In this document: piece after piece, positions 1 to 64,000 of the stretch
Position numbering within the stretch: position 1 is the first letter of the stretch
How the letters are laid out: each line of letters begins with the position of its first letter
Source of the DNA: a bacterium
GTDB lineage: Bacteria; Bacillota_I; Bacilli_A; RFN20; CAG-288
Reading direction: 5' to 3'
NCBI GenBank assembly: GCA_963643715.1
Contig: CAVILQ010000003.1
Span: 3,219-67,218, forward strand
Length of the DNA stretch: 64,000 nucleotides
The notes under the pieces: model-generated
Seen by the model: only the letters and a program-made list of their open reading frames with translations
What the model was told of the DNA's origin: nothing
The model's database searches: none
Made by a program: the position numbers and the translations under genes

Positions 1-83
1 CGATGGCTAAGATTTTGAAAGAGTATATCGATGCCGGCAAGTTAGGTATGTCCGCTGGCGAAGGATTCTACAAGTACAAATAA
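1..83 (+). CDS. 3-hydroxyacyl-CoA dehydrogenase family protein, C-terminal fragment (gene starts upstream of window)
   Basis: In-frame tail ...MAKILKEYIDAGKLGMSAGEGFYKYK* resembles the GxGFYxY C-terminus of 3-hydroxybutyryl-CoA dehydrogenases; only 27 codons visible. Confidence 0.4.
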   Translation, partial: MAKILKEYIDAGKLGMSAGEGFYKYK

Positions 84-87
84 ACGA

Positions 88-118
88 AAAAAGGAGTGGC
101 TCGTGCCACTCCTTTTTA
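88..118. terminator. Bidirectional rho-independent terminator (hairpin aaggagtggc-tcgt-gccactcctt flanked by A-run and T-run)
   Basis: Perfect 10-bp stem, tetraloop, T-run downstream; A-run upstream gives a T-run on minus strand for the convergent TetR gene. Confidence 0.6.
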
Positions 119-164
119 AACATATATTTATATATACAACTAAGTTTACTAATCTTTATCAATA

Positions 165-761
165 TTATTCTGCGACAGGGGCAGCTAGTCTTAACAAAGA
201 TTTGAATATCTGCTCTTCGGTGACAGTCTCGTTCTCTAGTACGCTGAAATAAAGGGTAGAAGCAAAGGCACCGGCGAAGAAATAGGCTGAGATCTTTGGA
301 TCGGCACGGGAAGTCAGGAAATGATCATATTTCTTATCGAGTTCTTCTAGAACTTCTTTGATGAACTTTGTGATGTTCCAATAAAGGCTTTTTGATTGGT
401 CTGCCTTTATCATCTTATCGATAGGAAGATTGCTTTCGTAGAAGGCGTGTACGACCTTCTCTAGACAGGTGCGGAAGAATATCTTCTTCAATGCGTGGAC
501 ATAATGATCAAGATAAGGCTGTATCTTCTTCATCAATTCTGTTCGATAACGGGTGAATAGGAAATTCAGAAGCTCGTTCTTATCCTGAAAGTTGTTGTAG
601 AACGTGTTCTTTGAAATCATTGCTTTGTCTGTGATGTCCTTTACGGATAGTTCATCATAGTTCTTTTCCTGAAGCAGTTCTTCTAATGCGTTAGCTAAAT
701 CTCTTTTCGTTCTTACGATTCTCGCGTCTTCTTTTTGACAATTTTCGACAGTGGGTGACAT
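165..761 (-). CDS. TetR/AcrR family transcriptional regulator
   Basis: N-terminal HTH: RTKRDLANALEELLQEKNYDELSVKDITDKAMISKNTFYNNF; ~200 aa; divergent from ABC operon. Confidence 0.85.
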   Translation of the reverse strand: MSPTVENCQKEDARIVRTKRDLANALEELLQEKNYDELSVKDITDKAMISKNTFYNNFQDKNELLNFLFTRYRTELMKKIQPYLDHYVHALKKIFFRTCLEKVVHAFYESNLPIDKMIKADQSKSLYWNITKFIKEVLEELDKKYDHFLTSRADPKISAYFFAGAFASTLYFSVLENETVTEEQIFKSLLRLAAPVAE

Positions 762-860
762 TTTGTTTAACCTTTCTTAACGAAGCAGAATTCTTTGAAA
801 AAATATTGAACTTTTCTCTTGATATTTTACTCGTACACAATTATTATAACATGCGTTGAG

Positions 861-883
861 TTATTGGACAAGTGTATCAATAA
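861..883. promoter_or_regulatory. Imperfect inverted repeat TTATTGgaca-N-tATCAATAA in TetR/ABC divergent intergenic region; candidate TetR operator
   Basis: IR seen in sequence between divergent genes, 20 nt upstream of the ABC gene RBS. Confidence 0.25.
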
Positions 884-905
884 CTTGGATGGAGGAAAAA
901 TTACA

Positions 906-1829
906 ATGGAACATGTCATTGAAATTAAAAATCTAACAAAAGACTATGGACAAGGACGTGGTGTCTTTGATGTTTCCTTCTTTGTTGACAAAGGAGAGGT
1001 CTTCGGCTTCTTAGGTCCTAACGGCGCTGGAAAATCAACAACGATTCGTCATTTGATGGGATTCTCTGTTCCGGATAAAGGTGAAACATTGATCAAGGGC
1101 GTGAATTCCTTGAAAGAGAGAGATGTGATTATGCAGGGGGTCTCTTATATCCCTGGTGAAATATCGTTGCCTGAGAATTTAAAAGGCAAGGAAGTCATTG
1201 AGGAGCAGATGAAACTCAAAGGTGTCACCAATACGACATTCCTCGATTGGCTGAAAGAGACATTTGAATTGGATGATTCCTTATACTGTAAGGAAATGTC
1301 ATTAGGCATGAAGAGAAAGATGGCGATTGTCTGCGCCTTCATGAATGATCCGGATGTTATCATCATGGATGAACCTTCCTCCGGCTTGGATCCTGAGATG
1401 CAGGAAAAGTTCGTCGAATTGATCCGCTTAGAGAAGAACAGAGGAAAAACCATTCTTCTCTCCTCACATATCTTCTCGGAAGTTGATGCTTGCTGCGACA
1501 GAATCGCAGTTATCAAGGATGGTAAGATTGTTTCACTCTTCATCGCTAATGAGCTGAAGCACAAGACGATCAAAACCTATCATGTCACCTATCCGAATGT
1601 AGACAGAAAGAATGAAGTGAAAGAATTGTTCGTCAATAACGGATATCAGGTTGATGATTCGACAGTGGATGAGAAGCGTATCACAATCCATGTGTCAGAA
1701 GATAAACTTCACGACTTCTTATCAATGCTTCCGAAGGACTTCACCGACTTCTCAGAAAAGAAAGAAACATTGGAAGACTACTTCATGTCCTTCTATAAGG
1801 AAGACAGAGAATACGGAGGAATCAAATGA
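906..1829 (+). CDS. ABC transporter ATP-binding protein (ABC-2 type)
   Basis: Walker A GPNGAGKST, signature LSLGMKRKMA, Walker B IIMDEPSSGLDP; start moved to MEHVIEIKNL with GGAGG RBS at ~890. Confidence 0.9.
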   Translation: MEHVIEIKNLTKDYGQGRGVFDVSFFVDKGEVFGFLGPNGAGKSTTIRHLMGFSVPDKGETLIKGVNSLKERDVIMQGVSYIPGEISLPENLKGKEVIEEQMKLKGVTNTTFLDWLKETFELDDSLYCKEMSLGMKRKMAIVCAFMNDPDVIIMDEPSSGLDPEMQEKFVELIRLEKNRGKTILLSSHIFSEVDACCDRIAVIKDGKIVSLFIANELKHKTIKTYHVTYPNVDRKNEVKELFVNNGYQVDDSTVDEKRITIHVSEDKLHDFLSMLPKDFTDFSEKKETLEDYFMSFYKEDREYGGIK

Positions 1830-2749
1830 TGAGCGAGAATCAAAAGACAGTCATCTATGTTGACCATGTCACAAAAGATTATGGCCAAGGTAGAGGAGAC
1901 TTCGATATCACACTAGATATCAAACAGGGTGAAACGATGGGTATTGTCGGAGAAAACGGTGCTGGAAAGACAACACTGATTCGACAGATGATGGGATTCA
2001 TCAAGCCTGATAAAGGTCACATCAATATCTATAACCTTGATGCTTACAAAGATAGCGCAAATACAAAACAGTATATCGGCTACATCCCTGGCGAAATCAA
2101 TTTCCCAGATGTGAAGACTGGTACAGAATTCCTCCATTCCTATGGCGAAAGCTTAGGAATGAAGAAAGACAACTTCGCCTATGCTGATGAAATCATTAAA
2201 AGAATGCAGCTCGATATTCGCGCCTATCCTAGAAGAATGAGTAAAGGTATGAAGCAGAAGACAGCTATTGTCTCAGCCTTTATGCTCAAAGCTCCTATCA
2301 TCATCATGGATGAGCCGACAACCGGTCTTGACCCATTGATGAGAGATGAACTTCTCACTCTTGTTGAAGAACAGAAGCAAAGAGGAGCAACGATGTTCAT
2401 CTCTTCTAACACGATTGAGGAATTGGAACGCGTCTGCGATAGAGTCGCACTGATCTCACAGGGACACATCGTCGATATCGCTAATGTGAAAGACATTAAG
2501 AACCGATATTTCCGCGATTTCAAGATCGAATTCAATAACGAAGAACAGTATGTCAATTTCCTAAAGGGAAGAGATGACATCATCCGTGTTCAGCCGGAAT
2601 TCAATCAGGTCACCTTACGAGTTGATAGAAAATGCGTTGACTTGCTACTTGATGATCTCAGCAAGTTAGATGTCAAATACATATCTGAAGTCAAATACAA
2701 TCTTGCGAATTACTTCAATGATATTCGCAAGTCCAAGAAAGGGGTGTAA
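1826..2749 (+). CDS. ABC transporter ATP-binding protein (second NBD subunit)
   Basis: Walker A GENGAGKTT, signature MSKGMKQKTA, Walker B IIMDEPTTGLDP; ATGA overlap with upstream gene. Confidence 0.9.
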   Translation: MMSENQKTVIYVDHVTKDYGQGRGDFDITLDIKQGETMGIVGENGAGKTTLIRQMMGFIKPDKGHINIYNLDAYKDSANTKQYIGYIPGEINFPDVKTGTEFLHSYGESLGMKKDNFAYADEIIKRMQLDIRAYPRRMSKGMKQKTAIVSAFMLKAPIIIMDEPTTGLDPLMRDELLTLVEEQKQRGATMFISSNTIEELERVCDRVALISQGHIVDIANVKDIKNRYFRDFKIEFNNEEQYVNFLKGRDDIIRVQPEFNQVTLRVDRKCVDLLLDDLSKLDVKYISEVKYNLANYFNDIRKSKKGV

Positions 2750-2751
2750 CT

Positions 2752-5136
2752 ATGTTAACTAGAGATGATTTACTTCTCGAAGGAGTAGAGCTTCCGAAAG
2801 AAGATAAAAAAATTGAGATGGCTCTTCCGCCGTCTTTGAACGGTCAGTCTAAGACTGGAAAAGAGCATAAGAGAATCTTCTCACCAGCTCTATTCAAAGA
2901 GTCTTTACGTTCGAATCGTGTTGGCTTGACTGTCGTTTCCATCGCCAACGCACTCATTATGGTCATCATCATCGTCATCCTTTCCACATTGAACATCAAT
3001 TCAACCAGTGATGCCTTAAAGGATCTGTTCAGCAATGCAGATACCGAGACGACTATCAAGACTGGTGCCATTTCCTTCTATTCCACATTCAGCAATTCTG
3101 CTGATGCCTATCTTACCTTTGAGGATTCAAAGAACACATTAGTCACAACGACAGAATCGGCAATCAATATGGTCAGCGATTCTGATACACAGACTCAGAT
3201 CAAATCCGCAAAGCTTATCTACGATGCAACTTACCGTCTTTCTTCCGGTACGGAAGATGAAAAGAACGCCACTGCAAAATCGACAACAATGTCTGCTGTT
3301 CAGACCATTTTGAACAACGATAGCACGAAGACAGAGGACGAGAAGAAAGTCGCTTTGACAGCCATCTCCTATTACTTCGACATCTATGCCAATGATAAGT
3401 CTGCTTCAACTGAAACCATTTTGAAACAGGCTATCCCGCTTACTATAACTGATGTCATCAGTGAACAGCAATCTCTTGATGATGATAAGAAAGCGGAAGT
3501 CAAGACAATCTACCAGAATGCCTTCACACGTGTCTTTGACAATAAGGAAGATAAGAGCAAGGTTTCCTTCGAGACTTCCCTCAACATCATGAAGGTTCTT
3601 GCCACTGGAATTCAGACCGATTTCGTCAATAATGCTGTTGAGCTTCTCTTGAATAAGTACAACGAAAATCAGGATGCTTATTTAGCTGATTCTAGCATTG
3701 AGAAGAATACTCTCTCCACTGCGATTCAGGACTATGTCCTTTCTACTGTTAAGGAATTTGCATATTATCAGTATTTGCCGGATTTCACGGTCGAGTATGT
3801 TACAAGTGACAGAGGCTATCCGGTCCGTTATGTGTCTACTGGCAAATATGCCGATAACGGAAATGAGATCATGCAGGAAATCGAAATCAAATCCTACAAT
3901 CCTTCTCTCTATACTAAGGTAAAAGGTGACATGGGCGCCAAAGCCAATATGCTTGAAAAGATGCATAAAGATGTCATCACTGGCGAAGGCTATACGGATA
4001 AGGAAATCGAAGATGCCAAGAAAGAGGCAGACGAGAACCTGGAAATGGTTGAGACCGAACTTGCTTCTTTCATGACAGATTTCCTCACAGTCGATAAGAA
4101 CAATAAGAACGACTACTATGATGGAACATCCATCAATCAGGAAAACCTTGCCAAGCGTGTCTCCAATATCGTCACTAATATGGCAGAGACTCAGCTCATC
4201 GACAAATACAATGAGTCACACGATGTCAAAATCTCTTCCGTTGATGAAATCACAAAGCAGAATTACAGCATGTCTGGTGCTGAAATGCTCAATACGGTCA
4301 GCGGCTATGTAGATAGCGGTATTGCTTCTTACAAGAGTTATCTTACCTCTTGCCAGAAGAAAGGCTATTCCGATATGGATTGCTTAATGGTTGCCACTGT
4401 CAAAGGAAGCACAGGCGTCATGAGTCAGCTTCCTGGAAAAGTCAGTGATTCCTTGACTGAGATGGGCAATATGAATACATACGGTATTATGGTTGGTGTC
4501 GTCGGATTCGGCATTGCTGCTTTGTTGATTCCGATGGTCTATACCATCATGACTGCCAACAATCTTGTTGCCAACAAGGTTGAGACCGGTTCTCTTGCCT
4601 TCACTCTTTCTACTCCTATCCGCCGTATCTCCTTCGTCTTCACCGAAGCCTGCTATCTCATCTTCACCGAACTTGTCATGGGCGCTACTTTGACTGTCGT
4701 CTCTGTCATCACTCAGATGTTAGGTGTTGCCTGCGGTGGTACCGATTTGCTTACATCCTTGCCAATACATGATATCTGCTTCTATGCATTAGGCAACTTC
4801 CTTGTCACCCTTGCAGTCTCTGGTATCTGCTTCTTCGCTTCCTGCTTCTTCAACAAGTCTTCTCAGGCTATTGCCTGCGGTGGCGGTATCACAATCGCAT
4901 TCTTCATCTTCTCCATCCTTGGTCTATTCGGTACTCCGGCTATCCCTGGAACGGTCAGAATCGAAGCTATGAATTACTTCAACTACTTCACAATCGATTC
5001 TCTCTTCGATGCTATGGCTGTCATGAACAAGGATTGGCTGACTTATGGCTTGAAGCTGATGGGTCTTGTCCTCATCACTCTTGTTACCTACATTGTCGGT
5101 ATGGGAAGATTCACCAAGAAGGATTTACCACTCTAA
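2752..5136 (+). CDS. ABC-2 family transporter permease with large (~480 aa) extracytoplasmic domain
   Basis: N-terminal TM (LTVVSIANALIMVIIIVILSTL), long polar middle, C-terminal cluster of ~5 TM helices (GIMVGVVGFGIAALLIPMVY...; ABC-2/YhgE-like); 3 nt after ATPase gene. Confidence 0.6.
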   Translation: MLTRDDLLLEGVELPKEDKKIEMALPPSLNGQSKTGKEHKRIFSPALFKESLRSNRVGLTVVSIANALIMVIIIVILSTLNINSTSDALKDLFSNADTETTIKTGAISFYSTFSNSADAYLTFEDSKNTLVTTTESAINMVSDSDTQTQIKSAKLIYDATYRLSSGTEDEKNATAKSTTMSAVQTILNNDSTKTEDEKKVALTAISYYFDIYANDKSASTETILKQAIPLTITDVISEQQSLDDDKKAEVKTIYQNAFTRVFDNKEDKSKVSFETSLNIMKVLATGIQTDFVNNAVELLLNKYNENQDAYLADSSIEKNTLSTAIQDYVLSTVKEFAYYQYLPDFTVEYVTSDRGYPVRYVSTGKYADNGNEIMQEIEIKSYNPSLYTKVKGDMGAKANMLEKMHKDVITGEGYTDKEIEDAKKEADENLEMVETELASFMTDFLTVDKNNKNDYYDGTSINQENLAKRVSNIVTNMAETQLIDKYNESHDVKISSVDEITKQNYSMSGAEMLNTVSGYVDSGIASYKSYLTSCQKKGYSDMDCLMVATVKGSTGVMSQLPGKVSDSLTEMGNMNTYGIMVGVVGFGIAALLIPMVYTIMTANNLVANKVETGSLAFTLSTPIRRISFVFTEACYLIFTELVMGATLTVVSVITQMLGVACGGTDLLTSLPIHDICFYALGNFLVTLAVSGICFFASCFFNKSSQAIACGGGITIAFFIFSILGLFGTPAIPGTVRIEAMNYFNYFTIDSLFDAMAVMNKDWLTYGLKLMGLVLITLVTYIVGMGRFTKKDLPL

Positions 5137-5149
5137 ATCCTATCGATAT

Positions 5150-5182
5150 GACGGAAGCGGGCAAAACCGCTTCCGTTTTTCC
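5150..5182 (+). terminator. Rho-independent terminator after permease gene
   Basis: Hairpin cggaagcggg-caaaa-ccgcttccg followed by TTTTT. Confidence 0.6.
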
Positions 5183-5244
5183 TTGCCTGAAAACAGACTT
5201 CTTTTTCTTTTGTTCTTGGATATATATCTTCTTGAGGACACAAC

Positions 5245-5829
5245 ATGATAGATAATACCAAGAAGACGTTTTTCGAAATTAGAGTGCTTCAGGAAGCATT
5301 GAAAGATATTTCCTTTCTAGAAGAAATACTGCGGATACTGTTGTTTGATGAATCTTTGACTCTTGTCAAATGTGAGGAAAATAAACTGATTTCGATTGAA
5401 GAAAGCATCGTATTCTCTTATGACTTTGTCGCTTTCGGAAAAGAAAAAGGAATCTACGGAATCTGTCTTCTTGATCGTTACGAGAAAGAGATGAAAAATG
5501 ATTTCCTTTCCATTCATGGTCTATTGAGAAACACATATGATAAAGAGAATAGAAGAGATGACATCTATACACTATGCTTCTGTAAAGGAGAGGAAGAGAA
5601 AAGACAATCCTACTACATCCCAGAAATCGATTTAGTTCAGATGTTCGGAAAATATGAATTTATCGACAAAGGGATCCGTTTCTTTGTGCTTCAGAAGATA
5701 GCTAAGCCAGCATCCATGCTAGAATCCGTCATAAATGACTTTGCATGTGAAGAAATATCCGACATTCAAAATGAGTTCATACGCGAGAAATTAGAATGGA
5801 CACTATGGGAGTTGAAGTATAAGAAGTAA
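5245..5829 (+). CDS. hypothetical protein (194 aa, no recognised motif)
   Basis: ORF with protein-like composition between terminator and next promoter; no family recognised. Confidence 0.4.
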   Translation: MIDNTKKTFFEIRVLQEALKDISFLEEILRILLFDESLTLVKCEENKLISIEESIVFSYDFVAFGKEKGIYGICLLDRYEKEMKNDFLSIHGLLRNTYDKENRRDDIYTLCFCKGEEEKRQSYYIPEIDLVQMFGKYEFIDKGIRFFVLQKIAKPASMLESVINDFACEEISDIQNEFIREKLEWTLWELKYKK

Positions 5830-5986
5830 AGAATAAGTAACGACTTGAAACTATGCTTTGAATTGGATTTTACGTCTTCCTTTTCATTGAATCTGGTGAT
5901 CAAAAAAACAAAAGTGATAAAAGCGCTTTCATAGGAATGCCGTTGGATTTTGATTTGATATACTAAGTTGAAAGAGAGATTACATC

Positions 5987-8056
5987 ATGAAATCACGTAA
6001 GTCTAGACGATTGAGTGTAGTGGCTTTGGCTGTTGTTTCTTTATTGGCTGTCGGCTGTTCCAAAGATGATTCTACTGTTTCTTCTTCTTCTTCTTCTAAC
6101 ACCGAAAACAGTGCAACATCGGAAACAAAGCCGGAAGTCGTTCTGAATGTTTCTGACGCTGTTGACATTGCTAAGCTTGGCGAGGAAAAAGAGTACACAG
6201 TCCGTGGAGAAATCAAATCCTTCCAAAGTTATTACTATGGTCAGCTCACTTTGACAGATGGAACGAATGATCTTCCTGTCTATGGCTGTTATGCTCTTGC
6301 CGCAGATGGTTCAAGCATCTATTTCGATGATATGGATTATATTCCTGTCGTCGGCGATACCATCACTGTCAAAGGTGTCTTGAAGACTTATAAGGGTGAA
6401 GCTGAATTAGGAAAGTCTGTCATTCAGAAGATTGAACAGGGTGAACATAAACCGGTTGATACGACTGGTTATACAGAGATGTCCATCAAGGATACAAGAA
6501 GTGCTGCGGTCGGTACAAAGGTTAAGATCACTGGCGTTGTCGCTAAGAGAACACACACCCAGAAGATGAACTACAACGGATTCCTCATTGTTGACGAGAC
6601 AGGTTCCACATTCGTATATGGAGGTGCAACTGCTGTCCAGGTCAAGGAAGGAAATCAGGTCACTGTCATCGGTGAAATCGATCATTATATTGCAACAAAT
6701 GAAGCCTCTGCTGCTGAGAAAATCGGTTATCAGGGTGCCATGCAGATTTCCAATGTTTCTTTAGTCTCCAATGATAAGGAGAAACATGAATTCTCCAAAG
6801 AAGGCATCGAGGATACAACGGTCAAAGCAATTCTTGATACCGATGTCAAGGATGAGAACATCACTGCAAATATCTATCATGTCAGTGCCATTATCAACAA
6901 GTCTGAATCGGATAGTATCTTGAATTATTACATCGATGATTTGGATAATAAGACGGGCTCTTATGTCTATACTTCTAACAACAATTCTGACTTCTCTTAT
7001 CTTGATGAATATGTTGGAAAGGTTGTTGATCTCTATGTTTCTCCTATCAACTGCAAGTCTACTTCCACTGGTGCCGTTTATCGTTTCGTTCCTGTCGCCA
7101 TTTCCTCTATCGATGATTATCAGTTTGATATGAATCTTGCTCCGAAGTTTGTCATGGATTATATCGCCTTACCTCAGTTTGAGACCACATATGCCGGTGA
7201 TCCGAACATGGAAGTCATCACTTCCTATTCTTCTGATATCATCCATATGAGCGAAGTCACGGTCAGCTATTCTTCTACAAATACAGAATTAGCTTATTTC
7301 GAAGAAAAGGATGGGAAGACTTACTTCCATATCAATGCTGTCTCTGACTCTACGTCTCAGATTATTGTTAAGGCAGAGTACGGCGATGTCTCTTTGACAA
7401 AGTCTATCAATGTCACATATGAGAATGTCGCTGATGATGCTATTTCAGTAAAGGATGCCATCGATGCTGAAGTCGGTGCTGAAATTAAAGTCCGTGGCGT
7501 TGTCGCTGCTAGAACCGTTTCTAAGATTGGTGTCTACCTTATTGATGAGTCCGGTGTCATATCTTGTCTATTGACAAGCAATGATGAACTTAACAAATTG
7601 AACAATGGCGATGAGGTTGTTCTCTCAGGAAAGAGAAATGTCTTCAAAGATCATCAAATCATACTTGATGGATCAACTGTCCTTGGTGTCCTTTCTACAG
7701 GCAATACCTATTCCACAGCCAGCTTTGAGGAGAAAACAATTCCTCAGATTCTCGAAGGTTATACGGATGCGGATACTGCTAAAGTCTACAAGACATCTGC
7801 TTATGTCTTTAAGACCGATGCCAATTATCCTCAGATTAGATTCTACGAGAACGAGGATGCGTCTAAAGATGAGGAAAGTGTTTACCTCTGGATGCATTCT
7901 AGTACCAGTGATAATTTTAAATTCTTAGAAGAGTTTGTTGGAAAACAGGTTACAATGGAAGTTGCCATGGTCAATTGGAACAATAAGGTCAAATGCTGTC
8001 CTATCTCCTTAAATGATGGAGAAAAGACAATCATCAATCCTGTTCACACTGCTTAA
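5987..8056 (+). CDS. lipoprotein with three OB-fold (tRNA_anti/YhcR-like) nucleic-acid-binding-type domains and an Ig-like domain
   Basis: Signal + lipobox LLAVGCSK; three repeats VRGEIKSF...GQLTLTDGT, VKITGVVAKR...GFLIVDETGS, IKVRGVVAAR...GVYLIDESGV typical of YhcR-type OB folds; BIG2-like segment HINAVSDSTSQIIVKAEYGDVSLTKSINVTY. Confidence 0.7.
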   Translation: MKSRKSRRLSVVALAVVSLLAVGCSKDDSTVSSSSSSNTENSATSETKPEVVLNVSDAVDIAKLGEEKEYTVRGEIKSFQSYYYGQLTLTDGTNDLPVYGCYALAADGSSIYFDDMDYIPVVGDTITVKGVLKTYKGEAELGKSVIQKIEQGEHKPVDTTGYTEMSIKDTRSAAVGTKVKITGVVAKRTHTQKMNYNGFLIVDETGSTFVYGGATAVQVKEGNQVTVIGEIDHYIATNEASAAEKIGYQGAMQISNVSLVSNDKEKHEFSKEGIEDTTVKAILDTDVKDENITANIYHVSAIINKSESDSILNYYIDDLDNKTGSYVYTSNNNSDFSYLDEYVGKVVDLYVSPINCKSTSTGAVYRFVPVAISSIDDYQFDMNLAPKFVMDYIALPQFETTYAGDPNMEVITSYSSDIIHMSEVTVSYSSTNTELAYFEEKDGKTYFHINAVSDSTSQIIVKAEYGDVSLTKSINVTYENVADDAISVKDAIDAEVGAEIKVRGVVAARTVSKIGVYLIDESGVISCLLTSNDELNKLNNGDEVVLSGKRNVFKDHQIILDGSTVLGVLSTGNTYSTASFEEKTIPQILEGYTDADTAKVYKTSAYVFKTDANYPQIRFYENEDASKDEESVYLWMHSSTSDNFKFLEEFVGKQVTMEVAMVNWNNKVKCCPISLNDGEKTIINPVHTA

Positions 8057-8068
8057 TCGTTGAAATAT

Positions 8069-8102
8069 AGCCATCATCTTAAACATTGGTGATGGCTTTT
8101 TC
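8069..8102 (+). terminator. Rho-independent terminator
   Basis: Hairpin agccatcatc...gatggct followed by TTTTT. Confidence 0.6.
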
Positions 8103-8107
8103 AGACA

Positions 8108-8138
8108 AAGAAAAAGCTAGCCCGAGAGCTAGCTTTTA
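8108..8138 (-). terminator. Rho-independent terminator for minus-strand lipoprotein gene
   Basis: Hairpin aagctagc-ccgag-agctagctt with A-run on plus (T-run on minus). Confidence 0.55.
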
Positions 8139-8164
8139 TTGGTTGGCAAATGTTTGTAAGATAA

Positions 8165-9244
8165 TTATGCGATAGTGTTGATGCTAGTAGCTGTGTATGC
8201 GCTTGTGTCAACAGTCGGGAACTTGACATCATTTCCTCTGAGGAATTCGAACTTAAGTCCGAAGGAAACGTTTCCACTATAATTCATCTTGTAACCCATG
8301 TCGGTTGTTCCTAAATCGACGGTTGTAGTGATGCCTAATGTTGCATCGATACCGAAGGAAACGAATCCGCTCTCATTGAAGATAAGAGCATAACTGAAGG
8401 AAGAATCAGCTCCGAAGGTGTAGGAGAGACTATTGGAAGCAGAGGTATCAGAAGAAACCTCTTCATTGAGCTTTGTTCCGGTAAGTTTTCCGCTATAGGA
8501 ATAACCGGCTTTTCCGTGATCCTTGAATTCTCCATCATCCGGAAGAGAAGAGTAGAATTCTTCATAGGCTTCATCGAATTCTGTTGTGTCAATGTTGCTA
8601 ATAAGCGGGAAGTCTTCGTCGCTCATGTTGAGAGCGACTTTGGCTTTTCCACTGGCAGGAAGGGAACTAGTGTACTGGCCTAAGAAAGTTGAGAGAAGAG
8701 AGAATACCTGCTTGTTGGATAGATCGACATACAGGTTCTTCTCGAAGATATCGGCAGAGACAGCATAGTCACCCTTGAACTCAGCATTTGTGCTAGGTGT
8801 AGCTGCGGTATTAGCGACTGCAGTCGGAACAGCAATCTGAGTGTTATAGGTTGTGTTGTAATTTCCGTTAATATTGATGGAAGCGGAAAGGGTAGCACGG
8901 AAATCGTTGGCGCTTGTTCCGGTATGGCCCTTGACGCCGAAGTCGATCTTTCCGTTCTTTGCTTCAATCTTGGAAGAGATGGTGGCAATAGACTGATTGG
9001 CGATAGTGATTCCGCCAGTGAAAGATTCGCTGAAGTGGGCACCGCTGATGGAGAAACCGAATGCGTCGCTGTCTCCTTCCGGTTCGACTTCGCTCTTTAC
9101 GGCAGCCTTAAGCTTTTCTTTTCCGACAGCTCTATCGATTGCAGTGCCATTGTTCGGAAGTTTTGTTTCATTTCCTGTGCTTCCACTGCAGGATGTAATC
9201 AAAATGGGTAAAAACAATAATGAGATTAAATTTTTCTTTTTCAT
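8165..9244 (-). CDS. lipoprotein, function unknown (Ser/Thr/Gly/Asn-rich)
   Basis: MKKKNLISLLFLPILITSCSGS signal peptide with lipobox; no catalytic motif recognised. Confidence 0.6.
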   Translation of the reverse strand: MKKKNLISLLFLPILITSCSGSTGNETKLPNNGTAIDRAVGKEKLKAAVKSEVEPEGDSDAFGFSISGAHFSESFTGGITIANQSIATISSKIEAKNGKIDFGVKGHTGTSANDFRATLSASININGNYNTTYNTQIAVPTAVANTAATPSTNAEFKGDYAVSADIFEKNLYVDLSNKQVFSLLSTFLGQYTSSLPASGKAKVALNMSDEDFPLISNIDTTEFDEAYEEFYSSLPDDGEFKDHGKAGYSYSGKLTGTKLNEEVSSDTSASNSLSYTFGADSSFSYALIFNESGFVSFGIDATLGITTTVDLGTTDMGYKMNYSGNVSFGLKFEFLRGNDVKFPTVDTSAYTATSINTIA

Positions 9245-9475
9245 AGGATTGTCCTCCTGTTCCTATACTAAAAACATTATAATTCAAAAAATGGAAAAAG
9301 TCAAAAAAACCAGCAGGAAATTCGTTCTTATACATGTGTTGTTATCTTTATTCGTTTTTATTAAACAAAATTCAATTTATTGTCTAACGTTCGATGAAAT
9401 CTTTATCTTACTACTTTAAGAAAACTTTAAAGTTGTTTTATTGAAACGCTAAAAAGGCGCTAAATGAACAGAGGG

Positions 9476-9850
9476 TCAGTGCTCGTTGATTCTGTCTTTT
9501 ATGATAGCAAGGATTTCATTGCTATCAATGCCTAATGATTTCAGATGATCAATTTGCTTGATCATCGTATTTTCAGTGATTTTCTTCTTGATGATTCTGA
9601 TCTGCTCTTCACTCATTTCACTGACATAAAAGCCTTTTCCGGGGAAGGAGTAAACAAAGCCATTTTGTTGTAGATTTTCATACGCTTTTTTGACAGTGAT
9701 GACAGAAACATTCAGTTCACATGCTAATTGTCTTATCGAAGGTAGCATAGTGTTCTGCACAATTTTTCCATTCAATATCTCGGTTATGATGGTTTCCTCT
9801 ATTTGCTTGTAAATTGGTAAGTCCGATGTGGTTGTGATTAGAATATCCAT
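9476..9850 (-). CDS. GntR family (YtrA-like) transcriptional regulator
   Basis: Winged HTH: LPSIRQLACELNVSVITVKKAYENLQQNGFVYSFPGKGFYV; 124 aa, short YtrA-type; in operon with ABC genes. Confidence 0.85.
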   Translation of the reverse strand: MDILITTTSDLPIYKQIEETIITEILNGKIVQNTMLPSIRQLACELNVSVITVKKAYENLQQNGFVYSFPGKGFYVSEMSEEQIRIIKKKITENTMIKQIDHLKSLGIDSNEILAIIKDRINEH

Positions 9851-9851
9851 A

Positions 9852-10502
9852 TCAGATGTCCTTCTTTTCCATTTTGTCTACACTGACTTGGTAAGTGAAA
9901 AGATTCAGTAAGATAAAACATAGTAGTCCAATTAATAAATAAAGGACCTGATAGAGGATGTTTCCACCGAAATCGAGCACCTCTCCAACGGATGGAAGAT
10001 AGGCTAATACGATTCCAAAGAAGGAAAAACAGGCAAAGGAAACGAAGATAGGAAGGAGTGTGGCTAGATATCTCTTTGGTGCTGTTTTGATATATAACGG
10101 CCAAAGACATAAGTTGTAGATGCCATAGCTTAAGAAGGAACATCCAAAGATGGAAAATATGCTATCAAGTCCGGGGATTGCTAGCATCATATCTGTGGAA
10201 AAAAGATATTGCTTTAATAGCAGTACCGGAAGAGATAGCAGCATGAATGTGACTTCAAAGAAGACGGTCATGAAGAGCTTTGATTTAACATATTCTTTCT
10301 TTGAAATGGGGATGAGCGAAGAGAATGTCATATCGTTATTCTCGCTGATGCATGAGACATAACTGTTGATGCTGATTGTTAATGGAAGGAAGAACGTTAT
10401 CGTTGCAGGATAAGTCGGAAGCAAAAGAAGAAGAACAGCCAAGTATCCAAGATAGAAGACAGGATTCAAAAGAAGGAATTCTTTTTTCATTAGTGCTTTC
10501 AT
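9852..10502 (-). CDS. ABC-2 type transporter permease / membrane protein
   Basis: ~6 predicted TM helices; translationally coupled between ABC ATPase and GntR genes. Confidence 0.55.
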   Translation of the reverse strand: MKALMKKEFLLLNPVFYLGYLAVLLLLLPTYPATITFFLPLTISINSYVSCISENNDMTFSSLIPISKKEYVKSKLFMTVFFEVTFMLLSLPVLLLKQYLFSTDMMLAIPGLDSIFSIFGCSFLSYGIYNLCLWPLYIKTAPKRYLATLLPIFVSFACFSFFGIVLAYLPSVGEVLDFGGNILYQVLYLLIGLLCFILLNLFTYQVSVDKMEKKDI

Positions 10503-11356
10503 CTTTCTTTCCCCCTTTCTGTGAGTATCATAATCTGTTCAATTGTCGGTTTTGAAATGCTGACAGAGGAAGGTATCTTATCCTCATCTTCCTTTTTGAT
10601 TAAGGCCTCAAATGAATAGGGAGTCTCCTTGATTCCGATGATGATGTTATCCGGTATCTGTTCACCAATTGATTTCGAACAGATGAGCAATCGATAACTA
10701 TTGATAAAGGCATCCTTCTCATCGGAGAGGATGATCTTTCCGTTCTTGATATAGGTGATATAATCCGCAACTGCTTCCAAGTCTGAAATGATCTGTGTAG
10801 AGAAGATGATGCTGTGTTCTCCATCTCTGATATAGTTCTGAAATTCGCTGAGAACTTCATCTCTGGAGAAAGGATCCAATCCGGATGTTGGCTCATCTAG
10901 AATGAGAAGCTTAGCATGATGTGACATCGCCAAAGACAAAAGGAACTTAGTTTTCATGCCATTGGATAGTTCCTTGAATTTTTTCTTTTCGTCTAAGGAG
11001 AAGTGCTTGATCAAGGAGTTGTATTTCTCGTCATCAAAATGATGATAGAAAGGTGCAATTGCTTTTTTGATTGTGCAAAGTCTGAAGTTGGAATAGATAT
11101 CTAGTCCACCAAGCATCAATGCGACATCCTGCTTTAATTCGGATTCATTGGTATCTTCGAGTTTCTTTCCGAACAATGTGATTTCACCGGAATCAAAATG
11201 GATCAGTTTATAGATGGATTTGATGGTGGTAGTCTTTCCTGCTCCGTTCTTTCCGATGAAACCCATGATATATCCTGCTTCAAGAGAAAAGGACACATCC
11301 TGAAGGGCAAAGTTTGGATAGGACTTATGAAGATTCTTGACAGTCAGAATTGCCAT
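10499..11356 (-). CDS. ABC transporter ATP-binding protein
   Basis: Walker A GKNGAGKTT, signature LSNGMKTKFLL, Walker B LLILDEPTSGLDP; start set to MAILTVKNL with GGAGGTG RBS 5 nt upstream. Confidence 0.9.
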   Translation of the reverse strand: MAILTVKNLHKSYPNFALQDVSFSLEAGYIMGFIGKNGAGKTTTIKSIYKLIHFDSGEITLFGKKLEDTNESELKQDVALMLGGLDIYSNFRLCTIKKAIAPFYHHFDDEKYNSLIKHFSLDEKKKFKELSNGMKTKFLLSLAMSHHAKLLILDEPTSGLDPFSRDEVLSEFQNYIRDGEHSIIFSTQIISDLEAVADYITYIKNGKIILSDEKDAFINSYRLLICSKSIGEQIPDNIIIGIKETPYSFEALIKKEDEDKIPSSVSISKPTIEQIMILTERGKER

Positions 11357-11493
11357 AGCACACCTCCGTATATACTCAGTATACACAGTTATAGGGTCCT
11401 TTCAATCTTTTCTCATCTATTTAGCTCTTCTCTTTGTTAAGTTTCCTTTGCTCTTTATCTTTAAAAGTTTTATAGTTTATATATAGCGAAGAA

Positions 11494-12240
11494 ATGAGGA
11501 CCGTTATGGACGATAATATTGTTTTCGGAAAAATACCTGTCAAAAATGCCATTGTTGGAAACAGAAAGCCGGTTCGTGTCTTTTTAAATGCGAATCATCC
11601 AGATCCTGAGATTCTATCTTTGGCTAGAAAGAATTCTCTTCCTGTGAAGATGATTTCAGCTGAGGAATTGAATCATTTATCTAACAACAAGAATCATCAA
11701 GGCGTAGTCTGCTCTATGCCTGAATTCCATTTCACGGAATTATATGATCTTCTTTCCACTGTGAAGGATAAGAAGGATTCCACCATCATCATGTTAGATG
11801 GAATCGAGGATCCTGTTAATTTCGGTTCTATCATCCGTACATCCACAGGATTTAACGTGGACGGCATCATCATCGGAAAGAATAGACAGGTTCAAGTGAC
11901 AGGAACGGTCTCGAAAGTTGCAACAGGTGGAGAGGAAATCATTCCGATTGTCCAAGTGACAAACCTCTCACAGACTCTTGAAAAACTGAAGAAAGAAGGA
12001 TACTGGGTTGTTGCTTCAGCAGGTGAAGGCAAGGATGTCTATGATGAAATTGACTATTCCGGAAAGATAGTCCTTGTTATCGGAAGCGAAGGATTTGGTG
12101 TCTCGAAGCTTGTTCGTGAACATTCAGACTTCATCGCATCCATTCCCCTTGAAGGCAAGGTGAAAGCCTTAAACGCAAGCATCGCTTGTGCAGTCTTTGT
12201 CGCTCAAATTGATTCTTATCGCAGAAAAAAACGTAAATAG
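11494..12240 (+). CDS. rlmB: 23S rRNA (guanosine-2'-O-)-methyltransferase RlmB (SpoU/TrmH family)
   Basis: SpoU substrate-binding N-domain and methylase motifs IIMLDGIEDPVNFGSIIRTSTGFNVDGIII, LVIGSEGFGVS; size and context as Bacillus yacO. Confidence 0.8.
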   Translation: MRTVMDDNIVFGKIPVKNAIVGNRKPVRVFLNANHPDPEILSLARKNSLPVKMISAEELNHLSNNKNHQGVVCSMPEFHFTELYDLLSTVKDKKDSTIIMLDGIEDPVNFGSIIRTSTGFNVDGIIIGKNRQVQVTGTVSKVATGGEEIIPIVQVTNLSQTLEKLKKEGYWVVASAGEGKDVYDEIDYSGKIVLVIGSEGFGVSKLVREHSDFIASIPLEGKVKALNASIACAVFVAQIDSYRRKKRK

Positions 12241-12344
12241 TATTTTATAAATCATAGTCGACTCTTCTACAGCACTGAGATATATCCAGAGAAAGAAAGC
12301 TTGATAGCTTTTTATGTTTTCTATGGATTTGGAGGTGCGTAACA

Positions 12345-13040
12345 ATGAAACACGCTAGTCGAGTCTATGAAAATCGTATGTTGCGGGACGAGATGAAGCT
12401 GGTCTTTGACAAGGATTCCAGCAAGTTGATGACGGTCGAAGCTGAATTCCCAAATCTGGGATATGAGTTTGAGGCCTATTCGCTTTCGGAACTTGCGATG
12501 ATCGCGAAAACTGATGATGTGGCAAGGGATGAATTCATGAGAAGAGTCGAACCTTCTTTACGACACTACGTCAAGTATGTCTGTGATGTAAGGACATTTT
12601 TGGATTACAATGCTGTTTACACAACATTGATCAAGGCAGCCAACAAGGTGATTGATATCTATATCTCCTCCTTTGGTGCTCCAGTTGAGAATCTTTTGAG
12701 AAAGAACTTTCAGTCGTATTTCAATTGGTTTGTCAAAAATGAAGGAGTTCGATATCATCGCGAACTAGCTGCATTAGGAAAGAAGGTTTGTGTCTCAGAA
12801 CTCACTTTCTTTGACAGTGTCAAGGAAGGAGAAGATGTGACGACCATGATTGTAGACAAAGTCGATTTTGAGCGCTTTATGGAAACATTGAGCAAAGAGG
12901 ATGTCGATATTCTGACGATGTATAGGATGTCCTTTTCTTATCGTGAGATTGCTGAGATCATGGCAGTTTCTAGTTCCACTATTGCCTATCGAATCAACAC
13001 ACTGTTGAAGAAATTCAAGAAGATGAGGGAGAAGAAGTGA
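12345..13040 (+). CDS. putative sigma-70 family RNA polymerase sigma factor, divergent SigH-like
   Basis: C-terminal region-4 HTH LSKEDVDILTMYRMSFSYREIAEIMAVSSSTIAYRINTLLKKF; 231 aa; lies downstream of rlmB as sigH does in Bacillus; region 2 weakly recognisable. Confidence 0.5.
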   Translation: MKHASRVYENRMLRDEMKLVFDKDSSKLMTVEAEFPNLGYEFEAYSLSELAMIAKTDDVARDEFMRRVEPSLRHYVKYVCDVRTFLDYNAVYTTLIKAANKVIDIYISSFGAPVENLLRKNFQSYFNWFVKNEGVRYHRELAALGKKVCVSELTFFDSVKEGEDVTTMIVDKVDFERFMETLSKEDVDILTMYRMSFSYREIAEIMAVSSSTIAYRINTLLKKFKKMREKK

Positions 13041-13076
13041 TTGTCTATTTCTGATTTTGATATAATCTATAGGTGA

Positions 13077-13949
13077 ATGAACCGCACTGCTATAACTATC
13101 ATTGTTCCTGTCTATCACAAAAGTGAATTCCTCAAGGAATGTCTTTCTTCTTTAAAAGAACAGGATTTTTCATTACCGTATCAGATTGTTATGATCGATT
13201 GCTGTGGCGAAGAAAGCTGCAGCAATCTTGCAAAGTCCTTTGAAAGAACGGATAGTCGTTTTTTCTATTATCGTTGGGAAATGAATAAGGGACCCGGATA
13301 TTCTAGAAACCTTGGAATCTTTCATTCTGCTGGTGAATATATCGGTTTTGTAGATGGAGATGACGTTGTAAAGCAAAATTATCTTTCTTTGCTATATGAG
13401 AAAGCAAAGAAGACAGATGCCGATGTTGTCACTTGTGGTTACTATCTCTTTGGCAAAAAAAGAAGATTCCCTGGTTATTCTCGTGTGAGAAAGACGACCG
13501 ATGGAAAGACAGTATTGAAGAGAATCTATAAGAGTGATCGTGGAAAGTTTCGTACCTTCTGTTGGGGAAGACTCTATAAGAAGAGTTTGCTTTTTGAAAA
13601 CAGGATCCTCTTCCCTCAGGATTTGATACAGTATGAGGACTGGCTTTTCATGAATGTTGTCTTGATTCATGCAAAAAAGGTAGTCTTTGTGAAGAATATG
13701 CTATACGGATATCGTCAAAGATATGATTCCATCATGTCAGATTATCACGATAGGTTTGCTTATCATAAGTCAGCAATTGAGAGATCAATTTCCTATATCA
13801 CTTCAAAAGATGATGCGTTTGCCAAGAAACTATTCACTCATCTTTCTCTTCTTGTGAGAATGCAGCTGTACTACGACTTAAAAGGCATGAAACATAAAGA
13901 AAAGAAGAAACGAATACAGGAAGTTGAGAAACTGTTTTACAAGAGGTGA
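13077..13949 (+). CDS. glycosyltransferase family 2 protein
   Basis: ITIIVPVYHKSEFLKECLSSLKEQ...; DxD-type GFVDGDDVV; typical GT2 N-terminal fold. Confidence 0.8.
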   Translation: MNRTAITIIVPVYHKSEFLKECLSSLKEQDFSLPYQIVMIDCCGEESCSNLAKSFERTDSRFFYYRWEMNKGPGYSRNLGIFHSAGEYIGFVDGDDVVKQNYLSLLYEKAKKTDADVVTCGYYLFGKKRRFPGYSRVRKTTDGKTVLKRIYKSDRGKFRTFCWGRLYKKSLLFENRILFPQDLIQYEDWLFMNVVLIHAKKVVFVKNMLYGYRQRYDSIMSDYHDRFAYHKSAIERSISYITSKDDAFAKKLFTHLSLLVRMQLYYDLKGMKHKEKKKRIQEVEKLFYKR

Positions 13950-13952
13950 GGT

Positions 13953-14846
13953 ATGAAGAGAGAAATCTTTGAGAATCTAGCGAGAAAACTCTATTTTCAT
14001 CGTAACGAAAATGCAATCAAATCCGATAACGGAAAGGCTTTGCTGATCGGATCAAGCCATGATTTTCCAAATGCTATATTGATCGCAAGTGAATGCGCTA
14101 TTCTGTCCGGCAACGGATATAATGCGGTCTCTGTTCCAGATTCAGTTTATCCTATTGTCTTTTCAAGAGTTTCTCCTTTATGCATCCACCAAGAGATTGT
14201 GTGTGCTAAAGATGATTTCCTTTTGGATGGCTTATTCTATCTTAAGAAATATGATTCGGTTCTTTTTGGAAATGGAGTCTCTGTTTCAGAGAAGAATTAT
14301 AAGTTTCTAAGGGGATTGATTGAGAATGCAGAAAAGAATCTGGTTTTAGATGCAAGCGCGCTTCGATTGTTATCAGAATACGGATCTGACATTCTCAAAT
14401 TGAAAAAGAAGGATACTAAAATTCTGTTGACTCCACATCTAGGAGAGGCCGGTGCGTTGCTTCATGATAGTCTTCATTCTAAAAATCCGGATGATTTCCT
14501 TTTGAAGGCAAAAGAGTTTGCACAGGAATATGATGTCTCGATTCTTTTAAAGAGCATATCATCGATTCTAGTGCTTCCGGATGGAAGTAGTTTCCATTCC
14601 GATTACTCTCCTACTGTCTCACTTGCAAAAGCGGGATCAGGAGATGGCTTGTCTGGTTATATCACAGGTCTATTATCCTTTGCTGAGAAGTATGTGAGTT
14701 ATTCGGATGCGATTCTATTTGCAGATACGATGGTTCATCTTGCTATGTCAGAATTGGAGAAAATCAATTCACCATCCCTCTATTCGATTCTCTCACTAAG
14801 AGAGGGGATGGAAATTGTGTTGAGTCGTTTGAAAAAGGAAGAATAG
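13953..14846 (+). CDS. nnrD: ADP-dependent NAD(P)H-hydrate dehydratase (YjeF C-terminal/Nnr family)
   Basis: LTPHLGEAGALL matches YjeF_C ITPHPGEFARL; GSGDGLSG matches GSGDVLAG. Confidence 0.7.
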   Translation: MKREIFENLARKLYFHRNENAIKSDNGKALLIGSSHDFPNAILIASECAILSGNGYNAVSVPDSVYPIVFSRVSPLCIHQEIVCAKDDFLLDGLFYLKKYDSVLFGNGVSVSEKNYKFLRGLIENAEKNLVLDASALRLLSEYGSDILKLKKKDTKILLTPHLGEAGALLHDSLHSKNPDDFLLKAKEFAQEYDVSILLKSISSILVLPDGSSFHSDYSPTVSLAKAGSGDGLSGYITGLLSFAEKYVSYSDAILFADTMVHLAMSELEKINSPSLYSILSLREGMEIVLSRLKKEE

Positions 14847-14907
14847 AAAAAACTCGGCATAGTTCTGTTATCTACTTGTGTTAGACAACAGGACGCCGAG
14901 TTTTCAT
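14847..14907. terminator. Convergent-gene terminator, long imperfect hairpin
   Basis: aaactcggc ... gccgagttt stem (9 bp) with internal pairing, T-run follows; between nnrD (+) and pepF (-) stops. Confidence 0.4.
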
Positions 14908-16638
14908 TTACTTATCGATTTTGGAAAGGTCGAACTTCTTCAAATATTCCATCACGTTCTCGCTGACATTCTTCAATGTGTCTCCGTCCATCGGGTTTGC
15001 GATGTCTGCTTTTTTAAGAAGACTGCGGAAAGGAAGTGTTCCGCCAAGACGGTCGAAAGCTAAATATTTATCAAATGCTTTCTTATGGTCTTTTTCGGAC
15101 TCGGCGAAGAATTCAAGAGCGACAACCTGAGCGATAGTATAGTCGAGATAGTACAAAGGATTTTCAAAGATGTGGTGTTGTCTTTCAAAGTATCCGCCTG
15201 ATTCTAAAAAGGCGTTGCCTTCATATTGACGATGCGGCAAATAGGTTCTCTCCAATTCGCGGAAGTACGCTTTTCTTTCTTTGTGTGTGAGTTCAGGATG
15301 CTCATAGACATAAGCTTGGAAGGCGTCGACAATGCATCCGTAAGGGATGAATGTGATAGCATCGCATAAATGCTGATAAAGATATTTGTCCGTATCCTCC
15401 TTGAAGAAGTATTTCATCCAAGGATAGGTTAAATATTCCATGGACATGGAATGCATCTCACAGCATTCCATACCCGGATTCCTATAAGCAGGAACATCGG
15501 TTCCTTCGGCACCTAAGAATCCCTGAAGCGAATGACCGAATTCATGAGTCAAGACATCAACATCTCCGCTTGTTCCATTGAAATTGGAGAAGATGAATGC
15601 AGTCTTAAGACTGGGAAGATAGTCCATGTATCCGCCACCTGACTTACCTTTCTTTGCAAGGAGGTCCATGCAGTGATGGTCAACCATGAAGTTGAAGTAC
15701 TTGCTCGCGACAGGGGAGAGTTCTTCGTACATCTTTCTAGCGGCTTGGATCAATTCATCCGGTGTGCCTTTTGGTGTTGGATTTCCGCTCTTATAGAAGA
15801 TGCTATAGTCATAATAGTGGATGTCTTCATATCCGATTCTTTCCTTCTGTTCTTGGAAGATCTTCTCGGAGAGAGGAACGATGTTCTCAAGGATCTTCTT
15901 GCGATAGACTTCGGCATCCTCCGGAGTCCAGTCGAGTCTTCCCATTCTGTCATATCCGAGATATAGGAAGTTCTTGTATCCTAATTTATGAGCAATCGTA
16001 GTTCTGACCTTGACCATCTTGTCATAGATATCACCAATCTTTTCATCATTCTCGCTATAGAATGACCAGACAGCTTCACTAGCTTCTCTTCTTGTTTCAC
16101 GATCAGAGGATGTGGTGAACTTACCCATCTGGGCAAGGCTGTATTTTTCGCCGCGGAATTCAATCAATGCGCTAGAGACAACATTGATGTAGTCTCTTGT
16201 CAGTTTGTTTTCTTCTACTAAATCAGGAACGATTTCCTTTGAGAAAGTTTTGTTGGAAAGCTCGACTTCGTCAAAGTAGAGTTGTCCGAAGGCTTCCACC
16301 AATTCTTTGCGGAAAGGGGAATCGAAGAAGTCTTTGTCGAAACGGTTGAAGTGCTCGGAAATCTCGGGCGAGATGTTGTCGATGAGTTCGGATAAATCCT
16401 TGTAATACGGATCCTGGGTGTTGATCGTATAGTGGATATAGACTAAAGAGAAGATTGTTCTTACATTATCGGAAAGATTGAAATACTCTCTGACTGTCTT
16501 AATAGCTTCCTCTCCATTTTTGCTATCGACTAATTTCTTGTCTAAAATGTCGATTGCCTCAATGATTTCGTCTTTGTTCGGTCTTTCTACTTTAATCTCT
16601 TCGAGATTTTTGAAATTAGGGTCGAATTGCTGAATCAT
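14908..16638 (-). CDS. pepF: oligoendopeptidase F (M3B family)
   Basis: HEXXH zinc motif VLTHEFGHSLQG; ~576 aa; AAAGGA RBS. Confidence 0.9.
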   Translation of the reverse strand: MIQQFDPNFKNLEEIKVERPNKDEIIEAIDILDKKLVDSKNGEEAIKTVREYFNLSDNVRTIFSLVYIHYTINTQDPYYKDLSELIDNISPEISEHFNRFDKDFFDSPFRKELVEAFGQLYFDEVELSNKTFSKEIVPDLVEENKLTRDYINVVSSALIEFRGEKYSLAQMGKFTTSSDRETRREASEAVWSFYSENDEKIGDIYDKMVKVRTTIAHKLGYKNFLYLGYDRMGRLDWTPEDAEVYRKKILENIVPLSEKIFQEQKERIGYEDIHYYDYSIFYKSGNPTPKGTPDELIQAARKMYEELSPVASKYFNFMVDHHCMDLLAKKGKSGGGYMDYLPSLKTAFIFSNFNGTSGDVDVLTHEFGHSLQGFLGAEGTDVPAYRNPGMECCEMHSMSMEYLTYPWMKYFFKEDTDKYLYQHLCDAITFIPYGCIVDAFQAYVYEHPELTHKERKAYFRELERTYLPHRQYEGNAFLESGGYFERQHHIFENPLYYLDYTIAQVVALEFFAESEKDHKKAFDKYLAFDRLGGTLPFRSLLKKADIANPMDGDTLKNVSENVMEYLKKFDLSKIDK

Positions 16639-16740
16639 GATGTTGTCCTTTCTTTAACAATGATAGAGTTCTCTGAACTTCTTGTTCAGATAGTCAACGT
16701 AATCTTTTGCGGAGAAATCTTCACCGGTGAGATTCTTAAT

Positions 16741-18177
16741 TCACTCCTTTGTGTCATAAAGAGGAGCAGTAGAGAAGACATTGTCTTTCATCCACAAAAG
16801 AATCTCATCCATCTTTCCTTCACTGACTTTCTCCTTCATACCGATTTCTTTTTCCATTTTCTTGCTATAGATGCAGTTTAAGGCATTGCCCATGCTATAG
16901 GTTGGGAAATATCCGAAACCAGAAGACCAATGGACATCCTGGAGGATACCAGACTTGTCATCTGTGACATCGATTCCAAGATATTCCTTATAGAGTCGGT
17001 TCCACTCTTTGTTGAGAGTGCTGAAGTCAGCCTTTCCTTCCATAATCATCTTCTCTAAACGATATCTGATTAGGATATGAAGGGAGTAAGTGAGTTCATC
17101 TGCTTCGGTCCTCAAAGGATTGTCGAAGTCGATATAGTTTGCACCTTCATATAAATCGTCTTCAGTCACATCGGACATTTCATCCTGGAAAATCTTCATG
17201 AACTCAGGATAGATTGCATGGATATATTCCTTGCTTCTTCCGATGACGTTCTCATAGAATCTAGAGACGGATTCATGTTTTGCCATACTGAGAGATCCTT
17301 CTCCGAGATGGTGAATGAATACATCTTCTTTTATATTCTGTCCGAATAAGGCGTGACCACCCTCATGGATGATTGAGAACATATTGGATAGGAAGTTGTC
17401 TTCGAAATAGTGTGTTGTGATTCTGACGTCATTATACGAGAACTGTTCTGTGAATGGATGTTCAGTAGTAGACAAGGAACCACGTTCAAAATCGAATCCG
17501 TTGAATCTCATCAAAAATTCAGAGAATTCAGCCTGCTTACCAATCGGAACTCTTCTTCTTAAGAAGTCGTGTCTAGGCTGGTATGTTGCGTTTCGGACAT
17601 CCTTGAGAAGAGGAACCAATCCTTTTTCCAATTCATCAAAGAAAGGATCAAGATCTTTTGTTGTGAATCCAAACTCGTAGCCAGAGAGCAGAGTATCATA
17701 GAGACTTTGTTTGTTGTAGTTATCCTGTAACTCAACATATCTCTTTTCCAAATCATAGATTTTTTCCAATGTGTCCTTGAACAAGGAATAGTCGTTTTTC
17801 TCTTTGGCATCAATCCAGGTGATATAGGCGTTATTGAATAATTCAGTCCTCTCCTTGTCAAATTCAGGAGTGACATTCTTCTCGGATTCAATCTCTCTGT
17901 TCAACAGAGTGATAAGTCTTTGATCGTAAGGATCAAGTGTGTCGATTTCATCATTGAGCTTAGTGACCAAGTCTCTGAACTCTTTGCTAGAACGGATGGA
18001 GAAGACTTTTGCAGAGAGATAGGATATATCTCTAGCATCATCAGCCATGCCTTTTTTCGGAGCAGCAGTCTCCATGTCGTAATTCAGAATCTGCATCATG
18101 TGTGTCAGAGATTCGCATTGCTTGAGCAAATCATATAGACGGTTGAGTTGTTCGTTCATTGTTGAATAGCCTTTCAT
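16741..18177 (-). CDS. carboxypeptidase Taq-like M32 family metallopeptidase
   Basis: HEGGHALFGQN (HEXXH) and M32 signature LRTEADELTYSLHILIRYRLE (cf. IRxEADExTYxLHI). Confidence 0.85.
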   Translation of the reverse strand: MKGYSTMNEQLNRLYDLLKQCESLTHMMQILNYDMETAAPKKGMADDARDISYLSAKVFSIRSSKEFRDLVTKLNDEIDTLDPYDQRLITLLNREIESEKNVTPEFDKERTELFNNAYITWIDAKEKNDYSLFKDTLEKIYDLEKRYVELQDNYNKQSLYDTLLSGYEFGFTTKDLDPFFDELEKGLVPLLKDVRNATYQPRHDFLRRRVPIGKQAEFSEFLMRFNGFDFERGSLSTTEHPFTEQFSYNDVRITTHYFEDNFLSNMFSIIHEGGHALFGQNIKEDVFIHHLGEGSLSMAKHESVSRFYENVIGRSKEYIHAIYPEFMKIFQDEMSDVTEDDLYEGANYIDFDNPLRTEADELTYSLHILIRYRLEKMIMEGKADFSTLNKEWNRLYKEYLGIDVTDDKSGILQDVHWSSGFGYFPTYSMGNALNCIYSKKMEKEIGMKEKVSEGKMDEILLWMKDNVFSTAPLYDTKE

Positions 18178-18242
18178 TTTGTACCTATCTTATATTTTTT
18201 TCTTTCTTTTCTCAAGATAAGGAAGAGCATATAATACTAATT

Positions 18243-19277
18243 ATGAAGAAACTGAAGATTGATATGTTATCTCGTGCCACTAGCGTTCCGGCACAAGGAG
18301 TCGGTAGTGTTTATATTGAATTGATGCGACTGCTTGAAAAATACGGCAAGGATGATTTTGATGTCCGTGAAAACGAGCTCTCTTCTAAAATGGACATCTA
18401 TCACATTCATTCCGTCAATTACCCGTTCTATCAGATGATGAATGAGAAGCGTATAACGATATGTTTTGTCCATTTTATGCCGGATACATTAGAAGGAAGC
18501 ATCAAACTTCCTAAGTCAGCTTTTGAACTGTTTAAACGATACGTTGTGTCTTTTTATAAAAAAGCAAAGGAAATCGTTGTAGTGAATCCATCCTTCAAAC
18601 AGGAACTTGTTGAATACGGGTTGGATGAGAAAAGAATCACATATATCCCTAATTTCGTCTCCAAAAGCGAATATTTTGCATTGGATGAAGATAAGAAAAA
18701 AGAAATCAGAAAGCGCTATAATCTTCCCTCTGATGCCTTTGTTGTCCTCGGTGTAGGACAGGTCCAGACAAGAAAAGGAATCCTTGATTTCATAAAGATG
18801 AGCGAAGAGAATCCAGATATGTACTTTATCTGGGCAGGAGGCTTCTCCTTCAAGAACATGACAGATGGCTATCATGAACTGAAGAAGGAAATGAGCAAAA
18901 AGAGAAAGAATCTTATCTTCTTAGGGATTGTGGACAGAGATAAGATGAATGAAGTCTACAACATGGCTGATGTATTTGTTTTGCCTTCCTATAATGAGTT
19001 ATTCCCGATGGCGCTTTTAGAAAACTGCTCTGTCGGAAAGCCGTACATTGTACGAAATTTGGATTTATATAAAGATATTCTTGTTGATGATTATATGAAG
19101 GCGAATGATGTTGAAGACTTCAATGTTTTGTTACGAAAACTCAAAGAAGATAAGTCGTTTTATGATTCTGGTGTTGCTCTTTCAAAAGAAATAACAACAA
19201 AATACAGCGAAGAGAATCTCTATATGATGTGGAGAGACTATTATTGGAAAATTTACAATAAGTACCATAAAGAATAA
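18243..19277 (+). CDS. glycosyltransferase family 4 (GT-B, glycolipid synthase-like)
   Basis: GT4 C-terminal features (NMADVFVLPSYNELFPMALLE; E-x7-E-like region); start set to MKKLKIDML, upstream extension lacks RBS. Confidence 0.65.
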   Translation: MKKLKIDMLSRATSVPAQGVGSVYIELMRLLEKYGKDDFDVRENELSSKMDIYHIHSVNYPFYQMMNEKRITICFVHFMPDTLEGSIKLPKSAFELFKRYVVSFYKKAKEIVVVNPSFKQELVEYGLDEKRITYIPNFVSKSEYFALDEDKKKEIRKRYNLPSDAFVVLGVGQVQTRKGILDFIKMSEENPDMYFIWAGGFSFKNMTDGYHELKKEMSKKRKNLIFLGIVDRDKMNEVYNMADVFVLPSYNELFPMALLENCSVGKPYIVRNLDLYKDILVDDYMKANDVEDFNVLLRKLKEDKSFYDSGVALSKEITTKYSEENLYMMWRDYYWKIYNKYHKE

Positions 19278-19462
19278 TTTTTTAATAGAAAACGTATTTT
19301 CATAATCTGAATGAATTGTGTGATGAATATGAACAGGTTTATCACTTGATTGAGATACGAATTTTGCTTTGCTTGAAATCTAACGCAAATATTTGTATCT
19401 ACTTGAGAGTATTTTTGGTAAAATAACACTTGATTTATTTATTAATTAAAGAGGTAAAGAAA

Positions 19463-21703
19463 ATGTCAAAAGAAGTGTTCACTCTTGATTTCTACGGCAA
19501 GACACTCACTGTAGAAACCGGAGAAATCGCAAAACAGGCTGATGGCTCCGTCTTTGTCCGTTTCAATGATTCTGCTGTCCTATGTGCTGCTTGCGGTGCC
19601 CATGAGGCAAAACTTGGTCAGGATTTCTTCCCGTTGACCATCAACTATTTCGAACGTCAGTATGCTGCTGGTAAGATTCCGGGATCATTCCTTAGAAGAG
19701 AAGGAAGACAGTCTACCCGTGAAACTTTGATTTCTAGACTCATCGATAGACCGATTCGTCCGATGTTCCCCGAAGGATATGTCAACGAAACTCAGGTCAC
19801 TTGTACAGTCATGTCCGCTGATCCGGATGCCTGCACAGATATGTCTGCTATGTTTGGTGCTTCCTTAGCACTTTGCATCTCCGATATTCCGTTTGAAGGA
19901 CCGATTGCCGGTGTTCATGTCGGTAGAGTCAATGGCGAATTGATCATCGATCCTACTGTTGAACAGATGGCGCAGTCCGATATCGATCTTTCTGTCGCTG
20001 GTACCGAAACTGCTATCAATATGGTTGAAGCCGGTGCTAACGAAGTCAGTGAAGATGATATGCTTGAAGCTTTGATGTTCGGTCATGAAGCTATCAAGAA
20101 ACTCTGCGCATTTGAAAAGGAAATCGTCAGCAAGGTTGGTAAGACAAAGAGACCGCTTAACATTTATCATATCGATGATGCGTTTGCTGATAAGTGCCGT
20201 AACTATGTTGCTCCTGGTCAGAGTGAAACGACTGAGAACAGAATCATCAAAGCTGTTTCCATCTTTGACAAATTGGAAAGACAAAACACAATTGATGCCT
20301 TAGAAAAAGAGGTTATCGATCTTGTTGATAAAGCTGACTTCCTCACCGGCGAGAAATATGAGACAATGCAGGCTCATGATCTTGCTGTCAATGAAGCAAA
20401 GGAAGTCCTCGAAGTTGTTGTCCGTAATGAAGTAAGACGCCTTATCACTGTTGACAAGGTCAGACCGGATGGAAGAAAGGTCGATGAAATCAGACCTTTG
20501 GATGCTCAGGTTCATCTTCTTCCTAGAGCCCATGGTTCTGCTATGTTCACCCGTGGACAAACTCAGGTCATCTCTTCTTGTACATTAGGTTCCTTAGATG
20601 ATGCTCAGATCCTCGATAACATCACTGGTGATACCACAAAGAGATGGATGCATCATTATAACTTCCCGCCTTTCTCTGTTGGAGAATTAGGAAGAATGGG
20701 AACTCCAGGCCGTCGTGAAATCGGTCATGGTAATTTGGGTGAAAGAGCTCTTAGCTATGTCATTCCTTCTGAAGAGGAATTCCCTTATACAATCCGTTGC
20801 GTCGCTGATGTCTGCGAATCCAACGGTTCTTCCTCTCAGGCTTCCATTTGTGCGTCTTGCATGGCTTTGATGGATGCTGGCGTTCCGCTTAAGGCTCCTG
20901 TCTCCGGCATTGCTATGGGTCTTATCACTTCTGGACCTTTGGATGGAAATCATCCTTATACAATTCTTACCGATATTCAGGGTATGGAAGATCACCTTGG
21001 TGATATGGACTTCAAGGTTGCCGGAACTCCCAACGGCATTACAGCCCTTCAGATGGATATCAAGATCCGTGGTATCACAAAGGACATTCTCAGAGAAGCT
21101 TTATATCAGGCAAAGCCTGCTAGAAAGCAGATCCTTGATGTCATGCTTGCTGCAATCCCTGAACCGAGAGAAGAACTCTCTGAATTTGCCTTAAAGATGA
21201 AGCGTTTCAATATCGCTACTGACAAGATCAGAGAAGTCATCGGTAGCCAGGGCAAAGTCATCAATTCCATCATTGATGAATGCAACAAAGATGTCAAGAT
21301 TGATATCAATGATGATGGCCGTGTCATTCTCTATTCTGTCCATAAGGATATGATTGAGAAAGCCTATGGAATGATCATGTCTATCGCTAAGGTTCCCGAA
21401 GTCGGTGAAATCTATGATGGAAAGGTTGTCCGTATTGAATCCTATGGTGCTTTCGTTAACCTCTACGGCAATACCGATGCCTTATGCCACATCTCTAAAC
21501 TCGGTTGGAACCGTGTTGAGAAGGTCGAAGATGTATGCAAGCTTGGAGACACTTTGAAAGTCATCATCACAGGAATCGACGCTCAGGGCAGAATCGATAT
21601 CTCCCATCGTGAATTCCTTCCTAAGCCTGAAGGTTATGTCGAAAGACCGGACCGTCCACGTGAAAACAAAGACAGAAAGTCTTTCCATCACGATCACAGA
21701 TAA
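19463..21703 (+). CDS. pnp: polyribonucleotide nucleotidyltransferase (PNPase)
   Basis: Two RNase PH domains, KH and S1 (GKVVRIESYGAFVNL) domains; N-term MSKEVFTLDFYGKTLTVETGEIAKQADGSV; AAAGAGGT RBS. Confidence 0.95.
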   Translation: MSKEVFTLDFYGKTLTVETGEIAKQADGSVFVRFNDSAVLCAACGAHEAKLGQDFFPLTINYFERQYAAGKIPGSFLRREGRQSTRETLISRLIDRPIRPMFPEGYVNETQVTCTVMSADPDACTDMSAMFGASLALCISDIPFEGPIAGVHVGRVNGELIIDPTVEQMAQSDIDLSVAGTETAINMVEAGANEVSEDDMLEALMFGHEAIKKLCAFEKEIVSKVGKTKRPLNIYHIDDAFADKCRNYVAPGQSETTENRIIKAVSIFDKLERQNTIDALEKEVIDLVDKADFLTGEKYETMQAHDLAVNEAKEVLEVVVRNEVRRLITVDKVRPDGRKVDEIRPLDAQVHLLPRAHGSAMFTRGQTQVISSCTLGSLDDAQILDNITGDTTKRWMHHYNFPPFSVGELGRMGTPGRREIGHGNLGERALSYVIPSEEEFPYTIRCVADVCESNGSSSQASICASCMALMDAGVPLKAPVSGIAMGLITSGPLDGNHPYTILTDIQGMEDHLGDMDFKVAGTPNGITALQMDIKIRGITKDILREALYQAKPARKQILDVMLAAIPEPREELSEFALKMKRFNIATDKIREVIGSQGKVINSIIDECNKDVKIDINDDGRVILYSVHKDMIEKAYGMIMSIAKVPEVGEIYDGKVVRIESYGAFVNLYGNTDALCHISKLGWNRVEKVEDVCKLGDTLKVIITGIDAQGRIDISHREFLPKPEGYVERPDRPRENKDRKSFHHDHR

Positions 21704-21713
21704 ATGATTATTG

Positions 21714-21746
21714 ACTACAGCGGAAATTCCGCTGTAGTCTTTTTTC
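21714..21746 (+). terminator. Rho-independent terminator after pnp
   Basis: Hairpin ctacagcggaaattccgctgtag followed by TCTTTTTTCC; 10 nt after pnp stop. Confidence 0.7.
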
Positions 21747-21778
21747 CCTTTTCGGTTTTTTATATAATAGTTATCAGT

Positions 21779-23698
21779 ATGAGGAACAAAATTATCATTA
21801 GCAGTTTATCTCTTCTTTTGCTTTCTTCAATTGTTTCCTGTGGAAAGAAAATGACAGGACGGATTACTTTTGAACTGAATGGAGGAGCCTTCCCTGCATC
21901 TTTCGGTACAAATTATATCGAGGGTGAGAGTGGGACCGCGATTTTGACTGAAATCCCAGATCCTTCTAAATCGGGATACTATTTTGTAGGATGGAGAGAA
22001 AAAGCAAAGGATGGCTCTTATCGCGTCATTAATAAGAGAACGGATAAAGACGGAAAGTCATACTATTTTTATCCTTATGTGAACGACACCTTCTATGCTT
22101 ATTTTGAGCCTTTGTCTACCATAACCTTTGATTTGACAGAAGGAAAGGATGTTGCATCGTTAGTTGCTCCCAAAGTGGATTCGACCTCTTTCAAGGATGG
22201 AAAACTGAACGGATATGCATCTAAGAAATTGCTCTCCGTTGATTATCTTCCAACTGTTTCTGTTGTCGATGATGGACATCTGACCTTCGATTATTGGTAT
22301 ACAAAATATCCGTTAAAAGGTGTTACCGATGAAAACGGACAAAAACATTATTCGTTAGATATCGATGGAGAAATCGGTGAATATGAATTCGACCGTTCTT
22401 TTGGAACGGACAATATGTCATTCCCTATTTCTGATGACAACAATTTTATCTTGTATGCAAAGTGGACTGCTGATCCAACTATCACAGTGCATTATAATCT
22501 CGATGGAGTAGAAGATTCTGTCTTCCAAGGAAAGAACAATATTTCTTCCATACTGATCTCTGAGATGCTAGAAAAGATTGGAATTGATCTCAATGCAGAG
22601 AATCAGGACTGTTTCTATACATCAGATAAGAAGAAAAGATTCCGTGGATTCTATTTGGATTCCGAATTGAAGACAAGGTTTAACTTATCTTCCACGATTG
22701 CGGATAGCAATGTTGATCTATACCTTGGATGGGACAATCAGATTTCTGTTACATTGGATTATCAAAGCGGTGAGTGCAATGGAACAAATATGGAAGTCTT
22801 CTCGACTGAATATTATTTCAGTGATGTCTTAGGTGAAGATTTCTATAATGCCCATATTCCAACCGCTTATCAGAAAGACTTTATCGGTTATCAGTTAGAT
22901 GGTGTTTCCTTCGACGTCAGAAAAGATTCCTTGCCGGATCACGATGTTACACTTGTTGCTGTATATGATGACTATCCGACTTTGAAACTTCACTATGATT
23001 ATCCGGATGAGTATACAGGAACGAAACTTAGCGATTTTGAATCGAAAATAAAGAGTGGTAATAATATCTCTTCCATATACAAGGATTTCGAAGAGACACT
23101 TGATGATGAAACGCTCGTCTCTGTCGGATACTATAAGATTGATGGAGACAAAGAGATTGATCTTGATTCGGAATACATGCCAAAAGATGATTTCGATGTC
23201 TATCTAAAACTGAATTATCGTCCATACATTGACATTGAAGTCTACATGAATGTATCTGAAGATTATTCGAAACAAGATGACTCCTCTGAGAAGTTCTTCT
23301 TGAATGATGACGATGTCGTTGACGTGACTTATTTGAAAGATAGAACTGCTTCCATTGTCAAAGACGGAGAGACTTATTTATTTGACGGTTTCTATTCCGA
23401 TATTGATTTTTCCTCCATGGCCTTCTTCCCTATCAGCCTTTCCTCCTCTCATGAGAAGGTCAATTCAAGAACACTTTATCAGAAAATGACAAAGGCAATC
23501 GATGTTACTTTCGTTGAGAAGTCTTCTGGTCAGACAATTGGTGATGTGAAAATCATCCCTGGTTCTAAAATCACTGATTCCTCGGAAGTTACCTCATTGT
23601 TAGGGGAATACACAAAACTGACTCTCGTTGTTGATGGAAGTGAAAAAGAGACTCAGTATTTCCCTTCTAGCAGTACAACTATCTACGTCTATCGTTAG
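21779..23698 (+). CDS. lipoprotein with multiple Listeria-Bacteroides (Flg_new, PF09479-type) repeats
   Basis: MRNKIIISSLSLLLLSSIVSCGKK lipobox; repeats ITFELNGG...GYYFVGW, FDYWYTKYP, FILYAKWT, FIGYQLDG, DLYLGWD match the NGG...GY.F.GW...LYA.W consensus; ORF-track N-extension (21704) overlaps the pnp terminator and is rejected. Confidence 0.7.
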   Translation: MRNKIIISSLSLLLLSSIVSCGKKMTGRITFELNGGAFPASFGTNYIEGESGTAILTEIPDPSKSGYYFVGWREKAKDGSYRVINKRTDKDGKSYYFYPYVNDTFYAYFEPLSTITFDLTEGKDVASLVAPKVDSTSFKDGKLNGYASKKLLSVDYLPTVSVVDDGHLTFDYWYTKYPLKGVTDENGQKHYSLDIDGEIGEYEFDRSFGTDNMSFPISDDNNFILYAKWTADPTITVHYNLDGVEDSVFQGKNNISSILISEMLEKIGIDLNAENQDCFYTSDKKKRFRGFYLDSELKTRFNLSSTIADSNVDLYLGWDNQISVTLDYQSGECNGTNMEVFSTEYYFSDVLGEDFYNAHIPTAYQKDFIGYQLDGVSFDVRKDSLPDHDVTLVAVYDDYPTLKLHYDYPDEYTGTKLSDFESKIKSGNNISSIYKDFEETLDDETLVSVGYYKIDGDKEIDLDSEYMPKDDFDVYLKLNYRPYIDIEVYMNVSEDYSKQDDSSEKFFLNDDDVVDVTYLKDRTASIVKDGETYLFDGFYSDIDFSSMAFFPISLSSSHEKVNSRTLYQKMTKAIDVTFVEKSSGQTIGDVKIIPGSKITDSSEVTSLLGEYTKLTLVVDGSEKETQYFPSSSTTIYVYR

Positions 23699-23779
23699 GT
23701 TCTATTTGATAATATAAATTTATTTATTATAATAAACAGGTTTGACTAAATTAAAAAGTTTTAGAGAAAGTGTGATAAC

Positions 23780-24895
23780 ATGAGTTTAACAGCTGGTATT
23801 GTCGGTTTGCCTAATGTCGGAAAATCTACCTTATTCAACGCTATTACCAATAGCAACATTTTGGCAGAAAATTATCCTTTTGCAACAATTGATCCGAATA
23901 CAGGAGTCGTGGAAGTCAATGATTCTAGAGTGGATGCCTTGGTTGAAATCTTCCATCCAAAGAAGACAGTCAGAGCAACATTTGAGTTCACTGATATTGC
24001 TGGTCTTATCAAAGGCGCTAGCAAAGGTGAAGGCTTAGGAAATCAGTTCTTAGGAAACATTCGTAACACGGATGCTATTATTCATGTTGTTCGCTGCTTC
24101 GATTCCAGTGATATTCTGACTTACAACGGAAGACCGGTTGATCCTGTCGCTGATGCAATGGAAGTCAACCTTGAATTGATGCTCTCCGATATCGATGTTA
24201 TGAACAAGAGATTGGAGAAAGTTGAAAGAAAGGCATTGACCACAAAGGATAAGCTTGCCTTGGTCGAGGTTTCCGCCCTTCATAAGCTGATTGATGGATT
24301 ACAGAGTGAGAAGATGGCAAGAGATGTTGCCTTATCCTCAGCGGAGGAAGAAGTTGCAAAGACTTTCAATCTTATCACGATGAAACCAGTCATCTATGTC
24401 GGTAATGTAGATGAGGAAAGCTATGCGAATCCGGATGGCAATCCCTATTTTGCCAAATTGAAGGAATTTGCCGCACAAAATCATGCAGAGTGCATTCCTG
24501 TATCCGCTAAGATCGAAGAGGAACTCTCTCGTGTCTCACCGGAAGATAGGCAAGAATACTTAGAAAGCTTAGGAACGACTCAGACAGGCTTGGATAAAGT
24601 CACATTTGCTGCCTATCATATCCTTGGACTGAGAACATTCTTCACCGGTGGAGAAGATGAAGTCAGAGCATGGACATTCCATGAAGGATATACCGCTCCG
24701 GAATGTGCGGGTGTCATTCACACTGACTTCCAGAAGTTCTTCCTTAAGGCTGAGGTTTATTCCTATGATGATTTGATTGCCTTAGGAACAGAACTTGCTG
24801 TCAAGGAAGCGGGAAAGATGATGACAGTCGGCAAAGATTATATTGTCAAAGACGGAGATATCCTTTATATCCGTTCCGCTGCCAAGAAGAAATAA
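23780..24895 (+). CDS. ychF: redox-regulated ATPase YchF (Obg-family GTPase)
   Basis: MSLTAGIVGLPNVGKSTLFNAIT G1 motif, TGS-like C-terminal domain, 371 aa. Confidence 0.95.
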   Translation: MSLTAGIVGLPNVGKSTLFNAITNSNILAENYPFATIDPNTGVVEVNDSRVDALVEIFHPKKTVRATFEFTDIAGLIKGASKGEGLGNQFLGNIRNTDAIIHVVRCFDSSDILTYNGRPVDPVADAMEVNLELMLSDIDVMNKRLEKVERKALTTKDKLALVEVSALHKLIDGLQSEKMARDVALSSAEEEVAKTFNLITMKPVIYVGNVDEESYANPDGNPYFAKLKEFAAQNHAECIPVSAKIEEELSRVSPEDRQEYLESLGTTQTGLDKVTFAAYHILGLRTFFTGGEDEVRAWTFHEGYTAPECAGVIHTDFQKFFLKAEVYSYDDLIALGTELAVKEAGKMMTVGKDYIVKDGDILYIRSAAKKK

Positions 24896-24897
24896 GT

Positions 24898-25377
24898 ATG
24901 GATATCAGAACAGGGTTTGGTTACGATATTCATCGCTTTGAAGAGAATGGGAAAAGATTTGTCTTAGCTGGAATCGAGATTCCAGGAAGAAAAATCAAGG
25001 CTCATTCAGATGGTGATTGTCTCTATCATTCTCTTAGCAACGCGATACTTTCTGCACTTGGATTAGAAGATATTGGAACATACTTTCCAGACAATCAGAA
25101 GGATACGGAAGATATAAGCAGTGAAGATATTCTCTCATTCTCTTTGGCTCAGATGGTCCAGAAAGGGTTTGAAATATCGAATGTCGTCATTGATGTCCAA
25201 TTGCAAAACATCAAACTGAAAGATTATAAAGAAGAGATGAAAACACGTCTCTCTGAGGTGATCGGCATTGATACTAGCCGAATTGCCATCCATGCCAACA
25301 CCAAGGAAAAGTTGGATGCCGTTGGAGAAGATAAAGCCGTAGTCGTTTATTCAAATGTGTGTTTAGTGAAAATGTGA
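24898..25377 (+). CDS. ispF: 2-C-methyl-D-erythritol 2,4-cyclodiphosphate synthase
   Basis: IRTGFGYDIHRF and HSDGDCLYHSL metal-binding motifs; 159 aa. Confidence 0.9.
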   Translation: MDIRTGFGYDIHRFEENGKRFVLAGIEIPGRKIKAHSDGDCLYHSLSNAILSALGLEDIGTYFPDNQKDTEDISSEDILSFSLAQMVQKGFEISNVVIDVQLQNIKLKDYKEEMKTRLSEVIGIDTSRIAIHANTKEKLDAVGEDKAVVVYSNVCLVKM

Positions 25378-25387
25378 GGTGCCATTT

Positions 25388-27037
25388 ATGGATATTCAAC
25401 AGAAAATAAAAGAAGAACTCAAGAGAGTCATCATAGAGCTCGGTGGCGAAGTTGAGGACAAAGAGATTGTCCTTTCTCCTTCCGATACAAGAGAACATGG
25501 AGATTATGCCTCCAATCTGGCGATGAGAAAGGCTAAGACATTCCATAAGAATCCTATGGATTTAGCAAGTGACATCATCGCAAAATTCTCTTTGGACGGC
25601 GTTGATCATATCGAAGCCTGCAAGCCTGGCTTTTTGAACTTCTTTTTAAAGCAGGATGAATTAGGCTCCATCATTAAGACAATCGTTAAAGATCCAGAAC
25701 ATTACGGAGATCTCGACATTGGAAAAGGAATCAAAGTCGATATTGAATATGTTTCAGCCAATCCGACTGGAACTCTTCATTTAGGTCATGCCAGAGGAGC
25801 CGCATTAGGTGACTGCCTTGCTAGACTTTACAAGAAGTCCGGATATGATGTCACCCGTGAATACTATGTCAATGATGCCGGCGTACAAATGGACCATCTT
25901 GCTGAATCTTTGATGGTTCGTTATCTTCAGGAGTTTGGAAAAGATGCTGAGCTTCCTGATGATGGATATCATGGACCTGAAATCATTAACTTAGCTAAGG
26001 AGCTTAAAAAGAAAGTTGGAGACAGCTATCTTCTTGATCCGGAAAGCCATTTGGATGACTTCAAAAAGTTCGGCGGCATGAAACTCCTTGACGCCATCAA
26101 AAAAGATCTTCATGATTTCCGTGTCGATCAGGATGTCTATACTTCCGAAAAGGCAATCCGTCAAAGAGGAGATGTTGAAAAAGTCTTAGATGCATTAAGA
26201 CCTTATTGCTATGAGCAGGATGGTGCTCTTTGGCTCAATACTACCAAAGACGGAGATGATAAGGACAGGGTCTTAGTCAAATCCGATGGAAACTACACCT
26301 ACCTTCTCCCGGATATCGCTTATCACAATGACAAATTCAATCGTGGATTTGATTTGCTTATCGATTTATTCGGAGCGGATCACCATGGATACGTGATGCG
26401 TTTGAAATCTTCTCAGAAAGATTTAGGACATAATCCGGATGCATTGCAGGTATCACTTGTTCAGATGGTTCGTCTCTTCAAAAATGGTGAAGAGTTCAAG
26501 ATGAGCAAACGTACCGGAAACGCAATCTCCATGAAGGAACTTGTCGAAGAGGTTGGTGTTGATGCTGTCCGTTACTTCTTTGTTTCCAGAAGCGGAACCT
26601 CTCATCTTGATTTCGATATCGATCTTGCCAAGACCCTTGGAAGTGAGAACCCGGTCTATTACGCCCAGTACACTCATGCTAGACTCTGCGGAATCATGAA
26701 TAACGCAAAGGATTTCTATCCGATCGATTATTCCTCTTCTCTCTTAGTCAGTGAGTCTGAGAAGAATCTTCTCATCCTCTTGAAAGGATATTCTGATGCC
26801 ATCAAGTCCGCTACACTTGAAAATGAACCTTATAAGATCACAAATTATATCCATACATTAGCTCAGAGCATCAACGAATTCTATACAAAATGCCGCGTCA
26901 TCGATAGCCAGAATCCGGAACTCACAAAAGAGAGACTTGGACTTGTTGAAGCTTGCAAAGATGTCCTTGCTTCTGCTTTGAATCTTGTCGCTGTCGATGC
27001 ACCTGTCAGAATGGTGTCCACTGAAAAAGCAGAATAA
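25388..27037 (+). CDS. argS: arginine--tRNA ligase
   Basis: Class I HIGH motif region ANPTGTLHLGHARGAALGDCLARL; KMSK-like MSKRTGN; DALR anticodon-binding C-terminus; ATG at 25388 preferred over upstream GTG. Confidence 0.95.
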   Translation: MDIQQKIKEELKRVIIELGGEVEDKEIVLSPSDTREHGDYASNLAMRKAKTFHKNPMDLASDIIAKFSLDGVDHIEACKPGFLNFFLKQDELGSIIKTIVKDPEHYGDLDIGKGIKVDIEYVSANPTGTLHLGHARGAALGDCLARLYKKSGYDVTREYYVNDAGVQMDHLAESLMVRYLQEFGKDAELPDDGYHGPEIINLAKELKKKVGDSYLLDPESHLDDFKKFGGMKLLDAIKKDLHDFRVDQDVYTSEKAIRQRGDVEKVLDALRPYCYEQDGALWLNTTKDGDDKDRVLVKSDGNYTYLLPDIAYHNDKFNRGFDLLIDLFGADHHGYVMRLKSSQKDLGHNPDALQVSLVQMVRLFKNGEEFKMSKRTGNAISMKELVEEVGVDAVRYFFVSRSGTSHLDFDIDLAKTLGSENPVYYAQYTHARLCGIMNNAKDFYPIDYSSSLLVSESEKNLLILLKGYSDAIKSATLENEPYKITNYIHTLAQSINEFYTKCRVIDSQNPELTKERLGLVEACKDVLASALNLVAVDAPVRMVSTEKAE

Positions 27038-27136
27038 CATTGATTTTTGCATAAATTGTTTTATTTCGGCTTGTTTTAATAGTATACTTGTAAAGCCTAG
27101 ATTGAATTATATTGTTTTGATAAAGGAGAATATACC

Positions 27137-27577
27137 ATGGTAGAAAAATCATTAGTCAGCGTCGCTTATGAGATCCTTAGCGAAGACTATAACAACGGAA
27201 AGACAAATCCGAAGCCCTTCCTTGAACTTTGTTCTGAAATCTGCAGCAGAGTCAATTTGACAGAAGAGGAATTCATGAAGTTGGTTTCCCGCTTCTATAC
27301 TGACCTGACATTGGATGGACGTTTCGTCATCAAAGAGAACAATACATGGGTCTTAAGAGAACATGTAAAGTACAAAGAACTTCATACCGACATGAATAAG
27401 GCTTATTCTGAAATGGTCGATGATGATGAATTTGATGAAAACGGAAAGAAGAAATCAGAAGAAAATGGTGATGATGTCGAAGAATCCGAACTCTTCAACG
27501 ATAATGAAGACGATAACTATGGACTTGACGATAAAGTTGAGAGCGGCACGGATGACGAAGACGGAGAAAACGACTGA
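27137..27577 (+). CDS. rpoE: DNA-directed RNA polymerase subunit delta
   Basis: N-terminal HARE-HTH LVSVAYEIL...FYTDLTLDGRFV (cf. B. subtilis IAQFYTDLNIDGRFL) plus D/E-rich acidic C-terminal tail. Confidence 0.8.
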   Translation: MVEKSLVSVAYEILSEDYNNGKTNPKPFLELCSEICSRVNLTEEEFMKLVSRFYTDLTLDGRFVIKENNTWVLREHVKYKELHTDMNKAYSEMVDDDEFDENGKKKSEENGDDVEESELFNDNEDDNYGLDDKVESGTDDEDGEND

Positions 27578-27592
27578 TTTGATTTGTTTATG

Positions 27593-27632
27593 CGAAGCCC
27601 TCTGAAAAATCAAAGGGCTTTTTGTTTATTGA
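27593..27632 (+). terminator. Rho-independent terminator after rpoE
   Basis: aagccct...agggctt stem followed by TTTTTGTTTATT. Confidence 0.6.
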
Positions 27633-27646
27633 AAGGGTAATCTAAA

Positions 27647-28594
27647 ATGAGTTATTTTGATGAAGATAGAGAAAAAGTATTCTCGGAATTGGAAAAGGCT
27701 GACAGCATTGTCATATTCGGACATAAAAATCCAGATGGTGACTGTGTCGGCTCTGTGTTAGGCATGAAACATGCCTTGAAGGCACTTTTCCCAAATAAAC
27801 ACGTTTACGCATTAGGCACACATCCTAGTTATCTTCCTGTTGCTGAGGAAAGTGATGTTGTGAGTGATGAAATCATCGAAAATTCCTTGGCATTGATGGT
27901 GGATTTATCGGATCTTGAACGTGTTGAAGATCAGAGAATCCTCAAGGCACCTTCGATTGTCTGCATCGATCATCATATGAAGCAGTATGATGTTCCGTTT
28001 GCCATTGTCCGTGATGAAAAGGCTCCTTCTGCTACCTTCATCATCGCCAAATGTCTCATGCTTCGCTATGGAAAGATTCCGACACCTCAGTGCGCTTATT
28101 ACCTTTACATGGGACTTGTCACGGATAGCGGAAGATTCCAGTATGATGCAGAACCTGAGACGCTCGAAATCGCTGGTAAGCTTGTCAGCTATGGCGTGGA
28201 CTACAAATCGATGTATAATGAGCTCTATCGTCAGTCTTCCATTGATTTGAAATATCGTTCTGTCATCTATCAGAACTTTAAGTTCGATGGTCTTGTCACT
28301 TATTGTCTGATGCCGAAAGCAACCTATTTGGAACTTGGCCTATCCCAGAATGAAGCAAGCGGTAAGGTGAATCTACTTTCCATGCTAGACGATCATCCGA
28401 TGTGGGCGTTTTTCACCGAACAGGATGATGGCATAATCCGTGTCGAGCTCCGTTCCAATGGAAAATACAATGTTCAGAAAGTCGCTACTCAGTTCAATGG
28501 TGGCGGACATCTTGCTGCATCCGGTTGCCGTTTAGAGAACTTTGATCGAGTTCAGGAAGTTCTGGATGCTTTGAATAAGGCAGAAAAGATTTAA
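27647..28594 (+). CDS. nrnA: bifunctional oligoribonuclease / pAp phosphatase NrnA (DHH-DHHA1)
   Basis: DHH motifs IVIFGHKNPDGDCVGS, IDHH, C-terminal DHHA1 GGGHLAASG. Confidence 0.8.
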   Translation: MSYFDEDREKVFSELEKADSIVIFGHKNPDGDCVGSVLGMKHALKALFPNKHVYALGTHPSYLPVAEESDVVSDEIIENSLALMVDLSDLERVEDQRILKAPSIVCIDHHMKQYDVPFAIVRDEKAPSATFIIAKCLMLRYGKIPTPQCAYYLYMGLVTDSGRFQYDAEPETLEIAGKLVSYGVDYKSMYNELYRQSSIDLKYRSVIYQNFKFDGLVTYCLMPKATYLELGLSQNEASGKVNLLSMLDDHPMWAFFTEQDDGIIRVELRSNGKYNVQKVATQFNGGGHLAASGCRLENFDRVQEVLDALNKAEKI

Positions 28595-29373
28595 TGTTTG
28601 AGAAGGAATTGAACGCCATGATCCTTGCCGCTAAAAAGGCGAGTGAGGAAATCATGAATATTTATCGTAAAGGGTTCACAGTCTCTGAGAAGGATGACCT
28701 TTCACCTGTGACAGACGCTGATATTGCTTCGAATCGTATCATACGTCAAATACTTTCACCATTCTCTGATATTGGATGGCTGAGTGAAGAAGATGCGGAT
28801 GATTTAACAAGACTGGAGAAGAGAAAGCTCTTTGTGATTGATCCGTTGGATGGTACGTCGGACTTTGTTCAGAAGGATGATTCATTTGGTGTCAACATTG
28901 CTTTAGTTGTAGATAAAAGACCTGTCTGCTCGGTGATTGCTATACCGGCTCAGGATAAAATCTATTATGCGATGAAAGACAAAGGCGCCTACTATCTAAA
29001 TGGAAAAAGAAGCATTCCTCTTCATACATCGGATAGAACAGATAATCTTATCTTCCTTGTTTCTAAAACACATGTATCCAAAAAAGATGAAGAACTGATT
29101 GCTAAAAATCGAAATATTATAAAGGAAGTTGTACCTTTAGGAGCATCGACAAAAGCGGTGTCTATCGCCTCAGGTGAAGCAGATTGCTGTGTCCGATACA
29201 CCAATATGACAAAGGAGTGGGACATTTGTGCTCCAGATCTTCTTGTTCAAGAAGCAGGCGGCTTATTCGTTGATACATTGAAGCGTGCCTTTGTCTATAA
29301 TAGAGAGAATGTCTATAATTCAGATGGCTATTGTATGTTTAACAAGAAAGAGAATATGGAGAAACTGATATGA
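28594..29373 (+). CDS. inositol monophosphatase / CysQ-family 3'(2'),5'-bisphosphate nucleotidase
   Basis: IMPase motifs WLSEEDAD, VIDPLDGTSDF, WDICAPDLLVQEAGG; overlaps nrnA stop and downstream start. Confidence 0.75.
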   Translation: MFEKELNAMILAAKKASEEIMNIYRKGFTVSEKDDLSPVTDADIASNRIIRQILSPFSDIGWLSEEDADDLTRLEKRKLFVIDPLDGTSDFVQKDDSFGVNIALVVDKRPVCSVIAIPAQDKIYYAMKDKGAYYLNGKRSIPLHTSDRTDNLIFLVSKTHVSKKDEELIAKNRNIIKEVVPLGASTKAVSIASGEADCCVRYTNMTKEWDICAPDLLVQEAGGLFVDTLKRAFVYNRENVYNSDGYCMFNKKENMEKLI

Positions 29374-30929
29374 AAATGAAACGCGTCTTATTATTGCTTC
29401 CCGCCTTATTGCCTTTGGTTGGCTGCGATATCATCCCTGGATTTTCATCAGAAGATAAAAATACTGCTTCGGATACTAATAAACCTGTTTCTGATAAGGG
29501 TTCTGCTACGGAAAACAAGGATGAGTCCACTAATGTTGAAAAAGCAGAATTGATTACTGTCTTTGCTATCAACGACGTTCACGGATCTCTTAAAGAGAAT
29601 GCGGATGAAGGTGAATTAGGTCTTGCTAAATTGGAATATGCAATTAAGCATGACGCTGATTATGATCCTTCCACTAGCATCATCATATCGATTGGTGATT
29701 CCTGGCAGGGTGGCTATGTCGCCTATAAGGAAAAGACTTTGACGGATGAACTGCTTGCTGATTTTGGTATTGAGGCGATGTGCTTAGGGAACCACGAATT
29801 TGACTGGGGAATCGATACCATCAAGGATTTAAAAGCAAAAGCTTCCTTCCCGTTCTTAGCATGCAACATCAAGACTCCAAATGGTGCTCATACCAATGAA
29901 TTGTCTGACAACTCGACAATCATCACAAAAGGCAATGTCAAAGTCGGAATCATCGGTGTCATGGGAAGCGGACAGGAAAGCTCTATCGCTACTAGCTCCT
30001 TGGCTGGTTACTCTTTTGATAGCAGAACTAGCATCATAAAGGATGAAGTCGATTATCTTAACAACGAGGGCTGTGACCTAGTCATATTGGCAGCACATGA
30101 TTCATATACTGCAAGTTCAGGCTATGTCAATTCAATCGCCAACACTTTTGATACGACACAGATTCAAGGAATCTTCGGAGCTCATACACATACATTTGAG
30201 TCGACTGAGTTAGGTACGAACAAGATGCCTTTTGTCCAAGGCGGATGCAATACAAAAGGCTATGCGAAGATGTGTTTCTCCGTAAAAGGAAAGAAAGCAC
30301 TTCAACATTCTTATGTCAAAGCGTTTAATTCAGCAAACTACAATGTAGATACTTCTCTTCTCAATCAGAATATTGTCACGAAGGTTGAGGAAGCTGACTC
30401 GAAATACAATGGATCGGAAGAAATATGTCAGATGGTTGGCGATTTCAGAAGATATTATGAATTGAACAAATTCGTTCCTGAAATCATGTTGAAGCAAGCG
30501 ATTCAATACGGATTCAAATTCACGAATGAATTGATTGCACTGCACAACCTTGCTGGAATTCGTTCCAATATCTCTTCTGGAACATTGACACGAGAGAAAT
30601 TGTTCAAAGTAGAACCTTTCGAAAACAAAGTCAAAATCATCAAGAATGTTTCCGGATCAAAGCTTGCTTCCCTATTAGGAACGATTGAAGGAAACTATTC
30701 GTCATCCTACTATGCTTATATGCGAGAGTCTGAAGAATCCTTCTCAAGCAGTCTGACCTATGATGTAGTGACCATTGACTTCGTATCAGAAGGGACGTAT
30801 GGAAAGAAATGCTTTGGCAATGCTACACAGTACGATTTAAGAACAGAAAAGCCGTACATACTCGATGTGATGATCGATTATCTTGTATCATCTGAGAACA
30901 AAGTATATAACGCTACCGATTATCGTTAA
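29370..30929 (+). CDS. lipoprotein, bifunctional metallophosphatase / 5'-nucleotidase (UshA/YfkN-like)
   Basis: Lipobox LPLVGCDI; calcineurin-like motifs INDVHGSL, GDSWQGG, GNHEFDWG, C-terminal 5'-nucleotidase domain. Confidence 0.8.
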   Translation: MKMKRVLLLLPALLPLVGCDIIPGFSSEDKNTASDTNKPVSDKGSATENKDESTNVEKAELITVFAINDVHGSLKENADEGELGLAKLEYAIKHDADYDPSTSIIISIGDSWQGGYVAYKEKTLTDELLADFGIEAMCLGNHEFDWGIDTIKDLKAKASFPFLACNIKTPNGAHTNELSDNSTIITKGNVKVGIIGVMGSGQESSIATSSLAGYSFDSRTSIIKDEVDYLNNEGCDLVILAAHDSYTASSGYVNSIANTFDTTQIQGIFGAHTHTFESTELGTNKMPFVQGGCNTKGYAKMCFSVKGKKALQHSYVKAFNSANYNVDTSLLNQNIVTKVEEADSKYNGSEEICQMVGDFRRYYELNKFVPEIMLKQAIQYGFKFTNELIALHNLAGIRSNISSGTLTREKLFKVEPFENKVKIIKNVSGSKLASLLGTIEGNYSSSYYAYMRESEESFSSSLTYDVVTIDFVSEGTYGKKCFGNATQYDLRTEKPYILDVMIDYLVSSENKVYNATDYR

Positions 30930-30933
30930 ACGT

Positions 30934-30963
30934 AAAAAGCAGGGCTCAACCCTGCTTTTTGTC
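30934..30963. terminator. Bidirectional rho-independent terminator
   Basis: aaaagcagggctcaaccctgcttttt; serves + strand 5'-nucleotidase and - strand tal. Confidence 0.7.
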
Positions 30964-30976
30964 TACACTGGTTAAT

Positions 30977-31636
30977 TTACTTCTTCTCAAGACTTGCGGT
31001 CTTCAAGGCGTCTTTTCTGAATGATTCAAGACCTTTATCAGTCAAAGGATGCTCGATGAGTGATTTGAGAACCTTATAAGGAACCGTCGCGATATCAGCG
31101 CCGGAAAGAGCGCAGTTTATGACATGTGCTTTTGAACGGATCGAAGCGGAAATGATCTTGGTATCATAGCCGAAGTTTTCTTTCATTGTGACGATGTCTT
31201 TAATGAGTTTCATGCTATCCCAACCATTGTCATCAAGACGGCCTAAGAAGGGAGAAACATAGGTAGCGTGGTTTTCCATGGCAAGGAGTGCTTGAGCTGA
31301 GGAAAAACATAAAGTCACATTGGTTGGAATATGTTTATCGTAAAGTGCCTTGCAGGCCTGAAGACCAGGAATTGTCATGGGAAGTTTGATGACGATATGC
31401 TTCGGATCGATTGCATAAAGTTCTTCAGCCTGTTTCATCATTCCATCATAGTCTTCTGCTGTTACCTCAGCAGAGATAGGACCATCAATCAGTTTTGTAA
31501 TCTGCGTGATGACATCCTTCTGGGTAAGACCCTCTTTTGCGATGAGAGAGGGATTGGTTGTGACCCCTTTTACGAAGCCCCAAGTGGCAGCCTCTTTGAT
31601 TTCGTCGATATTAGCTGTATCAATAAATAAAATCAT
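30977..31636 (-). CDS. tal: transaldolase / fructose-6-phosphate aldolase family (short type)
   Basis: MILFIDTANIDEIKEAATWGFVKGVTTNPSLIAKEG..., Schiff-base Lys region IVIKLPMT; strong similarity to B. subtilis YwjH layout. Confidence 0.9.
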   Translation of the reverse strand: MILFIDTANIDEIKEAATWGFVKGVTTNPSLIAKEGLTQKDVITQITKLIDGPISAEVTAEDYDGMMKQAEELYAIDPKHIVIKLPMTIPGLQACKALYDKHIPTNVTLCFSSAQALLAMENHATYVSPFLGRLDDNGWDSMKLIKDIVTMKENFGYDTKIISASIRSKAHVINCALSGADIATVPYKVLKSLIEHPLTDKGLESFRKDALKTASLEKK

Positions 31637-31665
31637 ATTTGAATCCTTTCTTGATTGTCTGATGC

Positions 31666-32199
31666 TTATAGGATAGGAGCGGAAGTGTTACTTCCACGGA
31701 AGATGTTGAAGATTCCCATGCCGAGATAAGCGTTGTAGTGAGCAGCTTTCTTGTTGTATGTGTGATATGGGGAAGTCTTAGAGGAAGGGTCGAGGAAGAG
31801 CAGTTTCTCAAGTTTTTCATCGATGCTCTTATATTTCTCAACAATGTGTTTGTCGGTAAGATATTTGCGGATGTACATGATTAGGAAATCATTCTGATTC
31901 TTGATGGATGCGACATCGACGGGAACTTTGCTGAAGGAATCGTTGACAGTGTTTAGACAATCGATCATGTTCTTCGGCAAGAATCTTCCGTCGTCCTGCA
32001 TATGTTTGATGGAAGCATCGATTTCATCAAATCGACTCTTTTCATAAGGGATGATTTTCTCTAATTCGGAATACGCCTTTTTCTTTGCGCCTTTCATTAG
32101 GAAATGAACAATGGCTCCAGAAATGAAATAGAGGGCAATGACACCGACAATGACTACGACATAGATCCACCAGGTGTTGTTGTTTGTGTTACTTGGCAT
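31666..32199 (-). CDS. membrane-anchored hypothetical protein (single N-terminal TM)
   Basis: WWIYVVVIVGVIALYFISGAIVHFL TM; last gene before tal in a nudix-mazG-x-tal same-strand run; only weak LemA-like C-terminal resemblance. Confidence 0.45.
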   Translation of the reverse strand: MPSNTNNNTWWIYVVVIVGVIALYFISGAIVHFLMKGAKKKAYSELEKIIPYEKSRFDEIDASIKHMQDDGRFLPKNMIDCLNTVNDSFSKVPVDVASIKNQNDFLIMYIRKYLTDKHIVEKYKSIDEKLEKLLFLDPSSKTSPYHTYNKKAAHYNAYLGMGIFNIFRGSNTSAPIL

Positions 32200-32209
32200 A
32201 GATTACTCC

Positions 32210-32560
32210 TCAGTCTTTCTTCTCTTCATTTCTATGAATGCTGTCTTCCTTGTTGAAATGATTTCCGTGATATCTCTTGTGAAGTTTATCGAGATTGTAC
32301 TGAGCCACCTCTTCTAATGTGACATTCAGGCCGGAAGCAGTCTCTGCAATATACCAAAGGACATCGCCTAATTCTTCCATAAGATGCTCTTTGTTCAGCT
32401 CATGACCTTGGAATCGAGTCTTCTTGACGATGTCACAGCATTCGCCGCTTTCACCGGCTAAGCCGAGCACCCCGTTGAGAACCATATCCTTTTTGCCGTC
32501 TTCACTGATCAGGTCATAGGCCTCTTTCTGATATTCGTTGAAATTGATTTTGTCGCTCAT
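32210..32560 (-). CDS. MazG-like nucleotide pyrophosphohydrolase (small all-alpha NTP-PPase)
   Basis: EELGDVLWYI motif (MazG EExGDxL), 116 aa. Confidence 0.75.
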   Translation of the reverse strand: MSDKINFNEYQKEAYDLISEDGKKDMVLNGVLGLAGESGECCDIVKKTRFQGHELNKEHLMEELGDVLWYIAETASGLNVTLEEVAQYNLDKLHKRYHGNHFNKEDSIHRNEEKKD

Positions 32561-32574
32561 TCTGTCTGTCCTTT

Positions 32575-33051
32575 CTAATCGACTACGATTGTGTAGTCAT
32601 GATTCATGTATTTTTCTAAGATTCTTTTTGTTCCGCGAAGATATTCATTGTCTTCCGGAAGAGAATCCAGTGGATAGAATCCGATGGAATCGGATTCTTT
32701 GTCATGTGGATCGATATTTTCTTCGCTATTTATTTTATCATAGAAGATGAGGTCAACATAATGGGTGATATCTCCATTCGGATAATAGAAAATCTCTTTT
32801 TCGCCCGATAGGATCATCAGTAATTTTGGATTGCTCAGATTGATACCGGTCTCTTCATAGATTTCCCTCTTTAAAGCATCTAGAACAGTCTCGTTTAATT
32901 CGATTGCACCACCGGGAAGACAATACATCCCATTGTCATGGCGCTTCTCTAAAAGGATTTCTCCTTTATCATTTTCGACAATGGCACAGACGCCTACAGA
33001 GAGGAGATGATCGTGACCAATGATTTTTCTCATCGATTGAATGTAGTCCAT
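32575..33051 (-). CDS. NUDIX hydrolase
   Basis: Nudix box GGAIELNETVLDALKREIYEETGI (GX5EX7REUXEEXGU). Confidence 0.85.
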   Translation of the reverse strand: MDYIQSMRKIIGHDHLLSVGVCAIVENDKGEILLEKRHDNGMYCLPGGAIELNETVLDALKREIYEETGINLSNPKLLMILSGEKEIFYYPNGDITHYVDLIFYDKINSEENIDPHDKESDSIGFYPLDSLPEDNEYLRGTKRILEKYMNHDYTIVVD

Positions 33052-33102
33052 ATAGAATTGTGTCTCCTATTCGAGTATCATTATAGCGAGATTTGAAACA
33101 AC

Positions 33103-33372
33103 ATGGTACAAAATGACAAGATAAATCAAGAAAAGGCGATGTCATATTTGAAAGCTGGATATCACCTAGTAAGCATCATCGGGAAAAGAGAAGTCAGATT
33201 CTCCTATAGTCAAGGTAAGATACTTGTGTTTGGAGAAGAGCATTTCTTATCACTTAATGAGTATTCCTTCAAAGAAATTTATCATGATTGTCTTTTCCAG
33301 TTGGATACAGAAAACGAGGAAGAGACAGTCGATATGAAGAAAGATGAAGAGTATTACTCATGGAAGCAATAA
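33103..33372 (+). CDS. hypothetical small protein (89 aa)
   Basis: ORF only; may start at internal MSYLK; divergent from nudix operon. Confidence 0.3.
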   Translation: MVQNDKINQEKAMSYLKAGYHLVSIIGKREVRFSYSQGKILVFGEEHFLSLNEYSFKEIYHDCLFQLDTENEEETVDMKKDEEYYSWKQ

Positions 33373-33439
33373 AAACACTTGAAAAAATTGGATTTTTCGC
33401 TATAATTATCTAGCATTATATCAGTGAGGTATATTTACT

Positions 33440-33586
33440 ATGGGAAAGAAAAGATTTGAAGCCAGAGGCTTTGCAGATGAATGGGCCGTTAGAAGAAAAA
33501 AGAGATTAGCCAAGGAACAGAAGTCCGAAGCTAAGAATAAGGCTGCAAAGAAAGCCGCTAAGGCTGCTGCTTTGGAAGCAAAATAA
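33440..33586 (+). CDS. small Lys/Ala-rich basic protein (48 aa), not in supplied ORF track
   Basis: ATG 9 nt after GTGAGGT RBS; MGKKRFEARGFADEWAVRRKKRLAKEQKSEAKNKAAKKAAKAAALEAK; followed by terminator. Confidence 0.4.
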   Translation: MGKKRFEARGFADEWAVRRKKRLAKEQKSEAKNKAAKKAAKAAALEAK

Positions 33587-33608
33587 TCATCTGAAATCGA
33601 TTAAGAAT

Positions 33609-33641
33609 CTGCTATCCGAAAGGGTAGCTTTTTCTTTTTCT
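33609..33641 (+). terminator. Rho-independent terminator (GAAA tetraloop hairpin + T-run)
   Basis: gctatcc-gaaa-gggtagc followed by TTTTTCTTTTTC. Confidence 0.5.
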
Positions 33642-33654
33642 GAAATAGGACATG

Positions 33655-33693
33655 AAAAAACCGGAAGACGAATGCCTTCCGGTTTTGTTGTTT
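33655..33693. terminator. Bidirectional terminator
   Basis: aaaaaa-ccggaag-acgaatgc-cttccgg-ttttgttgttttt; immediately after stop of the 1332-aa minus-strand gene. Confidence 0.65.
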
Positions 33694-36600
33694 TTAGATT
33701 ACGCCGAAGAAATAGTTCTTTGTAGAATCAGAATAACTGAGAGTCAGCTTAGCTCCGTTATCCTGAACGGATCCGCCATTGATGAAGCCAAGGAAGTTTT
33801 TGGTGAACGTGTAGTCGACGAATTGGTAGTCAGCTAAGTTGACATAATCGCTGTTGCTATTATAGGCATTTAAGAAGGTGTTGTATCTAGCCATCTTCTC
33901 GTCGCGGATAGCATCTTCTGCATCACCGAGACAGATGTTGTTTCTTGTCGCGTTGAAGGTTAGAGTTCCATCCATAATGCCAGCAATAGAGAATTTGACT
34001 GACATATTGAGATTAGCCAGTTCCATGTCGGAATTATATCCGATGCTGATGTTGGTTCCCTGATCAGAGAAGCTGAGAACAGGAAGAGAAATCACCTTTC
34101 CTAATGAACAGGTCAGGTTCATTGATCCACTTCCGTCTTCATTTTCATTTAGTACAGCTTTATCGATGAGAGAGGAGTAGTTGTGGTTGATGACAACAGA
34201 GGAATCATCGCTGGTGCTCTTCGTAGCTTCAAGGACTTTCTGAAGCGTGATATAGCCAGCCTTGACACCAATAGCAGTAACGCTTTCGATGTTGAGGATG
34301 TAGCTTAAGAGGTAGTAAGCGATATTGTCAGTGATTTCCTTAGGAGTGAGTTTGTATAGCTCGACTTTCTTGTTTTTCTTGCTGTCGGTTGTGGTTCTTT
34401 CAGAGAGAACGAATTCGTTCTCGACGAAGAATTCAACACCATAGAAGTTTGCGCTATCGATTGTTGCGGAAGAGTTGCTCTTAAAGGAGAGATATGCTTT
34501 GACAGTGGAATCAACAATAGAGACATAGACCTGATAGTAAGTGTTCATTGTGATGGCATTGATACCGATAACGGATGCATTAAGATTCATGCTTCCGCTT
34601 AAATCAAAGAAGTGGTGGTTGGTAGTTGTGATACCGCAGTTGATTAAAGTATCGAAACCGTGAACATCGACAAAGTTAGCTTTTGTGCTATCGTTGTATT
34701 CGATAGTTGGTTTTAAACTAGCGTCATATTCGCCTAGATTGATTTCAGCATGTAAAGAATAACCATCGTAGTATCCGTCAATCTCTGCTTTGCTGATTTT
34801 ATAGTTGTCATCGAATGTGACAATGATCGTATCGACATTGTCAGAAGTGTCATTGCTGTTCAATATAGAGGAAGCGAGTTTCAATGTGACAGTCTTATCA
34901 TTGATTTCAACCAGTTTGATGTAGTCGTTTAAGAGGATGGTGTAGTCTTTGTTTTTGAAAGCGTCAAGGATAGGAAGACCAGTGACTACTTTTTCAGTTG
35001 TATCGAAGTAGGCTTTAAGATAACGATAGAGAAGGTTTGTCTTATTGTCTTTCAAGGAGGTGACTCTATCGTAGATGGAGAAGAGGTCGGAGTTGTTCAT
35101 GACAAGACTTGTCGTACCGGAGTCATTGTTGCTATCTGTATCCTTAGAAGTATACATGGCAACGGTCTGTCCGGCAGTATGAGTACCTGAGTAGAGATAA
35201 TCAATCTTATGATCCGTCTCCTTTTCATAGCTATCAGGCTGCTGTAAGAGATGGAGTGTACCACCGACATCCGGGCTATCTTTATCTGTGATATCGACCT
35301 GAGCATCACCATAGATACCGAGATAGGATTGATACTGTTCGGTATCATCCTTCTTCTTGATTTCACCGTTTAAGTTAACGGAGAATTGTTTCAAATCGGT
35401 TGGAAGTGAATAGAATCCATTGATGATCTTGCTGGCAGAATCGATTTCGGTATAGTACTTTGTCTCTTCATCTGACAGATGGAAGTCTTTGTATTCATCC
35501 TGAAGTTTCAATGTGAAGTCTAATTTTAGCTTGTTGTTGATTTCAAATCCTTTGCAGGAAATAGCGGTGATGGAGTCGTCGTCGGTGTTGACATAGAGGG
35601 AAAGGCTAGAAATTTCATCAGCAAGGGTGGAACCTGCAAAGAACAAAGGAAGATTGATATCGAGTTTCAAGACATTGGAATCAACATTGTCTTTGTCCAA
35701 TGAGAGATAGTCTTCGATGCATTTAATGGAATAACTTCCTTTGATTTCATCAATGATGGAGTGAATGACCGTATTCATACTGTCAAAGGCCTGGGAAGTA
35801 TTCTCTTTATCTTTGTTTACGATATCGTAGATGTTGCCGACTTCACTATCAGACATCTTCTGCTTGAAGAAGTTATCCATCTGCAAGTATAAATCATGGT
35901 TCTGGTAGACAAAGTCAAGATTATGGTCATATCCATTGAGATTGGTGGCTAATGTCAAACGATAGTCGCCATAATAATTGTTTCCGGTATCGAGTGAAAG
36001 AGATGTGACATCAGCTGAGATTTCGCCGTTAGCAAGATAGTTGCTTCCTTCGGCGATATTCTGAAGATTGAATGAATAGGTCGTATTGATCTTACGTTCA
36101 TCAGCAAGCTTTGTCACAGTGTTGAATATGGAGATGATACCGCAATAGTCTTTGAAGGAAGCGAATTCAGCATCGGTGTACTGGAAGGAAATGTTATCCT
36201 GTGGCTTGACATCGATAGTGAAATCAAGATTGATGTTTCTATAGGAGAAGTTCTCGATCGTGATCTTGAATCCTTCAGACACATCAGTAGAAGAGTTGTC
36301 TAAAGTGATTTTCAAAATATAATCGCCTAAGCCAAATGCTTTTGCGTTGATGGAAAGAGCAAAACCATTTGTCGTGGTCTGGAAATCGGCAATGAAGTTC
36401 TTATACACAGACAAATCACCAGATAACAGCTTTGCAAAGTCCGTTCCTTCGATGATGCTATTAAGGCTCTTTGTAACATCCGGAAGATCCTCAGTATTGA
36501 TTTCAGAGGAGATGACACGAATGATGTCATCTAATGTAGAAGAAGAGATTTTACCTTTGATGAGATTGTTCAGTGCAACATAGATGTTGTTGTCCTTGTA

Positions 36601-37692
36601 AGAAGCATAGACATTGTTTGCAAGTGTTCCATTATTTAAATGTTCCAAGGAAACTTCGTATTTTCCTTTTGAGACATCCTCTGTAATAGTTGATAAGTCG
36701 CTCTTTAATGTACCACGGAACGTCTGCTTCTGAATCGAATTGTCAGAGACGCTGACATCAGCATTGAAATCGGCAACGAAGTTCTTCTTTTCCATCAAGG
36801 ATGCGATGGAAGTGATGAGATTTGTCGTGCGTGTTGTATAGTCGGTATAGTGGGATTTTTGTTCATCTGTGAGTCCGTTATAGGAAGAAGCATCCTCAAT
36901 CTTGATACTGTTTACATCGAGCTTGATTCCATAGGAAGAATTGATCTCAATACCGGAATCTTCGACTGTTCTTCCGCCGATGAAGTTGTAATCGTTGTCC
37001 GCAACTAAAGCGAGTTTTGCACCTTTGATAGAGATAGGAAGATTCAAGGATGAAATGAAATCGTTGCAGTCAAGAATGTATTCATATCCTGTAGCAGTCT
37101 TCTTTTCTTCGACGGTGTCAAGAATGCCTAGAGCGCCATTCATCAAGGATGAAAGATCGAATGAACTTCCTAAATCAGGAATGGTAGGCACATTGATGTT
37201 CAATTTTGAGAGAACACCAGTGATACCGGCAATCGTTTTTGGAGCAGAGAACGAGAAAGATTTCTGATTGTAGTCGATATAGAGCATATCCGTATCGTAA
37301 TAAACGGATAATTCCTCATTAATATCCTTGTATTTGACATTCAATGTTCCGTTCAGCTTAAGCGAAGAGATATCGCCACTCAAAGCACCACTTAAATCGA
37401 TATCTAGATTACTGAAGTTCAGATAGATGTCATCGCTTTCGGTAGTAGATAAGGTGATGTCAGCGTTGTCCGCTTTGACTTCCTGCACCTTCATCAACTT
37501 GTTGATCATCTTCGAGAAGCCGGTTTCCTCAATCGGAGGATTGTAGATACTATCATCCTCGTCGTCATTAGAAGTATCGGTAGTATCTGTCTTAGCAGTA
37601 GTTCTAGTAAGCTTTTGATAAAGGTAAGATCCAGCACCAGATATGCTTAGAGTCAGCACGCTGATAAGAGGATATAAAATGATATGTTTCAT
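33694..37692 (-). CDS. giant (1332 aa) membrane-anchored extracytoplasmic protein, N/S/T/D-rich, beta-rich, function unknown
   Basis: N-terminal TM MKHIILYPLISVLTLSISGAGSYLY, no lipobox, no catalytic motif; 15 nt downstream of 370-aa partner gene; own bidirectional terminator. Confidence 0.6.
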   Translation of the reverse strand: MKHIILYPLISVLTLSISGAGSYLYQKLTRTTAKTDTTDTSNDDEDDSIYNPPIEETGFSKMINKLMKVQEVKADNADITLSTTESDDIYLNFSNLDIDLSGALSGDISSLKLNGTLNVKYKDINEELSVYYDTDMLYIDYNQKSFSFSAPKTIAGITGVLSKLNINVPTIPDLGSSFDLSSLMNGALGILDTVEEKKTATGYEYILDCNDFISSLNLPISIKGAKLALVADNDYNFIGGRTVEDSGIEINSSYGIKLDVNSIKIEDASSYNGLTDEQKSHYTDYTTRTTNLITSIASLMEKKNFVADFNADVSVSDNSIQKQTFRGTLKSDLSTITEDVSKGKYEVSLEHLNNGTLANNVYASYKDNNIYVALNNLIKGKISSSTLDDIIRVISSEINTEDLPDVTKSLNSIIEGTDFAKLLSGDLSVYKNFIADFQTTTNGFALSINAKAFGLGDYILKITLDNSSTDVSEGFKITIENFSYRNINLDFTIDVKPQDNISFQYTDAEFASFKDYCGIISIFNTVTKLADERKINTTYSFNLQNIAEGSNYLANGEISADVTSLSLDTGNNYYGDYRLTLATNLNGYDHNLDFVYQNHDLYLQMDNFFKQKMSDSEVGNIYDIVNKDKENTSQAFDSMNTVIHSIIDEIKGSYSIKCIEDYLSLDKDNVDSNVLKLDINLPLFFAGSTLADEISSLSLYVNTDDDSITAISCKGFEINNKLKLDFTLKLQDEYKDFHLSDEETKYYTEIDSASKIINGFYSLPTDLKQFSVNLNGEIKKKDDTEQYQSYLGIYGDAQVDITDKDSPDVGGTLHLLQQPDSYEKETDHKIDYLYSGTHTAGQTVAMYTSKDTDSNNDSGTTSLVMNNSDLFSIYDRVTSLKDNKTNLLYRYLKAYFDTTEKVVTGLPILDAFKNKDYTILLNDYIKLVEINDKTVTLKLASSILNSNDTSDNVDTIIVTFDDNYKISKAEIDGYYDGYSLHAEINLGEYDASLKPTIEYNDSTKANFVDVHGFDTLINCGITTTNHHFFDLSGSMNLNASVIGINAITMNTYYQVYVSIVDSTVKAYLSFKSNSSATIDSANFYGVEFFVENEFVLSERTTTDSKKNKKVELYKLTPKEITDNIAYYLLSYILNIESVTAIGVKAGYITLQKVLEATKSTSDDSSVVINHNYSSLIDKAVLNENEDGSGSMNLTCSLGKVISLPVLSFSDQGTNISIGYNSDMELANLNMSVKFSIAGIMDGTLTFNATRNNICLGDAEDAIRDEKMARYNTFLNAYNSNSDYVNLADYQFVDYTFTKNFLGFINGGSVQDNGAKLTLSYSDSTKNYFFGVI

Positions 37693-37707
37693 TAATCATT
37701 CTCCTTT

Positions 37708-38820
37708 CTAAATATTCATCAATTCGTACCCATTGAATTCTTCTGTGATTTCGGGAACGACAACATTTACGGATTTTCCATCGTTTTCAATTGTGTTTGT
37801 AGAGCTTGTCAAATAAATCTGATTGAGGTCAGAAATGGCGTTTGTGACTAGACCACCAGTGTTAACACGGTATTCATCATGGAAGACAGAAGATACAAGT
37901 TTCAGTTCACTGTTCAAGTCAAAAGTAAGTTTACAACTTGAAAATTGTGGACGAGATTTTAGCCTACCTGTTGTTTTCATCTGAACTTGGACATAGGAGA
38001 CGGCATAGCCGACATTCAGATCTAATTCGACATGGTACCCGGTGTCTGTCTTACTGATGGTGGATTTGCTGACAGACTTATTTGTCAAAGAGTAACCGAT
38101 GACACCACTTCTTTTATGTTTGCTTTCTTCAGTGGATGAATCATATTCATCTTTATTTAAAGTCAAGAATTTTTCTGGGATTGGTTCATCATCAGAGACG
38201 TCACTCTTATCGATACAATAGTATGTTCCATGCAATAACTTTCCAAAAGATTGGATGTATTGGTCATAGGTGTAGTTCTTTGATTCCAATCCATCTTTTT
38301 TCCATTCATCTTCGGTTTTGCATTCATATGCCTTGACGTTATTATCGTTGGTATCATAATAACGATCGGCCGTGTTGACGATGGAAGAAGATGAAACCTT
38401 CTGGTTGAAGACACCTTCCGGATAGCTATATGTTGTGCTGAGAATTGATTGCTTTACACCAGCGGCAGCCTGAACAACACCTTTTCCAAGCGTTAAGGTG
38501 TAGGAGGTGTCTGCATATAAGTCACATGCATAATTGATCAATATATAGGAGTCCTCACTAAAATCTTCTGCGATAGTTCCCGCGGACAATGAGTTCTCGA
38601 TTTTTGTTTTGTCGTATGACTTATCCTTTTCGATGACGATGGCGTCTTGTTCAGGATTGATATTGTTATATAAGACATATCCACCGATTACACCAACACT
38701 AGCAGAGATGATGCTGATGATTGTTGAAATTATGATAGTAGACTTTTTTGTCTTTTTCTTTGTTCCGGTGGAATTGTTATCTTTATCTGTTGAATTTGAT
38801 TTTTCTTTGTTTCTTTTCAT
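37708..38820 (-). CDS. membrane-anchored protein (K-rich cytoplasmic N-tail + TM + extracytoplasmic domain), unknown function
   Basis: KKKTKKSTIIISTIISIISASVGVIGGYVLY TM anchor; co-oriented and near-contiguous with the giant gene. Confidence 0.6.
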   Translation of the reverse strand: MKRNKEKSNSTDKDNNSTGTKKKTKKSTIIISTIISIISASVGVIGGYVLYNNINPEQDAIVIEKDKSYDKTKIENSLSAGTIAEDFSEDSYILINYACDLYADTSYTLTLGKGVVQAAAGVKQSILSTTYSYPEGVFNQKVSSSSIVNTADRYYDTNDNNVKAYECKTEDEWKKDGLESKNYTYDQYIQSFGKLLHGTYYCIDKSDVSDDEPIPEKFLTLNKDEYDSSTEESKHKRSGVIGYSLTNKSVSKSTISKTDTGYHVELDLNVGYAVSYVQVQMKTTGRLKSRPQFSSCKLTFDLNSELKLVSSVFHDEYRVNTGGLVTNAISDLNQIYLTSSTNTIENDGKSVNVVVPEITEEFNGYELMNI

Positions 38821-38915
38821 AATACCTTAAAACATAGCATAGATCATAAGAAAACACATGCTATATAGGTATAATATCTTCTTTCAACAAAATGGTCAAT
38901 TGTTATTCAAAAAAA

Positions 38916-39275
38916 CTATTTATCGGATTCCATCAAGATACGCATACGTTCTTCGTATCTTCTTCTCTTGTTTTCTTCCTGGATTGTCTTGTTTGTATAA
39001 TAAAAGATGACAATGAGAAGACCAATCATAGCGATGATCATAGCAAAGGTTCCCCAAAGTCTGAAGTCCATGACACCACTCATATGAAAGAAAGTGGCAA
39101 AGGATTTCTGAAGAGCATAAAGAGGATTTGTATTCAACTTTCCGATGTTATAGGCGCAGACACCGAGAATAGCAAAAACAAGGCCGGTGACCCAAATGGC
39201 ACCGAGGATGCTATACCAAACGATTTCGCCTGTGAATAATTTTCTCGGTTTCTTATTTTCTTTTGTATCTTTCAT
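38916..39275 (-). CDS. small membrane protein (2-3 TM), unknown function
   Basis: TMs IVWYSILGAIWVTGLVFAILGVCAY and GTFAMIIAMIGLLIVIFYY; AAGGGAG RBS overlapping upstream gene end. Confidence 0.55.
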   Translation of the reverse strand: MKDTKENKKPRKLFTGEIVWYSILGAIWVTGLVFAILGVCAYNIGKLNTNPLYALQKSFATFFHMSGVMDFRLWGTFAMIIAMIGLLIVIFYYTNKTIQEENKRRRYEERMRILMESDK

Positions 39276-39276
39276 A

Positions 39277-40164
39277 TTAGTTTTCTCCCTTTTCTGCCAT
39301 TCTCATCTTTTCGCCGATTTCTGCAAATCTCTTGTTGAGATCATTCTGGGTGGCATTCAAGATTTTATCGAAATAGGAACTGAAGAGCTCAAAGTATTTC
39401 TTCGGATCGGTAGTCTGCTTCTTGCCGGTGAAGATTTCGCAATCGGAATAGACGGCATCACGTGCAAAGCGGAATTCCTCATCATTTTCGCCATAGGAAT
39501 TGAGAACGGCGACCATATCCTGATTGAGCTGATGGAATTCATTTTCCAACATACGGAAAGAAGGATCGTTTCTAGGATCGAATTCCGGATCCTTATGTGG
39601 ATCGATGCCATTATGCTCTTTGGAATAAGACTGAGCATAAGTGTTTGCATTATTGTTCAGTTCCAAGAACTTATCAGCAATCAACATACAGGAAATCTTT
39701 CCAGCAAAAGCGTGGAAGAAGCGGATATCTTCGTTGATGAGTTCTTCGAAATCGGATTCAAGCTTGCCTCTTTCTTTCAACGACTTCTTTGCGGCGAGCA
39801 TGAAAGCTTCCAACAATCCACGGAGTTTAACGATTGTGGAGAACAATTCGATGATCAAGGATTGCTCAACGCTGACTTTGCCATCGATTGTGACTGTGAC
39901 GATTCTACCAGGATCACCATAGACATCCTCGATAAAATACTGCATGTCCTCTTTAAGACTCTTGCCAGCATCGCCATTTGTATCACAGTTCATTGCGAAA
40001 GGAGAACCCTCCTGTGTCAATGCAACTAAAGCGTTATAGCGAGACTTTCTTTCGTTAAGATCGAAACCGGCAGTGTTTCTTGGCTGTAAGCAATACCATA
40101 ATGTAGACTCTACAATTCTAGCAATTGTAACAATCGTCATTACATTCTTTTCTTCATCGTTCAT
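39277..40164 (-). CDS. hypothetical soluble protein (295 aa, helical/charged), first gene of the cluster
   Basis: GTGAGGAAA RBS; extended -10 promoter upstream; antisense 280-aa ORF on + strand rejected on composition. Confidence 0.55.
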   Translation of the reverse strand: MNDEEKNVMTIVTIARIVESTLWYCLQPRNTAGFDLNERKSRYNALVALTQEGSPFAMNCDTNGDAGKSLKEDMQYFIEDVYGDPGRIVTVTIDGKVSVEQSLIIELFSTIVKLRGLLEAFMLAAKKSLKERGKLESDFEELINEDIRFFHAFAGKISCMLIADKFLELNNNANTYAQSYSKEHNGIDPHKDPEFDPRNDPSFRMLENEFHQLNQDMVAVLNSYGENDEEFRFARDAVYSDCEIFTGKKQTTDPKKYFELFSSYFDKILNATQNDLNKRFAEIGEKMRMAEKGEN

Positions 40165-40203
40165 AGATTTTCCTCACTTAAAAAGCACACAAGGCTAAAT
40201 ACT

Positions 40204-40231
40204 ATTATATCAAATGAAAAGACGTTTTAAA
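40204..40231 (-). promoter_or_regulatory. Candidate sigma-A promoter (TTTAAA-N16-TGaTATAAT) for the 40164..38916 gene pair
   Basis: Extended -10 TGnTATAAT read on minus strand ~35 nt upstream of ATG. Confidence 0.4.
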
Positions 40232-40239
40232 TAGATAAA

Positions 40240-40271
40240 AGAAAAAAGGAAGCGGCATGTACCGCTTCCTT
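40240..40271 (-). terminator. Rho-independent terminator after hpf
   Basis: ggaagcgg-catgtac-cgcttcc with T-run on minus strand. Confidence 0.6.
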
Positions 40272-40279
40272 TAAGGGGG

Positions 40280-40816
40280 TTACTGATCGACTTCGATTAA
40301 ACCATAGGTTCCGTCATCTCTTTCGTAGATGACATTGACTAAATCTGTGGAAGAATCTAGATAAATGAAGAATTTATGTCCCAAGGCATCCATTCTGGTA
40401 AGTGCTTCATCCACATCCATAGGTGCGAGAGACAATTTCTTTTTCTTGACGATTTCGGCAACATCCACGTCTTCAGAGATGTCATCCATAAGGAAGTTCT
40501 CCGATAATGAATGGGTCTTATGTGCTTTCTTCCATTGTGTTTTCATTTTGCGCATCTGACCAGTCAGCTTTTCAACTAACAAATCGAGAGCATTGTAGAA
40601 ATCATCGGCGATGACTTTGGCTCTAAGATCGACGCCAGTCGTAGAAAGCGAAGCTTCAACGGCTTTGCCGTGGTTCGGGAGAATCGAAAGTGTTACGACA
40701 CAGCGGACTTCATCGGATTCACGGAACAGCGAATCGAATTTCATCAACTTCTCTTCGACGGCTTTCTTCATAGCGGGGGTAATGTTGACATCTTTGGATA
40801 CATAAGTGATTTTCAT
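40280..40816 (-). CDS. hpf: ribosome hibernation promoting factor (long form, S30AE family)
   Basis: MKITYVSKDVNITPAMKKAVEEKLMKF... KVIADDFYNALDLLVEKLTGQMRKMK matches HPF N-domain; C-terminal dimerisation domain; AGGAG RBS. Confidence 0.85.
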   Translation of the reverse strand: MKITYVSKDVNITPAMKKAVEEKLMKFDSLFRESDEVRCVVTLSILPNHGKAVEASLSTTGVDLRAKVIADDFYNALDLLVEKLTGQMRKMKTQWKKAHKTHSLSENFLMDDISEDVDVAEIVKKKKLSLAPMDVDEALTRMDALGHKFFIYLDSSTDLVNVIYERDDGTYGLIEVDQ

Positions 40817-40929
40817 GGTAGCTGGCTCCTTTCTATCCATTAATATTATAAACGCTTTCTAAGGTGAAATAAAGGCATATAATCCAATATTTCGGAAAAT
40901 CGCACGATATTATTTGGAAGCGCTTACTG

Positions 40930-42432
40930 CTATTGCTTCTTTTCTAGTTCTTCCGTCAAATACCAGTTTTCTCTATCGATGATCTTAATCATGCCAGGCT
41001 CAGTGTCTTTTAACACCTCACCGCCCTCCTCTGAGTAGAATTTAATCAGATTCAAGGCATCATGGGTGATGAATTCGCCAGGGATGACAACTGGAATTCC
41101 TGGTGGATATGCCATAATGGTTTCAGCAGATATCTCGCCGAGGCAATCACTGAGTGGAATGACAGAATGCGGAGCGTCGTATGCTTCACGCGGCGGAACA
41201 AACGTCGTCGGGAAAGAGTAATTGAAGTCCGGTATTTGTTTTATTGGCGAACTTTCAATTTCATCTGACAATCTTTGGAATGATTCAATTAGTCTATTGA
41301 TATGTTCTAATGTGGTTCCCGGTCCAATGATAGCAAGAACAACGGATACTTCACCAAGTTCTAATTGAACATTGTATTCCTTACGGATTCTTTTATAAAC
41401 TTCATATCCGTATAGTCCAAGGCCTCTTACATCGATGACTAATTTAGTCAAATCGATATCGTAGACGCCATCAGTATGATGAGTATCGATGTATTCTTTT
41501 CCATAGACATGAATGCCTTTGATCTTATTTAGCTTTGCACGAGCGTAGATAGCCAAATCCAAATTGGATTGAATGATTTCCTCACCATGTATAGCCATCT
41601 CTTTTCTAGCGGCATCTAATGACGCAATCAAGATATGATAGGGAGAAGTGGATGAGAACATAGCAAAAGCTCTCTTCACTTCGGAATAGTTGATTCGATC
41701 GCCTTTTGTAAGAATGAAAGATGTCTGGGTCAATGAACCGGAATTTTTATGCATGCTCATCGCCGTGATATCAGCGCCAGCATCCATTGCAGATATAGGA
41801 AGTTGTTTCGAAAAATAAAAGTTAGAGCCATGGGCCTCATCACAAATGACAATCAGGTTACGTTTATGAGCTTCTTCTACAACCTTTTTTAAGTCACAGA
41901 CTACGCCAAAATAGGTCGGATTGATAACGAAAACTGCTTTGGCAGTTGGATTTTCATCCATGGCTTTAATATAGGTCTCTGTCGAAACCCCACAGGCAAC
42001 ACCTAACTTCTGGTCGATGATAGGTGAAACGAAAATAGGAATTGCACCAGAAATGATAAGAGCGTTGATTACGGACTTATGCACATTTCGAGGCAAGATG
42101 ATTTTGTCTTTTACATTGAGACAGGCCATGATGATACTAAGAATTCCACCAGTTGTTCCATTTACAGAAAAAAGGCAGTGATCAGCATGACAAGCCTCAG
42201 CAGCCAATGCTTCAGCTTCTTTGATCACGCCCGTTGAGTTATATAGATTATCTAGTCCTAAAGGTGCATTAACATCGTATGAACTGAATTCGTCACAGAT
42301 TTTCCTAGAAAGATCCGTCTTAAAAGAACCAAGTTTGTGGCCTGGCACATCAAACGGTGTCGGATTAGAAGAAACATAATCAATCATCGCATCCAAAAAT
42401 GGAGTGATATGCTGATCTCTAGAATCTTTCAT
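40930..42432 (-). CDS. PLP-dependent Orn/Lys/Arg decarboxylase family protein (SpeA/YaaO-like)
   Basis: DVPGHKLG, FSVNGTTGGILSIIMAC, PRNVHKSVI, PLP-lysine SMHKNSGSLTQTS; collinear with B. subtilis SpeA. Confidence 0.8.
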   Translation of the reverse strand: MKDSRDQHITPFLDAMIDYVSSNPTPFDVPGHKLGSFKTDLSRKICDEFSSYDVNAPLGLDNLYNSTGVIKEAEALAAEACHADHCLFSVNGTTGGILSIIMACLNVKDKIILPRNVHKSVINALIISGAIPIFVSPIIDQKLGVACGVSTETYIKAMDENPTAKAVFVINPTYFGVVCDLKKVVEEAHKRNLIVICDEAHGSNFYFSKQLPISAMDAGADITAMSMHKNSGSLTQTSFILTKGDRINYSEVKRAFAMFSSTSPYHILIASLDAARKEMAIHGEEIIQSNLDLAIYARAKLNKIKGIHVYGKEYIDTHHTDGVYDIDLTKLVIDVRGLGLYGYEVYKRIRKEYNVQLELGEVSVVLAIIGPGTTLEHINRLIESFQRLSDEIESSPIKQIPDFNYSFPTTFVPPREAYDAPHSVIPLSDCLGEISAETIMAYPPGIPVVIPGEFITHDALNLIKFYSEEGGEVLKDTEPGMIKIIDRENWYLTEELEKKQ

Positions 42433-42442
42433 GGCTGAAAAG

Positions 42443-42706
42443 TCACTTGTTTGTTAAATAGGATTCTAATGCTTTTGAAAGCTGGTCAGGACAGGAAGTC
42501 GGTTTGACACCGCAAGTGACGCCACTAAGTTTCTCAGCAACATCCTTGACATCCATTCCGATAATCAATTTACGAACACCAGCCAAGTTTCCGGGGCATC
42601 CACCCTTGACGGTGAAATCGATGATTTTATTTGTGTCCTCATCGATTTTGAAGGTCATCAATGATGAACAGGTTCCATGAGGCCGGTAAGTGAATTCTTT
42701 AATCAT
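42443..42706 (-). CDS. TSCPD domain-containing protein (TIGR03905-like)
   Basis: Eponymous motif GVKPTSCPDQL plus CSS...GGCPGN cysteines; 87 aa. Confidence 0.7.
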   Translation of the reverse strand: MIKEFTYRPHGTCSSLMTFKIDEDTNKIIDFTVKGGCPGNLAGVRKLIIGMDVKDVAEKLSGVTCGVKPTSCPDQLSKALESYLTNK

Positions 42707-42784
42707 GATTAATCCTCCTTGTTAAGGCGCTATAAATATATCATAAATTCAAATGATTGAACAAAATAAGGTAGCAAAGCTACC

Positions 42785-43732
42785 CTATTTCTTGAATTTT
42801 CTTTGTTGTTCAGGCATAGAGCCATAATAGTCTTTGCCGTTTAGATACTTTTCAAATGTGGAATAGTTGAAACCGGATTTCAGAATATCATTGTAACAGT
42901 CTTCCAATATTTCAAAGGCGGAAGTGTGAAGCTCAAGGAAAGAGTCGGAATGCTCCTCACCAGTACAAGGATCAAGCCAAACGTTCTTATCAACGTTCAA
43001 TGTGGATGCATTGGCTTCTTTTGGATGATGCATAGCTGAAAGAGCAATGTTCTTACCCAATAGCTTTGCCTTGAAACCACCATGATGGTTCATTGACTTC
43101 AGCAAGGACTTCATATTCAAAATCGCATTCGTATACATATGCTTTGGAAGTCGACAGGAAAACATTTTCTCAAGGACAGGAACAAGGTTCCAATCAATGA
43201 TTTCAAGATTTCTCCTATTATCAGGAATGATATCCTGTGGATAAGAAAGAAAATGACTGATGGAATATTTGTTCGCTAAAGAACAGTCAATGTTTGTCTC
43301 AAAATATGCATGGTCAAAATGGTAGTGGGATGTGATTTTACCCTCATCATCAAAACCGGATTCATACAGGATGTAGGGATGCGCTTCTCGGTCTAACAAG
43401 TAGTGTGCGAATTGTCCGAAAATGAAGGCCTCAAACTTTTTCTTCTCTTTCACATTGTCGATGGAATAGGAAGTTTCAATTAGCAATTTGAAAAATTGTT
43501 TTCCGTTTGTTTTATGAAGCTTATTTCCTATTTTTTTCAAAGCAGTAGGAAGATGAAGTCCATTCTTCAGTAAAATGCCGACATAAAACAACGGATCAGG
43601 ACCTAACGATCCCAAAACAAGCATGTCATAATTTTCTTTGATGAACGAATCAATGCTCTCTAGATGGCCCAATTCGTTTTCGTGATTATAAAATCTCTTT
43701 ACAATCAAAGAATGAGCAAGAAGATTCGGCAT
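42785..43732 (-). CDS. zinc-dependent phospholipase C family-like protein (uncertain)
   Basis: N-terminal LLAHSLIV...GSLGPDPLFYVG and HYLLDREAHPYI His-rich pattern typical of this cytoplasmic family; family-level only. Confidence 0.4.
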   Translation of the reverse strand: MPNLLAHSLIVKRFYNHENELGHLESIDSFIKENYDMLVLGSLGPDPLFYVGILLKNGLHLPTALKKIGNKLHKTNGKQFFKLLIETSYSIDNVKEKKKFEAFIFGQFAHYLLDREAHPYILYESGFDDEGKITSHYHFDHAYFETNIDCSLANKYSISHFLSYPQDIIPDNRRNLEIIDWNLVPVLEKMFSCRLPKHMYTNAILNMKSLLKSMNHHGGFKAKLLGKNIALSAMHHPKEANASTLNVDKNVWLDPCTGEEHSDSFLELHTSAFEILEDCYNDILKSGFNYSTFEKYLNGKDYYGSMPEQQRKFKK

Positions 43733-43756
43733 TTTGATTCACCTTAATTATTGAAA

Positions 43757-44401
43757 TTAGAAATCAATCTTTACAAGAGAACCGATAACGCCTGTGCTTG
43801 CGCCGCCAACGGCATTTGATTCATCCGTATCAATATGCATAGCAAGAGCATATTTAGGAGATACACGAATAACAGTGTCACCGAGAACGGCACTTCTTCC
43901 GTTAGGAGAGACAATCTTGACAGCAACAATATCACCATTCTTGACATCAAATTTCTCTGCATCTTCCGGAGTCATATGGATATGTCTCTTTGCGATGATC
44001 ATACCCTCTTTGCAATCGAGTGATTTTCCGTTGAGAGGATTGACCAAAGTGACAGGTGCGCTACCCTCTAAGTCACCGGATTCTCTGACAGGAACGTTTG
44101 CCTTTAAGGAACGAGCCTCAGTCATGGAGATTTCGACCTGGTTGGCACTTCTGACAGGTCCTAAGATGGACATATTCTTGATTGTGAAATCCTTCTTTTC
44201 AATTTCACCAGTGACTTTGTTTTTGACAGAAGCATGATATACGATATCAAGTCTCTTATCAGAAGCAAACTGACCCGGCTGTGAAAGTTCCTTTCTAACA
44301 CCTAATACAGCACCATCGCCGAAAAGATATTCTAAAGCTTCCTGAGTGACATGGATATGATGTGCACTGGTTTCTACAATAAATGTGTCTTTTTCATTCA
44401 T
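43757..44401 (-). CDS. pduL: phosphate propanoyl/acetyl-transferase PduL family
   Basis: Two PduL half-domains with conserved SAHHIHVTQEALEYLFG and KRHIHMTPEDAEKFDVKNGDIV. Confidence 0.75.
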   Translation of the reverse strand: MNEKDTFIVETSAHHIHVTQEALEYLFGDGAVLGVRKELSQPGQFASDKRLDIVYHASVKNKVTGEIEKKDFTIKNMSILGPVRSANQVEISMTEARSLKANVPVRESGDLEGSAPVTLVNPLNGKSLDCKEGMIIAKRHIHMTPEDAEKFDVKNGDIVAVKIVSPNGRSAVLGDTVIRVSPKYALAMHIDTDESNAVGGASTGVIGSLVKIDF

Positions 44402-44469
44402 GATAATTTACCTCTTTAAAAATTGTACCACATTGACGAATAGTCGGATAAGAATATTAGCAAGACAGC

Positions 44470-44814
44470 TTATTTGTTGTGTTCTTTGTTGTATTTCTCT
44501 AATTCTTTGTTTGCTTGTTCTTGTTCCTTCAATATTCTGATAAAGTCTTCTAGGCTCTGTTGTTCTTCTTGGACCAACTGAACATCTTTGATTTCAGGAA
44601 TTTCATCCATAAGAAGGACAGCGATTGTATCAGAAACATCCGAACTTGCCATATAGCAGCCGTTGCATGCGCCGCTCATTTTCACATAGCAAGTGTTGCT
44701 ATCGAAATCGTAGTGATCCAAGTGGACATCACCGCCTTCACGCTGTAAAAACGGGCGCAGTCTCTCTAATACATCGTTGATTTTTTCACAAAATTTTTCT
44801 TGTTCTTCATTCAT
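44470..44814 (-). CDS. NifU/Nfu-type Fe-S cluster scaffold domain protein
   Basis: REGGDVHLDHYD...VKMSGACNGCYMASSDV matches Nfu C-terminal GGD..L...G.C.GC motif. Confidence 0.75.
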   Translation of the reverse strand: MNEEQEKFCEKINDVLERLRPFLQREGGDVHLDHYDFDSNTCYVKMSGACNGCYMASSDVSDTIAVLLMDEIPEIKDVQLVQEEQQSLEDFIRILKEQEQANKELEKYNKEHNK

Positions 44815-44919
44815 AACTGATTTCTCCGTGAAACATTATATCACTCATGTAATTTAACTTTTTGAAATAAAATTCATTTTTTCTCTTTTGTGCATATATG
44901 TATTTATGGAGGCACAAAT

Positions 44920-46071
44920 ATGAGTAATTTTCTATGCTACAGATACAGAATGAATCTGAAAGACGAACAAAAGGAAGAGTTTGACGAACTGTATAGGTGT
45001 TATGTCGCAGTTATCAATCAGTCGATTGCCTTGATCTCTGTGAATGATGGATTTGGAAAGAGAAATATAGATTTGGATTTCAGTTTATGGAATCAGAAAA
45101 TGAGTGGTTTGCCAGAAACATGTTACATCAGAAAACGATTCTCCCCCTTATTGCATTATATAAGGAATACAGTCAGATACTATGAAAGAAGCAGACTACA
45201 AGGAAGAGCAGTTTCTAAGTGCAAAAATCCTCAATCTATTGTAGCTTCAATTCCATTTTATCCGAAGGATGTCAATATAAACTTTAAACGAACATCACCA
45301 AAGATGGCAGAATTGAATCTCTTGCCATTTGGGCCGATTCAATTACAGTATCATAGGCCGTTTCCGAAAGATAGCCATTGCATCCTGATGACTATGAAAA
45401 GAGAACTAGATAAGAGGTATTATCTAGATTTCCTATTAAACAATGCATATAGCACTCTTTTGCCAAAAAGGAACATTGAATTAGATGATATACTTGGCAT
45501 CGATTTCTCTTTGAAGCATTTCTTTGTCTCTACAGATGACACTATCTTTGCAAATATGCAAATGATCGTACCATCAAGAAAGAAACAAAAACTGATAGAA
45601 ATACGAAGGAATAATTATATTCGCTCAGAAGATGAATCCAAAAACAAAGAAAGAAAAAGAATGCTATATGTGGAATCATTAAGACGAATAAAAGAAAACA
45701 GAAGACAATACTTCTATACGCTAGCTCACAAGATTTTTGAAAAGTATGAAGCAGTAGCAGTTGAAACACTGGAACTTAGCAAAATAAAGGAAAACAAAAA
45801 TTATTCAAAATTGATTGTGAAGGAAAGTTATCATCAGTTTGAAATGATATTAGATGAAGTGGCGAAGAAAGAAGGAAAAAGAGTAATCAGAATCCCTAAA
45901 TGGTATCCATCATCAAAAATCTGTTCGTTTTGTGAAGCGAAAAAAGAAGACCTGAAAGTATATGAGAAGGAATGGATATGCCCTAACTGTAAAAAGATAG
46001 TCCAAAGAGACAAAAATGCGGCAGAGAACATCAAAAGGAAAGCCTATGAAATGATCAAAAAAGAAAAGTGA
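44920..46071 (+). CDS. tnpB: IS200/IS605-family TnpB (OrfB) RNA-guided endonuclease-like transposase accessory protein
   Basis: C-terminal zinc finger CSFC...CPNC followed by RDKNAAENIKRKA (RuvC-III DxNAAxNI hallmark); GGAGG RBS at 44909; no tnpA nearby. Confidence 0.85.
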   Translation: MSNFLCYRYRMNLKDEQKEEFDELYRCYVAVINQSIALISVNDGFGKRNIDLDFSLWNQKMSGLPETCYIRKRFSPLLHYIRNTVRYYERSRLQGRAVSKCKNPQSIVASIPFYPKDVNINFKRTSPKMAELNLLPFGPIQLQYHRPFPKDSHCILMTMKRELDKRYYLDFLLNNAYSTLLPKRNIELDDILGIDFSLKHFFVSTDDTIFANMQMIVPSRKKQKLIEIRRNNYIRSEDESKNKERKRMLYVESLRRIKENRRQYFYTLAHKIFEKYEAVAVETLELSKIKENKNYSKLIVKESYHQFEMILDEVAKKEGKRVIRIPKWYPSSKICSFCEAKKEDLKVYEKEWICPNCKKIVQRDKNAAENIKRKAYEMIKKEK

Positions 46072-46260
46072 AATGAATGTTTTCCAAGCCCATGGAAATA
46101 AGTCATTGTAGTCTGAGAAAAAACACCCTGAAGAGAAAACTCTAGAGATGACAGCGTAAGACATACGCATGGGACAACTCGAATCTAGTTCGAAATCAAT
46201 GAAAAAAGGTACTCGATATGAAAAACAAATCGATTATAAGAATAAAATCAGAATAGCGGA
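45990..46260 (+). ncRNA. Candidate TnpB omega-RNA / right-end scaffold region
   Basis: Inference from family biology; stem gcccatgg(46088-46095)...catgggac(46168-46175) and further local hairpins 3' of tnpB. Confidence 0.3.
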
Positions 46261-46337
46261 GAGAACAAATAGGAAAAGATTGAAACATGATTAAGAAGAG
46301 ATATGAAACTCTTCAGTTTTTCAATTTGGTATAGATA

Positions 46338-46370
46338 GTATAAAAACAAAAAAAGCCAATCACTTGGCTT
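46338..46370 (-). terminator. Rho-independent terminator of tRNA operon
   Basis: aagccaa-tcac-ttggctt; on minus strand followed by TTTTTTTGTTTTT. Confidence 0.55.
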
Positions 46371-46401
46371 TAAAGACGATATAGTAGGACAGGAGATTTA
46401 A

Positions 46402-46489
46402 TGGTGCCCGGGGCCGGACTTGAACCGGCACGGATTATTAGTCCGCGGGATTTTAAATCCCGTGCGTCTACCGATTTCGCCACCCGGGC
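46402..46489 (-). tRNA. tRNA-Leu (anticodon TAA), long variable arm, CCA encoded
   Basis: Folded by hand: acceptor GCCCGGG/CCCGGGC, anticodon loop TTTAAAA, variable arm CGGACTAATAATCCGTG, T-loop TTCAAGT. Confidence 0.85.
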
Positions 46490-46496
46490 AAGAAGA

Positions 46497-46572
46497 TGGT
46501 GACTCGTATGGAACTCGAATCCATGGCCCCTTGATTAAAAGTCAAGTGCTCTACCGACTGAGCTAACGAGTC
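46497..46572 (-). tRNA. tRNA-Lys (anticodon TTT), CCA encoded
   Basis: Acceptor GACTCGT/ACGAGTC, D-arm GCTCAGTCGGTAGAGC, anticodon stem CTTGA/TCAAG loop CTTTTAA, T-arm ATGGA-TTCGAGT-TCCAT. Confidence 0.9.
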
Positions 46573-46579
46573 ATTTAAT

Positions 46580-46654
46580 TGGCTGGGATAGAAGGGCTCG
46601 AACCTTCGCATATCAGAGTCAAAGTCTGATGCCTTACCACTTGGCTATATCCCA
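46580..46654 (-). tRNA. tRNA-Gln (anticodon TTG), CCA encoded
   Basis: TGGGATATAGCCAAGTGGTAAGGC...CTTTGAC...TATCCCAGCCA closely parallels Bacillus tRNA-Gln. Confidence 0.9.
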
Positions 46655-46709
46655 ACATATGGCCAGTGCACTGAATATTCCAACTGAAACATCAATAAGA
46701 TAACATAGG

Positions 46710-46793
46710 TGGTGGGCGGTCGTGGATTTGAACCACGGAACCCGAAGGAACAGATTTACAGTCTGCCGCATTTGGCCGCTTTGCTAACCGCCC
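46710..46793 (-). tRNA. tRNA-Tyr (anticodon GTA), long variable arm, CCA encoded
   Basis: Acceptor GGGCGGT/ACCGCCC, anticodon loop CTGTAAA, variable hairpin CCTTCGGG, T-arm CGTGG-TTCAAAT-CCACG. Confidence 0.85.
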
Positions 46794-46822
46794 ACATATT
46801 ACGCAACTGATCTTTACAAGAA

Positions 46823-46899
46823 TGGTGGATGCTAAGAGACTTGAACTCCTGACCCCCGCCGTGTAAAGGCGATGCTCTAACCAACTGAGCTAAGCATCC
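46823..46899 (-). tRNA. tRNA-Val (anticodon TAC), CCA encoded
   Basis: Acceptor GGATGCT/AGCATCC, D-arm GCTCAGTTGGTTAGAGC, anticodon stem TCGCC/GGCGG loop TTTACAC, T-loop TTCAAGT. Confidence 0.85.
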
Positions 46900-46921
46900 G
46901 CCGAATTTTCAGCGCTTTGAT

Positions 46922-46950
46922 ATTATAACAATACAAAACTGATAATTCAA
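46922..46950 (-). promoter_or_regulatory. sigma-A type promoter of the tRNA operon (TTGAAT-N17-TATAAT)
   Basis: Read on minus strand: -35 TTGAAT (46945-46950), 17-nt spacer, -10 TATAAT (46922-46927), ~20 nt upstream of tRNA-Val. Confidence 0.6.
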
Positions 46951-46960
46951 GCAAATATTG

Positions 46961-46992
46961 CTCATAGATTCATAATTTTATGAACCTATGAG
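46961..46992 (-). terminator. pgi terminator (15-bp near-perfect hairpin)
   Basis: ctcatagattcataa-ttt-tatgaacctatgag, 1 mismatch; between pgi stop and tRNA promoter; T-run weak. Confidence 0.45.
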
Positions 46993-47011
46993 CAGATGAG
47001 TGTTTTATTGC

Positions 47012-48301
47012 TTATTTGTTTTCGTAACCAGGCTTGCCCAATAACTTAAACATATTGGATTTATAGATTTCAACGCCAGGCTGGTTAAACGGATTGATGC
47101 CAAGAAGATAAGCAGAGTAAGCGCAAGCTCTGAAGAAGAAATATACAAGGTTACCGAGATTGTAAGCATCCATTTTGTCGATGTCGATGACAATGGCTGG
47201 TGTATGTCCTTCTGTGTGAGCCTTTAAGGTGGCTTCATAAGCTTTGCTGTTGATATAGGACATATTCTTGCCAGAGAGATAATTTAAATTGTCTAAATTA
47301 TCATTGTCAAACGGAACAACAACGTCCTCATTCGGATTCTTTACATTGATGATAGTTTCAAACATCAATGGAGTCCCCTGCTGAATGAACTGACCCATAG
47401 AATGCAAATCCGTAGTGAAAGTTGCGGATGTACAAAGAAGAGCCTGATAGTCCTTGCCTTCTGATTCATCGAAAAGCTGTTTTAACCATTCTCCAATCAT
47501 CTGATACTGGAGATTGTATGTAACAAACATTTCGCAGGATTTTCTCTTCTCGATATTCATCAAATATCTTAAAGCACCATAATAATAGGCAGGATTTTCC
47601 TTATAATCCAAGGAAGAGTAGTCCTTTTCGCCATCGACTGCGCCTTGGATGAATTTCTCAATATCAATTCCAGCAACAGCAATAGGTAAAAGGCCGACAG
47701 GAGTAATGACAGAATATCTTCCACCAACATCATCGGGAATGACAAAACAATCATATCCCTCTTTATCGGCTTCCTTCTTCAAGGCACCACGAGCCTTATC
47801 TGTTGTTGCAAACACGGCATCTTTTAAGATTTCTTTTCCGTATTTTTCAACCAATAAATTCTTTAACAATCTGAATGAAACAGCAGTTTCAGTTGTTGTG
47901 CCACTCTTTGAGATGACATTGATAGCAAATTTCTTATTCTTCAAATGATTAAGAACCTGAGCGGAATAGTCAGAAGACAAAGTGTTTCCGAAGAAAATGA
48001 TTTCGAAATCATCAGCGGGATATAATCCGCGAATTGCCTCGATGACAGCACGCGCACCCAAATAGGAACCACCGATTCCACAAACGACCAAACAATCAAA
48101 ATTCTTTCTGATTTTATCAGCAGCGGTTTTGATGTGATTGATTTCGTCCTTAGAAAGTTTGGAAGAATAATCCAACCATCCTAAGAAATCATTGCCGAGA
48201 CCGGTTTTTCCTTCGATTGTCTTTGCAACTGCAAGACCTTTTTCATCAATGACTGATAAGTCTAAGACACCTTCATTTTGAATCAATGAAACTTTTACCA
48301 T
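47012..48301 (-). CDS. pgi: glucose-6-phosphate isomerase
   Basis: PGI signatures DYSSKLSKDEI..., GIGGSYLGARAV, ISKSGTTTETAVSFR; 429 aa. Confidence 0.95.
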   Translation of the reverse strand: MVKVSLIQNEGVLDLSVIDEKGLAVAKTIEGKTGLGNDFLGWLDYSSKLSKDEINHIKTAADKIRKNFDCLVVCGIGGSYLGARAVIEAIRGLYPADDFEIIFFGNTLSSDYSAQVLNHLKNKKFAINVISKSGTTTETAVSFRLLKNLLVEKYGKEILKDAVFATTDKARGALKKEADKEGYDCFVIPDDVGGRYSVITPVGLLPIAVAGIDIEKFIQGAVDGEKDYSSLDYKENPAYYYGALRYLMNIEKRKSCEMFVTYNLQYQMIGEWLKQLFDESEGKDYQALLCTSATFTTDLHSMGQFIQQGTPLMFETIINVKNPNEDVVVPFDNDNLDNLNYLSGKNMSYINSKAYEATLKAHTEGHTPAIVIDIDKMDAYNLGNLVYFFFRACAYSAYLLGINPFNQPGVEIYKSNMFKLLGKPGYENK

Positions 48302-48392
48302 AAGGTTAATAAATATCCTCCATATGTTTAAACCACTGTTTAAACACTGAAACTATATATTAATCTAATATGTTGTAAATGTAAATTAAAAA

Positions 48393-49082
48393 TTAGTTAA
48401 GAACACGTTCAAAAAACTCGATATCTTCTGGGAAGGTAATCTTATATAACAACGGACTGCCTTTTATGACTTTATTGGTAAGCCCAGCTTGAATAGCTTT
48501 GCTAAAATCATCTGTCGATTGATTATCCATGGCAGAATCATAAATTGAAATCAATTTAAATAAGCGAAAAGCCTGTGGAGTCTGAATTCGCTGTATGTTT
48601 TCTCTTGAGACATAGACACCTTTCTGCATGATGGAATCAGTAAGAGGGATTGCAGGTGCAATCGCATCATAATCATCGCATAACGAGTCAATCACTTTGA
48701 GAATAGAAATCGGAAGAAATGGTCTTGCGGCATCATGGATGAGTACAAATGTTTTCTCATCGATCCTGTCCTTAAAATTTGACTCGATATATCTTAATGC
48801 GCTCAGAACAGAATCGTTTCGGCTTTCGCCACCCTTAATTATGGATATATTCTTGGATATATTCATCCCGTGAATTATATCGGAAACCTGCTTTTCTGAA
48901 CTAACAGGACAGACAAGGATAATTTGATCAAAAAGTCCAGAGGAAACCAAAGAATTAAAAGGATAAACAAAAATAGGCTTTCCATTGATTTCAAGGAACT
49001 GCTTTTTAATCTTTTGACTCTGACTAAAGCGATTGCTGTTTCCTGCCATCAGTAAGATAGCGATTCTTTTGTATTTGTTCAT
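48393..49082 (-). CDS. ispD: 2-C-methyl-D-erythritol 4-phosphate cytidylyltransferase
   Basis: IAILLMAGNSNRF (GxG-R nucleotide-binding), IHDAARPF; 229 aa. Confidence 0.85.
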   Translation of the reverse strand: MNKYKRIAILLMAGNSNRFSQSQKIKKQFLEINGKPIFVYPFNSLVSSGLFDQIILVCPVSSEKQVSDIIHGMNISKNISIIKGGESRNDSVLSALRYIESNFKDRIDEKTFVLIHDAARPFLPISILKVIDSLCDDYDAIAPAIPLTDSIMQKGVYVSRENIQRIQTPQAFRLFKLISIYDSAMDNQSTDDFSKAIQAGLTNKVIKGSPLLYKITFPEDIEFFERVLN

Positions 49083-49145
49083 GTTTTAATTGTATCACAA
49101 TAATTGAATATAGTTTTTCTCATTGTGATTTGATATTATCATTTT

Positions 49146-50144
49146 ATGTCCAAAAAATTGATTACACCAGTATTGCTTATCGTGTTGCTTGCTTCATGCA
49201 AGATAAAAGGCTATGAAGAGTCCGACTCATCTATAGGTCACCCGAGTTCACAAACAGACCACGTAGATAAATCGGATACCGTTTTTACCGATGAAACGCA
49301 TTCGGATAATAATTCCACCACATCAAAAATAACGGAAAAGGAACCGACCACTGATCCCTATATAAACATTACAGAAAAAGAGTTTTACGCAAACTACGTT
49401 CCGGCAACAAGCTATTCCGATAGCCGCTATCGAACAGCCCATCATTTCATGTCTGGTTCTATAGCGGAGCAGTTACAAAGACCGACTATCGCTGAAGATC
49501 AACCGATGGAAGACGGAATGTATTGCTTCAATTCAAAAAGTGGTCTCCGTTCAGATGGAAATGCATATGATATTGTGGATAAAGACGGAAGAATCGTGAA
49601 CACTATATATAAAGGTGGGGCCTATGTCATCCTAGAAGAAGTGGCTGCCTATCTATATGCGTTTGGTGATATACCGGCAAACTATACCTCGTCGAAAAAA
49701 GCAAAACCATCATCAAGTCCTTGGGGGAAATATCTAAGACTGAATCATAGTTACTTCTCTTGTGATACTGATCAATATAAATATGAACCCGTTCTTCCAG
49801 AAGTGAATGATAAAAAATATTATGAAATCGATGTCGGAACAACAGGCAGTTTTGAATATTCAACGGTCAGCACAAAAGGCGAATACAATAACGGGACCAC
49901 GATAATCCGTGGAGCCTCGAGATTAGTTTATACAAGATATATCGGAAATAATCTGATTGAAAAACCGGAAGACAGAAAAGTGTTCTATACATTCAATCAT
50001 TACAATGACTTCCAAGAATATCTCAACTATGAAAATGGATGGGGACAATGGTTTGGCAATATATCCGGTGGTGGAACCATGGATAACAACACCGCCATTT
50101 ACAAGACAAGTTATCCATCCGTGTATAAGAAAAACTTTTGGTAA
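49146..50144 (+). CDS. secreted lipoprotein with C-terminal barnase-like (microbial guanyl-specific RNase, PF00545-type) domain
   Basis: Lipobox LLASCK; C-domain aligns to barnase: VAAYLYAFGDIPANYTSS/VADYLQTYHKLPDNYITKS, catalytic Glu in YYEIDVG/WREADIN, Arg in GASRLVYT/NSDRILYS, His in TFNHYNDF/TTDHYQTF. Confidence 0.75.
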   Translation: MSKKLITPVLLIVLLASCKIKGYEESDSSIGHPSSQTDHVDKSDTVFTDETHSDNNSTTSKITEKEPTTDPYINITEKEFYANYVPATSYSDSRYRTAHHFMSGSIAEQLQRPTIAEDQPMEDGMYCFNSKSGLRSDGNAYDIVDKDGRIVNTIYKGGAYVILEEVAAYLYAFGDIPANYTSSKKAKPSSSPWGKYLRLNHSYFSCDTDQYKYEPVLPEVNDKKYYEIDVGTTGSFEYSTVSTKGEYNNGTTIIRGASRLVYTRYIGNNLIEKPEDRKVFYTFNHYNDFQEYLNYENGWGQWFGNISGGGTMDNNTAIYKTSYPSVYKKNFW

Positions 50145-50182
50145 AAAAAGATGGTTGGCTCACTCGCCAACCATCTTTTTAT
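50143..50182. terminator. Bidirectional rho-independent terminator
   Basis: aaaaaa-gatggttggc-tcactc-gccaaccatc-ttttt between convergent genes. Confidence 0.7.
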
Positions 50183-50191
50183 AACCACCGA

Positions 50192-51586
50192 TTAAGCGCT
50201 TTTGCTTTCTGTGTTCTCTTCTTTTAGTTTTAGACGTTCGTCTGCTTTATCCTTGTTTCGATAAGCTAATTTCAAGAATATTGGAGTGGCAAAAGAAGAT
50301 ATCAAAATCAATAGTAGACAGAAAGGCATAATACTGTCAGAAACAAGACCGGATGAAATACCCTTTTCTGCACAGACAATAAGAACCTCGGCTCTTGCCA
50401 TCATACCAAAACCGATGATCAATGAACCATGCAAACCGAATTTGAAGCAGAATCCAGCAAGGCCGGAACCAAGTACTTTGCCAAGAAGACCTAAGAAAAT
50501 CCAAATGAATCCAAATATCATAAAAGTGACAAATTTAGGATCACTGAAATCAAAATTGGATTGGTACATTCCCATCGCAATGTTACCGAAGAAAACAGGA
50601 GCGAATAAATAATTGCATGTTGTCTCAGCTCTGTGATCGATATAGCCGTGTGCGACGGTGGAGGAAAGAATAAGACCCATCAAATAGGCGCCAGTGATAT
50701 CAGCAATATTGAAGAATTCAGCCAAGTATGACCAAATGAAGCAAAAAGCCAAAGAAAGAATCGTGATACGGATGTGATGCGGGAATCTAGTACCTAAATA
50801 ATTGAATAACTTACGAATGAAATAACCGGCTCCAAAAGTCAAAGCAAAGAACACAATCATGAATAACAGAATGAATAGTATGTTCATACCAGTGCTCTGC
50901 AAGTTGCTGGGAAGCAGTCTGAAGAGCATCGAAGCGAAGTCAGTACCCGTCTGATTGCCATTGGAACTAGCTAAAGAAATGACTAAGGATAAAACGATAA
51001 TACCAATAATGTCATCGATAATGGCAGCAGAAACAAGTGCGGAACCGATTTTGGTGTCAAGTTTACCTAATTCTTTTAGTGTAGCAACCGTAACAGAAAC
51101 AGAAGTTGCAGTGAGGATGACGCCATAATAGAGTTCTGTGTAAATCGGATTCACAGATGAATTTTCCATATGTAAGCTACCACCTGTAACCTTGTCGATG
51201 ATAAATGCAGCAAGGAAAGTCAACAGCATAGGAACAAGAACACCGAGAAGCGCAATGACAAAGGAAGCTAAACCGACACTTTTAACTTTCTTGATGTCTG
51301 TCTCAATACCAGCAGAGAACATAATCAAGATGACTGCGACCTTAGAAAAGAAGGCTAGACCATCAGTCACTGTGTAATCAGTCAAGATGTTCTGATTCGG
51401 AATTAAATAAATAAGACCGACAACAAGACCAGCTAACAAATACGCAATAACCTGTGGGATTTTGATTTTTGCAAGGACTAAGGCAAAGACCTTTGAAAGC
51501 AAAAGCAATAAACCAAGAGGCAAAAGAATCTTATATGCCTGAGGGTTTGTATCCTTTGGGATAGCGATTAACAAATTACTTAACAT
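50192..51586 (-). CDS. cation:proton antiporter (CPA1/CPA2-type Na+/H+ or K+/H+ exchanger)
   Basis: ~12 TM helices, 464 aa, Na_H_Exchanger-like organisation, short charged C-tail. Confidence 0.75.
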   Translation of the reverse strand: MLSNLLIAIPKDTNPQAYKILLPLGLLLLLSKVFALVLAKIKIPQVIAYLLAGLVVGLIYLIPNQNILTDYTVTDGLAFFSKVAVILIMFSAGIETDIKKVKSVGLASFVIALLGVLVPMLLTFLAAFIIDKVTGGSLHMENSSVNPIYTELYYGVILTATSVSVTVATLKELGKLDTKIGSALVSAAIIDDIIGIIVLSLVISLASSNGNQTGTDFASMLFRLLPSNLQSTGMNILFILLFMIVFFALTFGAGYFIRKLFNYLGTRFPHHIRITILSLAFCFIWSYLAEFFNIADITGAYLMGLILSSTVAHGYIDHRAETTCNYLFAPVFFGNIAMGMYQSNFDFSDPKFVTFMIFGFIWIFLGLLGKVLGSGLAGFCFKFGLHGSLIIGFGMMARAEVLIVCAEKGISSGLVSDSIMPFCLLLILISSFATPIFLKLAYRNKDKADERLKLKEENTESKSA

Positions 51587-51812
51587 GAAACATCTCCTTA
51601 AATAACGGATATAGTATAGTCAAAGAAAATGTGACTGATTTTCGAAAGCCCTTTCAAGTTTTCAATAGACTGAGCCAGAAGCGAATAACTATGAGATAAA
51701 AGCCGAAAAACAGGTATGCCAAGAGACAAATTCAATGAGAAATCATTGTAAGTAGATTTGAAAACATAGGGGCCAATTGCTAAGATTATATGTATGAGAG
51801 GATTATTGACTT

Positions 51813-53588
51813 ATGGAAAAATACAAATGGGATCTATCAAAGATTTATAAGGATGAAGAAGCATTCCTAAACGAATTGGATTATGTGAAGAAGGAAATCA
51901 TTCCTGCTTATCAAACACTGCAAGGAAAGCTCGGAACCGAGGAAGGAATGAAGAAATACCTTCTTTTAGAAAGAGAAGCTGATTTGAAGATTTCACATCT
52001 TGCAATGTTTGCTTCTATGAGAAGTGATTTAGACAAAAAGAATATCGAAAACGCAAAAGACTATTCTAAAATCGATCTGCTTTTCAATGAATATTCTGTC
52101 GCTACAAGTTTCATCAGCCCAGAAATTCTCAAGTTAGGAAAGGATTACGTGGATTCGTTTTTGAAAAAGAATCCTGAATTCAATGACTTTGATTTCATGT
52201 TCGAGAAACTGTTCCGCGAAGAAAAGTTTGTTTTGCCAGTCGAACAAGAAAGACTTACAAGCTATTACGCTCCTCTTTCTGGTGAAGGATCTCAGCTTTA
52301 TTCCTTACTCTCCGTCGCTGACTATCAACCGAAGAAAGTGACTCTAACTGATGGTAAAGAGGTTGAAGTCACTCAAGCCAATTGGACAACATTAGTCTCT
52401 CAGGCTGATTCACAAGAAGATAGAAGAAGAATCTTTGAGTCTTTATATACTTGGTATGATGAACACAAGAATACATATGGTGAAATCTATAATTCTGTTG
52501 TTCAGGCTCAACTGGCAGAGATGAAGGCAAGAAAATACACTTCAATATTGCAAGAACATCTGCATCAAAATAATATCGATGAATCTGTCTTTCATAACCT
52601 TGTGGAAGTTGCTTCAACTCAAAGTAAACCATTACAGAAATATTATGAGATAAGAAGAAAATACTTAGGACTTGAAAAACATCGTTCGTATGATCGCTTT
52701 GTCTCTTTAGCGAAGAGTGAAAAGAAATACACATTTGAAGAAGCAAAGGAACTGTTCTTTGCATCTATTGACTCTTTCCCGAGTGACTTCAAGAATAAAG
52801 CAAGAGACGTCTTGTCTGATGGATATGTTGATGTTTATAACAACCCTGGAAAGAGAACAGGAGCTTATTCCTCAGGTGGCGAAAACATTCACCCGTATAT
52901 CCTCCTGAACTTTAATGGTGAATTAGAGGATGTCTTTACAGTAGCACATGAATCTGGTCACAGCATTCATACTCTATATTCTGAGGAATCTCAACCAGTG
53001 ATGAAGCAGAATTATACTATCTTTGTCGCTGAGATAGCCTCAACTTTCAATGAACACAATCTCCTTGATTACCTTATGGCAAGCGGAACATTATCTAAGA
53101 ACGATAAGATTTCCCTTCTTCAAAAGGCAATCGACCAAATTTGCGGAACATTCTATCGTCAGACACTGTTTGGACAGTATGAATATGAAATTGCAAAACT
53201 TGCTGAAAAAGGAGAACCAATCGATTATTCCGTCCTCAGCAATGAAATGATCAAACTCTATAAACAATATTACGGAATCGATATCTCGGAAGAGAAGGTC
53301 AAACCATTGGTTTGGGCATATATTCCCCATTTGTTCTATACTCCGTTCTATGTCTATCAATACGCGACATCCTTCACTGCATCTATGCTGATCTATGAAA
53401 ATGTCAAGAATGGTGTTGCTGGTGCCTTTGATAACTACATCAAGATGCTAAAATCCGGCGGATCCACTTATCCGATCGATGAAGTCAAGCTTGGTGGAGT
53501 TGATTTGACAAAGAAGGAAGCATTTGAGTGCGTGACAAGACGAATGACTGAACTCGTTGATGAATTGGAAAGACTCCTTTCCGAATAG
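51813..53588 (+). CDS. pepF: oligoendopeptidase F (M3B family), second paralog
   Basis: HEXXH TVAHESGHSIH; 591 aa. Confidence 0.9.
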   Translation: MEKYKWDLSKIYKDEEAFLNELDYVKKEIIPAYQTLQGKLGTEEGMKKYLLLEREADLKISHLAMFASMRSDLDKKNIENAKDYSKIDLLFNEYSVATSFISPEILKLGKDYVDSFLKKNPEFNDFDFMFEKLFREEKFVLPVEQERLTSYYAPLSGEGSQLYSLLSVADYQPKKVTLTDGKEVEVTQANWTTLVSQADSQEDRRRIFESLYTWYDEHKNTYGEIYNSVVQAQLAEMKARKYTSILQEHLHQNNIDESVFHNLVEVASTQSKPLQKYYEIRRKYLGLEKHRSYDRFVSLAKSEKKYTFEEAKELFFASIDSFPSDFKNKARDVLSDGYVDVYNNPGKRTGAYSSGGENIHPYILLNFNGELEDVFTVAHESGHSIHTLYSEESQPVMKQNYTIFVAEIASTFNEHNLLDYLMASGTLSKNDKISLLQKAIDQICGTFYRQTLFGQYEYEIAKLAEKGEPIDYSVLSNEMIKLYKQYYGIDISEEKVKPLVWAYIPHLFYTPFYVYQYATSFTASMLIYENVKNGVAGAFDNYIKMLKSGGSTYPIDEVKLGGVDLTKKEAFECVTRRMTELVDELERLLSE

Positions 53589-53596
53589 GCTGAAAT

Positions 53597-54490
53597 ATGG
53601 AACATGATTATTTGATACGTGCCATCGCTGCAAATAACGAGATTCGTGTCTTCGCAGTAGATTCCACGGGTATTTGTGAATACGCAAGAAAAATACATAA
53701 CAACTCACGATTAGCAAGTGAATCGTTAGGTAGAATGATGTCCGTTGGTTTGATGATGGGACAAATGCTGAAGTCGAACGATGATAAACTTACTCTTCAG
53801 ATCCTTGGTGACGGACCGATGCATCATATCATCGTCACCTCCGGATTAAGCGGAACAGTCAGAGGATATGTCTCCAATCCCTCTGTCACACTCGAAGGCG
53901 ACGCGACTCAGTTTGACATTCTGAAAGCAATTGGCCCGAATGCTGCTTTGACTGTAATCCGTGATATGGGACTAAAGGAACCATATGTTTCCTCTATAGA
54001 CTTGCATTCAGGCGATATTGCAGATGATTTTACATTCTATTTTGTTCAATCGGAACAGACTCCTACCTCAGTCCGCTTAGGTGTTTTGACCGATGAATCT
54101 GGTGAGGTCAAGGCTTCTGGCGGTTTCATCATTCAGCTGATGCCATTTACAAAACAAGAAGTCATATCAAAACTAGAGAATAATCTACAGAAAGCATTAT
54201 CCGTAACGGACTACTTCCGAGAAGGAAAAAATGTGGAAGAAATTTTAAAAACTGTTCTGGACGGCTTTGATTTCACAATAACAGATCGAAAACCGGTCAG
54301 CTGGGGATGCAATTGCTCTTATGAAAGAGGAAAAGAGGTCCTTGGAACATTAAAAGACGGTGATCTGGAATCGATGATTGAAGACGGAAAAAACATCGAA
54401 GTGAATTGCGATTTTTGTGCGAAAACCTATGTTTATACACCCGAAGACCTCCGTGAAATCCTTTCGAAAAAACATCTTTGCGGTAACTAA
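53597..54490 (+). CDS. hslO: Hsp33 family redox-regulated chaperone
   Basis: C-terminal zinc centre CNCSYERG...CDFCAKTYVY (CxC...CxxC), 297 aa. Confidence 0.9.
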   Translation: MEHDYLIRAIAANNEIRVFAVDSTGICEYARKIHNNSRLASESLGRMMSVGLMMGQMLKSNDDKLTLQILGDGPMHHIIVTSGLSGTVRGYVSNPSVTLEGDATQFDILKAIGPNAALTVIRDMGLKEPYVSSIDLHSGDIADDFTFYFVQSEQTPTSVRLGVLTDESGEVKASGGFIIQLMPFTKQEVISKLENNLQKALSVTDYFREGKNVEEILKTVLDGFDFTITDRKPVSWGCNCSYERGKEVLGTLKDGDLESMIEDGKNIEVNCDFCAKTYVYTPEDLREILSKKHLCGN

Positions 54491-54554
54491 TAGTTGACAC
54501 TGACTTGAAAAGTGTTGAATATTTTAGTTAAAATGAGTAAAGGAGAAATGGAGC

Positions 54555-54878
54555 ATGAATCAAAAAAACTATGGTACGAAGCTGAACTTAGGTATTGTTG
54601 GCGGTGTCTTATCTTTAATCCTAGGTGGTGGAAGCGTTATTGGATTTTTGGTGTTCCTTATTGTCGCGGTTTTTGCGGCAATCGGTCTTTCAACATATCA
54701 AGAAGGAACAGAAGCCTGGATAAAGCAAAACGCTGTCGTGCAGAATTATGAATTCCTCGCCTATTTATTTGCCGCTCTTGCAGTCGTCTTCGTTGTATTA
54801 GGAATCGTTTTGTTAGTTGTTTTCATCAAAAAGAAGAAAAATTTGAAGAAACAAGCAATCAATACTGAAGAGAAGTGA
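54555..54878 (+). CDS. small membrane protein (2-3 TM), unknown function
   Basis: AAAGGAG RBS 9 nt upstream; hydrophobic helices LGIVGGVLSLILGGGSVIGFLVFLIVAVFAAIGL and FAALAVVFVVLGIVLLVVFI. Confidence 0.5.
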   Translation: MNQKNYGTKLNLGIVGGVLSLILGGGSVIGFLVFLIVAVFAAIGLSTYQEGTEAWIKQNAVVQNYEFLAYLFAALAVVFVVLGIVLLVVFIKKKKNLKKQAINTEEK

Positions 54879-56442
54879 TGATTCCAATACTGTCTTCAGC
54901 GGATAAAGCAAAGGATAACGATTGAGACTGAACACCATATAGTGCACAATGATACTCGTATTGTTGCCCAAGATATGGTGTTCTTTTTGGTTTGATTATA
55001 GAATCGAAATAAAGGTTTTCCCCTCTTCTAGAGTAGGTGATGTCGACATCCATCTCTTTGTAAATTGGATAGATATCTGTGTTGTAATCGAAAACATATG
55101 ATTCACTGTTATTGTAATTGGCAGACGTGCCGATTCCCTTTCCATCCTGATTGACATCATCCATCCACCCGAACCAATCAAAACGAGTGACCCAACGGTC
55201 TTTTGTTTCTGTATCGTAGACAATGGGTAGGACAGTTCTCCAACACACTTCACTTCCACTATTGGGCTTTTCTGTATAGCTGATGGCACCATAGTTTTCT
55301 AACGACAGTTTCATAGTAAAATCACCTTTTAAGTCATTAGCATATTTAAGCCACAGGTTTTCATCGCTCCATCCAGTAGAATTGCTTCTATCGATGCTGT
55401 TTACATTTAGAGAATGAATTGCGCCAGAGTAAATCTGCTTTGCTTTGATTGTTTTACTTTCAGTTGCAAAGCCTGATAGTAGAGATTCATCACTCAGCTT
55501 GTAATTTGGAAGGTCACTGACAATAAAAGAATAGGAATAGGGTTCTTTTGCTGCTTTTGTATGCAATTCAAGAATGTTGTCATTCTCATCGACACATTCT
55601 AGCTCCGTGATGATGTAAGGCTCTGTTCTACTAATTACTTTACTATAATCGGCATCTTTAGAGACAATCAAATTATGAATTTCAGCATCACCAAGACAAA
55701 AACCATCTTTTTGAACGCAAGATAATATACCTTTATAAACTGTGTTGTATGTCGGATATTTGTTTCCATTTGTTCTATTGTTGAATAGTGTGAAGACTCT
55801 ATGTGTGTTTTTATAGATCACTGCCTTGTCAGAACTGAATGAGAATGTGTAAACGGCCTCCTCATTCTCCCTTAAGTAGAGATTTGAATCATAGTTGTTC
55901 TCAATATAGGAATCATAATAATAGAGAACATTACGATCATAAGATATGTAGGAGCTTGTGATTTCAAAGTCACTTCCTATGAATAAGGATTGATTAGCAT
56001 GAAGAGATTTTGCATAAAAGGTGAAAGACAATCCGAACTCTTCGTTGGCCATAAAGGAAGAAAAAGATGCATCTGCTTTTGGATCAGCAATTTCTTTCTC
56101 ATCATAATAATAGATAACGTTAATACATTCTTCTTCGTTCTTTTTAATGCCTTCAACTGTAGTGACATTCGGACTCATGAAAGGAATCTCAATATTGACA
56201 GGTATTGAATAAGGCTTGTTGGGTTCTAGAGACTTCGTCTCACGAGCAAGAAAGGTTCCATCTTCATAGCAGTAATTGATAACAAGCGTAGACTTTTCTT
56301 CACTGGAAGAAAAGCTTTCCGATTCCTGAATTTCTTCAGAATTATTTGATTGGGCTTGGTCGGAATACGAAAGGGATTCTTTTGCTTGGCAGGAGACGGA
56401 TAGACATAGAATCAAAGGTAGTATCAATACATTCTTTTTCAT
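54859..56442 (-). CDS. lipoprotein, unknown function (527 aa), upstream neighbour of CotH-family gene
   Basis: MKKNVLILPLILCLSVSCQAK lipobox with AAGGAG RBS; ORF-track TTG extension rejected. Confidence 0.55.
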   Translation of the reverse strand: MKKNVLILPLILCLSVSCQAKESLSYSDQAQSNNSEEIQESESFSSSEEKSTLVINYCYEDGTFLARETKSLEPNKPYSIPVNIEIPFMSPNVTTVEGIKKNEEECINVIYYYDEKEIADPKADASFSSFMANEEFGLSFTFYAKSLHANQSLFIGSDFEITSSYISYDRNVLYYYDSYIENNYDSNLYLRENEEAVYTFSFSSDKAVIYKNTHRVFTLFNNRTNGNKYPTYNTVYKGILSCVQKDGFCLGDAEIHNLIVSKDADYSKVISRTEPYIITELECVDENDNILELHTKAAKEPYSYSFIVSDLPNYKLSDESLLSGFATESKTIKAKQIYSGAIHSLNVNSIDRSNSTGWSDENLWLKYANDLKGDFTMKLSLENYGAISYTEKPNSGSEVCWRTVLPIVYDTETKDRWVTRFDWFGWMDDVNQDGKGIGTSANYNNSESYVFDYNTDIYPIYKEMDVDITYSRRGENLYFDSIIKPKRTPYLGQQYEYHCALYGVQSQSLSFALSAEDSIGIITSLQY

Positions 56443-56453
56443 GCTTTTCTCCT

Positions 56454-58163
56454 TTAGTACATACAAAGTATGTTTTTGATTTCAGAAAGAAACGTCCCGC
56501 TCTTCTTCTCAAAGAAATTGAAAACATCATTGATATCTTTGTTCCAAGAAGATAAATCCTCTTCTTTTTGTCCCCATCTTAAAGACGAATAATTGTGATA
56601 AGGTCTAACCTCATCAATCATTCTGTTCATTGTGTTCATACAATTGTATGGTGAAAGAATTGTATTCACTAATTCGGATGCTCGATTGTATAAAGCATCA
56701 CGGAAAGATTGATTTGACATCAGTTTCTGAAAGAGAGGAAATTTGCAATACGCATTTGCGTGATACGGATACAAAGGATTCTGATAACTAGTGAAAGCAA
56801 AATCTGTATCGTGAAGAACGAATCTGAATTTTCCATCCTCATATTCGTTATCATCGTTTGCTTCTTGAACTGTCCACATCTTGAGATTATTGAAATTTCC
56901 AATGAAATCCCAATTTCCAGAATAAGCGTGTGCAAGAATGACGTCTAGGAAAGAATGAATATCTAAATACTTGTCAATGAATTGCTGATACACAGTATCA
57001 TTGCTGAAATCATTGTTTGATAGATAGGATTCCATTTCATTCAACTTCGTGATTCCAACCGTTTCATCCCCTTCATCAACAGACCAAGTTCCTTTTAAAT
57101 CGTAGGTGATTACATTATCTTTATCGACATCATAGTTGTTTTCAAAATAGACATCCTTATATTGCTCACGAATCGACATAATTCCCCAGTACTCTCCGTT
57201 TATATAGACAACTGCTGGGCGATAACCAGTGGTGGCCGCATAACCGTCCTTCATTATCTCTTGAAGAATGGCATCATTGATTCGTGTAGAAGATTCGAAA
57301 GCATTGCCTCCGTTATGAAGCCTTATCCTAGTGAGATTCGTCAGTCTTTTTGTGCTATCAGATCTCATAGTTCGATTTTCAAAGACATGCTCTTTTACTT
57401 TATCATTCTTCTTTCCGTTTTCGTCCTTGTTGAAATTGAGATTCAATGTTCTTTGCGGATAACCTAAAGTCCAATTTCCACCTAGCTTAACTTGTGTGTT
57501 TCTGTAAAAGTATTCGTTATATTTGCTGTCGAAATATTCTAAGTCTGCTCTTTTACTGATGTCCTCTCTGATTTTGTTATAAAAACCATTATCACCCATA
57601 ATATCTTCATAGGGAAGGGACAATGAGATGACAGGAATATCGATGTTTTCTGTTACCTTATCAGAGATGATATAGGTTAATGATCTTTTGAATACCGTTT
57701 GCTTTGTCTCTTTATCGATCACAGCGATTTTAACGACAGGCTGCTTGTCAAACAAGACATAATTTCCAGTCTTCTGAATGTTATTGATGTAAGTGTCAGA
57801 AACGCATTTTCCTTCTGTATCATCCGAAAGAATCGCGTCAACAGACTTGGTTACTGGATAGTTAGCGATGTTATTTGTTGAAGATTTGTTCACCGTGAAG
57901 GGCTTTTCGTATAATGTCATCGCTGAAACATCTGAATTGTCATAATTCAGACTATAGTAAAGCTCTAGATCGTCATCGATAGAGAAGGATAAAGTCTGTT
58001 CAGTAGAATAATATTCAGGCATCTTTGAAATGTAGATTCCAGAATATAATTCCGTATAACCGTTAGGTATGGCCTTAGTATCAGCACTGCTATTAAACAC
58101 AAAACCGGACATTAGCGATAATGTCGTTAGAGGATAAATTAGAAAACCCTTGATCTTTTTCAT
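56454..58163 (-). CDS. CotH kinase family protein (secreted)
   Basis: Signal peptide; CotH-like YINGEYWGIMSIREQ (cf. LYINGEYxGLY) and HDTDFAF (cf. WDxDxSFG); 569 aa. Confidence 0.6.
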   Translation of the reverse strand: MKKIKGFLIYPLTTLSLMSGFVFNSSADTKAIPNGYTELYSGIYISKMPEYYSTEQTLSFSIDDDLELYYSLNYDNSDVSAMTLYEKPFTVNKSSTNNIANYPVTKSVDAILSDDTEGKCVSDTYINNIQKTGNYVLFDKQPVVKIAVIDKETKQTVFKRSLTYIISDKVTENIDIPVISLSLPYEDIMGDNGFYNKIREDISKRADLEYFDSKYNEYFYRNTQVKLGGNWTLGYPQRTLNLNFNKDENGKKNDKVKEHVFENRTMRSDSTKRLTNLTRIRLHNGGNAFESSTRINDAILQEIMKDGYAATTGYRPAVVYINGEYWGIMSIREQYKDVYFENNYDVDKDNVITYDLKGTWSVDEGDETVGITKLNEMESYLSNNDFSNDTVYQQFIDKYLDIHSFLDVILAHAYSGNWDFIGNFNNLKMWTVQEANDDNEYEDGKFRFVLHDTDFAFTSYQNPLYPYHANAYCKFPLFQKLMSNQSFRDALYNRASELVNTILSPYNCMNTMNRMIDEVRPYHNYSSLRWGQKEEDLSSWNKDINDVFNFFEKKSGTFLSEIKNILCMY

Positions 58164-58306
58164 AAACTATCTCCTTCAAATTCATTGTAAGGTATGACCA
58201 ATGGTTTTAAAAAACAATATTTTTAATGAGAGAAAATTTATGAAATGAAACATCAAAAAGAAAAAATGATATCATTAAAAGGAATGAAAAATGAAGAGGT
58301 GCCAAT

Positions 58307-58912
58307 ATGAAATGGAAAGTATCATCGATTGATAAAGAAACAAACCATCGTTTTCTGAATTTCTACACGGTTCACTTTAAAGTGGATAATGAAGGGACTG
58401 AGAAAGATTACACATACTTTCTTGCTTCTAGAAACGAGGAAGAGAAGAACCTAAGAATAAACAGAGAAGAATACGATAGACCGGATGCCGTATTGATTGG
58501 ATGCTATCAGATAATCAATGGGGAATTATATCTCCTTCTTGAGAAACAGTTCAGACCGGCATTGAACCGTGAGGTCATCTCATTCCCAGCTGGATTGATG
58601 GATAAAGAAGACAAAGATATTATGGAGACGGCAAAAAGAGAAGTGAAAGAAGAAACAGGATACGAAGTTTCTGATATCGAAATGCTGCTCCCTCCTTCTC
58701 CGACATCAGAAGGATTATCAGATGAATGCAATGCGGTTGTCCTTGCAAAATTAGAAAAGAAAGGAACAGACGATAAAGAAGAATTTGAAGACATCGATTC
58801 CTTGTTATGTTCGTCTTCGAAGGTCAAAGAGATGCTGAATGATAAAGACTGCCTTTTCTCCAATTCAGCAAGGCTTCTCATTCTGTATCTTTTAGAACGA
58901 TTCAATAATTAG
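58307..58912 (+). CDS. NUDIX hydrolase (ADP-ribose pyrophosphatase-like)
   Basis: Nudix box GLMDKEDKDIMETAKREVKEETGYEV. Confidence 0.8.
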   Translation: MKWKVSSIDKETNHRFLNFYTVHFKVDNEGTEKDYTYFLASRNEEEKNLRINREEYDRPDAVLIGCYQIINGELYLLLEKQFRPALNREVISFPAGLMDKEDKDIMETAKREVKEETGYEVSDIEMLLPPSPTSEGLSDECNAVVLAKLEKKGTDDKEEFEDIDSLLCSSSKVKEMLNDKDCLFSNSARLLILYLLERFNN

Positions 58913-58919
58913 TTTTGTA

Positions 58920-60008
58920 TCAGATTCCTTTCGGTAGGATATACCCTTTCACTTCTTTTAAGAATCTTGGCATCCAAATACGATAGCCGTTATTGTTCGG
59001 ATGGATTAAATCAGGCTCTATGTAATCCATCCAGTTTTCATTTTTATCGAACATATCATCAAAAACATCTTCTGAATGAATTACAAAGACATTATCAAAT
59101 TCACAAACTATTTGTTCTAATTTACTATTATATTCATCCTCGACTTCTCTGAAATTAGTAAAGAGAGGAAAGTGACATACGCCTAGAAGATATATCTTTA
59201 CATCCTTTTTTGATTTCTTGATGATTTTGATAAAGTGACGACAATCATTTAATGTCTCCTCGTTTGTCTTTCCACAATGGACGTCGTTGAATCCTAGATT
59301 GACAATGATGCTCTCAGGTTGAGAGTTAATCACGAGTTGGTCGATGAACGGAATAAAATCACAGAATCGAAAACCACCGATTCCATAATTTACAAGACTG
59401 TTCCCTTTGGAATAAACATCAGTCAAACTCCTTCCGTTTTCGTCATAATGCGTGTTGAGGAAATCAAAATAACTATCTCCGACAAACATGAAACGTACAT
59501 TCTTTCTTGTCTTAGAAAAACGAATCATGTCATGGATTCTTTTTTGGTTTGGATGAAGTGAAGTTAGTCTTTTTGCATTTCTGAATGCGGGAAGCAACAG
59601 CAAATCCAGGTCTTTTCCTTGGTAATCCTTGATAAAGGAAGTCCCTGCGAAATAACCAGCACAATAGCAGTCAGGCTTTCCATCTTTTAAAAAATAGAAG
59701 ACTCCATCCCCATAGATCCATTGTGTGACTTTGTAGTCATACATCCCTTCGTATAGGTATAAGGTGTCTCCAATTGGTCCGCCAACGGAGTCGCATGTGA
59801 TTGTAGATTCGGTGAAGTCCTGACATCCGTAACCTATCTTCTCAAATGATTTACCAGTGAATTCGACAGGACCTGTGTATATAGACCCTTCTTGGTATCG
59901 GATCTTAGCGATTCCTTTTGTTCCTGCTTTTAGCTCATCCTTTTCGGAAAGAAAGAAGAATACATCGTTTTGCATTTTCTCAAGATCAGCCTTTGTATAT
60001 AGTTTCAT
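58920..60008 (-). CDS. SGNH/GDSL-family hydrolase with N-terminal beta-rich domain
   Basis: Block I FMFVGDSYF, block III GFNDV, block V DLIHPNNNGY; start set to MKLYTKADL with GAGGAAA RBS. Confidence 0.6.
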   Translation of the reverse strand: MKLYTKADLEKMQNDVFFFLSEKDELKAGTKGIAKIRYQEGSIYTGPVEFTGKSFEKIGYGCQDFTESTITCDSVGGPIGDTLYLYEGMYDYKVTQWIYGDGVFYFLKDGKPDCYCAGYFAGTSFIKDYQGKDLDLLLLPAFRNAKRLTSLHPNQKRIHDMIRFSKTRKNVRFMFVGDSYFDFLNTHYDENGRSLTDVYSKGNSLVNYGIGGFRFCDFIPFIDQLVINSQPESIIVNLGFNDVHCGKTNEETLNDCRHFIKIIKKSKKDVKIYLLGVCHFPLFTNFREVEDEYNSKLEQIVCEFDNVFVIHSEDVFDDMFDKNENWMDYIEPDLIHPNNNGYRIWMPRFLKEVKGYILPKGI

Positions 60009-60178
60009 ATCGGTTTCCTCAATTGCATTTTCAATGATAGATGTATATCGGATGAAAAGCAATACGACAGGTTCCATTATAAATAACTCTCAAAAAGGAA
60101 TGTGAAGCCCTTATTTGAATTTAAAAATCAAGCCTATTATGCTAAAATCAAACAATAAGGAAAAAGAAATGGAAACGT

Positions 60179-63100
60179 ATGAATCAATATAAAAGAATCT
60201 TATTCGATAAGTCTATCTATGGCATAAATCTGTTAGAAGCAAGAAGTAGATTTCATTCCTATTCAAGCGAAGAGAACTTTAGTCAGGATAAGAGAGAGGA
60301 AGCAATTCTATCTGGAATATGGAAAGGGAAGTATTTTGAAGATTATCCAGAAAACATCGCGCCCTATCTAGATGAAAAATACGACATCGAACAGGAAAAA
60401 GATGTTGAAGTGCCTCTTTCCTGTGAATTGCAAGGGCTTGGCAAACCACAATATGTGAACACAGAATATCCATTTGATGGATACAATCATAATGCAACCG
60501 GCGAAGCGTTGAGCGTAAAGAATCCATGCATGGTGTATTGGAAAGACCTTGAACTGAATCTGTCAAACAATGAAAAATACATTTTGGATATCAAAGGATT
60601 TGAATCAGGTTTGTTTCTATATGTGAATGGAAAGAGTGTCGGTTACAGTGAGAACCTGTATCTCGATTCTGAATTTGATATCACACCTTATCTACAAAAC
60701 GGAAAGAATCGTTTAACACTTTTATGCTTTAAATATTCCTCATCAAGCTGGCTGTTGGACCAGGACTTTTTCCGCTTTATGGGATTGTTCCGTGATGTCA
60801 GTCTTTTCACGCTTCCCAAGAAACACGTTTATGATATTTTCATTGATACCGATGTTAAATTACAAAACCATACCGGTGAAGTCTCTTTAAAATTAGTCGG
60901 TGAATTAGAGAATACGACAAAGCAGGTAATCATCATCGATAATGAAGGGAAAACGATATTAGAGGATTCTTTCGAAGAAAATGAATGGAAAACAAATTTT
61001 TCCAACATTTCCCTTTGGAGTGCAGAAGAACCAAACTTGTATACGATGATTGTTAAGTTGAAGGAAGAAGAAAAGACAATTGAAATCATTGAGGAACATT
61101 TTGGATTCAAGAAAGTGGAAATTAAAGATGGACTTCTCTTGTTCAACGGAAAACGATTGATTGTAAAAGGCATCAATCGACATGAATGGAACCCGGATAG
61201 AGGAAGAAACGTGACTTTAGAAGATGTCGAATTTGATCGAGATTTCTTAAAGCAAAACAATGTGAATGCAATCAGAACTTCCCATTATCCAAACCGCAGC
61301 GAGTTTTATGAAATGAGTGATAAAGCAGGTTTTTATGTTGTTGATGAAGCATGTCTTGAATCTCATGGCGCAAATCTACAATATGACGGATGGATTACAG
61401 ATGATACACCGATTCCTGCAAGCAAAGAAGAATGGATTACGATATGCACTGAAAAGGTAAAAAGAATGTATCTTCGCGATAAAAATCATCCTTCCATTTT
61501 CATGTATAGTCTTGGAAATGAAGCAGGTAGAGGAGAAGTGTTCGCCAAAATGAGAGAAGCCCTGTTAAAGATGAATCCAAATCTAATCATTCATTATGAA
61601 GGATATAACCTATATCCGGAATGGTCTTTCTTAAGTGATGTCACATCTACAATGTATTTTAGACCAGAATGGATTCCGTCCCTTCTAGAAAAGTACCCCA
61701 ATAAACCCTATATACAATGCGAGTACGCTCATGCGATGGGAAATTCATGTGGCAATCTTGATGAATATCATGATTTGGTAAGAAAGTATCCGTCCTATCA
61801 GGGAGGATTCATTTGGGATTATATCGATCAAGGATTGTATTTTGATGGCGAAAAGAAATCAAATCTTCTTCATTTTGGCGGAGATTATTTAGACAAACCG
61901 AATGACCATGATTTCTGCTGCAATGGTGTGATATTTGCCGATAGAAAATACGCGCATCTCTCCTCGAAGGCATTAGCTATGAAACACCTTTATCAACCAC
62001 TCTATATCACAAGGAAAGATGACAAGATAACAATTGAAAACGAGCTTCTATTCACTACAAGTAAATATCGTCTTATCCTTTCCTATTTAATCAATGGAAT
62101 CAAAGAGGATGCATTAGATTCTGTAATTGAAATGAAACCCGGAGATACTTATTCCTTTGATGTTCCATCATGGACATATCATGAAAAAGATGATGTATCA
62201 ATTGCTGTTTCACTTTACCTATTAGAAGACCGACTTGGATTGCATAAAGGTGACGAAATCGCTTATCAGGATTTCGATATACAAAAGAAAACAAGAACAA
62301 CTCATTCAAAAGGAAACAACAAATTAAGAGTTGTAGATGGAAGGTACAATATTGGAGTCTCATGTGGAGATTTGTCTCTCTTGTTCTCAAAGGCAAATAT
62401 ATCATTTGCACCATCTGGACTAATCTCGATCAAATATAAGGATGAGGAATACTTGTCTCTTACTGCTTTACCAACTATATTCCGTGCAACAACGAACAAT
62501 GACCAGACAAACGATTTCCTTTCAAAAGCGAAACTTTGTTATTCTTACAGCCGCTTTATGACAGTAGATGTCAAAGAGACCACCTGGAAGGCGGATGATA
62601 ATTCCTTTGAGATTCGGATCCACTACCTTATGGATGAGATCAATAAAAAAGGAGTCTTTGTAACTTATACTGTGACAGAGGAACCTAATGTCCATATCAA
62701 ATTGGAGTATGAACCGTTGACTGGTGTAAAATCACTTGGTGAGTTTGGTCTTCACTTCTATCTTGCAAAAGATATTGAAAAACTTTCCTACTATGGAAGA
62801 TATCTAGAAAGCTATTCCGACAGAAAAGAAGGCAATAGGTTAGGGATCTATGACCTCGATATTGAAGACGGAAGAACAAAATACATCTATCCTCAGGAAA
62901 GCGGAAATAGAGAAGATACTCGTTACTTACAATTGAAAAACAAGCACACTTCACTTTTATTCTCCTACGACCAAAATTATTTCTCGTTCCACTTCCAAAA
63001 GTATTCTTCATTTAGTATTGATGATGCCAAACATGAAGAAGAACTCGGAGAAAGCAACTGCCATCATTTAGAATTATTAGGCTTGATGAGAGGTGTTGGC

Positions 63101-63202
63101 GGAGATGATTCCTGGGGTTCCCCTGTTCATCCACAATATGAGATTGATGGCACGATTCCTCATACGTTTGAGTTTGATTTGAAACCATTTAATGAAAGGT
63201 AA
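60179..63202 (+). CDS. lacZ: beta-galactosidase, glycoside hydrolase family 2 (LacZ-like)
   Basis: GH2 TIM-barrel motifs IRTSHYPNRSEFYEMSDKAGFYVVDEA, acid/base GNEAG, nucleophile region CEYAHAMGNS, GGFIWDYIDQ; 1007 aa. Confidence 0.9.
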   Translation: MNQYKRILFDKSIYGINLLEARSRFHSYSSEENFSQDKREEAILSGIWKGKYFEDYPENIAPYLDEKYDIEQEKDVEVPLSCELQGLGKPQYVNTEYPFDGYNHNATGEALSVKNPCMVYWKDLELNLSNNEKYILDIKGFESGLFLYVNGKSVGYSENLYLDSEFDITPYLQNGKNRLTLLCFKYSSSSWLLDQDFFRFMGLFRDVSLFTLPKKHVYDIFIDTDVKLQNHTGEVSLKLVGELENTTKQVIIIDNEGKTILEDSFEENEWKTNFSNISLWSAEEPNLYTMIVKLKEEEKTIEIIEEHFGFKKVEIKDGLLLFNGKRLIVKGINRHEWNPDRGRNVTLEDVEFDRDFLKQNNVNAIRTSHYPNRSEFYEMSDKAGFYVVDEACLESHGANLQYDGWITDDTPIPASKEEWITICTEKVKRMYLRDKNHPSIFMYSLGNEAGRGEVFAKMREALLKMNPNLIIHYEGYNLYPEWSFLSDVTSTMYFRPEWIPSLLEKYPNKPYIQCEYAHAMGNSCGNLDEYHDLVRKYPSYQGGFIWDYIDQGLYFDGEKKSNLLHFGGDYLDKPNDHDFCCNGVIFADRKYAHLSSKALAMKHLYQPLYITRKDDKITIENELLFTTSKYRLILSYLINGIKEDALDSVIEMKPGDTYSFDVPSWTYHEKDDVSIAVSLYLLEDRLGLHKGDEIAYQDFDIQKKTRTTHSKGNNKLRVVDGRYNIGVSCGDLSLLFSKANISFAPSGLISIKYKDEEYLSLTALPTIFRATTNNDQTNDFLSKAKLCYSYSRFMTVDVKETTWKADDNSFEIRIHYLMDEINKKGVFVTYTVTEEPNVHIKLEYEPLTGVKSLGEFGLHFYLAKDIEKLSYYGRYLESYSDRKEGNRLGIYDLDIEDGRTKYIYPQESGNREDTRYLQLKNKHTSLLFSYDQNYFSFHFQKYSSFSIDDAKHEEELGESNCHHLELLGLMRGVGGDDSWGSPVHPQYEIDGTIPHTFEFDLKPFNER

Positions 63203-63206
63203 AGAA

Positions 63207-64000
63207 ATGAAACAGTTATTTTACAAAGACTTAAGAATTGAACTTTTGTCTGAGCGAATCATCAGAATTGAAATGCAGTCGAATGGGAAGTTTGAGGATA
63301 GAGACACCTTCTTCATACCGAATCGAAATTTCTGTTCAGAGGATATTGAATACGTAACAAAGGAAACAAAGAAATATTTCTCGATAACTATTTCTGACTA
63401 TCAAATTCGAATCAATAAGAAAGAGAAAGGATTAAACGCTGTGTCTCTTTTTCGTGGAAGAAGAGAAGTCTATCATTACCATCGAATCAAGAATACTGGC
63501 GAACTACCTAGTCTGAATAAAACACCAGAAGTATTTCCGATTATGGATTTACCAAGGATTGTTGTTCCGAAACATGGCTATCATTATTCAGATGAAGTCA
63601 GTGAATCGGATGATTATGAAATAGATGAGAATGCATCTGATCTCTATCTTCTGCTTACAGATGGTGACTTTAGACTTTTAAGAAAACTGTATTTGGATAT
63701 CACAGGAAGACCAGAACTTCTAAGACTATCAACATTCGGATCTTGGAATTCAAAGTATTATCCCTATACACAGAAAGAAGCAGAAGAAATCATTCATGAC
63801 TATCAAAGATATGATGTTCCGCTCGATAATGTAGTGATTGATACCGATTGGAGAAAGATGAGCAATGGTATCGGTTATGATATCAACACAGACCTTTTCC
63901 CAGACATGGGTCAATATTTTAAAGTGGCTCATGAAAACAAAATCGAAATCATGTTCAACGACCATCCGGAACCGAGAAAAGAAGCGAAGAATCTATTGTC
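63207..64000 (+). CDS. glycoside hydrolase family 31 protein (alpha-glucosidase/alpha-xylosidase-like), 5' partial
   Basis: RYDVPLDNVVIDTDW...GYDINTDLFPD resembles the GH31 (I)P-D-x-W-D-D-Y segment; runs off window end. Confidence 0.65.
   Translation, partial: MKQLFYKDLRIELLSERIIRIEMQSNGKFEDRDTFFIPNRNFCSEDIEYVTKETKKYFSITISDYQIRINKKEKGLNAVSLFRGRREVYHYHRIKNTGELPSLNKTPEVFPIMDLPRIVVPKHGYHYSDEVSESDDYEIDENASDLYLLLTDGDFRLLRKLYLDITGRPELLRLSTFGSWNSKYYPYTQKEAEEIIHDYQRYDVPLDNVVIDTDWRKMSNGIGYDINTDLFPDMGQYFKVAHENKIEIMFNDHPEPRKEAKNLL

Follow-up and report, generated by a model that had tools for sequence, protein, structure and literature searches.

A two-gene locus of uncultured gut Bacilli predicted to encode a membrane-anchored series of five LolA/LprG-like modules and a one-module partner

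Introduction

Do four adjacent genes, ending in one for a 1332-aa membrane-anchored protein, form a single cell-envelope system, and what might that protein do? We addressed these questions for a locus in a 64,000-nucleotide stretch of bacterial DNA (the window, that is, the whole stretch analysed). The preliminary description of this DNA had treated the four genes as one unit, and had noted a resemblance of the largest product to the repetitive beta-rich proteins of the AsmA/TamB type.

Results

The four genes and the sites around them are as follows (TM, transmembrane).

39277..40164, minus strand: g1, 295 aa, acidic, soluble protein (ORF call; 86 clusters, all unnamed)
38916..39275, minus strand: g2, 119 aa, two TM segments (ORF call and hydropathy)
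37708..38820, minus strand: g3, 370 aa, type-II membrane protein (ORF call)
33694..37692, minus strand: g4, 1332 aa, N-terminal signal-anchor and five predicted tandem LolA/LprG-like modules
40204..40231, minus strand: extended -10 promoter TTTAAA-16-(TG)TATAAT, upstream of g1
38871..38899, minus strand: promoter-like site TTGACC-17-TATTAT in the g2-g3 gap (consensus match only)
33657..33686, both sides: G+C-rich hairpin with T-runs on both strands, the terminator after g4

The ORF call confirmed the four minus-strand gene models and their spacers of 1 nt (g2 starts 1 nt past the g1 stop), 95 nt (g2-g3) and 15 nt (g3-g4), and a ribosome-binding site, AAAGGAG, lies 5' of g4. The extended -10 promoter and the terminator previously placed at opposite ends of the cluster were both located, the promoter coming directly after the terminator (40272-40245) of the ribosome hibernation factor (HPF) gene. 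The site in the g2-g3 gap is absent from the preliminary description; going by its sequence, it is a possible separate start for g3-g4. Hydropathy bears out the topology as first described: g1 lacks TM segments, g2 has two, g3 has one after a K-rich tail and g4 has one at its N-terminus. Pfam, NCBIfam, PADLOC, PHROG and PDB sequences gave no match for any of the four proteins, in keeping with the earlier statement that none belongs to a nameable family. A defence-system or phage origin was rejected, as PADLOC and PHROGs were negative. Sequence conservation indicates that all four are real conserved genes.

The g3 and g4 genes are adjacent in all 12 lineages sampled. A metagenome scan with a six-sequence alignment of g3 recovered 21 loci, each with a g4-type gene directly after g3, and every locus found through g4 also has g3 immediately upstream. 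These two families are the only ones common to all 12 lineage representatives, and in lineage L009 they are duplicated as a pair. Within the available flanks (short on the upstream side at a few loci), g1-g2 are missing near g3-g4 in 8 of the 12 lineages. Furthermore, L010-L013 and L042/43 have g1-g2 but no g4; in L042/43 the same gene backbone is present with nothing between g2 and the NUDIX gene, and g3-g4 are absent. The claimed synteny of four genes therefore did not survive the comparison, an outcome that the preliminary description had itself named as refuting its proposal; that of g3 with g4 emerged as strong. On this comparative evidence the region is two independent two-gene modules, A (g1 and g2) and B (g3 and g4).

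It has to be asked whether all four genes could nonetheless make one envelope system, with g1-g2 as a platform, in the cytoplasm or the membrane, for energising or positioning g3-g4. We searched the g2-g3 interval for a terminator and found none, so that transcripts begun at the g1 promoter may run on into g3. Five lineages (the window clade, L007, L009, L018 and L010) also show the order g1-g2-g3(-g4), and in L010 a g3-like gene lacking a TM segment overlaps the g2 stop codon. However, besides the occurrence of each pair without the other, their evolutionary rates are very different: across related MAG loci g1 and g2 share 65-97% identity and g3 and g4 37-95%, g4 being 37-40% identical where g1 is 65-68% identical, and g3/g4 diverge much faster than the neighbouring genes. 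That the two pairs lie side by side is accounted for by g3-g4 having inserted into a conserved backbone, orn-HPF-g1-g2-...-NUDIX-MazG. We consider a joint system of four genes improbable, and most lineages give no comparative support to the proposal that g2 is a small membrane adaptor for the giant protein.

Module A pairs an acidic cytoplasmic protein with a small protein of two TM segments, and forms part of this conserved backbone. The g2 gene always follows g1, and the two remain beside the HPF gene with or without g3-g4. For g1 there was no Pfam match, and a PDB profile search returned nothing meaningful. A weak BAR_3 signal in 4 of 30 g1 relatives (best E 4.6e-5, Pfam scan) is a lead only.

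In module B, the g4 protein begins with a short MK- n-region that leads into a hydrophobic segment (aa 4-22 by hydropathy), an arrangement conserved across the family, and five residues (S18, G19, G21, Y23 and L24) are invariant. The first Cys does not occur before residue 209, which leaves no lipobox, and the TM anchor looks uncleaved. N, S, T, D and Y make up 43.6% of the protein, Trp is absent and the net charge is -83. A search for an LPXTG-like motif found none. The composition, the missing lipobox and the missing sortase motif are thus all as first reported. The parts of the protein, as delimited on the sequence and on its structure model, are listed below.

37621..37683, minus strand: hydrophobic segment, aa 4-24, with the conserved motif SGxGxY at its end (hydropathy and family comparison)
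36841..37533, minus strand: predicted module U1, aa 54-284, beginning with the conserved GFSKMINK helix (DSSP of the model)
36151..36840, minus strand: predicted module U2, aa 285-514, eleven strands and a helical insert (DSSP)
35446..36150, minus strand: predicted module U3, aa 515-749 (DSSP, hhalign)
34672..35445, minus strand: predicted module U4, aa 750-1007 (DSSP, hhalign)
33946..34671, minus strand: predicted module U5, aa 1008-1249, the same pattern of 6 strands, helices and 5 strands (DSSP)
33694..33945, minus strand: C-terminal tail, aa 1250-1332 (83 residues), beyond the structure model

DSSP of the model assigns 6 + 5 strands and a helical insert to every module, and the predicted fold, with about 11 strands and a helix plug, is an unclosed antiparallel half-barrel, as in LolA and LprG. 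Comparison by hhalign (U1-U2 96.6%, U1-U3 97%, U2-U3 99.9%, U2-U4 99.5%) indicates that U1-U4 are mutually homologous; U1-U5 reached just 31%, and the likeness of U5 to U1-U4 comes from its pattern in the model. The arrangement of one module relative to the next is uncertain in this model (pTM 0.51). The positional order of the five modules is kept in 76 of 111 relatives, with lengths of 1225-1583 aa. Among the Foldseek matches listed for the g4 model, only LolA, LprG and LprF reached a probability of 1.0. At the sequence level, LolA, LolB, LppX_LprAFG, MucB_RseB and related DUFs gave no Pfam or NCBIfam match at E<=1 in g3, g4 or 11 g3 relatives, and PDB sequence searches with g3 and g4 found no LolA-superfamily match.

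The g3 protein consists of a K-rich cytoplasmic tail, a TM segment (aa 26-52) and a LolA/LppX-like ectodomain. A K/R-rich tail precedes the TM segment in every lineage; the N-terminal region has no Cys, and the anchor again looks uncleaved. By hhalign, g3 showed no relation in sequence to the modules of g4, and a profile search of PDB sequences with g3 gave nothing meaningful. A match of g3 to ETRAMP was rejected as compositional, reflecting the K-rich tail and TM segment.

The earlier suggestion of a repetitive beta-rich protein with kin among lipid-handling proteins proved a good lead, the likeness being to LolA; its AsmA/TamB identity failed. In an AsmA/TamB/YhdP-like bridge, a continuous beta-taco groove would run along g4. 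The N-terminal membrane anchor and long beta-rich extracytoplasmic region of g4 do resemble those proteins in layout. However, AsmA, AsmA_2, TamB (DUF490) and related Pfam families gave no match at E<=1 in g4 or in the seven weakest relatives scanned, and TamB (9xdc_B) scored a Foldseek probability of 0.10 (TMt 0.12). Furthermore, the model shows five discrete helix-plus-sheet modules, and no continuous beta-taco with one long hydrophobic groove was seen in it. At the level of fold this explanation is effectively refuted, and we give it only a very slight chance.

A word-indexed homologue search gave the same 21 close relatives with g4 and with its alignment, and an exhaustive HMM search with residues 50-1249 reached far wider. 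The family comprises about 90 clusters at 50% identity, without a Pfam model, and source records name only 'hypothetical protein' in MAGs labelled 'Bacilli bacterium' or 'Eubacteriales bacterium'. By these searches, the family represented by g3-g4 has no name, and uncultured gut Bacilli are its only known hosts. Literature searches on tandem LolA-like proteins in Gram-positive bacteria turned up no description of it. Judged by the model, g4 sets a known fold in a new architecture, with five LolA-like modules in a single chain. We hold the structural and linkage parts of this reading of module B with high confidence.

Discussion

Among the nearest counterparts of module B, the mycobacterial lipid-carrier lipoproteins LprG, LprF and LppX (LppX_LprAFG) are single domains of about 200 aa with a lipobox anchor, and LprG partners the MFS pump Rv1410. 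The g3 and g4 proteins share 6-11% sequence identity with them and no Pfam match. Their anchor is a TM segment with no N-terminal Cys, five modules stand in series next to a separate one-module partner, and neither a lipobox anchor nor a soluble periplasmic form, as known from LolA, LolB, LprG and LppX, is present. LolA and LolB share the unclosed half-barrel with a helical plug, and as a like-folded pair of which one is membrane-tethered they offer a precedent for transfer from g3 to g4 (PMC13078400). The Lol system, however, requires the LolCDE ABC transporter and an outer membrane, whereas g3-g4 occur in single-membrane Bacilli, with modules in tandem and no LolCDE-like neighbour. No transporter family, whether of the LolCDE or the Rv1410 kind, is common to the neighbourhoods of the 12 lineages, though a partner may be encoded elsewhere in the genome.

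Other likenesses are functional analogies. TamB, YhdP and YdbH are large, N-terminally anchored and proposed to move lipids across the envelope without ATP, and g3-g4 may work like such AsmA-like bridge proteins; they form a continuous beta-taco, whereas g4 is predicted to be a row of LolA-like half-barrels like beads, with no sequence or structural match to them. P116 of Mycoplasma pneumoniae, an ATP-independent lipid shuttle at the cell surface (PMC10023570, PMC12487902), is likewise a large surface protein in a genome-reduced, lipid-auxotrophic relative of the Bacilli, and may be comparable in function. It has a fold of its own, and g4 has no sequence similarity to it and no P116 chain among the structural matches listed.

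We propose that g3-g4 form a chain outside the cytoplasm for handling lipids or other hydrophobic ligands, and we put the probability of this at roughly 0.45. In both proteins the half-barrels would take up acyl chains or some other hydrophobic ligand. The g3 protein would sit at the membrane surface, trade ligand with the membrane and pass it to the g4 modules 'mouth-to-mouth', as is established for LolA and LolB (reviewed in PMC13078400), and g4 might reach about 20 nm outward (our estimate from five modules of about 4 nm). Such a chain would be ATP-independent and could serve either for uptake of lipids from the gut environment or for outward delivery of glycolipids or lipoproteins. Its hosts are gut Bacilli with reduced genomes; fatty-acid synthesis is reported to be entirely absent from RF39-type gut Bacilli (PMC6784871), and we assume for the present organism the loss reported for its relatives. 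More speculatively, and with a distinctly low likelihood, the pair may act as an ATP-independent 'bucket brigade', in which membrane-tethered g3 loads the five half-barrels of g4, the g4 chain extends across a thin wall into the gut lumen, and fatty-acid-auxotrophic hosts harvest lipids or export glycolipids.

Several observations temper the lipid reading. No transporter, acyltransferase or lipid enzyme next to g3-g4 is conserved across the 12 lineages, and a cardiolipin synthase gene adjoins the pair in L014 only. GerS of Clostridioides difficile, a LolA-like lipoprotein, activates an amidase allosterically and has no lipid role (10.1101/2025.01.13.632879), so the fold alone is no proof of lipid handling in Firmicutes. 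GerS resembles g3-g4 in carrying the LolA fold in a monoderm Firmicute and differs in being single-domain. The fast evolution of g3/g4 and their tandem or divergent paralogues in several lineages also count against lipid handling, being reminiscent of surface antigens.

These last features, together with the N/S/T/D/Y-rich, strongly acidic, Trp-free composition of g4, would suit a lipid-free surface structural protein, adhesin or antigen, in which LolA-like modules form a rigid scaffold and g3 is a membrane-proximal partner for assembly or anchoring. The lineages concerned are reported to have thin or no walls and frequently to be without sortases, so that surface proteins with a TM anchor would be expected (PMC10868615), and the LolA fold serves non-lipid roles elsewhere (10.1101/2025.01.13.632879). 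However, the fixed number and order of the five modules in 76 of 111 relatives is at odds with adhesin stalks, which typically vary in repeat number, Pfam found no SLH or other wall-binding, Ig, beta-helix or lectin domain in g4, and an obligate one-module partner would have no obvious role. We regard a structural role as possible but rather unlikely.

Alternatively, the half-barrels may bind an envelope signal or activate a wall-modifying enzyme, making g3-g4 an envelope sensor or allosteric regulator comparable to GerS or to RseB, a LolA-like regulatory protein. However, the conserved surroundings of g3-g4 include no sigma/anti-sigma, amidase or kinase gene, and a cytoplasmic signalling domain is missing from both proteins, the tail of g3 being a K-rich stretch only. 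Five modules and 1300 aa also appear excessive for sensing, and we give this idea little credence.

Whatever its function, the g3-g4 pair represents a new protein family and an expansion of the LolA/LprG fold in single-membrane bacteria. If the lipid-handling chain does work as a bucket brigade, it would be a monoderm counterpart of the bridge-like lipid transporters of diderms, built on an unrelated fold. RF39 and its relatives are uncultured, genome-reduced gut Bacilli that are common in humans. As a surface pair predicted to be built wholly of lipid-carrier folds, g3-g4 are a testable candidate for how such Bacilli obtain membrane lipids, and one that could aid attempts to culture them.

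Gene organization and synteny

We confirmed the basic observation of the preliminary description, which had placed four minus-strand genes (g1 to g4) in one cell-envelope cluster. The ORF positions are exact, ORF calls and hydropathy reproduced the transmembrane (TM) topology, the 95-nt g2-g3 gap and the g4 composition, and both the extended -10 promoter and the bidirectional terminator described at the two ends were located.

Genes and signals of the region
39277-40164 (-): g1, ORF of 295 aa
38916-39275 (-): g2, ORF of 119 aa
37708-38820 (-): g3, ORF of 370 aa
33694-37692 (-): g4, ORF of 1332 aa
40272-40245: hairpin terminator of the ribosome hibernation factor (HPF) gene, upstream of g1
40231-40204: promoter TTTAAA-16-TG-TATAAT, after the HPF terminator
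38899-38871: second promoter-like site TTGACC-17-TATTAT in the g2-g3 gap, absent from the preliminary description
33657-33686: strong hairpin after g4, flanked by T-runs on either side

The spacers measure 1 nt (g1/g2), 95 nt (g2/g3) and 15 nt (g3/g4); g4 is preceded by an AAAGGAG site. By hydropathy, g1 lacks TM segments and g2 has two; g3 has a single one following a K-rich tail, and g4 a single one at its N-terminus. The residues N, S, T, D and Y make up 43.6% of g4, its net charge is -83 and Trp is absent; a sequence scan found neither an LPXTG-like motif nor any Cys upstream of residue 209. As previously described, none of the four proteins belongs to a nameable family: Pfam, NCBIfam, PADLOC and PHROGs gave no match above noise, and no PDB sequence relative of g4 was found.

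The order orn decarboxylase, HPF, g1, g2, g3, g4, NUDIX, MazG, p177 and transaldolase recurs in nine genome loci of related gut MAGs, and because the whole stretch is collinear, close-range synteny is uninformative on function. Evolutionary rates differ strongly along it: in L007 and L009, the two most distant of these loci, identity to the window is 63-71% for g1, g2 and HPF, 38-54% for g3 and 37-40% for g4. Searching exhaustively with a profile of g4 residues 50-1249, we retrieved 92 representative clusters, almost all of them full-length (1200-1580 aa); 58 have E<1e-30. The surroundings of distant g4 relatives are unlike those in the window, but in every case the gene directly upstream is g3-like.

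Distant g3-g4 loci
L014: cardiolipin synthase, 366-aa gene, 1225-aa gene; the 366-aa product and g3 share 29% identity (E 2e-33)
L016: 371 + 1393 + 1319 aa
L017: 292 + 1035 aa
L019: 425 + 1538 aa, plus a divergently transcribed 1474-aa paralogue
L020: 403 + 1272 aa

A metagenome scan seeded with g3 recovered 21 loci, all with a g4-type ORF immediately downstream (21/21) and only two, those of the window and L009 lineages, with HPF-g1-g2 upstream. All-versus-all ORF clustering of 12 lineage representatives identified g3 and g4 as the only families common to 12/12; g1, g2 and NUDIX occur together only in four related representatives. The g3-g4 genes are duplicated as a pair in L009, and g1-g2 adjoin HPF without any g4 in L010/11, L012/13 and L042/43. 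The L042/43 locus carries the window backbone, including two small opposite-strand genes, with nothing between these and g2; thus, in the window lineage g3-g4 sits inserted between g2 and these small ORFs.

A two-gene unit g3-g4 is strongly supported. Neighbourhood conservation, as proposed in the preliminary description, therefore holds for this pair and not for all four genes as one unit. Transcription could read through from g1-g2 into g3-g4, and L010 has a TM-less g3-like gene coupled to g2, but the two pairs lie apart in most lineages, and we consider a four-gene system improbable.

The g1-g2 pair (38916-40164, -) is an unnamed conserved pair in its own right, distinct from g3-g4. It always adjoins HPF, in some cases separated from it by a HAD hydrolase, is conserved to the level of HPF and evolves as slowly as housekeeping genes. 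The g1 product is acidic, soluble and conserved; g2, with two TM segments and basic tails, is translationally coupled to it. All 86 clusters of the g1 family are annotated 'hypothetical', and the pair has no Pfam or PDB relative, save a weak BAR_3 signal in 4/30 g1 relatives.

Other genes of the window and related loci

33440-33586 (+): very basic 48-aa ORF, MGKKRFEARGFADEWAVRRKKRLAKEQKSEAKNKAAKKAAKAAALEAK, convergent with g4, with its own near-consensus promoter (33379-33406) and hairpin terminator (33611-33628); probably a real small backbone gene, as related loci conserve it, among them L042/43 and L012/13, which lack g3-g4
33103-33372 (+): 89-aa ORF without family, lying between the NUDIX gene and either g4 or g2; every related locus has it, at 38-99% identity, L010 and L042/43 among them
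31666-32199 (-): 177-aa protein with one N-terminal TM and no Pfam match, 53-94% identical downstream of MazG in related loci
21704-23698 (+): 664-aa protein with a Listeria-Bacteroides repeat (Flg_new), directly after PNPase; probably another surface protein
44890-46071 (+) and 46405-46899 (-): protein of 393 aa carrying a Cas12f1-like TNB domain (TnpB-type, IS200/605-like), adjoining a cluster of five tRNA genes
54859-58163 (-): CotH-kinase-family protein (569 aa) overlapping the start of a 535-aa protein without Pfam match; unusual for a probably non-sporulating, genome-reduced organism
L009 5801-8583 and 8907-14215 ('uncultured Mollicutes UMGS171' contig): g3-g4 tandem duplicate; at 516 aa the first g4 copy comprises just modules U1-U2, with a gap of 320 nt after it, and may be a truncated paralogue or pseudogene
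L001 and L006: contigs with 86-90% g4 identity whose MAGs are labelled 'Oscillospiraceae bacterium' and 'Alistipes onderdonkii', almost certainly a mis-binned Bacilli contig

Fold and membrane anchoring

Structural matches bearing on the identity of g3 and g4 included LprG (8.7) and LprF (8.6), with generic outer-membrane barrels interleaved. The g4 model (residues 50-1249, from an alignment of 60 sequences; pLDDT 81.3, pTM 0.51) repeats five times a pattern of N-terminal helix, six strands, helical insert and five strands, with a period of ~230-260 residues. Profile-profile comparison of g4 sub-alignments shows that modules U1-U4 are mutually homologous (U2-U3 99.9%, U2-U4 99.5%, U3-U4 99.1%, U1-U2 and U1-U3 ~97%). 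The secondary-structure pattern of U5 is the same, but with 31% at best its homology is not established, and the same method detected no sequence relation between g3 and the g4 modules. We predict with good confidence that g3 is a single LolA/LprG-like half-barrel tethered to the membrane and that g4 comprises five in tandem. Membership of the LolA superfamily applies at the fold level only, and LolA-clan Pfam models matched nothing in g3, g4 or the relatives scanned. The suggested likeness of g4 to AsmA/TamB fails on sequence and on the five-module fold, making that reading very improbable.

Unit-specific HMMs found U1-U5 in order in 76 of 111 family proteins, of 1225-1583 aa; length changes therefore fall inside modules. 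Members of a distant subfamily are ~950-1050 aa long and carry three or four modules. The fixed module number and positional orthology argue for a constrained machine over a variable adhesin stalk. Alternatively, g3-g4 could be a surface scaffold, adhesin or antigen, a somewhat unlikely reading with which the fast evolution, paralogues and composition of g4 agree, and the fixed five-module order and obligate partner g3 agree less well.

A K/R-rich tail precedes the g3 TM helix in every lineage, indicating an N-in, C-out topology. The g4 protein begins with a short MK- n-region and a hydrophobic segment; the N-termini of some second paralogues resemble ordinary cleavable signal peptides. The TM segments of g3 (38665-38745, -) and g4 (37621-37683, -) terminate, both in the window clade and in a number of further lineages, in a similar Gly/Tyr motif, GVIGGYVLY in g3 and SGAGSYLY in g4, with residues invariant in close-homologue alignments; through this motif the two helices could pack together. 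In L010 (5624-6915), the most distant g1 lineage, a TM-less g3-like protein (301 aa) starts on the g2 stop codon with no g4 after it; this may be an alternative arrangement, with g2 supplying the membrane anchor.

The LolA-type fold is already known. The g3-g4 family has no model or name in any database searched, and our literature search found no description of the following combination: an unnamed family, a five-module tandem, TM anchoring instead of a lipobox and an obligate one-module partner.

A putative lipid-handling chain

The structural and comparative parts of this account are solid. The genes form a conserved, co-oriented and often overlapping pair, whose products are both predicted to face outward from the membrane. 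A good-confidence prediction also gives both products the acyl-chain-shielding fold of LolA, LolB, LprG and LppX. We propose that g3-g4 is a putative chain for handling lipids or other hydrophobic ligands, a plausible reading to which we assign a probability of roughly 45%. Its modules would bind a hydrophobic ligand and hand it from one to the next, with g3 as membrane-proximal loader or unloader and g4 as a chain reaching outward. Lipoproteins pass from LolA to LolB in this manner, mouth-to-mouth (PMC13078400). An envelope sensor or enzyme activator resembling RseB or GerS would be a doubtful alternative, as no regulated partner is conserved near g3-g4.

No transporter or ATPase is conserved beside g3-g4 among the 12 lineage representatives, so any transfer by the proposed chain would be passive, as is lipid transfer by Mycoplasma P116 (PMC10023570, PMC12487902). 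The sole lipid-metabolism neighbour seen is the cardiolipin synthase (PLDc) gene directly upstream in L014 (5254-8004); the locus adjoins a mur/ftsW cluster, which shows that this host makes peptidoglycan. In related uncultured orders, walls are predicted to be thin or absent and teichoic-acid pathways to be incomplete (PMC10868615). Transport could run in either direction, as scavenging or export, and scavenging is appealing if the host resembles RF39-type gut Bacilli, for which a complete absence of fatty-acid synthesis has been reported (PMC6784871).

Follow-up and report, generated by a model that had tools for sequence, protein, structure and literature searches.

The window studied here, a stretch of 64,000 nucleotides from a bacterial contig, carries a tnpB gene between a housekeeping gene and a tRNA operon. 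The question is whether this gene belongs to a mobile element, is what has been left behind by one, or has a role of its own. According to the original prediction it was a solo IS605 TnpB, inserted at this place together with a candidate ωRNA. TnpB itself, its intact RuvC centre, the RNA on the 3' side and the lack of a nearby tnpA all held up on analysis; the inserted IS element did not. The explanation towards which we lean is that of an ancient, immobilised TnpB-ωRNA module, now a single-copy and vertically inherited gene, which selection has kept as a working ribonucleoprotein. TnpB would here be a candidate for a host-recruited RNA-guided protein.

The TnpB protein

The gene has the following coordinates.

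44920-46071, + strand: tnpB coding sequence, 383 amino acids from the ATG

The translated sequence passed the NF040570 profile ('RNA-guided endonuclease TnpB family') with 121.2 bits against a cut-off of 100, covering residues 7-374, and PF07282 with 60.6 bits against a cut-off of 26.3. PF01385 stayed under its cut-off (23.2 vs 30.5 bits). A zinc finger is present at C335/C338/C354/C357, and together with the two profiles it supports the earlier assignment of the reading frame to TnpB.

The catalytic residues of ISDra2 TnpB are D191/E278/D361. In a HMMER alignment with the ISDra2 structures 8exa and 8h1j, these residues fall on D195/E282/D364 of the window protein. This triad, the four zinc finger cysteines, R363 and N366 are all invariant among 11 aligned orthologues, which are 30-80% identical to the window TnpB. 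The intactness of the RuvC residues, which had been proposed as a check, was thus confirmed.

An AF2 model of the protein had a pLDDT of 84.7. The top Foldseek matches of this model were 8iaz and 8h1j (E ~1e-18 to 1e-19, 387-389 aligned columns), so that its best structural matches are the ISFba1 and ISDra2 TnpB proteins over their full length. The model thus predicts a complete WED-REC-RuvC-TNB fold. Judged by its sequence, the reading frame is a genuine full-length TnpB with an intact nuclease centre. The GGAGG Shine-Dalgarno sequence and the start ATG are kept in orthologues.

Genomic locus and upstream spacer

The gene is surrounded by the following features.

44470-44814, - strand: nfu
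44815-44919: nfu-tnpB spacer of 105 nt, carrying divergently oriented promoter signals as well as the Shine-Dalgarno sequence of tnpB
46352-46371, - strand: terminator of the convergent tRNA operon
46402-46899, - strand: tRNA operon (Leu/Lys/Gln/Tyr/Val)

The predicted position between nfu and the terminator of the five-tRNA operon agrees with the distances measured from the tnpB stop codon, which are 280 nt to the terminator hairpin and 330 nt to tRNA-Leu. The -10 box of nfu (TATAAT on the - strand) was found at 44835-44840, and the ATTATA motif of the spacer is kept in most lineages. As the spacer is only 105 nt long and is occupied by this box and the tnpB Shine-Dalgarno sequence, no IS left end fits upstream of tnpB. 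The left arm that had been proposed to contain the nfu promoter therefore does not exist.

No subterminal or terminal hairpin pair and no terminal inverted repeats were found flanking tnpB. Searched at the level of protein, DNA and RNA alike, the window yielded no further copy. An IS200 TnpA probe had a best E-value of 1.6 anywhere in the window, in agreement with the claim that no IS200 tnpA lies nearby. Neither a CRISPR-like repeat array nor an array of ωRNAs was found in 44400-46420; a Type V CRISPR-Cas (Cas12) system would have an adjacent array or adaptation genes, but the neighbours here are housekeeping genes.

Inheritance, selection and mobility

Relatives were sought among 5.8 billion proteins in one search and 1.84 billion in another. 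Wherever a relative could be assigned a position, down to ~31% identity, this was one and the same locus (nfu / tnpB / tRNA operon / pgi), with a single copy each. In protein clusters this amounts to 13 of 13 at the orthologous locus, namely six close relatives, five distant ones, one close variant of a distant one and the window's own cluster. The six close relatives (48-99% identity) all lie between nfu and the tRNA operon, and the five distant relatives (31-39% identity), retrieved by an exhaustive phmmer search, lie at the same nfu-tRNA locus. In all loci placed, the neighbours are nfu and tRNAs, not tnpA. The scaffold pattern described below, searched in DNA, gave five further loci at the same site (four GTDB species representatives and one JGI contig). 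In the profile search, the tenth cluster was followed by a sharp drop in score, from 462 to 203 bits.

Distances between TnpB proteins follow those between host proteins (Mantel r 0.93, p = 2e-4), and the two neighbour-joining trees agree for shallow clades. TnpB is thus inherited vertically, as a single copy at the same site, across a family-level clade of uncultured gut Bacilli. In the only outgroup reached when looking for an empty site that would define the ends (54% identity in NifU), the genes stand in another order. Within the species, ~18 contigs bear TnpB, at least as many as bear nfu (14), and no empty alleles were seen.

The tnpB gene has a dN/dS of 0.06-0.09 with saturated synonymous sites (dS >1), and 11 of 11 full-length TnpB variants within the species are intact. 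Purifying selection acts strongly on both the protein and the RNA scaffold. TnpB also changes more quickly than the genes around it, with a median p-distance 2.25 times as large as for host proteins and with greater divergence at four-fold sites than in neighbouring genes.

A decaying, functionless relic, with a reading frame intact by chance or by recent arrival, would agree with this faster evolution and with the 1-nt deletion that frameshifts tnpB in one MAG (L007). Against it stand the low dN/dS at saturated synonymous sites, reading frames intact in all other lineages as well as in the strain variants, and a 95-nt RNA that is near-invariant apart from compensatory changes. These signatures of selection refute the relic, to which we give next to no probability.

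The remaining possibility of the kind originally proposed is a non-autonomous IS200/IS605 (IS1341-like) element which is mobilised in trans and has repeatedly hit a tRNA operon hotspot. In its favour, solo tnpB genes are common, the nuclease is intact, an ωRNA is present, and 64 kb is a limited view of the genome. The single copy in the window and the single locus of all placeable relatives speak against such an element, as do the congruent TnpB and host trees, the nfu promoter in the 105-nt spacer, the missing terminal hairpin pair, and IMG/VR, where the scaffold pattern had zero matches. We consider it largely refuted and very improbable. The picture of a wedged IS605 element with definable ends has to be given up on the same grounds: no left end fits, terminal hairpins are missing and all relatives sit at the orthologous locus. 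The expected paralogous copies were likewise absent from the window, and the TnpB phylogeny is congruent with host genes. Mutated RuvC residues combined with a lack of paralogues had been named as the signs of a domesticated or decayed remnant. The second is true and the first is false, which indicates a module that no longer moves yet still functions, and neither an active IS nor a remnant in decay.

The predicted ωRNA scaffold

The predicted RNA scaffold is 95 nt long and wholly intergenic. Its parts, all on the + strand, are listed below.

46081-46175: ωRNA scaffold, comprising H1, H2, a GAG/CTC mini-stem, H3 and a pseudoknot
46081-46098: H1 hairpin, TTTCCA (46081-86) / TGGAAA (46093-98), with GCCCA (46088-92) in the loop
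46102-46152: H2 long-range stem, GTCAT (46102-06) / ATGAC (46148-52)
46154-46168: H3 hairpin, GCGTA[AGACA]TACGC
46170-46175: 3' strand of the pseudoknot, TGGG-A-C, with its partner at 46088-92

The scaffold is nearly invariant among relatives whose TnpB is 48-80% identical, and H2 encloses two invariant cores, CTGAGAAAAAACACCC and GAAAACTCT. Where the stems do differ, both sides tend to change together. H1 reads ATTCCC/GGGAAT, TCTCCC/GGGAGA or AATCCC/GGGATA (5/6 pairs) in relatives, H2 reads GCCAT/ATGGT or GCCAC/GTGGT, and the H3 stem is swapped outright (ATTGAAG/CTTCAAT, ATTAGT/ACTAAT, GTGT/ACAC, GCA/TGC). The pseudoknot GCCCA/TGGG-A-C becomes GCCTC/GAGG-A-C in three lineages (L011, L013, L016), a change with two compensatory positions.

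RNAalifold found compensatory changes in 9 of 19 pairs. In the alignment 88.7% of the cells are paired, while slid controls reach 37-45%. Both partners have changed in 12 pairs, and none of 500 shuffles did as well. A covariance model of the scaffold scored 120 bits at 46081-46175, and no other place in the window exceeded 14 bits. Single-sequence folding was uninformative (z = -1.5), so the structure rests on the comparative evidence. The compensatory changes support three helices and a pseudoknot. The predicted structured, ωRNA-like RNA on the 3' side of the reading frame was thereby recovered in the form of a conserved scaffold with helices supported by covariation, and the long-range pairing proposed between gcccatgg and catgggac corresponds to the covarying pseudoknot.

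An ωRNA overlapping the reading frame was considered and rejected, as the last 25 codons of tnpB show the same identity at synonymous sites (0.50) as the remainder of the gene. In Rfam no family matched the region even at E <=10, and the tRNAs alone passed the gathering score.

Candidate guide

In the ISDra2 ωRNA the 3' strand of the pseudoknot occupies positions -6 to -2, and a single nucleotide separates it from the guide (PMC10097598). By the same architecture the guide of the window TnpB probably starts at ~46177, with its first 9-10 nt conserved family-wide.

46176-46185, + strand: conserved 10-mer AACTCGAATC, position -1 plus guide positions 1-9 by homology with ISDra2
46186-46201, + strand: variable continuation of the candidate guide or 3' flank, with an identity near the shuffled baseline
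46497-46572, - strand: tRNA-Lys(TTT) gene, with the antisense T-arm at 46512-46521 and a candidate TAM, ATGGA, at 46508-12

The 10-mer AACTCGAATC occurs twice only in the window, at its own site and, with 10 of 10 positions identical, on the + strand of the tRNA-Lys T-arm at 46512-46521, i.e. as antisense T-arm. No promoter in the window matches it, the T-arm match falling inside the tRNA-Lys gene. Among the 10 lineages tested, the best match of the conserved 10-mer lies on the antisense strand in all and in the T-arm in nine. In distant lineages the conserved 9-mer matches adjacent tRNAs at 8-9 of 10 positions, sometimes with mismatches at guide positions 1-2. The likeness could partly be chance or structural mimicry, since the TTCGAA core is palindromic and a common T-loop motif. 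TTCGA within 46186-46201 can also pair with TCGAA of the 10-mer.

The 10-mer could alternatively be a family-specific scaffold linker, with the true guide starting at 46186, where conservation ends. A comparison of the 16-mers from there with each lineage's own DNA did not favour this start and gave partial matches only: a 13-mer at 10668-10680 (-) in an ABC-ATPase gene, and a 12-mer in ispD of L004 and L010. These were judged to be chance, as the coding regions concerned are unrelated and the sequences 5' of the matches do not agree. A scan of IMG/VR with five 20-nt guides gave no support for an anti-phage guide. Four of the guides matched nothing, and the matches of the fifth (L004), on two contigs, were discarded because both contigs merely encode AEVMKK and have unrelated flanks.

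Proposed mechanism and alternatives

In the module that we favour, transcription of tnpB would start at a promoter of its own within the 105-nt spacer. Read-through would yield the 95-nt scaffold with stem 1, the pseudoknot and stems 2-4, and TnpB may bind this scaffold and trim it with its RuvC domain. The bases right after the pseudoknot, from ~46177, would serve as guide. Because the first 9-10 nt are conserved and later nucleotides drift, this is most likely a fixed short guide for binding conserved DNA and not for cutting it. Among possible targets the T-arm of tRNA genes is the strongest candidate, e.g. that of the adjacent tRNA-Lys, where the DNA recognised would contain ACTCGAATC and recognition would depend on a TAM. 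RuvC may have been kept for ωRNA processing or for the cutting of fully matched DNA. Against this scheme, an invariant nuclease centre would suit a cutting role better than one of binding only.

In its most specific form, this scheme makes TnpB a nuclease-competent, fixed-guide DNA binder, hard-wired with 9-10 nt against a tRNA T-arm (here tRNA-Lys, 335 nt away, with the TAM ATGGA) and binding without cutting. The ribonucleoprotein would then bind without cutting because complementarity is deliberately held to ~10 nt, and it might influence the activity of the convergent tRNA operon or serve as a mark on tRNA loci. We regard this specific form as rather unlikely.

Equally doubtful in our estimate is a selfish homing or addiction device that works without transposition. 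Its guide would be its own right flank, and nuclease and scaffold would serve the element and not the host. Loss of the element, e.g. by recombination with an empty allele, would recreate a site with TAM and guide match, which would be cut and then repaired from an occupied copy. Such a device would account for the invariant nuclease centre and for the near-neutral drift past the 10-mer, since a guide that is nothing other than flanking sequence should drift in this way; restorative homing is moreover the natural role of TnpB (PMC13565253), and toxin-like persistence has been proposed (PMC10691335). It needs empty alleles over family-level time, however, and none were seen at the contig counts given above, all sampled lineages carrying the element. 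Neither a left end nor a TAM can be defined for it, and it offers no explanation for the conservation of the 9-10 nt behind the pseudoknot when later bases are not conserved.

Comparison with known systems

Protein family, fold, D/E/D triad and zinc finger are shared with the ISDra2 TnpB-ωRNA complex (PDB 8exa, 8h1j), at a protein identity of ~20-28% only. The ISDra2 ωRNA layout (PMC10097598) maps one-to-one on the window scaffold: H1 corresponds to stem 1 plus the 5' strand of the pseudoknot, H2 to stem 2 enclosing stem 3, and H3 to stem 4. The scaffold is ~95 nt here and does not overlap the reading frame, compared with 116 nt in ISDra2. In contrast to ISDra2, the window TnpB has no TnpA, left end or other copies within the window and is inherited vertically at one locus, and the bases at the guide position are conserved across species, whereas in ISDra2 they are arbitrary flank.

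Non-mobile, lineage-fixed TnpBs with apparently active RuvC have been catalogued by Altae-Tran et al. 2023 (PMC10691335), who list such clades in bulk without a mechanism. The window TnpB shares the traits described there, being immobile, fixed across species and intact in its catalytic site, with no linked partner gene, and it belongs to this category. New here are the ωRNA supported by covariation, the analysis of selection and a specific fixed-guide candidate. Two recent surveys, including that of Altae-Tran et al. (PMC10691335), flag immobile, nuclease-intact TnpBs as an unexplored class. The present locus is an unusually clean example of the class, with one site, one copy, a deep vertical history, selection on protein and RNA, and a compact, non-overlapping scaffold of 95 nt.

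The TldRs (Wiegand et al., PMC10705468) are likewise non-mobile and domesticated, with a conserved neighbourhood and an adjacent guide RNA. Their guides are ~9-11 nt long (effective range 9-16 nt) and their scaffolds ~97-100 nt (PMC10705468). TldRs have lost the RuvC residues and often the C-terminal ZnF/RuvC segment, all of which is invariant in the window TnpB. Wild-type ISDge10 TnpB with a 10-nt guide binds DNA without cutting it (PMC13507860). This is the behaviour proposed here, although the ISDge10 system is engineered and was used in human cells, not at a natural locus.

If the fixed-guide reading is true, the locus would be the first nuclease-intact counterpart of the TldRs and a natural version of the engineered switch in which a short guide means binding and a long guide cutting. 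RNA-guided regulation by TnpB relatives would then need no loss of the nuclease, and protein and scaffold would form a small natural bind-or-cut platform. The conserved guide of ~10 nt matching a tRNA T-arm is in any case a concrete hypothesis which can be tested in E. coli.

Features of the 3' flank

Two further features lie between the candidate guide and the terminator of the tRNA operon.

46218-46264, + strand: tiny open reading frame with a Shine-Dalgarno sequence, 12 codons long here and 14-16 codons long in relatives
46295-46314, + strand: terminator-like hairpin followed by a T-run

The tiny reading frame is present in the window's sub-clade only. It was rejected as a conserved peptide, as the encoded peptides show no relationship from one lineage to another and non-synonymous changes separate close pairs. 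Its stop codon abuts an invariant motif, CGGAGAGA (46257-64). The hairpin at 46295-46314 is a possible 3' end of the tnpB/ωRNA transcript.

The tnpB gene and its surroundings

The protein encoded between nfu and a tRNA operon is, judged by its sequence, a complete TnpB with an intact nuclease centre. The features of the locus are as follows:

44470-44814, minus strand: nfu, flanking tnpB
44835-40, minus strand: nfu -10 box (TATAAT), a motif kept in most lineages
44920-46071, plus strand: tnpB ORF, 383 aa
46081-46185: conserved block, beginning 10 nt past the tnpB stop
46402-46899, minus strand: tRNA operon Leu-Lys-Gln-Tyr-Val, convergent with tnpB; pgi is next

The original prediction of a TnpB was borne out, as the ORF scored 121.2 bits against the NCBIfam TnpB model NF040570 (cut-off 100, residues 7-374) and matched Pfam PF07282. 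Within the RuvC domain, whose D/E/D residues the prediction had left to be checked, D195/E282/D364 are intact and align with the catalytic residues D191/E278/D361 of ISDra2 TnpB (HMMER alignment, structures 8exa/8h1j; residue numbers after Karvelis et al. 2021). The closest full-length structural matches of an AlphaFold model (pLDDT 84.7) were the TnpBs of ISFba1 and ISDra2, and the protein belongs to the same family as the latter. The ATG and a GGAGG Shine-Dalgarno sequence of tnpB are kept among relatives.

The visible sequence comprised 64 kb of the window genome and approximately 6 kb of flank per side in relatives, all from uncultured MAGs. Using a TnpA probe, no tnpA-like sequence was found within the 64-kb window, as had been claimed, nor did the window hold a second copy of the gene, DNA or RNA from which ends could be defined. 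The nfu promoter had been placed inside a left arm of the element. Between nfu and tnpB lie just 105 nt, which hold the nfu -10 box and the tnpB ribosome-binding site, so that a left end cannot fit.

A structured RNA downstream of tnpB

The block at 46081-46185 is almost invariant even where TnpB is only 48-62% identical, while identity in the remaining intergenic region is near the shuffled baseline; in distant orthologues the block is recognisable and altered. RNAalifold independently returned three helices and a GAG/CTC mini-stem, with compensatory pairs at 9 of 19. The pseudoknot was added by hand segmentation and checked against the actual sequences. The elements of the 95-nt scaffold (46081-46175) vary among lineages as follows:

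H1 (first helix): TTTCCA/TGGAAA in the window; ATTCCC/GGGAAT, TCTCCC/GGGAGA and AATCCC/GGGATA (the last with 5 of 6 pairs) in relatives
Pseudoknot: H1-loop GCCCA with TGGG-A-C; GCCTC with GAGG-A-C in three lineages
H2 (second helix): GTCAT/ATGAC in the window; GCCAT/ATGGT in relatives
H3 (third helix): stem replaced entirely in relatives

With the structure applied to sequences aligned by MAFFT, pairing was seen in 88.7% of cells, against 37-45% with slid partners, and 12 pairs had changed on both sides, compared with 3-5 when partners were slid. Not one of 500 shuffles did as well as the real pairing, which upholds the structured RNA suspected 3' of the ORF. In a covariance-model search, as proposed earlier, our own model gave one strong match per locus (85-120 bits) and no other in the window, and no Rfam family matched the region. 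Towards its 3' end the ORF shows no rise in synonymous-site identity, which makes the scaffold wholly intergenic. A cognate structured RNA accompanies this TnpB.

Distribution and inheritance

Among 5.8 billion proteins, a word-indexed search yielded only six close relatives (99, 80, 62, 60, 61 and 48% identity) before a fall to 28%. When phmmer was run exhaustively against 1.84 billion cluster representatives, five further full-length relatives (31-39%) emerged; below these were ordinary TnpBs, nearly all aligned over the C-terminal two-thirds only. A profile search showed a sharp gap past ten clusters (462 to 203 bits), one of which, P0247, was left out of the placement. All 11 placed relatives share the order TSCPD, PLC-like, PduL-like, NifU, TnpB, tRNA operon, PGI, with identities to the window of 79-99% for PGI, 60-95% for NifU and 52-96% for the PLC-like protein. 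The scaffold DNA pattern occurred in four GTDB species representatives and one JGI contig, always at this locus, and had zero copies in IMG/VR. In an outgroup (NifU 54% identical) the gene order differs and tnpB is absent. There (loci L020-L022) nifU is followed by a shorter second NifU-domain ORF, PduL-like, PLC-like and the Rnf complex, and neither a tRNA operon nor tnpB lies upstream.

Distances of TnpB and host proteins are strongly correlated (Mantel r 0.93, p = 2e-4), and in neighbour-joining trees both give the same shallow clades and the same pairing of loci L011 and L013. The TnpB and its RNA have been immobile, single-copy and vertically inherited over family-level time, and the IS605 element first proposed, for which no left end can be present, is not supported. 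Two records at this locus, L009 and L010, bear the names 'Waltera intestinalis' (2.7 kb) and 'Oscillospiraceae bacterium', probably through binning or labelling errors; L007 is labelled 'uncultured Bacilli bacterium'.

Selection and variation

Protein and RNA are both under purifying selection. The dN/dS of TnpB was 0.06-0.09 in all measurable pairs, with synonymous sites saturated in most (dS >1). In an alignment of 11 orthologues, which share 30-80% identity with the window protein, no change occurs in the RuvC triad, R363, N366 or any of the four zinc-finger cysteines. TnpB nonetheless evolves faster than the proteins around it (48-80% identity, against 83-98% for them; median p-distance ratio of TnpB to host proteins 2.25). 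Its four-fold sites, too, retain less identity (0.20-0.41) than those of the host genes beside it (0.48-0.70) when the same pairs of genomes are compared (window 42785-48301); the cause may be a codon bias that is weaker, a mutation rate that is locally higher, or alleles that are older.

In the window's species cluster, 14 TnpB variants were found on about 18 contigs and NifU on 14 contigs, giving no hint of empty alleles, and all 11 full-length variants are intact. Long-lived empty alleles are required by the main rival explanation, selfish persistence, by which the element cuts any allele that has lost it. Such persistence agrees with the nuclease being invariant and with the drift of the distal flank, but no empty allele was seen and the conserved 10-mer (46176-46185) is left unexplained. 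At L007, from a Hadza gut MAG, tnpB carries a 1-nt deletion at approximately 720 relative to the 95%-identical L006, with the scaffold intact; this may be an assembly error or a real frameshift.

Putative guide position and resemblance to tRNA

The ISDra2 ωRNA has a 5' stem 1 with the pseudoknot 5' strand in its loop, a long-range stem 2 enclosing stem 3, a hairpin stem 4, and a pseudoknot 3' strand at -6..-2 followed by one nucleotide and the guide (PMC10097598). The layout at the locus corresponds to it one-to-one:

46081-98: stem 1
46088-92: pseudoknot 5' strand
46102-06 with 46148-52: stem 2
46154-68: stem 4
46170-75: pseudoknot 3' strand

By this layout the guide would be expected to start at about 46177 rather than at 46186, where conservation ends. 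If so, guide nucleotides 1-9 would be conserved family-wide and later positions would drift.

Putative guide nucleotides 1-9 by lineage
Window's sub-clade: ACTCGAATC
L006/L007, L012, L013: GCTCGAATC
L011: GTTCGAACC
L016: GCACGAATC
L014: GCACGAATT

Within the 64-kb window there are exactly two occurrences of the 10-mer AACTCGAATC, one at the putative guide position and one in the tRNA-Lys T-arm (46512-21, plus strand). In 10 of 10 lineages tested, the 10-mer region best matched a tRNA from the neighbouring operon, on its antisense strand, and in nine the match fell on the T-arm (individual shuffle p 0.000-0.095). The window's sub-clade matched tRNA-Lys (10/10 in the window, 13/14 in L002, 22/29 columns in L005), and L011, L012, L013 and L016 matched tRNA-Gln (12/13; 18-19/22 columns including a 2-nt gap; 15/18 columns including a 1-nt gap). 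With imperfect matches in the distant lineages and a palindromic TTCGAA core, the link to the tRNA T-arm is a lead rather than a result.

In L011 and L013 the antisense tRNA-Gln likeness runs on upstream from the putative guide position and enters the pseudoknot strand (ATAGAGGACGGCTCGAATCTTC aligned with ATAGA--AGGGCTCGAACCTTC; tRNA-Gln counterpart at window 46588-46609), and may reflect an ancestral insertion in a tRNA gene, a TAM-like right end or T-arm mimicry. At window 46180-46196, TCGAA ends the 10-mer and TTCGA follows 5 nt further on, readable as a hairpin or, TTCGAA being palindromic, as a direct repeat. A complement is kept at varying distance in most other lineages (L013 TCGAATC..GATTCGA, L016 GAATCC/GGATTC, L012 CGAAT..ATTCG).

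Relation to known systems and possible function

The locus fails every test of a mobile IS200/IS605 element. With its nuclease intact, it also fails the defining test of TldRs, the nuclease-dead TnpB-derived repressors. It fits the category of non-mobile, lineage-fixed TnpBs with active RuvC of Altae-Tran et al. (PMC10691335), listed as future work by Wiegand et al. (PMC10705468). We thus rate the locus as a member of a known, uncharacterised category, in which the conserved guide and tRNA link would be the newer part; that part we consider rather improbable. An active IS and a neutral relic are both excluded by the distribution, immobility, selection and RNA evidence.

TnpBs generally combine ωRNA co-transcription with RuvC-dependent trimming (quoted in PMC10705468). 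Carried over to this locus, the ωRNA would be co-transcribed with tnpB and trimmed through RuvC, and the bases past the pseudoknot would serve as guide. Wild-type TnpB with a 10-nt guide bound DNA without cutting it (PMC13507860), and TldR guides are effective at about 9-11 nt (PMC10705468). Together with the mere ~10 nt conserved here, these lengths favour a fixed short guide that would bind a conserved DNA sequence, the tRNA T-arm being the best candidate.

Variable flank and downstream features

The variable flank recurs exactly over 13 nt in an ABC-ATPase gene (window 10668-10680, minus strand) and over 12 nt in ispD of L004/L010 (L004 9629-9640), jointly about 1% likely by chance by our rough estimate; no shared 5' motif lies beside the two. 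Two IMG/VR contigs contain the 20-nt flank of L004 without mismatch (L026 2495-2514, L027 2563-2582), probably by coincidence, as each match lies in an ORF where it encodes AEVMKK and the sequences around the two are unrelated. At window 46218-46264, a Shine-Dalgarno sequence (AAAGGAGG) and ATG begin a tiny ORF of 12-16 codons in 5 of 6 sub-clade lineages, missing from L006/L007 and the distant lineages. Its peptide is not conserved, and its stop always abuts an invariant CGGAGAGA motif.

Follow-up and report, generated by a model that had tools for sequence, protein, structure and literature searches.

Among the systems that most closely resemble the protein described here are barnase, binase and balifase, the secreted, guanyl-preferring Bacillus RNases of family PF00545. 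Phosphate starvation is an inducer of both binase and balifase. Only balifase of B. licheniformis is encoded in the same operon as its inhibitor, an organisation described as "unique" and not shared by barnase and binase (PMC5021464). Barnase-like domains are also widespread toxin modules paired with Imm-Barstar (PMC3482391). A further point of reference is provided by Mycoplasma membrane lipoprotein nucleases, which are reported to serve nucleotide salvage (PMC11729948, PMC12115388). Here we analysed a 64,000-nucleotide stretch of bacterial DNA (the window) that contains a gene whose product is, as predicted from its sequence, a lipid-anchored cell-surface protein built on a barnase-type RNase domain. 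The features of the locus are as follows.

49131 to 49139, + strand: candidate extended -10 element TGaTATTAT, read from the sequence, ending 6 nt before the ATG
49146 to 50144, + strand: complete RNase-lipoprotein gene, 332 aa, stop codon TAA at 50142-50144, from the ORF list
49146 to 49199, + strand: signal peptide and lipobox, residues 1-18 (L15-A16-S17-C18), with basic n-region, hydrophobic core and LASC in the translation
49200 to 49340, + strand: low-complexity Ser/Thr/Asp-rich tether, residues 19-65, with low pLDDT and unaligned among homologues
49341 to 49619, + strand: conserved, family-specific N-terminal extension, residues 66-158
49620 to 50024, + strand: barnase-like RNase core, residues 159-293
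50025 to 50141, + strand: conserved C-terminal tail, residues 294-332, with residues invariant among homologues and the motif NYExGWGxxFGNxxGGG...T.YP
50145 to 50180, both strands: intrinsic terminator, bidirectional, in the gap where the RNase and Na+/H+ exchanger genes converge, AAAAA-GATGGTTGGC-tcactc-GCCAACCATC-TTTTT

Domain architecture of the predicted RNase lipoprotein

The gene proposed by an earlier sequence-only reading of this DNA is present as an open reading frame of the expected extent, and an identical 332-aa protein is called on a public contig, where it has the same neighbours. No paralogue of the gene was found within the 64-kb window. The lipoprotein signal that had been proposed is canonical, consisting of MSKKLITPVLLIVLLAS followed by C18, in which a basic n-region and an h-region precede a lipobox of the form [LVI][ASTVI][GAS]C (MSKK-LITPVLLIVL-LAS, then C18). 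C18 is invariant in the 33 homologues of our main alignment (A1), and from these sequence features we infer that the protein is exported, lipidated and displayed on the outside of the membrane. The Ser/Thr/Asp-rich linker that was thought to follow over about 130 aa does exist as a low-complexity segment, but it covers only the 47 aa of residues 19-65 (62% S/T/D/E/P/N), whereas residues 66-158 form a conserved and structured extension of 93 aa. The tether is unalignable and of variable length in A1, and residues 17-60 are disordered in the AlphaFold2 model (pLDDT <50).

The extension contains 15 positions that are invariant in A1, namely D70, P71, Y72, F80, Y81, Y84, D92, R96, H99, S103, G104, P120, N129, Y141 and G148. 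A profile of the extension alone retrieved 235 clusters from 1.84 billion representative proteins. In the long matches whose coordinates were checked, the extension is trailed by a remainder of approximately 175-210 aa, about what the RNase core and tail together occupy, while segments upstream of it vary up to approximately 700 aa; many short matches look like fragments. When modelled alone the extension gave a pLDDT of 68 and a pTM of 0.46, compared with a pLDDT of about 91-98 in the full-length model. As the extension folds confidently only with the core and the matches checked carry an RNase-sized remainder behind it, we regard it as an integral part of a module of approximately 265 aa and not as an autonomous domain; the matches checked likewise give no support to the idea of a mobile domain reused elsewhere. 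The PDB contained no match for the fold of the extension.

Sequence evidence for the RNase domain is weak but specific. The sole Pfam match of the protein is PF00545 "Ribonuclease" (residues 209-291, E=0.0017), which supports the domain proposed from sequence alone, although its 19.3 bits fall short of the gathering cut-off of 24; the same profile matches 26 of the 33 family members at E<=0.01, with a best value of 1.1e-4. NCBIfam gave no match for the lipoprotein and neither did PADLOC. A family profile searched against all PDB sequences returned 13 matches, every one a barnase-type chain, with E values of 0.13-1. A single-sequence phmmer search of the same PDB sequences returned only nanobodies, which we discarded as spurious.

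The correspondence with barnase emerged from profile-profile comparison using hhalign, in which core residues 155-300 of A1 were aligned over 100 columns (P=9e-6) with a template made of three sequences, barnase, binase and RNase Sa. Comparison of the full-length profile with a single barnase sequence aligned the first helix alone. In the core alignment, E227 corresponds to barnase E73, R255 to R83, R259 to R87 and H285-Y286 to H102-Y103, and IPANY (residues 176-180) corresponds to LPDNY, so that both the LPDNYIT-like segment (IPANYTS, 176-182) and the catalytic Glu, Arg and His positions named by the sequence-only reading could be confirmed. The remaining landmarks of the core are a helix at residues 163-173, W193, D229 and a candidate guanine loop, Y211-E214-P215. 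E227, R255, R259, H285, Y286 and IPANY are invariant both in A1 and in A3, a set of about 22 more distant members that are 41-55% identical. E214, which aligns with barnase E60, is invariant in A1 and nearly invariant in A3; the guanine loop itself (barnase S57-E60) is longer here by approximately 6 residues, and the position of barnase K27 is not conserved in the family. The lack of conservation at the K27 position together with the longer guanine-binding loop suggests that substrate and base specificity may differ from those of barnase.

The residue-by-residue match to barnase that had been claimed for the C-terminal ~110 aa therefore stands as regards the presence of a barnase-like domain but not as regards its extent, since the core occupies residues ~159-293, is interrupted at three places by insertions that barnase lacks (of about 6, 18 and 11 residues by hhalign) and is followed by a 39-aa tail that has no counterpart in barnase in the hhalign comparison. 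Twelve tail positions are listed as invariant in A1 (N294, Y295, G298, W299, G300, F303, G304, N305, G308, G309, T321 and Y323). The RNase module as a whole is acidic, with a pI of 5.3. The AlphaFold2 model built from A1 has a pTM of 0.76 and a pLDDT of at least 84 in most 10-residue blocks from residue 71 onwards, with dips at residues 231-250 and 301-320. It predicts an alpha+beta fold, an N-terminal helix on an antiparallel beta-sheet, as in the barnase/N1/T1 superfamily, and E227, H285, R255 and R259 align with the catalytic Glu, His and Arg residues of that superfamily. Structure prediction thus points to the barnase fold, but a Foldseek search of the PDB with the model gave nothing significant, RNase Sa appearing only at rank 29, and a search of viral structures (BFVD) returned nothing.

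Family distribution and gene neighbourhoods

The homologue search returned at least 1807 non-redundant sequences at E<=1e-3, among which none has a Pfam RNase annotation, the precomputed annotation assigning PF00545 to no homologue, and the few that are named are called "hypothetical protein"; none scores above a Pfam or NCBIfam threshold. By these sequence comparisons the ~265-aa module defines a large family without source annotation. The module is kept at 41-86% identity among the homologues that were aligned or matched by tblastn, and the architecture is uniform, with a lipoprotein signal followed by a variable tether or Big_2/PT repeats and then the conserved module. In GTDB contigs sampled at one genome per species, 420 stretches encode a relative. 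The best 80 of these 420 loci all come from MAGs or uncultured isolates, mostly of animal or human gut, and are almost all labelled Firmicutes, under the names Bacilli, Mollicutes, Erysipelotrichaceae, Anaeroplasmataceae, Clostridia, Eubacteriales, Oscillospiraceae and Lachnospiraceae. The nearest relatives are 86% and 80% identical. The 86%-identical copy (L003) lies on contig CAVALL010000014.1, labelled Alistipes onderdonkii, next to the same Na+/H+ exchanger as in the window, and the N-terminal sequence of that exchanger is nearly identical to the window's. Given this synteny, the contig is probably Firmicutes sequence mis-binned into a Bacteroidota MAG.

Within the window the gene is surrounded by PGI, an IspD-family gene, a Na+/H+ exchanger and PepF, in agreement with the ispD and cation antiporter neighbours reported from sequence alone. 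The RNase gene forms a single unit with its own strong terminator. A gap of 47 nt separates it from the convergent exchanger gene and contains the perfect 10-bp GC-rich stem, between an A-run and a T-run, that is common to both genes. This terminator (50145-50180) was missed by a consensus promoter/terminator scanner and was confirmed by folding (dG of -23 kcal/mol, z-score of -9.7, with 0 of 200 shuffles folding as well). On the other side, the RNase ATG is separated by 63 nt (49083-49145) from the start codon of the IspD-family gene, which is transcribed divergently. The candidate extended -10 element at 49131-49139 is absent from the scanner's list; in the window (L001) and its four closest relatives (L002-L005), a TGnTAT(T/C)AT sequence stops 6-7 nt short of the ATG and a Shine-Dalgarno sequence is absent, whereas more distant homologues have TGnTATAAT approximately 30 nt upstream together with an AGGAG Shine-Dalgarno sequence. 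With only 6 nt, and no Shine-Dalgarno sequence, separating the candidate -10 element from the ATG, the mRNA may be leaderless, and the comparison suggests that this putative leaderless state is specific to the clade of the window and L002-L005.

We further compared the flanks of 81 loci. Genes of nucleotide or nucleic-acid metabolism occur in 30 of the 81, with counts of 20 for thymidine kinase, 22 for a DHH/DHHA1 phosphoesterase, 16 for a SurE nucleotidase, 13 for an ExoIII-like nuclease (directly upstream and divergent) and 8 for an SNase-domain lipoprotein. These loci are not phylogenetically independent and the association, which may reflect the shared ancestry of a few clades, is suggestive only. 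At one locus labelled "Mollicutes UMGS171" (L007), a MazG-like nucleotide pyrophosphohydrolase gene (5645-5986) ends 15 nt upstream of the RNase homologue, and a close homologue of this MazG gene is found in the window at 32210-32560, 16 kb from the RNase gene. At ten loci, including L075 (2677-5574), a predicted lipoprotein of approximately 965 aa without a Pfam domain is encoded directly upstream of the RNase homologue on the same strand, and it may be a co-functioning surface protein.

Several other features of the window were recorded in passing. A TnpB/Cas12f-like ORF of the IS605 family (PF07282; PF01385 matches weakly) is immediately next to five clustered tRNA genes (Leu-TAA, Lys-TTT, Gln-TTG, Tyr-GTA and Val-TAC), the two occupying 44890-46071 (+) and 46402-46899 (-), respectively; no TnpA was seen next to it, and its 3' flank (46072-46400) could hold a guide (omega) RNA. 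Two large ORFs have no Pfam match at all: 33694-37692 (-), which encodes 1332 aa with a pI of 4.4, and 54859-56466 (-), which encodes 535 aa. The latter overlaps a CotH-kinase-family gene (56454-58163) at that gene's start, and the two may belong to one operon.

The absent barstar and the proposed function

The sequence-only reading had remarked on the lack of a nearby barstar. With barstar as the phmmer query, none of the window's 601 ORFs (stop to stop, 40 aa or longer) gave a match (best E 0.23), and Pfam scans of ten small non-overlapping window ORFs gave no PF01337 match, so that neither the immediate surroundings of the gene, re-inspected for small ORFs, nor the rest of the 64-kb window contains a recognisable barstar. 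Among the small acidic ORFs that were considered as candidates, 27137-27577 has a weak HARE-HTH match, 32210-32560 is the MazG-like gene mentioned above and 44470-44814 is NifU-like. The fourth, 33103-33372 (+), encodes 89 aa with a pI of 5.0, is barstar-like in size and charge and lies 16 kb from the RNase gene; it has no Pfam match, and it was rejected for want of similarity to barstar by phmmer. The ORFs of the 81 loci, with 6 kb flanks, likewise contained no barstar by phmmer, and clustering of the flanking ORFs revealed no conserved small neighbour, only occasional genes for ACT, MazG, GNAT and ribosomal protein L27 proteins and unclustered singletons, none with a barstar Pfam match. The absence had been presented as a departure from Bacillus, where barnase and binase genes were taken to be accompanied by barstar; this premise does not hold, the shared operon being a property of balifase only (PMC5021464). 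Since barnase and binase, too, are not linked to barstar, there is nothing anomalous about the lack of a barstar beside this gene.

We propose, as the reading we favour with moderate confidence, that the protein is a surface-anchored, metal-independent endoribonuclease of the barnase/N1-T1 type that scavenges extracellular RNA, as predicted from the features described above. The preprotein would be exported unfolded via Sec, and, judging from the lipobox, Cys18 would be lipidated and the signal peptide removed by signal peptidase II, leaving a disordered Ser/Thr/Asp-rich tether of approximately 47 residues to keep the ~265-residue globular module off the membrane. By residue-for-residue correspondence with barnase, E227 would act as general base and H285 as general acid, with R255 and R259 stabilising the transition state, and cleavage would proceed via a 2',3'-cyclic phosphate to 3'-nucleotides. 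The N-terminal extension, loop insertions and C-terminal tail may wrap the core and probably reshape substrate binding. The most likely role would be to break down extracellular RNA in the gut lumen into nucleotides, nucleosides and phosphate for uncultured gut Firmicutes, which has parallels in phosphate-starvation-induced binase and balifase and in the Mycoplasma membrane nucleases, and the producer is probably protected because the protein would fold only after export. The genes that flank it in the window have no link to nucleotide metabolism, which counts against a scavenging role.

Of the two readings offered from sequence alone, the membrane-tethered RNA-scavenging RNase is thus the one we prefer, and the other, an interbacterial or anti-host barnase-type toxin with a barstar-like immunity gene at some other place in the genome, appears distinctly unlikely. 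It draws on the pairing of barnase-like toxin modules with Imm-Barstar, on the precedent of barnase and binase for an unlinked barstar and on the fact that the inhibitor search covers 64 kb of the genome only. However, the searches of the window and of the 81 loci turned up no barstar, nor is there a conserved immunity-like neighbour, and PADLOC gave no match. The proteins carry no RHS, LXG, WXG or other delivery domain, their only additions being the lipoprotein signal and a tether or Big_2 repeats, and the trafficking or repeat domain (RHS, LXG, WXG or filamentous haemagglutinin) with a variable C-terminal cassette that marks polymorphic toxins is absent; instead conservation, at 41-86% identity, extends over the full 265-aa module, and the lipid anchor would retain the enzyme on the producer's own surface.

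The additions to the core raise the question of whether RNA in general is the substrate. The barnase-fold active site could have been retargeted to specific tRNAs or rRNA, to cyclic or linear oligonucleotides or to another phosphodiester polymer, with the extension, insertions and tail forming a new specificity pocket. The obligate 93-aa extension with its invariant R96, H99 and D92, the three insertions around the catalytic loops, the lengthened guanine loop, the unconserved K27 position and the acidic character of the module (pI 5.3) are all compatible with such a change. Nevertheless, we regard it as unlikely: all four catalytic residues have been kept, as has the Glu that aligns with guanine-binding E60, an acidic character is also shown by RNase Sa and RNase T1, and nothing that we observed positively indicates another substrate. 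It is tempting to speculate that the same three elements are a built-in regulator, either a cis-acting substitute for barstar that silences the enzyme until the protein is exported and anchored or a specificity module for a defined extracellular or host RNA; we consider this quite improbable, although either version, if true, would add a new regulatory architecture to the N1/T1 superfamily, one that occurs mainly in uncultured gut Firmicutes. Very improbable, in our view, is an autoinhibited zymogen in which the extension would mask the active site of its own polypeptide, taking the place of barstar, until the protein is exported or the extension is released by proteolysis. Such an arrangement would fit the failure to detect barstar in the window and the 81 loci, as well as the dependence of the extension on the core for confident folding and the RNase-sized remainder behind it in the matches checked, but the extension is conserved as strongly as the catalytic core, has no evident cleavage site, and folding after export already accounts for self-protection. 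Finally, many Gram-positive lipoproteins are solute-binding proteins, and a catalytically dead barnase-fold protein could serve as a nucleotide- or RNA-binding lipoprotein; this is extremely unlikely, since the family-wide invariance of E227, R255, R259 and H285 is hard to explain without catalysis.

Comparison with known RNases and surface nucleases

Altogether, the protein represents a well-known enzyme class in a new architectural form. The missing barstar is ordinary, and nothing known about barnase-type enzymes is overturned. The analysis removes the grounds for regarding the lack of an adjacent barstar as remarkable and provides a testable function for a widespread protein of hard-to-culture gut Firmicutes; the proposed scavenging role would point to extracellular RNA as a nutrient source for these bacteria.

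Barnase, binase and balifase are released from the cell, whereas this protein is predicted to be lipid-anchored. Their catalytic unit has 110 aa compared with 265 aa here, and they lack the obligate 93-aa N-terminal extension, the three loop insertions and the 39-aa tail. They are basic and come from Bacillus, in contrast to the acidic module of this family, in which K27 is not conserved and which scores below the Pfam gathering threshold and comes from uncultured gut MAGs. Similarity to RNase Sa of Streptomyces and RNase T1 of fungi is much lower, and both are small, free, single-domain proteins. As in the Tox-Barnase/Imm-Barstar modules of polymorphic toxin systems (Zhang et al. 2012, PMC3482391), a longer exported protein terminates in a catalytic domain of the barnase clade, but here that domain is accompanied neither by a neighbouring Imm-Barstar nor by an RHS, LXG, WXG or other delivery domain or C-terminal polymorphism, and the architecture is uniform and lipoprotein-anchored. 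The likeness to Mycoplasma MnuA and the SNase-type MAG_5040 is a functional analogy only: these are lipid-anchored surface nucleases that supply nucleotide precursors, yet they are metal-dependent, sugar-nonspecific, of unrelated fold and not homologous, whereas the fold predicted here is that of a metal-independent RNase.
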